This document shows, piece by piece, positions 1 through 16,680 of a stretch of 16,680 nucleotides of DNA. This DNA comes from Promethearchaeota archaeon (GTDB lineage Archaea > Asgardarchaeota > Lokiarchaeia > Sigyniarchaeales > SOKP01), in contig JAFGOA010000007.1 of the NCBI GenBank assembly GCA_016926735.1, positions 1-16,680 on the forward strand. The letters are read 5' to 3'. A program made the position numbers and the translations under genes. The number at the start of each line of letters is the position of its first letter. Positions within the stretch are counted from its first letter, which is position 1. The notes under the pieces were generated by a model. It ran no database searches and was not told the DNA's origin. It worked only from the letters and a program-made list of their open reading frames with translations.

Positions 1-175
1 ATAAGTATTTAAGTTAATCTAGATTTTGAAGTAATTGAATATAAAATAATAAGTTAAAAATACAATGAAACATCAAATTATGATAAATTAACTTTTTATA
101 TTAATAATTACTTTTCTTTTTAGGGTATCTGATAATAATAAAAATCAATAATATAAAAAAAAGTTTTGTAAAAAA

Positions 176-913
176 ATGGCCAGCAAATTAATTGAGCTAA
201 GGAACATATCAGACCAAAGATTACCTCATCATATTGGAATTATTCCTGATGGAAATAGAAGGTGGGCTAAATTAAACAACCTCAAAACAAAAGTTGGCCA
301 TCTTAAAGGATATAAAAGTTTAAAAAAGATTCTCTATAGTTTTTTTGATGCAGGTATACAATATCTAACCGTATATGCTCTTTCTTTAGAAAATGCTCAA
401 AAGAGATCTGAAGAAGAATTAAAATATATTTATAAAATTATCATTAAAGCGATTAATACGATAATAAAAGGGGAAGATACAGTAAAAAATGAGGTAAGAT
501 TCAGAGTAATAGGTAGAACTGAATTATTACCTGAGTATGTTCAAAAAAAAGTAAATGAATTACATGAATTTACAAAAAATTTCAAGAAAAATTTTGTTAA
601 TTTACTCATTATGTATGATGGACAAGCAGAAATAGCAGATGCTATAAAAAAAATCATAGCGGATAATATTAATCCAGATTTAATCGATAAAACTTTAATA
701 AAAAAATATTTATATACTTCCGACTTTCCTGAAGTTGATCTAATTATAAGAACAGGTATGAATGATGGTGCAAGAATCTCAGGATTTTTGCTCTGGGATG
801 CTTCCTATTCTGAATTTAAATTTAGAAATGAGTATTGGCCTCAATATAATGAAGACCTTTTATATCAAGATCTACAAGAATATGCCTTAAGAAATCGAAG
901 AAAGGGAAAATAA
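176..913 (+). CDS. uppS: cis-prenyltransferase (undecaprenyl/polyprenyl diphosphate synthase family)
   Basis: Family motifs PHHIGIIPDGNRRWA, GHLKG, YALSLEN..KRS, DLIIRT...RISGFLLW...YSE and C-terminal RRKGK (RxG); 245 aa is typical. Confidence 0.95.
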   Translation: MASKLIELRNISDQRLPHHIGIIPDGNRRWAKLNNLKTKVGHLKGYKSLKKILYSFFDAGIQYLTVYALSLENAQKRSEEELKYIYKIIIKAINTIIKGEDTVKNEVRFRVIGRTELLPEYVQKKVNELHEFTKNFKKNFVNLLIMYDGQAEIADAIKKIIADNINPDLIDKTLIKKYLYTSDFPEVDLIIRTGMNDGARISGFLLWDASYSEFKFRNEYWPQYNEDLLYQDLQEYALRNRRKGK

Positions 914-1087
914 ATATCTTTAAAATTATCATATTCTTACTAATAACTCTAATTTCTATGAATTTTTAGTTTATGTAGCTTATTATTAATTATTTTATAA
1001 TTTATTTTTTGAAAATACGCATAGTTAAATTCCTTAACTCGATATTATAAATAGAAAGTAAATTTATATTCTAAATTTTGAAAATAA

Positions 1088-1101
1088 AAATTTATAAATT
1101 T
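1088..1101 (+). promoter_or_regulatory. candidate archaeal TATA box (TTTATAAA, 1091-1098) with A-rich upstream flank
   Basis: TTTATAAA lies inside the palindrome AAATTTATAAATTT about 50 nt before the ATG at 1147. Weak, given the AT-rich background. Confidence 0.35.
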
Positions 1102-1146
1102 ATTTTAATTAATGTAAGAATTAAATACTCATTATTTTAGATAATT

Positions 1147-2934
1147 ATGTCTATCTCTGATACAAGTAAAAATATTCTTCTCAAAATAGCCCAATTACCT
1201 CAAAATCTACTTATACCTAAGATTCAAAATTTATTAAAAATAGAATTAATAAATTCATCAAAAAATGAAGAAAATGTTAAATTAGAATTAAATTCCGATA
1301 ATCTTAATTTTCAATTTTTGGATAATGCTACAAATCCAATTGTATTGAAACCAAAAGAGACCAAAATAGTAAATATTAATATTATTCCAACTGGAAATGG
1401 TATTGCAAAATTAGATATAAAAGGCATATGGACTAAAGAAACTCAAGTAAAAGTAAAAGTTCAGAAAATAAAGGAGAATATTAATGGAACGAAACTTAAC
1501 AATATTTTAGAAAATTATCATTTTAAAAAAAAAGATTATTTAAAGAAATTTGACCCTATAGAATTTTTAGTAGAATTAGATAGAAATGAATTCAAAGCTT
1601 TAGAAAAATCATTAATTGAAAGTCCTGGGAATGAAAATGAAAAAGATCTGATAAAACTAGCAAAAGCATATTTATCAAATAAACAATTCGAAAAAGCTTT
1701 AATAACAGCCAATAAAATTCCTAAAGAAAAACATAGATTAGCTTTCTTACAAGATTTGATTAGAGCATATGCTTTTGTTGACACTCAATATGCTATTAAA
1801 TATATAGATAGTTTAGGAAAAAAAATAAATAAATCAGAATTTTTAAAAACTATTGCTTTAGATGAAGTATATAAAAATCCAGATATGGCCATCAATATTG
1901 CATCAAGGATAGATGATATAAATATAAAAAAAGAATGTTTTATAGAAATTATTCAAAAAATCGTTCAAGATAAACCTGATACTACAATAGAACTAATGAA
2001 ATATATCCAAATGGATGTTGAAACATATTTAAGTATCATGTTAAATATAATTGAAAGCTATTGGCGTTTGGGAAATTTAGAAACAACAAAAGAATATCTT
2101 CTAAGAGTAATCTATTTTGTAAAAGATAAATATAATTCAAATAATTATAAGTTCATTAGAGATTCAATTTATGCAATGGCAGAATTATTTACTCCTAAAA
2201 TTGCTGATAATTTGATTGAATCGATTGAAGACCAAAGATTAAAGGAAAGAATCGCAAAAGATTTGTTTAATGATATTTATTATTTAGTTGAGGAAATTCA
2301 AACAAGAATTGAAACAAAAATATTAGCTTCTTTTCAGTATCACTTAAATACCTACTCCTCTAATATTAATGAACATATAATTAATTTTGCACAAAAAGGT
2401 GGTAATTTAAGTTTAAACACACTTTCAGGCGATACTAATTTTAATAGTTTATTTATTTCATTATTTAAATTTGATTTTAGCGTTTTTCCCATTTTTGAAC
2501 ATTTATATTCAGATTTAAAATTAAATTCAAGCAAATCAATAGCATATTATATTTTTCCCTCATCAGAAAATATGAATCAGAATGAATATGATATCATCGT
2601 TAATACCTTAAAATTTCTTATAACCTCTAAAATAAGCAATACTAATCAATTCAATGTATTTAATATTGATTTTATTCCCTATCTTGGAAAACCTACTCTT
2701 ATCATAGGTTCTGAATATCAATCAATAATACAATGGATTGAAAATAAACTTTCTAGTATGAGGAATAAAATAGATATCATGATAGATGATAATTTTTTTG
2801 CTGGAGGAAAATCAAAAAATCAATTAGCAGAAATTTTCGAATCAAATAGGTTTAGAATAATTAATTTAATTCTTTCTTATGAATTTATTAACGATTTTAA
2901 TATATTTAAAGAGTTAGTTCAAATTTTAATTTAA
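1147..2934 (+). CDS. hypothetical protein: N-terminal Ig-like beta-sandwich, central TPR-like/alpha-solenoid repeats, C-terminal alpha/beta domain
   Basis: 595-aa ORF. LKPKETKIVNINIIPTGNGIAKLDIKG is an Ig/CARDB-like pattern. LIKLAKAYLSNKQFEKALITANKI and PDMAINIASRIDD are helical-repeat patterns. No signal peptide or TM seen. Confidence 0.75.
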   Translation: MSISDTSKNILLKIAQLPQNLLIPKIQNLLKIELINSSKNEENVKLELNSDNLNFQFLDNATNPIVLKPKETKIVNINIIPTGNGIAKLDIKGIWTKETQVKVKVQKIKENINGTKLNNILENYHFKKKDYLKKFDPIEFLVELDRNEFKALEKSLIESPGNENEKDLIKLAKAYLSNKQFEKALITANKIPKEKHRLAFLQDLIRAYAFVDTQYAIKYIDSLGKKINKSEFLKTIALDEVYKNPDMAINIASRIDDINIKKECFIEIIQKIVQDKPDTTIELMKYIQMDVETYLSIMLNIIESYWRLGNLETTKEYLLRVIYFVKDKYNSNNYKFIRDSIYAMAELFTPKIADNLIESIEDQRLKERIAKDLFNDIYYLVEEIQTRIETKILASFQYHLNTYSSNINEHIINFAQKGGNLSLNTLSGDTNFNSLFISLFKFDFSVFPIFEHLYSDLKLNSSKSIAYYIFPSSENMNQNEYDIIVNTLKFLITSKISNTNQFNVFNIDFIPYLGKPTLIIGSEYQSIIQWIENKLSSMRNKIDIMIDDNFFAGGKSKNQLAEIFESNRFRIINLILSYEFINDFNIFKELVQILI

Positions 2935-2987
2935 TATTAATTAAGCTAAAAATCAAAAAAAAAAACACAATTTTTTTATTAAAAAGA

Positions 2988-2993
2988 AGGAGG
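2988..2993 (+). promoter_or_regulatory. Shine-Dalgarno-like AGGAGG
   Basis: AGGAGG just upstream of the ATG at 2996; the 2-nt spacing is unusually short. Confidence 0.45.
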
Positions 2994-2995
2994 AT

Positions 2996-4645
2996 ATGAT
3001 TAGATTGGGTAGTAAGAAAAAACAAAAAAAGGAAAAAAAGTCGAAAAAAAGTAAAAGTCAGGCTGTAAAACTTTCTAAATCTTCAAAAAAAGTAGGACAA
3101 ATAGGGCGTCAAATAGATAGATCTCATGATCGATTATTTTTAGGTACGGATTATAGAGAAGTTTTTATTGATGATAGAACTTGGGGCGAAATTTTAATCG
3201 ATGTTCAAAATTGGACAAGATTACCTTTTTCTCACGGGATGGAAATGGAGTTAATTATTGCAGATGATAATGGAAATTATCCTAATGGAGATGAAATGGT
3301 TTATCGTATGAGAGAAATAGTAAAAGATGCAATTGTAATAATGGATCAAATTTTATACGAAGGAAGATCAGACTTTTATCCTGTTCCAGATTATATTAGA
3401 CAAAAAGTTTTAGCAAGACCATGGGGTAAAGAAGATATAGAAAAAGGTTATGTGATGGACATTCGATATCAAATTGGTAATTATTCCGTAGATATCGATA
3501 CTTTTGGTAGAGATGGTAATGTAACAGCAATTACTTATATTTTAGAACTAGTAACTCCTCCTTGCGAATATATAGAAGAACTTGCTTACTGGGCAAGTAC
3601 ATTATTTTTACTAGCTAAAAACACTCTTCCCAAAGATTTACATATAATTGCTTCAGCAGTTAATCCTTCTTCGCGGGAATATCAAAGAGGACTAACTCAA
3701 GGAGATCATCATCATTTAGGTGGTTTTGAGTCTGAAGTTGAAAAAGTTCAAGCTTATTCTATGATTAGAAATTTTATCCCTCACTTAATTGCTTTATCTA
3801 CGAATTCACCAATTATCAATAATCGTCCTACAGATGTAGTGAAAGTAATTAATGGTAGAATTACAGCTCCAAATTGTGTTAGATCTTTAAGATTAAAAAA
3901 TAATGCATCTATGTTAAGTAACAATGATCCAAGACATTATATCCCATATTTGTCATCTTCGGATATGAATGCTCAAAATATGTTTTTGCAGATCGTAGCT
4001 AAAGCAAGTATGGAGGATGCGCGTTTCCAAGATCTCTTTCCATTTACTGATTGGGGAACTATTGAATTACGTGTCTGTGATGCTCAAATTTCAATTTGCA
4101 GACGTATTGGAATAGGCCTAATAATACAAGCTCTTTGTTATAAAGCTAAAAAATTTGTAAAACATAAAAAATGGGTTCCTGATGTAGGAAGTGAAACAAT
4201 TACTTTTAATCGTAAGGGAGCTATAGAGAGAGGTCTTATTTCTGCTTTCAAAACAGATTCTAATCTAAAATATGATAATTTAAAAAAATATGATCCTAAT
4301 TTTGCTGAACAATATTTGGGTCCATCAAATGAACCTACAAGATATATGATGCAAGCTGTTCAAAGATTATTTTTTTATATTAGAGATGAATTGAAAGAAT
4401 TAGGATTTTTATACTCTCCTTTTTTAAAACCATTATTACAAAGTGTTTTTGGAACTATAAGTTATGCTGAACCTCCAATTACAGAAGCAGAATATCAGTT
4501 GTCATTATATAATCATAAATTAACAACTGGTGAAAATACAAATATTTTATGGGATTTAATATATTTTACAGTTGTTTATTGTCAAGATCCTATAAACAAT
4601 CCTTTAACAGGAATATTGACATTACCAAAAGAGATGAGAATTTAG
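2996..4645 (+). CDS. glutamate-cysteine ligase family 2 (GCS2/YbdK-like) ATP-dependent carboxylate-amine ligase, divergent, with Lys-rich N-terminal tail
   Basis: Ordered GCS2 motifs: GMEMEL (ExE), LELVTPPC, GDHHHLG (HxH), PHLIALSTNSP, WGTIELRVCD (ExR). Confidence 0.88.
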   Translation: MIRLGSKKKQKKEKKSKKSKSQAVKLSKSSKKVGQIGRQIDRSHDRLFLGTDYREVFIDDRTWGEILIDVQNWTRLPFSHGMEMELIIADDNGNYPNGDEMVYRMREIVKDAIVIMDQILYEGRSDFYPVPDYIRQKVLARPWGKEDIEKGYVMDIRYQIGNYSVDIDTFGRDGNVTAITYILELVTPPCEYIEELAYWASTLFLLAKNTLPKDLHIIASAVNPSSREYQRGLTQGDHHHLGGFESEVEKVQAYSMIRNFIPHLIALSTNSPIINNRPTDVVKVINGRITAPNCVRSLRLKNNASMLSNNDPRHYIPYLSSSDMNAQNMFLQIVAKASMEDARFQDLFPFTDWGTIELRVCDAQISICRRIGIGLIIQALCYKAKKFVKHKKWVPDVGSETITFNRKGAIERGLISAFKTDSNLKYDNLKKYDPNFAEQYLGPSNEPTRYMMQAVQRLFFYIRDELKELGFLYSPFLKPLLQSVFGTISYAEPPITEAEYQLSLYNHKLTTGENTNILWDLIYFTVVYCQDPINNPLTGILTLPKEMRI

Positions 4646-4663
4646 AAAAAGAGATATATTATA

Positions 4664-6211
4664 ATGTTAGTTGCGAATATAGAACAAAATGGTAAAAAAA
4701 ATATAGAAAAAATCTTTGTAATTGATGCTCATTCTCATTTAGGTACTGATATAGATGGAGCATCAATGATGAATCCTCTTGCACCAGGGACAGGAACATT
4801 TGATTTCTGGTCTAAAATTCAAGGAAAAATAGTTGATGATTGGAAAAAATCAGGAAATCAATCATTTTCAACAGTTATAGATAACCAAAGAACCAATATC
4901 TCATTTTCATTTGAGGGTCATCCCTTTACAGAGAGCTTATTTGAAGAACTAGAAAAACTTGGAAAAAAATATTCTGAAATAAAAGAAAAATTGAAATTCA
5001 ATAAATTTATTGATCAAGCTGTTGTTTTTCCATTTCAAGATGTTTTTCGAGATAAAATGCCCGAAGCTTTATATCATGCAAGTAATCTTAATATATCTCG
5101 TTTTACAACTCGTTTTCCTTTTTCTGTAAAATTAATTGGATATGCTCGAGTTGACCCTATGGAGGGAGAAAAAGCTGTTAAAGAGGTTAAATATGCAAGA
5201 GAAATCTTGGGTCTTCGTGGATTGAAATTACATCCTCGTTCTGAAGGATGGGTTGAAAAAGTTACTTCTGATAGACCAATTCCTATTCTAATGGAAGCAA
5301 TTAGACATTCAATGCCTATAATTTTTGATACAAGGGGTAAAAAGACAATTATGGATATAAGTGAATTGATTAAATCAACTAGAAATTACTTAATGAGTAA
5401 GTTACCTCAATTATTACCTCATTTTAAAGTAATAATTGCACATTTTGCTCAAGGAAATGTAGGAGACCAAGAAGTATATAATGCAATTGTTCAACCAAAT
5501 ACTTATGGTGATTTATCGATGCTTCATGGTGAGGGTGCTAAAAACTTTTTAATTGATTTTAGAAGATGGTTTACTTCTCATAATAAACATAATATAGACA
5601 ATAGAGATTGGTCAGAATATCTACTATTTGCAACAGATTATCCTTATTTTGGAGAAGTTCATGCCGAAAAATTATTAATCCAATTGATCAATAAAGAGTT
5701 TTATGATAATGGTGGTAAATTGATAGATACTAAGAATATTCTTGGTTTAAATCTACTTAGAATTCTCCCAGAATATAATCTAACTCAGATGGGTAAATTT
5801 GAGAAGAATTTGACAACAACAATAATAAATACACCACCTTCAAAAGATAATAAAAACAATGCATTGAAGACTGCCTTAATTGCTCTTTCGAATCTAATTG
5901 CTGATAATAAAATAGATATAAAAAACATGATACTTGAATTTAATCAAAATTGGAATGAATTAAATGATAATATCTTATTGACTACAATAAATCCTAATAC
6001 AAATGCAGAAATACCCTTGTATTTAAATAATTTTGTTAATAATAGAATATTTTTACTGGCTCCACTTAAATATTATATTAGTTTAAATAAATTTGGAAAT
6101 AAATATTTCACACCTGAAGTGAGAAATTTTTTCTCAAATCTTTTTAGGAATTATTATGTAGCCAAAGATATAAAAGAAGTAGAGAAAGGTTTAACACAGA
6201 TTTTTAATTAA
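4664..6211 (+). CDS. metal-dependent amidohydrolase (TIM barrel, Amidohydro_2-like) with extra C-terminal domain
   Basis: IDAHSHLG (HxH), YARVDP, GLRGLKLHP, VIIAHF, LLFATDYPY and ILGLNLLRIL at the barrel end; about 145 further residues follow. Confidence 0.88.
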   Translation: MLVANIEQNGKKNIEKIFVIDAHSHLGTDIDGASMMNPLAPGTGTFDFWSKIQGKIVDDWKKSGNQSFSTVIDNQRTNISFSFEGHPFTESLFEELEKLGKKYSEIKEKLKFNKFIDQAVVFPFQDVFRDKMPEALYHASNLNISRFTTRFPFSVKLIGYARVDPMEGEKAVKEVKYAREILGLRGLKLHPRSEGWVEKVTSDRPIPILMEAIRHSMPIIFDTRGKKTIMDISELIKSTRNYLMSKLPQLLPHFKVIIAHFAQGNVGDQEVYNAIVQPNTYGDLSMLHGEGAKNFLIDFRRWFTSHNKHNIDNRDWSEYLLFATDYPYFGEVHAEKLLIQLINKEFYDNGGKLIDTKNILGLNLLRILPEYNLTQMGKFEKNLTTTIINTPPSKDNKNNALKTALIALSNLIADNKIDIKNMILEFNQNWNELNDNILLTTINPNTNAEIPLYLNNFVNNRIFLLAPLKYYISLNKFGNKYFTPEVRNFFSNLFRNYYVAKDIKEVEKGLTQIFN

Positions 6212-6298
6212 AATTAAATTAATTTATTAAATAATGATATTAAATTTCTATCAGGGATTGTAAAAAAAAAATTATATTTTATACAAATTTGCATTGAA

Positions 6299-7015
6299 GT
6301 GATACAAATGACTCAAGAAGAAAATGATAATGAACAAAGTGAATTTTCAACTAATGATAATATTGTTAATTTTGAAGAAAAAATAAAAAAATATGAAGAA
6401 GATTTAGAAGAAAAAAATCAATTAATAAATAATCTAACTACAACAAAATCAGATTCCGATGATAAAATTAATGAACTAAATAAGAATATTAAAGAACAAA
6501 CTCTAATAATCTCTGATTCAAGAATCGAAATTAATGAATTAAAACAAGAATTAGAAAGAAAGAATATCCAAATCCAAGATATTGAAGAGAAAATACATGA
6601 AATCAACGAAAGAACCAAAAATGAAGCTAAAAATAATGAAGAAAAAATAAAAAATTTGCACAATGAGTTAGAAAATAAAAATAAAAATCTAATTTCACTT
6701 GAAGAAGAATTATCATCAATAGAAAAATTAAAACAAAATAATGAAGTTTTGAAAAAAGAACTCGAAAAACAATTAAGAATAAATAATGAATTAGAACAAA
6801 AAATAAATGAATTGAAAACAACGTCCGATAATTATCTAGAAAGTTTAGCTAATTTCAAATTAGAAATTAAAGCAATGAAAAACCTTGAAGACTCTAACAA
6901 AGATAATCAAGAGAAAATAGATGAAGAACTAATAGAATTAAAAAAAGAAGTTAAAGTACTTAGAAGAGAAAGAGATCATTATAAAAAAATAGTAACTGAA
7001 AATAAATTACTGTAA
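6299..7015 (+). CDS. long coiled-coil protein (start may be ATG 6308 rather than GTG 6299)
   Basis: Almost entirely E/K/N/L/I heptad sequence with no Pro, Gly, Cys or Trp; ends LKKEVKVLRRERDHYKKIV. Confidence 0.8.
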   Translation: MIQMTQEENDNEQSEFSTNDNIVNFEEKIKKYEEDLEEKNQLINNLTTTKSDSDDKINELNKNIKEQTLIISDSRIEINELKQELERKNIQIQDIEEKIHEINERTKNEAKNNEEKIKNLHNELENKNKNLISLEEELSSIEKLKQNNEVLKKELEKQLRINNELEQKINELKTTSDNYLESLANFKLEIKAMKNLEDSNKDNQEKIDEELIELKKEVKVLRRERDHYKKIVTENKLL

Positions 7016-7021
7016 TTAGTC

Positions 7022-7028
7022 TTTTTTT
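7022..7028 (+). terminator. oligo-T archaeal terminator candidate
   Basis: T7 run 6 nt after the stop at 7015. Confidence 0.45.
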
Positions 7029-7144
7029 CCAAAATATAATTTATTCTTAATTGATAAATGATTCTTCATTGTTTTTCTTGAAATTATTTACCATTCTATT
7101 TTTTCCTATGATTATTTATGATATATTCCAGATAAAAACATATT

Positions 7145-7168
7145 TTTATATAGAAAATTTTTCTATAT
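7145..7168. promoter_or_regulatory. TATA-like TTTATATA overlapped by a perfect inverted repeat ATATAGAAAA-T-TTTTCTATAT
   Basis: Arms at 7148-7157 and 7159-7168 are exact reverse complements; TTTATATA at 7145-7152; upstream of the roadblock gene. Confidence 0.5.
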
Positions 7169-7244
7169 TATAATAATAATAATTTTTAAGTAATAACGGT
7201 ATAAATTAATATAATAAAAAAAAAGATTGGAGTAAAAAAAAAAC

Positions 7245-7700
7245 ATGAGTGTTGATACTAAATCTTTTGATAATATTTTAAGTAAAATAATCAAATCAGA
7301 AAGCGGAATTAAAAAAGTAATTTTAGTTGATAGAACGGGATTAACAATTGCGAGCGTATCAAAATTTTCATATTTTCCCGCTGATGTTGACGGAATCGGA
7401 GCAATAGCTAGTGCTGTTTTCTGCGCTAGTGAAGAACAAGGAAAAAATCTTGAATTAGGAGCCCTAGATATCGTTACAAGCGAATTCACTGGTGGAAAAA
7501 TATTTGCTGCGAGTTGTGGTCCTAAAGGTGTTTTGTGCTTGATCTCTGATCCAGATATTAATATAGGATTAATTAGATTGATTTTGAAAAGATCAGGTGA
7601 TGAATTGCGAGAAATATTAGATGAATTCCTCTCTGAAGTTCCTGATACTCTTGATTCAGGATTAGATCTAAGCGATCTAGATGAATTGACACCAGATTAA
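7245..7700 (+). CDS. roadblock/LC7 (MglB/LAMTOR-like) domain protein with acidic C-terminal extension
   Basis: GIKKVILVDRTGLTIAS, IGAIASAVFCASEEQGKNLELG, SEFTGGKIF and INIGLIRLILKR match the Robl/LC7 pattern; GGAG upstream. Confidence 0.93.
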   Translation: MSVDTKSFDNILSKIIKSESGIKKVILVDRTGLTIASVSKFSYFPADVDGIGAIASAVFCASEEQGKNLELGALDIVTSEFTGGKIFAASCGPKGVLCLISDPDINIGLIRLILKRSGDELREILDEFLSEVPDTLDSGLDLSDLDELTPD

Positions 7701-7707
7701 ATTCAAA

Positions 7708-7714
7708 TTTTTTT
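7708..7714 (+). terminator. oligo-T archaeal terminator candidate
   Basis: T7 run 7 nt after the stop at 7700. Confidence 0.45.
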
Positions 7715-7928
7715 CATCTAATTTTTAAACCTACTTTTGTATATATTTAATTTAGGATAATATTATCGAGTTAAATAATTACTGGCTTTTAAGGATTAAC
7801 AAGATTTTTATACTTGATAAGTATTTATAATTATATTCTTATTAATGTATAAGATACTATAATTTATACTAAATAATTTATTCAATTAATTTCAAACTAA
7901 TTAGATTATAAATTTTAAGTGAAAAATT

Positions 7929-10808
7929 TTGAATCAAAATAAAAAATTAAAAGGATTATTGCTGATTTTCTTATTTATTGTTCCATTGTTTTTTACAATT
8001 TACAAAATATTTCCTTTAAATGATACATTAAAAAATAATATTATAAGAAACTCTGGAAACGAAATTATACCGTCAAGAGATTGGATTACAAATGGAAATT
8101 TAGATAATACAGATTATTGGATAATAGAAAATGGAACTGGAGGAGATACAAATGATATAAATGCTGATATCTCTGGGGGAGAATTTAATAGTAATCTTCT
8201 TGGAGATTGGGGTCAAAAGTCTGTTATCTTAAATTCCTCTGCATCTGAATATAATCAATGGGATACATTTATTAAGACTGGAGAACTTCTGCAACCAGAT
8301 AATTATGGAATAGATTCAACAGGTGTTTGGTGTAATCATAATTTCGATGATAATGCAGCAGACCAAGTTCCAATTATTCATTTCAAAAGAGAAGTAATGA
8401 TGGATCAACCTATGGATGACTATGAAATTACTTCGGCTTCTTTAGAAGTACATATTGATGCTGAATGTGACCTAAATATCGATACACCGCAAGACTATAT
8501 TGATGGAAATTCAGCTAATCAAGCTCAAAATCCTATAGATAACCCACAGAGTTTTGATTTTTGTAAATTTAATGTTGAGATTTCGGATTTTAATACAAAT
8601 GATCTTAATACTTATGAAATGGGATCTAATCAAACTGTTGAATTTGGATATGGTGATCCTCCTTCTTCTCCAGATTTTGCATCTGATTATCTTACTGGAT
8701 TTATGGAAATTAAAGATCAACAAACAATTATTGATGCGTTAACAAATGTTTTCAGTGTGCATTCTACAAATTTTACGGTCATCATCGGAATATTTATCAA
8801 TTGTGCAGATAATTATGGTGGTCAAGAGAGGGATTATTGGAGAAATTTAAGTATAGATTACCTAAATTTAACAATTACTTATGAAAAGGTTATTGATCAA
8901 TCCACAAGTATTAGATTATATCAAAATACTGGAAGTTTTTCCCAAGATCTTTCTGATAATGGATATTCCAGTTATAATTCCTATTCTGTAGATCTTGCAA
9001 GATTAAATTTTACGTATAAAGTTGATCCTTATTGGCCTTCTGATTCTCAAAATTCAGACGTAAGAATTTCCTTGAATAATGGTACCACTTATGTTTCCCA
9101 AAAATTAATATTAGCAGATACCAACCCCTCAGATATAAGTTGTAATTTAATCGATTTAATCAAAGGTTTAGATGATATTGAAGTGTCAATTATAATATTT
9201 ATTGCAGATGAATTTAATTTGAATGAAACTATTGAAGTGTCTATTGATTCGATATCTCTAGAAATTGAATATACGGTATACTTCGATGATTATTCTACCT
9301 CAATTGAAGTTGATATAGATGGTCAACCTTATATAGGTCTTATTCATATTCCCGTTTTTCGTGAATTAGATATAGTAGTTAGGTATTTAAATGATACCCT
9401 CGGGGCTATATATGGTGCTGATGTAATATTATCGGGAGATGCAGTTGGAGATTTAACACCTAATGGGGATCATTATGATATTAAATTAAATACAACAGAA
9501 GATCTAAGTATAGGGTTAAATACAATAACAATTGAAGCGACAAAAAATAATTATTTACAAAGTGATACAATAATAAATATATATGTTGACCCTATTGATG
9601 GTGAAATCTCTGGTTATAGTGGTAATTTTGTTAGTAATGAAATATATGTAGATACTGGTGTTCTTGAATTTATTGAACTCTATCTCAATGATACGGATAA
9701 TAATCTCCCAATCATTGGGGCTACAGTAACCTATACAGGAGGTTTAGGGAATGGGATCTTTACAGATCCTAATAATGATGGTATTTATAACGCAACGATT
9801 ATAGCACCTTCACCTGGGTATTTCTCAATTACAGTTAGCGCAGTTAAAGGTCCTGATTATGATATTAGTAATTATCAATTTGCTATTGATGCTTCTACAC
9901 CAGGATTTTCTGATGCTAATCTTACTTTGTTTATCAATAATGAAGAAATAGGCTCAGGAGGATCTTTTTCTATATCTTCACTGAGAAATATTAATATCAC
10001 CGCTATATTTATTAATGCAACAGATGGTGATCCTATAAATAGCGCAGATATAGAATTAAGGGTTAGTGGAGGAGGTCAACTAATTGGAGAATTATCAGAA
10101 ATTTCTGGATATTATGAACTTCAAATTAATTCAACAAATGATTTAGATTTAGGAGTACAATTATTAACCTTAACTGCAACGAGAAATTTTTTTAATCCTG
10201 AGGATATAGACTTTAACATTGAAGTTCTTCGAATTCAAACCGAACTCTCCCTCAATAATATAAACGGAACAACACTATCGGTTATTTCTGGAGGAAATGC
10301 ATTTATAGAAGTAGTACTTAATGATACGGATAATAATTTACCTATTATCGGAGCTACTGTAACTTTTATTTGGGATCAAGGAAGTGGAGTGTTATTTGAT
10401 CTTGATGGAGATGGAATTTATAATACTACCATTATAAATATTCCTGAAGGAAGTTGGGATATCACAATCAGTGCTGTAACCCAAGCACAATATTATGCTT
10501 TTAATCCCTTAATTATGCATATTGATAGTAGAGCCCCAGTTGGAGCCGATCCAATACTTTATATCATAATTACTGCTATACTTGGGATTGCTGTAATTGG
10601 ATTGGGCACATATTTTGCTATTTACCAAAAAATATTGAAATATCCTCCAACAGTACGAAAGATTAGGAAATTAAAAGGGAAAATCGGTAAAGGTAAAAAG
10701 CCCAAATCTGTTGATTTTGATAATCGAACGAGTTATATAAAAGAAATATATGAAGAAAATAAGATTTTTGCACAACCAGTATCATACAAAACTGAAATTA
10801 AAAAATAA
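7929..10808 (+). CDS. large membrane-anchored cell-surface (glyco)protein with Ig-like repeats
   Basis: TTG start; KKLKG followed by a hydrophobic signal/TM; D/N/T-rich beta ectodomain with about 20 N-x-S/T sequons; C-terminal TM (ILYIIITAILGIAVIGLGTYFAIY) then a basic tail KYPPTVRKIRKLKGKIGKGKK. Confidence 0.88.
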   Translation: MNQNKKLKGLLLIFLFIVPLFFTIYKIFPLNDTLKNNIIRNSGNEIIPSRDWITNGNLDNTDYWIIENGTGGDTNDINADISGGEFNSNLLGDWGQKSVILNSSASEYNQWDTFIKTGELLQPDNYGIDSTGVWCNHNFDDNAADQVPIIHFKREVMMDQPMDDYEITSASLEVHIDAECDLNIDTPQDYIDGNSANQAQNPIDNPQSFDFCKFNVEISDFNTNDLNTYEMGSNQTVEFGYGDPPSSPDFASDYLTGFMEIKDQQTIIDALTNVFSVHSTNFTVIIGIFINCADNYGGQERDYWRNLSIDYLNLTITYEKVIDQSTSIRLYQNTGSFSQDLSDNGYSSYNSYSVDLARLNFTYKVDPYWPSDSQNSDVRISLNNGTTYVSQKLILADTNPSDISCNLIDLIKGLDDIEVSIIIFIADEFNLNETIEVSIDSISLEIEYTVYFDDYSTSIEVDIDGQPYIGLIHIPVFRELDIVVRYLNDTLGAIYGADVILSGDAVGDLTPNGDHYDIKLNTTEDLSIGLNTITIEATKNNYLQSDTIINIYVDPIDGEISGYSGNFVSNEIYVDTGVLEFIELYLNDTDNNLPIIGATVTYTGGLGNGIFTDPNNDGIYNATIIAPSPGYFSITVSAVKGPDYDISNYQFAIDASTPGFSDANLTLFINNEEIGSGGSFSISSLRNINITAIFINATDGDPINSADIELRVSGGGQLIGELSEISGYYELQINSTNDLDLGVQLLTLTATRNFFNPEDIDFNIEVLRIQTELSLNNINGTTLSVISGGNAFIEVVLNDTDNNLPIIGATVTFIWDQGSGVLFDLDGDGIYNTTIINIPEGSWDITISAVTQAQYYAFNPLIMHIDSRAPVGADPILYIIITAILGIAVIGLGTYFAIYQKILKYPPTVRKIRKLKGKIGKGKKPKSVDFDNRTSYIKEIYEENKIFAQPVSYKTEIKK
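9687..10337 (+). repeat. intragenic duplication with a period of 633 nt (211 aa)
   Basis: AATGATACGGATAATAAT is identical at 9687-9704 and 10320-10337; the peptide LNDTDNNLPIIGATVT...DGIYN.TI occurs twice. Confidence 0.9.
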
Positions 10809-10815
10809 AATCTAA

Positions 10816-10824
10816 TTTTTTTTT
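10816..10824 (+). terminator. oligo-T archaeal terminator candidate
   Basis: T9 run 7 nt after the stop at 10808. Confidence 0.5.
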
Positions 10825-10958
10825 ACCATTTTTAAAGAGAAAAAAAACTAAAACAAATAATATGATTATAATTAATTTGTAATAATGGAAGAATACAACA
10901 TTGTAAAAAAAGAATAAAAATTAAAATAAAATTATAATGAAAATAAAAAGTGAATTAA

Positions 10959-12089
10959 ATGTCAAAAGGATTTATTATTACAAAATGGACAGAAGATAGA
11001 GGTTTAGTAATCCATTTAAAATATCCAGAAACGATAAATGTTGATCTTGATGATATGATGAGGATTTTCTATGCTCATATTACTGGTGCTGGAGAAGCTG
11101 GTTATGTTGTTGTTCGTTTAGAAAAGGCACAATCTAATGTAGCAAGTTATTTTACAGGAATAGATTCTTCTAATCCTTATATGATTAATTTAATGCTTGA
11201 ATTAGGTGAGGATCCAGAAACATATGGTGAAAAAGTAATAAGAGATATCTATTATGATATTTTAAAATACCTTTTAGAAATGGATAAGGATATGTATAAG
11301 GCTCCAGAATTAATTAAAGAACTCAAAGTATATCTTAGAGAAACGATGATTTTGTTAGAAAGATTAAAAAATCTTACAAAAGAACAAAAAATGGCACAAA
11401 TTTACACTGGCGAGAAAACGCGAAAGATTTTACAATTGCTTCAACAAAAAGCTATGTCAAGAAAAGAATTACAAAATAGATTAGAAGATCAGTTAAAAAA
11501 AATCATAACAAATTTAGATATTACTTTAGAACCCTTTATTAAAGCAGACTTAATAAAACAAGATTGGGTTGAAAGAAGTACTGATGTCCATATATTTCTA
11601 CAAAACGATTTTACAATATTTCGGGGTACTCCTAAGAAGTTGATGAATGAAGCAAAAAAAGATCAACCAACAAATTATCTTGCCAAACAATATTTAAAGA
11701 AAGTTAGAGAATTTTATAATGGATATACACCTACTTTTGAAGATAATATAAAAATTGCATCACATATGATTAATCCAGATACTTATGATTATATTGCGCT
11801 TCTAAGAGATAAACCATATCCATTGAATAAACTTCCAAAAAGTTCTGGTTCAGTTGCTAAACAAACTGCAGATTTGCTCTATAATTTAGAACAAGACAAT
11901 ATCATAAGTATAATAGAAGATGAAAAAGATATTAAATGGGTATTTTTACTTTCAGATATTATCGTTCAAAATTTCTATCCAGAATATTTAGTTGAAAACA
12001 TTCGAAAGGATTTTGTAGGTGGAGATTTGAGAAGAGAAATTGCAACTAAACATCTTGAAATTTTAGAAACTGCATATCCAAAATCATAA
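10959..12089 (+). CDS. hypothetical protein: longin/uDENN-like N-terminal domain plus two winged-helix-like repeats
   Basis: N-terminus GFIITKWTEDRGLVIHLKYP (beta-hairpin ending in YP), then helix, three strands, helix. Internal repeat HIFLQNDFTIFRGTPKKL / WVFLLSDIIVQNFYPEYL 116 aa apart, each after an HTH-like segment. ORF certain, fold inferred. Confidence 0.7.
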   Translation: MSKGFIITKWTEDRGLVIHLKYPETINVDLDDMMRIFYAHITGAGEAGYVVVRLEKAQSNVASYFTGIDSSNPYMINLMLELGEDPETYGEKVIRDIYYDILKYLLEMDKDMYKAPELIKELKVYLRETMILLERLKNLTKEQKMAQIYTGEKTRKILQLLQQKAMSRKELQNRLEDQLKKIITNLDITLEPFIKADLIKQDWVERSTDVHIFLQNDFTIFRGTPKKLMNEAKKDQPTNYLAKQYLKKVREFYNGYTPTFEDNIKIASHMINPDTYDYIALLRDKPYPLNKLPKSSGSVAKQTADLLYNLEQDNIISIIEDEKDIKWVFLLSDIIVQNFYPEYLVENIRKDFVGGDLRREIATKHLEILETAYPKS

Positions 12090-12122
12090 AAATAAATAAA
12101 ATATATACATATAAGATAAAAA

Positions 12123-14030
12123 ATGAGTGAATCTGAGAAGTCTTCAACAAGAAGAGTTTTAGAACGTTTAGGTTTAGTTCAAGATGAAATTAATGTTTAT
12201 TTTAAAATAACAGGAAGAGGTCCAGTGACAGCAGGCGAAATTGCTTTAATCTCTAAAATTGAAGAAAAAAGAGCTAATGAAATTGCATTAAATTTATTAG
12301 ATAAAGGATTAGTACGAAAAATAGCTGGCAAAACACCTCATTTTATGGTACTACCTCCTTATACCGCATTATTAGGACAAATTAAACAATTTAAAGATGT
12401 AGTATCTAATATTCAATCTTATGCGCCTCAATCTTTAAAAGAAAGACTTCAATCAATTGAAATTGACTCCTCTCAAATTCAAAAATTAGGTGAATTCCGA
12501 AATACAATTCATTCAATGAGTGAAGAATTACCAAATAAAATCAAAGCACAATTTCAAAATTATGAACAAGAGTTAGAAAAAGTTAAACGCTTTAATGAAA
12601 TTAAAAACTTTATAAATAGCCTGAAGGAAATAGTACCAGACGATATAACAAAAGAATTTGCTAAAATGGAAAGTAGAGTGGAAGTTATTAAAAATGAAAT
12701 TTCTAGTGCATTTGAAACTCAATTTCGCGTAGGTGCCATTAAAAATATGGCAGAAAAGATTGTTGCGCGTGTAATGAAAAAAGAATTTAATGAAATGGTT
12801 AATTCTTTTAAATTTAAATTTGTTCAAACAACACAAGGAATGTTGGATAAAGTTATTAATCAATTAGGAGGGCTTTCTAATACCGCTGGAGATATAAAAG
12901 TAGGAATAGGAGATACTATAGCCAATATTGAATCTGGATTACAAACAGCTTTAGGGAATTTAGATAATGAAATTATCAAAATATACGAGGATGTATTAAC
13001 AGGTATACAAGAATTAAAGAATTCTTTTGAGCAAGAAATCTTTAAAACACTAAATCAAGATGTAATAATTAATATTTTTGATCAATTGGATTTATCTGAG
13101 AAAACAATGGAAGAATTTTTAGAAACAGAAAAAGAAGCTCCTATGCTCTCTTTTCAAGATGTGTGGTTTGTAAGAAGTTCTGAAGGTATGAAAGCTCAGA
13201 TAAATGAATCTATATCTCGAATTAAAATGAGAGCACATATTATTGCGCCAAAACTTGAAGATATTGATATTGATATGATAACTGGAGTTTCAAACCATGT
13301 AAATGTTCGAATATCTACTAATTTTGATATAGATAATCAAAAAGATAGAATTATAATATCAAGATTGGAAAAATATCCTAATATTGACCTACGTCATTAT
13401 GGTCGAGAGAATATTTGGTCAATCAATAAAGATTTTGAAGAAGTTGTAGTTTGTGTTGTAGCAAAAAATCGAGAAGGTACTCAAGTTGAAATTGCGGGGA
13501 TGGGATCTATATTAGAAGAGCATGTAAAATTATTTGCTGGAATTTTAGAGGATGTTTGGATTCAAAGTAAAAAATTAGATCAAATTAGCCTGACTCAAAC
13601 ATATCATCCTGTAAAACCAAGTATAAAACCTTCAGAAGTTCAAAAAGTTCAAGAAAAAATACCTGCTTCTTCACCAGCGCCAAATATTACACAACCTAAA
13701 CAAGAAGTTATACAACCAGCTCCTACATCTTTTATTCAAGAATCATCAAAAATTTCTTCTGAAGATTTTCAATCATTAGAAACTTTATCTGAGTTATTTA
13801 ATCAAATTGAAAAAAATATAACTTCATTAACCGGTATTGAGGTTAGCTCTATTTTAAACAAAGCCAAAGTAAGAGTAATTGAGCAACATGGATATTCAAG
13901 TGTATTGAATCAAATTAATTTAAGCATAGCCCAATACCAAAGCATTAGTTCTAACTTGCATCAATCAGAGATAAAAGAAATTAAAAATAAACTTAAGTTC
14001 TGGAGAAATAAACTCAAAATTAAAAAATAA
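12123..14030 (+). CDS. TrmB-family wHTH protein with long amphipathic helical region, PLD-like/TrmB effector-type domain, Pro/Gln linker and C-terminal helical bundle
   Basis: LERLGLVQDEINVYFKITGRGPVTAGEIALIS...LLDKGLVRK...LPP is a TrmB-HTH pattern. WFVRSSEGMKAQINESISRIKMRAHIIAP is typical of the following PLD-like domain. No HKD motif. Confidence 0.8.
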   Translation: MSESEKSSTRRVLERLGLVQDEINVYFKITGRGPVTAGEIALISKIEEKRANEIALNLLDKGLVRKIAGKTPHFMVLPPYTALLGQIKQFKDVVSNIQSYAPQSLKERLQSIEIDSSQIQKLGEFRNTIHSMSEELPNKIKAQFQNYEQELEKVKRFNEIKNFINSLKEIVPDDITKEFAKMESRVEVIKNEISSAFETQFRVGAIKNMAEKIVARVMKKEFNEMVNSFKFKFVQTTQGMLDKVINQLGGLSNTAGDIKVGIGDTIANIESGLQTALGNLDNEIIKIYEDVLTGIQELKNSFEQEIFKTLNQDVIINIFDQLDLSEKTMEEFLETEKEAPMLSFQDVWFVRSSEGMKAQINESISRIKMRAHIIAPKLEDIDIDMITGVSNHVNVRISTNFDIDNQKDRIIISRLEKYPNIDLRHYGRENIWSINKDFEEVVVCVVAKNREGTQVEIAGMGSILEEHVKLFAGILEDVWIQSKKLDQISLTQTYHPVKPSIKPSEVQKVQEKIPASSPAPNITQPKQEVIQPAPTSFIQESSKISSEDFQSLETLSELFNQIEKNITSLTGIEVSSILNKAKVRVIEQHGYSSVLNQINLSIAQYQSISSNLHQSEIKEIKNKLKFWRNKLKIKK

Positions 14031-14065
14031 ATATTAAAGATATCTTTTTATTTTTATTTTCTATT

Positions 14066-15148
14066 TTAAAAGAATTCTAAATTATTGAATCCTAATAATT
14101 TTTCTAAAACACTTAAAATATCATCTTTTTTACCAATATATGCTAATAATTTATGTTTAGCTCTAAGAATTGATTTATTTTTTTCTGTTTTAGGAGGATT
14201 GAAATGTAATTCGATTTCACCATAAGATAATTTTTTTTCATTTGAAGATTTCGAATTATAAGCTTGTATTATTCCTTTTTCAAGATGTTTGCGTTCAGGA
14301 TTCCTAGGGAGATCATAACAATCTTTTTGAGATCTTGGAAGGTCATCTGATAATTTTACTAATAATCCATAATCTTCTGTATTTGGAATTTTTAGATAAT
14401 ATGTTATTTTAGCCTTATTAGAAAAATTTAGGTCTTCTGGACGGATACCCAATTTATATATTTTTGAAACATCGATTTTAAATGCAGTGTAATTCTTTTC
14501 TATTTTTAACATTTCTTCTGGTATATTTTTAATATAAGATATAGGATTTGCTTTTTTTATTGTGGGTATTATTACTGTACCTGGGTTATCTTTACCTCCA
14601 CTTATAACATTTGCAATATTCCAAATATTGATTTTTAGATCAGGCTTATTTAATATACATTCTTCATTGATTTCAATACCTATATAGTCTGCTTCTGAAG
14701 ATATTGGATTATCAACTAGGGATATAGTTCTTATTATTTTTCCTTTATATGTTTCTCGTGAAATATAATTCTCTATAACAATTTCAGATTCTAATTTGCA
14801 ATTATTTGAATTTTGTTCCTTAATTTTATAATATGCCGGATCTAAACCAGATTGACAATTCCATTTTTTCCATTTTTCAGGTTTTTGAAAGAAATAAGCT
14901 CTTTCCGGACTAAGCCAATGTCTATCTCCCCCAATTTCTCTTTCTCTAGATATAATTTTTTTTTTAATATCTGACGTTATCCATAATAATGAAAAAGATT
15001 CATTTTTTGGGAATATTCCTAAAGGTCTTCCACCATATTCAGATACAATGACGCTACTTTCATCATTATTCCTCAATTCTACATATTTTGTAACTTCTTT
15101 AATTGAAGATAAAAGTTGGTCTTTAGTATAATAATTAATATACATCAA
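14066..15148 (-). CDS. hypothetical beta-rich protein, possibly galactose-mutarotase-like supersandwich (DUF6786/DUF4380-like); ATG at 15145 is the likely start
   Basis: VSEYGGRPLGI...LLW...GGDRHWLSPE pattern, RTISLV strand, C-terminal YGEIELH; convergent with the TrmB-like gene across 35 nt. Confidence 0.65.
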   Translation of the reverse strand: MMYINYYTKDQLLSSIKEVTKYVELRNNDESSVIVSEYGGRPLGIFPKNESFSLLWITSDIKKKIISREREIGGDRHWLSPERAYFFQKPEKWKKWNCQSGLDPAYYKIKEQNSNNCKLESEIVIENYISRETYKGKIIRTISLVDNPISSEADYIGIEINEECILNKPDLKINIWNIANVISGGKDNPGTVIIPTIKKANPISYIKNIPEEMLKIEKNYTAFKIDVSKIYKLGIRPEDLNFSNKAKITYYLKIPNTEDYGLLVKLSDDLPRSQKDCYDLPRNPERKHLEKGIIQAYNSKSSNEKKLSYGEIELHFNPPKTEKNKSILRAKHKLLAYIGKKDDILSVLEKLLGFNNLEFF

Positions 15149-15272
15149 AAAAAGAAATATTGTAAATTATTTAATTTTCTCTATACAACTAGTTAGATAA
15201 ATGGAATATTAGAGATTATTATCTATTAAATATTTAAAGAAATTACAAGACATTAAAGAAAGTGATAATATC

Positions 15273-16025
15273 CTATTTCTCATTTTTTTTTTGAAATAAT
15301 TTTTTTATTGTTAATGATAATGTTTCATCAAAGGCCTGACCTTCAACTGAGCATTTAAATGGTAAATCATTTGAAAGAAATAATTCTTTGAAATATCCCA
15401 GCCAATAATTACTATATCTTTTATTTTCATGATGTTTACAAACTACGTGGTATTGGTCATTTGCTAATTTTTTAACATCTACAAAATAAAAATAGTTTGC
15501 TACAATCCACATTTTTTTTATTGCTTGAATAATTTCTTCCAAAGATAATGCATTTATTGGTTTTCCTGTTACCCATAAAATAACACCTAAAGCAATATTT
15601 CTTTTCATTGGCTTATCTAAACTTTCTTCTGGTGTTTCAGCAGCAGTTAATAATTGATTGAATGTTGTTTTTCCTATTAGCATCATTTGTAATTCATCTC
15701 TAGCTCTACACCAAAGGTCAATATCTTCAGAACGCTCTAAATTTTCATGTTTATCTAATAGTTTTATAGCATTTTCAAATAATTTTGTTTCTGTCTTATA
15801 TTTATTTTTGTATTTTTCAATTATACCCGCAATTTCAGGTGATAAGCTCTTAATACTATCGTATAAATCGATTGCTTCTCCTATAATATAAGATATAGTT
15901 TTACCCTCATCTTTATATTTATCAATAATATCTCTCGTTTCATTTGAAACCTTAACATAAATTGGTGTAGTCTCTGAATTTTGTTTATCTTCTAATTTCT
16001 CTTTTTTTGTCGACACATCTTTCAA
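15273..16025 (-). CDS. putative transcriptional regulator: N-terminal ribbon-helix-helix-like tandem repeat plus V4R-like C-terminal domain
   Basis: PIYVKVSNETRDIIDKYK...TISYIIGEAIDLY is an RHH pattern. C-terminal YHVVCKH..KRYSNYWLGYFKELF..FKCSVE..TLSLTI has V4R-like topology. Start is TTG 16025 or GTG 16016. Confidence 0.65.
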   Translation of the reverse strand: MKDVSTKKEKLEDKQNSETTPIYVKVSNETRDIIDKYKDEGKTISYIIGEAIDLYDSIKSLSPEIAGIIEKYKNKYKTETKLFENAIKLLDKHENLERSEDIDLWCRARDELQMMLIGKTTFNQLLTAAETPEESLDKPMKRNIALGVILWVTGKPINALSLEEIIQAIKKMWIVANYFYFVDVKKLANDQYHVVCKHHENKRYSNYWLGYFKELFLSNDLPFKCSVEGQAFDETLSLTIKKLFQKKNEK

Positions 16026-16365
16026 CTCTATAATTTGAAATGGAAAATTTGAAATTTATTTACCTCAATATATTATAGATGATCTATGTTCTTATATTTT
16101 ATCATATTAACTTATAAATTTTTTGATTGACCTCGACAAAAAATGAATTTTTTCAATATGTCCTCTTCAATCTCTGCCATATTTTTTTATATTTCGACAT
16201 ATGATGATTTTAGGATTTAAATCAATATATCAATATATATTATCTGGTCTCTATACCCTTTGATTATGATGATTGTAAACGAATCGAAATATTTATATAC
16301 TCTCCTATATATTCTAATATTGAAACATATAATAGAAATATACTAAAATATATGAGCATATAAAA

Positions 16366-16587
16366 ATGTCAAAATTTAATCAAACATTTAAAATTTCTGA
16401 AAAAAAAATGAGAGATTTCAGTTATAATTTAACTTTAAAAGATCCATACAAAATAAAAGCAGAGAATATCAATTCCTATGATGTAAACTATTATTGTGAA
16501 TATTGTGGAGAAAACCTAACAAAAGATATGAAATTTTGCCCTATGTGTTATAATCCTATTAAATCAGAAATAATAAGAAAAAAATAA
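16366..16587 (+). CDS. small zinc-ribbon protein
   Basis: CEYCGENLTKDMKFCPMC = C-x2-C-x10-C-x2-C; ATG start; divergent from the RHH gene. Confidence 0.8.
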   Translation: MSKFNQTFKISEKKMRDFSYNLTLKDPYKIKAENINSYDVNYYCEYCGENLTKDMKFCPMCYNPIKSEIIRKK

Positions 16588-16680
16588 AGAAAATTATTGA
16601 AGAATTCTTATGGTTGGATTTTATATGACATATTATTTTGGTAATAAATAAAATTAAAAAAATAAAAAAAAAAAAAAAAA

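Follow-up and report, generated by a model that had tools for sequence, protein, structure and literature searches.

The 16,680-nucleotide window analysed here, a stretch of a Promethearchaeota archaeon genome (contig JAFGOA010000007.1), encodes a ligase followed in the same orientation by an amidohydrolase-superfamily protein (Table 1), raising the question of what the two enzymes might make and remove, and on which substrate. The initial annotation had proposed that they write and erase a gamma-glutamyl or isopeptide modification on a metabolite or on proteins, possibly the products of flanking genes. The two open reading frames, their spacing and their intact catalytic and metal-binding motifs were found as it described, with the residues conserved in the aligned rows.

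Table 1. Features of the locus, with positions counted along the window.
Feature	Position	Strand	Basis
Partner gene, 595 aa: N-terminal beta-sandwich-like part, TPR-like helices, C-terminal ~205-aa alpha/beta domain	1147..2934	+	weak Pfam, hhalign
Conserved C-terminal alpha/beta domain of partner gene	2317-2931	+	hhalign
Carboxylate-amine ligase, GCS2/YbdK fold, own family, 549 aa	2996..4645	+	Pfam PF04107, structure model
Short loop ahead of G-D-H-H-H strand (residues 221-240), without the ~21-residue 'RY' helix of YbdK/plant GCL	3656..3715	+	alignment
Intergenic spacer, 18 nt, with purine-rich stretch	4646..4663	+	
Amidohydrolase-superfamily TIM barrel (~residues 17-371) and ~140-aa C-terminal alpha+beta domain, 515 aa	4664..6211	+	Pfam PF04909, structure model

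The ligase and its acceptor pocket

The ligase matches Pfam GCS2 with an E-value of 1.6e-5 and 24.9 bits, above the gathering cut-off of 21, over a span of 50 residues only. Its structure model (pLDDT 94) belongs to the GS/GCS fold and is closest to YbdK (1r8g; Foldseek E-value 5e-15; Z 33.3, rmsd 2.8 over 330 aa), followed by plant GCL (Z 26.6) and by PafA/Dop (Z 19-20). The carboxylate-amine ligase superfamily's motif set, as listed by strand in PMC2588565, is complete, with GhExE in strand 1, acidic residues in strands 2 and 3, HxH in strand 4, two arginines, and ExRxxD in strand 6. E83/E85, D173, E184, H238/H240, R299, R343, E357/R359 and D362 are present, and the catalytic residues are kept in 55-61 of 61 aligned rows, the misses at E83/E85 being mostly gaps in partial sequences. 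The catalytic domain begins at about residue 70 and is preceded by a Lys-rich tail (14 Lys in residues 1-45).

The YbdK/GCS2 ligases (PF04107, TIGR02050; 1r8g, 1tt4; plant GCL 2gwc) share this fold together with GxExE, HxH, the two arginines and ExRxxD, but are only 16-20% identical to the window ligase, which has extra inserts and lacks the RY helix, and whose family is fused to interaction domains and has fixed gene partners. The loop before G-D-H-H-H is 11 residues long and faces a gap opposite YbdK, and the missing helix maps to plant Arg220. Among 150 library hits, the 96 in which the motif could be matched (54 could not) have a loop of at most 16 residues in 90 cases and of 31-32 in six, and an acidic residue precedes HxH in 86 of the 90 short-loop ligases. 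Since the missing helix lines the cysteine pocket, plain gamma-Glu-Cys synthesis, which would have undone the initial proposal, appears unlikely for this family, even though YbdK is its nearest relative. Scores against the NCBIfam YbdK/GshA models (TIGR02050, PRK13515-13518) are far below threshold (best 46.8 bits against cut-offs of 176 and 371).

No glutathione synthetase or ergothioneine gene was found among the 11 window proteins scanned, in agreement with the initial annotation, and the genome (99% complete) has no match to PF02951, PF03781 or PF01019, and thus no GshB, EgtB-type or GGT context; its two PF02955 matches above cut-off are of the RimK/LysX type. Ligase and hydrolase are each encoded by a single gene in this genome. 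Genes of this kind are annotated as 'hypothetical' or mistaken for glutathione-pathway genes.

The metal-binding barrel

The hydrolase matches Amidohydro_2 with an E-value of 1.1e-6 (29.1 bits against a cut-off of 26.4), and its model (pLDDT 93.6) has the barrel with its metal ligands. H23, H25, K188, H190, H260 and D325 are invariant in all 50 rows, as is Arg162, and residue 222, where a further His is usual, is Asp in 45 and His in four of the 50. The best structural matches are 3nur (Z 22.2), 3cjp (22.0) and LigW (21.6), the nearest solved relatives being decarboxylases, hydratases, lactonases and oxygenases; isoaspartyl dipeptidase (Z 18.3) and enamidase (Z 17.7) are also matched. With the Amidohydro_2/COG2159 barrels (3nur, 3cjp, LigW, IDCase, ACMSD, LigJ) the protein shares the fold and the HxH...K-x-H...H...D metal site, but it differs in its low identity (13-19%), Asp222, inserts and the C-terminal domain, for which we found no usable atlas match and no known family. 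A relationship of this domain to the C-terminal domain of the ubiquitin-fold proteins described below was considered and dismissed (hhalign 0.1%). Because the closest solved folds are not amide hydrolases, the role of eraser assigned to this protein is a putative one.

Partners in Asgard archaea and Thermoplasmatota

Across 201 Asgard genomes, ligase and hydrolase are both present in 97 and both absent from 99, and together with a third gene, for a Cdc48-N/vWA protein, all are present in 94 and none in 96, counts that overstate the linkage because related genomes are not independent. The pair is thus conserved in related genomes, as the initial annotation required, and supplies the enzymes at the centre of a conserved module instead of being a chance local arrangement; about half of the searched Asgard genomes have it, mostly as one well-conserved copy. 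The two genes are 2-196 nt apart in the 46 loci where they adjoin; in 22 of 73 close loci unrelated genes come between them, and in family f4 they do not neighbour each other. The genes of the module stay close together but change in order and orientation from locus to locus. Trees of the ligase, hydrolase and vWA genes from 25 loci recover the same groups and show that families f10 and f21 contain two paralogous modules. A FastTree tree was also computed, on 82 chosen rows. In the cultured Promethearchaeum syntrophicum MK-D1 all four genes, including the upstream partner gene, lie within 9 kb (L116); the one RNA run found for this locus gave one evenly covered 25-kb assembly, the pattern expected of DNA, and is therefore uninformative on co-transcription. 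A scan for sigma-70-type promoters, a consensus unsuited to archaea, gave 37 sites against 52 in shuffles. We found no description of the module in the literature covered, to which subscription papers largely do not belong.

Of the flanking genes, only the upstream partner is part of the module, to the exclusion of those for the coiled-coil and roadblock proteins. At 73 of 75 loci the former is next to the ligase, and it occurs in 85 of the 201 genomes, whereas the latter two are kept in 24 and 20 of 55 loci, respectively, and neither persists past close kin. The neighbours fit their initial description, with a weak TPR, a coiled coil and Roadblock, but the upstream 'solenoid' also has a beta-sandwich-like N-terminal part and a conserved alpha/beta domain. 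Pfam matches of the partner protein are weak (Cep192_D4, E 0.006; TPR_19, E 0.008), as is that of its N-terminus to ligase tails (hhalign 26%, E 7e-4). Its C-terminal domain is homologous to a small gene that other Asgard groups have just upstream of their ligase (hhalign 96.5%, E 8e-10); it was not detected in families f24 and f29 or in any of 15 further neighbour groups. A possible likeness to N-formylglutamate amidohydrolase (FGase) is only a lead: it is ranked second in the ESM atlas (score 0.88), with FGase on just 27% of that cluster, and 25 members gave no match to Pfam FGase, nor was there a PDB sequence match. A partner-ligase fusion in one genome (G216) proved to be an artefact of an assembly gap.

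The Cdc48-N/vWA protein, encoded on another contig of the same genome, had escaped the initial annotation. Its MIDAS is intact in 47 of 47 vWA proteins. Fusions include a vWA-ligase protein (P0179) and an inactive ('dead') hydrolase joined to a degenerate Cdc48-N/vWA; ligases are also fused to beta-rich tails, giant helical repeats, zinc ribbons and membrane anchors, that is, to interaction or anchoring parts.

Outside Asgard archaea, where the picture rests on 24 metagenome loci, ligase, hydrolase and vWA genes are also clustered in Thermoplasmatota (Ca. Natronoplasma, L173-L176). In all five Natronoplasma-type loci (L173-L177), ubiquitin-fold genes sit between hydrolase and ligase; their products lack a di-glycine end and have a C-terminal domain that recurs in the N-terminal part of Natronoplasma-type ligases (hhalign 95.4%). 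Such genes were found only in these loci, with no ubiquitin among 59 proteins scanned near Asgard modules (38 of 83 listed small ORFs plus larger neighbours and inserted genes).

Proposed reversible gamma-glutamylation and competing readings

The best reading, which we hold tentatively, is reversible gamma-glutamylation of proteins by a conserved archaeal module. By family chemistry, the ligase would use ATP to phosphorylate the gamma-carboxylate of glutamate and join it to an amine. The acceptor would be a protein lysine or an N-terminus and not cysteine, given that its pocket is without the lid helix. The target may be brought by modules of Ig-like, TPR, coiled-coil or ubiquitin-fold type together with the Cdc48-N/vWA protein, whose MIDAS site may bind a carboxylate of the mark or of a partner, and the barrel would hydrolyse the gamma-glutamyl amide again. 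The conserved coupling partly supports the writer/eraser pair of the initial annotation, with the eraser as its putative half, and the gene context favours protein substrates over metabolites. Against this reading, the modelled ligase fold is much nearer to metabolite ligases than to PafA/Dop, the top structural matches of the modelled hydrolase are not amide hydrolases, the two genes are separated in some close loci and apart in family f4, and no Pup-like donor was found, with ubiquitin-fold genes seen only in Natronoplasma-type loci. It is also argued in PMC2588565 that small peptides are the products of GCS2-like ligases that lie beside a peptidase and lack a Pup-like ORF.

A less likely alternative is that the pair protects and deprotects a small molecule: the ligase would add a gamma-glutamyl group to an amine metabolite, a lipid head group or a cofactor precursor and the hydrolase would release it, the other proteins serving only to scaffold or localise the enzymes. 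The nearest folds of both proteins are metabolite enzymes. PuuA/PuuD and EgtA/EgtC are gamma-glutamyl protect/deprotect pairs whose ligase and hydrolase share an operon, as in the module. A precedent is found in PMC2588565, where GCS2-like ligases have amidotransferase-like peptidases or cyclotransferases as neighbours. In 49 of 57 close loci UppS is located upstream, and HMG-CoA synthase and reductase are nearby in family f1, but isoprenoid genes near the module are confined to that family, and no metabolic gene is shared between groups in clustered neighbourhoods, whether for an oxidoreductase, a transaminase or a transporter. The module further differs from such pairs in its hydrolase fold and its protein-interaction partners, and this alternative does not explain the Cdc48-N/vWA protein, the Ig-like arms or the ubiquitin-fold genes.

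It is improbable that the barrel is no eraser and instead acts next in sequence, decarboxylating, hydrating or oxidising the ligated product, be that a protein or a small molecule. Its top matches (IDCase, LigW, ACMSD, LigJ, LigY, TruffO, AibH1H2) and Asp222 point this way, and the invariant Arg162 could bind a carboxylate, but the full H-H-K-H-D-H-D ligand set is retained, Z-scores of 18-22 do not separate reaction types, and isoaspartyl dipeptidase and enamidase are matched as well.

Protein-to-protein isopeptide ligation, in which a ubiquitin-fold or other small protein serves as a Pup-like tag, or Glu side chains are cross-linked, feeding Cdc48 or another AAA+ protein, is distinctly improbable. 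It draws on the ubiquitin-fold genes, the Cdc48-N part of the vWA protein, weakly matching repeats of Cdc48-N type in the related ligases P0246, P0247 and P0252, an AAA+ gene in a second operon type (L191, L193, L194) and the derivation of PUP ligase from GCS2 (PMC2588565). Pupylation (PafA/Dop, PF03136; 4bjr, 7oyh) resembles the module in its GS-fold ligase paired with a remover, its link to AAA+ parts and, as is likely, gamma-glutamyl-lysine chemistry; the putative remover of the module, however, is a TIM barrel and no ligase paralogue. The comparisons suggested initially bring GCS2 and Amidohydro_2 above cut-off but not PafA/Dop, since the genome has no Pup_ligase (PF03136) match and the strand-6 [QH]x4D motif of that family is replaced by ExRxxD. 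A terminal Glu/Gln is not conserved (partner 0/25, hydrolase 5/50, ubiquitin-fold 1/9, vWA 8/47), and none of 711 ORFs of 60-130 aa in the genome ends in G-G/A-E/Q.

A plain gamma-glutamylcysteine synthetase beside an unrelated neighbour is hardly credible given the absent pocket helix, the low NCBIfam scores and, in two phyla, the association with hydrolase and vWA genes, although the ligase is the only GCS2 match in the genome and the missing GshB does not exclude it, as GshA by itself suffices for gamma-Glu-Cys synthesis in archaea, for which PMC7278568 reports no GshB hits.

Returning to reversible protein gamma-glutamylation, we consider it possible, with some doubt, that the module is an undescribed archaeal post-translational modification system, in which a GCS2-derived ligase would write gamma-glutamyl (or protein-protein) lysine isopeptides, a TIM barrel would erase them, and the Cdc48-N/vWA protein would read or deliver through Ig-like or ubiquitin-fold adaptors. 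As the cultured MK-D1 carries the module, the hypothesis is directly testable. If true, it would add a third isopeptide-tagging route to those of ubiquitin and Pup, one that occurs in Thermoplasmatota as well as in many Asgard lineages; if proteins are modified, GCS2 ligases would have given rise to protein tagging a second time, and the module would be an unrecognised layer of signalling or quality control in the lineage nearest to eukaryotes.

Conservation of the ligase-hydrolase pair

The two enzyme genes were initially annotated as co-oriented, 18 nt apart and each retaining its metal and catalytic motifs; the open reading frames bear this out, and the motifs are conserved in alignments spanning both families, such that both active sites are intact. 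Each enzyme is present in one copy in the genome (G000). The pair is also conserved in related genomes: of 41, 36 have the ligase, each of them together with a strong hydrolase match, and two further genomes gave only weak matches; the relatives carry the names Promethearchaeota or Lokiarchaeota. Across 201 genomes of the phylum, using thresholds that we set (1e-3 for the ligase, 1e-10 for the hydrolase and 1e-20 for the Cdc48-N/vWA protein discussed below), we count 100 genomes with the ligase, 99 with the hydrolase and 101 with the vWA protein. Both enzymes occur in 97 genomes and neither in 99, and all three proteins in 94 and none in 96. The ligase count for genome G096 is a weak match, yet a contig end there carries a ligase fragment adjoining the hydrolase. 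Genome counts are affected by kinship, as kin are not independent; counted by family, the module is present in nine and has no match in 18.

Among the best 80 of 419 named loci, 73 have enough DNA, and the hydrolase follows the ligase immediately in 46 of these and beyond inserted unrelated genes in 22; in five it was not seen in the 1.3-2.9 kb of downstream DNA that each offers. The insertions include HEPN/MNT and PIN pairs, a CitMHS transporter, URO-D/corrinoid genes and a GTPase. In one family (f4) the two genes are not neighbours. A 74% identical ligase lies in a record labelled Nanopelagicaceae bacterium (L157), a contig that is probably mis-binned and archaeal.

Coordinates of the paired genes and of E2 or Cdc48 genes near other copies of the module
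Feature	Location	Orientation	Length
Ligase ORF	window 2996-4645	co-oriented with hydrolase	549 aa
Hydrolase ORF	window 4664-6211	co-oriented with ligase	515 aa
E2/Cdc48 neighbour site	locus L063:2673-3143
E2/Cdc48 neighbour site	locus L067:13868-14332
E2/Cdc48 neighbour site	locus L090:15025-17223

Active sites of the two enzymes

The ligase scores above the Pfam GCS2 cut-off and has every residue listed for the superfamily in PMC2588565. Its model (pLDDT 94) best matches YbdK (Z 33.3, rmsd 2.8 over 330 residues), followed by plant GCL (Z 26.6) and then GshAB, Dop and PafA (Z 19-21). Orthology to YbdK is ruled out by NCBIfam scores far under cut-off. In a FastTree phylogeny of 82 chosen rows, rooted at the midpoint, a single group with SH-like support of 99 takes in 52 rows, among them every Asgard main-type and Thermoplasmata-type ligase, and leaves out the six canonical long-loop proteins.

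The clearest difference from YbdK is a deletion, the family profile being gapped by ~21 residues over 'neRYqrtlenfg'. Of 150 library matches, 96 allow this loop to be measured; it has at most 16 residues in 90 and 31-32 in six. The invariant Arg299 aligns with plant GCL Arg292, which presumably binds the alpha-carboxylate of glutamate. Deletion of the RY helix and invariance of Arg299 together indicate that a glutamate donor is likely kept, alongside an acceptor site that has been opened up and altered. Alignment of one long-loop match makes 'KGRYDIM' of plant GCL the counterpart of the RY helix. Its Arg is Arg220 by alignment count (offset 65, checked on Tyr186 and Glu193), a residue that PMC6463388, whose numbering is used here, assigns to the end of the tunnel at the cysteine pocket.

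The hydrolase scores above the Amidohydro_2 cut-off and is modelled (pLDDT 93.6) as a TIM barrel to which a further domain of ~140 aa is added. In an alignment of 50 rows, H23, H25, K188, H190, H260 and D325 are invariant, and position 222 is Asp in 45 and His in four. The closest solved structures are the uncharacterised barrels 3nur and 3cjp, along with decarboxylases, hydratases, lactonases and oxygenases. The hydrolase is thus an active-looking metalloenzyme, for which amide hydrolysis is putative.

A larger module within and beyond Asgard archaea

Clustering of neighbours at 40 loci identified a third recurrent gene, encoding a Cdc48-N and vWA protein with MIDAS motifs in all 47 copies. 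In the Promethearchaeum syntrophicum MK-D1 locus (L116) it precedes the partner gene by 1.3 kb, and in G000 it is on another contig, C202 (L092:1840-11379; vWA gene 7913-9904, minus strand), where it shares its orientation with a run of gelsolin-like, roadblock-like, ACT, actin-family (E 3e-45) and PLD-like genes. A broken fragment with two stops (G000:C93:12311-12583) matches the end of the vWA gene at 73% identity.

Of the proposed link between the pair and its flanking genes, one part stands: the upstream partner gene is a fourth part of the module, adjoining the ligase in 73 of 75 loci, and its C-terminal 205 residues have a homologue in the small gene that precedes the ligase in other groups of Asgard archaea. 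A likeness of this domain to FGase is at most a lead, with a structure-atlas match scoring 0.88 and no Pfam FGase match in 25 members. Of 55 close loci, 24 keep the coiled-coil gene and 20 the roadblock gene, and neither persists beyond these. The downstream genes (7929-14030), encoding a membrane-anchored 959-aa Ig-rich surface protein, a 376-aa unknown and a 635-aa TrmB-HTH/coiled-coil/PLD-like protein, are conserved in close kin only. Outside the window-type gene order the ligase has a tail of ~500-900 aa that looks beta-rich on inspection; of six scanned, two gave weak matches to Ig-like Pfam families.

Trees of ligase, hydrolase and vWA protein (25 loci) give the same groups and differ in deep branching; two paralogous modules in families f10 and f21 are recovered in all three. 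Fusions tie the parts together, namely a vWA-ligase (P0179) and a dead hydrolase-Cdc48-N-vWA protein. The latter lacks MIDAS and adjoins an active pair (L072:14134-16770, L062:12971, L076:9492, L184:519). In family f29, E2 ubiquitin-conjugating genes lie a few kb from the module, and one f21 locus has a Cdc48 gene beside it; these placements may be chance.

The module is kept across two phyla with changing gene order. A profile search found ligase family members named Thermoplasmata archaeon, and a metagenome scan gave 24 loci (two near-identical, several Asgard-type), with the hydrolase in ten and the vWA gene in 17. Five of these (L173-L177), with ligases 42-54% identical to a Thermoplasmata-named protein, encode the hydrolase, one or two small genes, a membrane-anchored ligase on the opposite strand and then the vWA protein (in four; the fifth ends before that point). 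All nine small genes encode a ubiquitin fold at the N-terminus; Pfam ubiquitin is matched by three of the five scanned (best E 1.5e-7, above the cut-off), Rad60-SLD by a fourth, and the fifth has no match. Of their 12 homologues, two carry the name Ca. Natronoplasma, a genus of Thermoplasmatota. The small proteins end in neither a di-glycine nor a conserved Glu, and the ligase there has a copy of their second domain in its N-terminal part (hhalign 95.4%). Since Cdc48 N domains bind ubiquitin-fold adaptors, this suggests that the small proteins bridge ligase and vWA protein and are not tags. Genes of this kind were not found near Asgard modules.

A second, divergent operon type (L191, L193-L196, L071) has a hydrolase, a 222-aa gene, two vWA genes, the ligase, two membrane coiled-coil genes, an AAA+ ATPase and DUF1257, with BrxL upstream in L193. 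Giant helical-repeat proteins (2200-3900 aa; L178-L181; P0161, P0168, P0177, P0182) end C-terminally in the ligase and are flanked by vWA genes. Other GCS2-type ligases (P0246, P0247, P0252, P0260, P0256) appear by eye fused to tandem Cdc48-N-like or cold-shock-like repeats, and a 365-aa short-loop relative of the module's ligase lies behind a beta-propeller gene run (L192:740-11113).

Proposed function and alternatives

The partners of the enzymes are interaction domains. Our preferred reading, held tentatively and at a little under an even chance, is that the ligase would transfer gamma-glutamyl to a protein amine at the expense of ATP, the barrel would take it off again, and the Cdc48-N/vWA protein and adaptors would do the targeting. 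Protection of a small molecule by the pair is unlikely, and sequential tailoring of the ligase product by the barrel is less likely still. Pup-like protein conjugation is a shade less probable again. Synthesis of gamma-Glu-Cys is very improbable. The GshB-N, GGT, FGE/EgtB-type and Pup ligase families have no match in G000, where ATP-grasp matches are of the RimK/LysX type, but this absence is weak evidence because archaeal GshA without GshB is reported in PMC7278568.

The enzyme folds and the ligase-hydrolase pairing are already known. We found no description of the module in search listings of the open full-text literature; the supplement of PMC2588565 and the survey of amidoligases by Iyer et al. 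(2009) could list this ligase family. A role in tagging proteins, if it has one, would make the module a new system.
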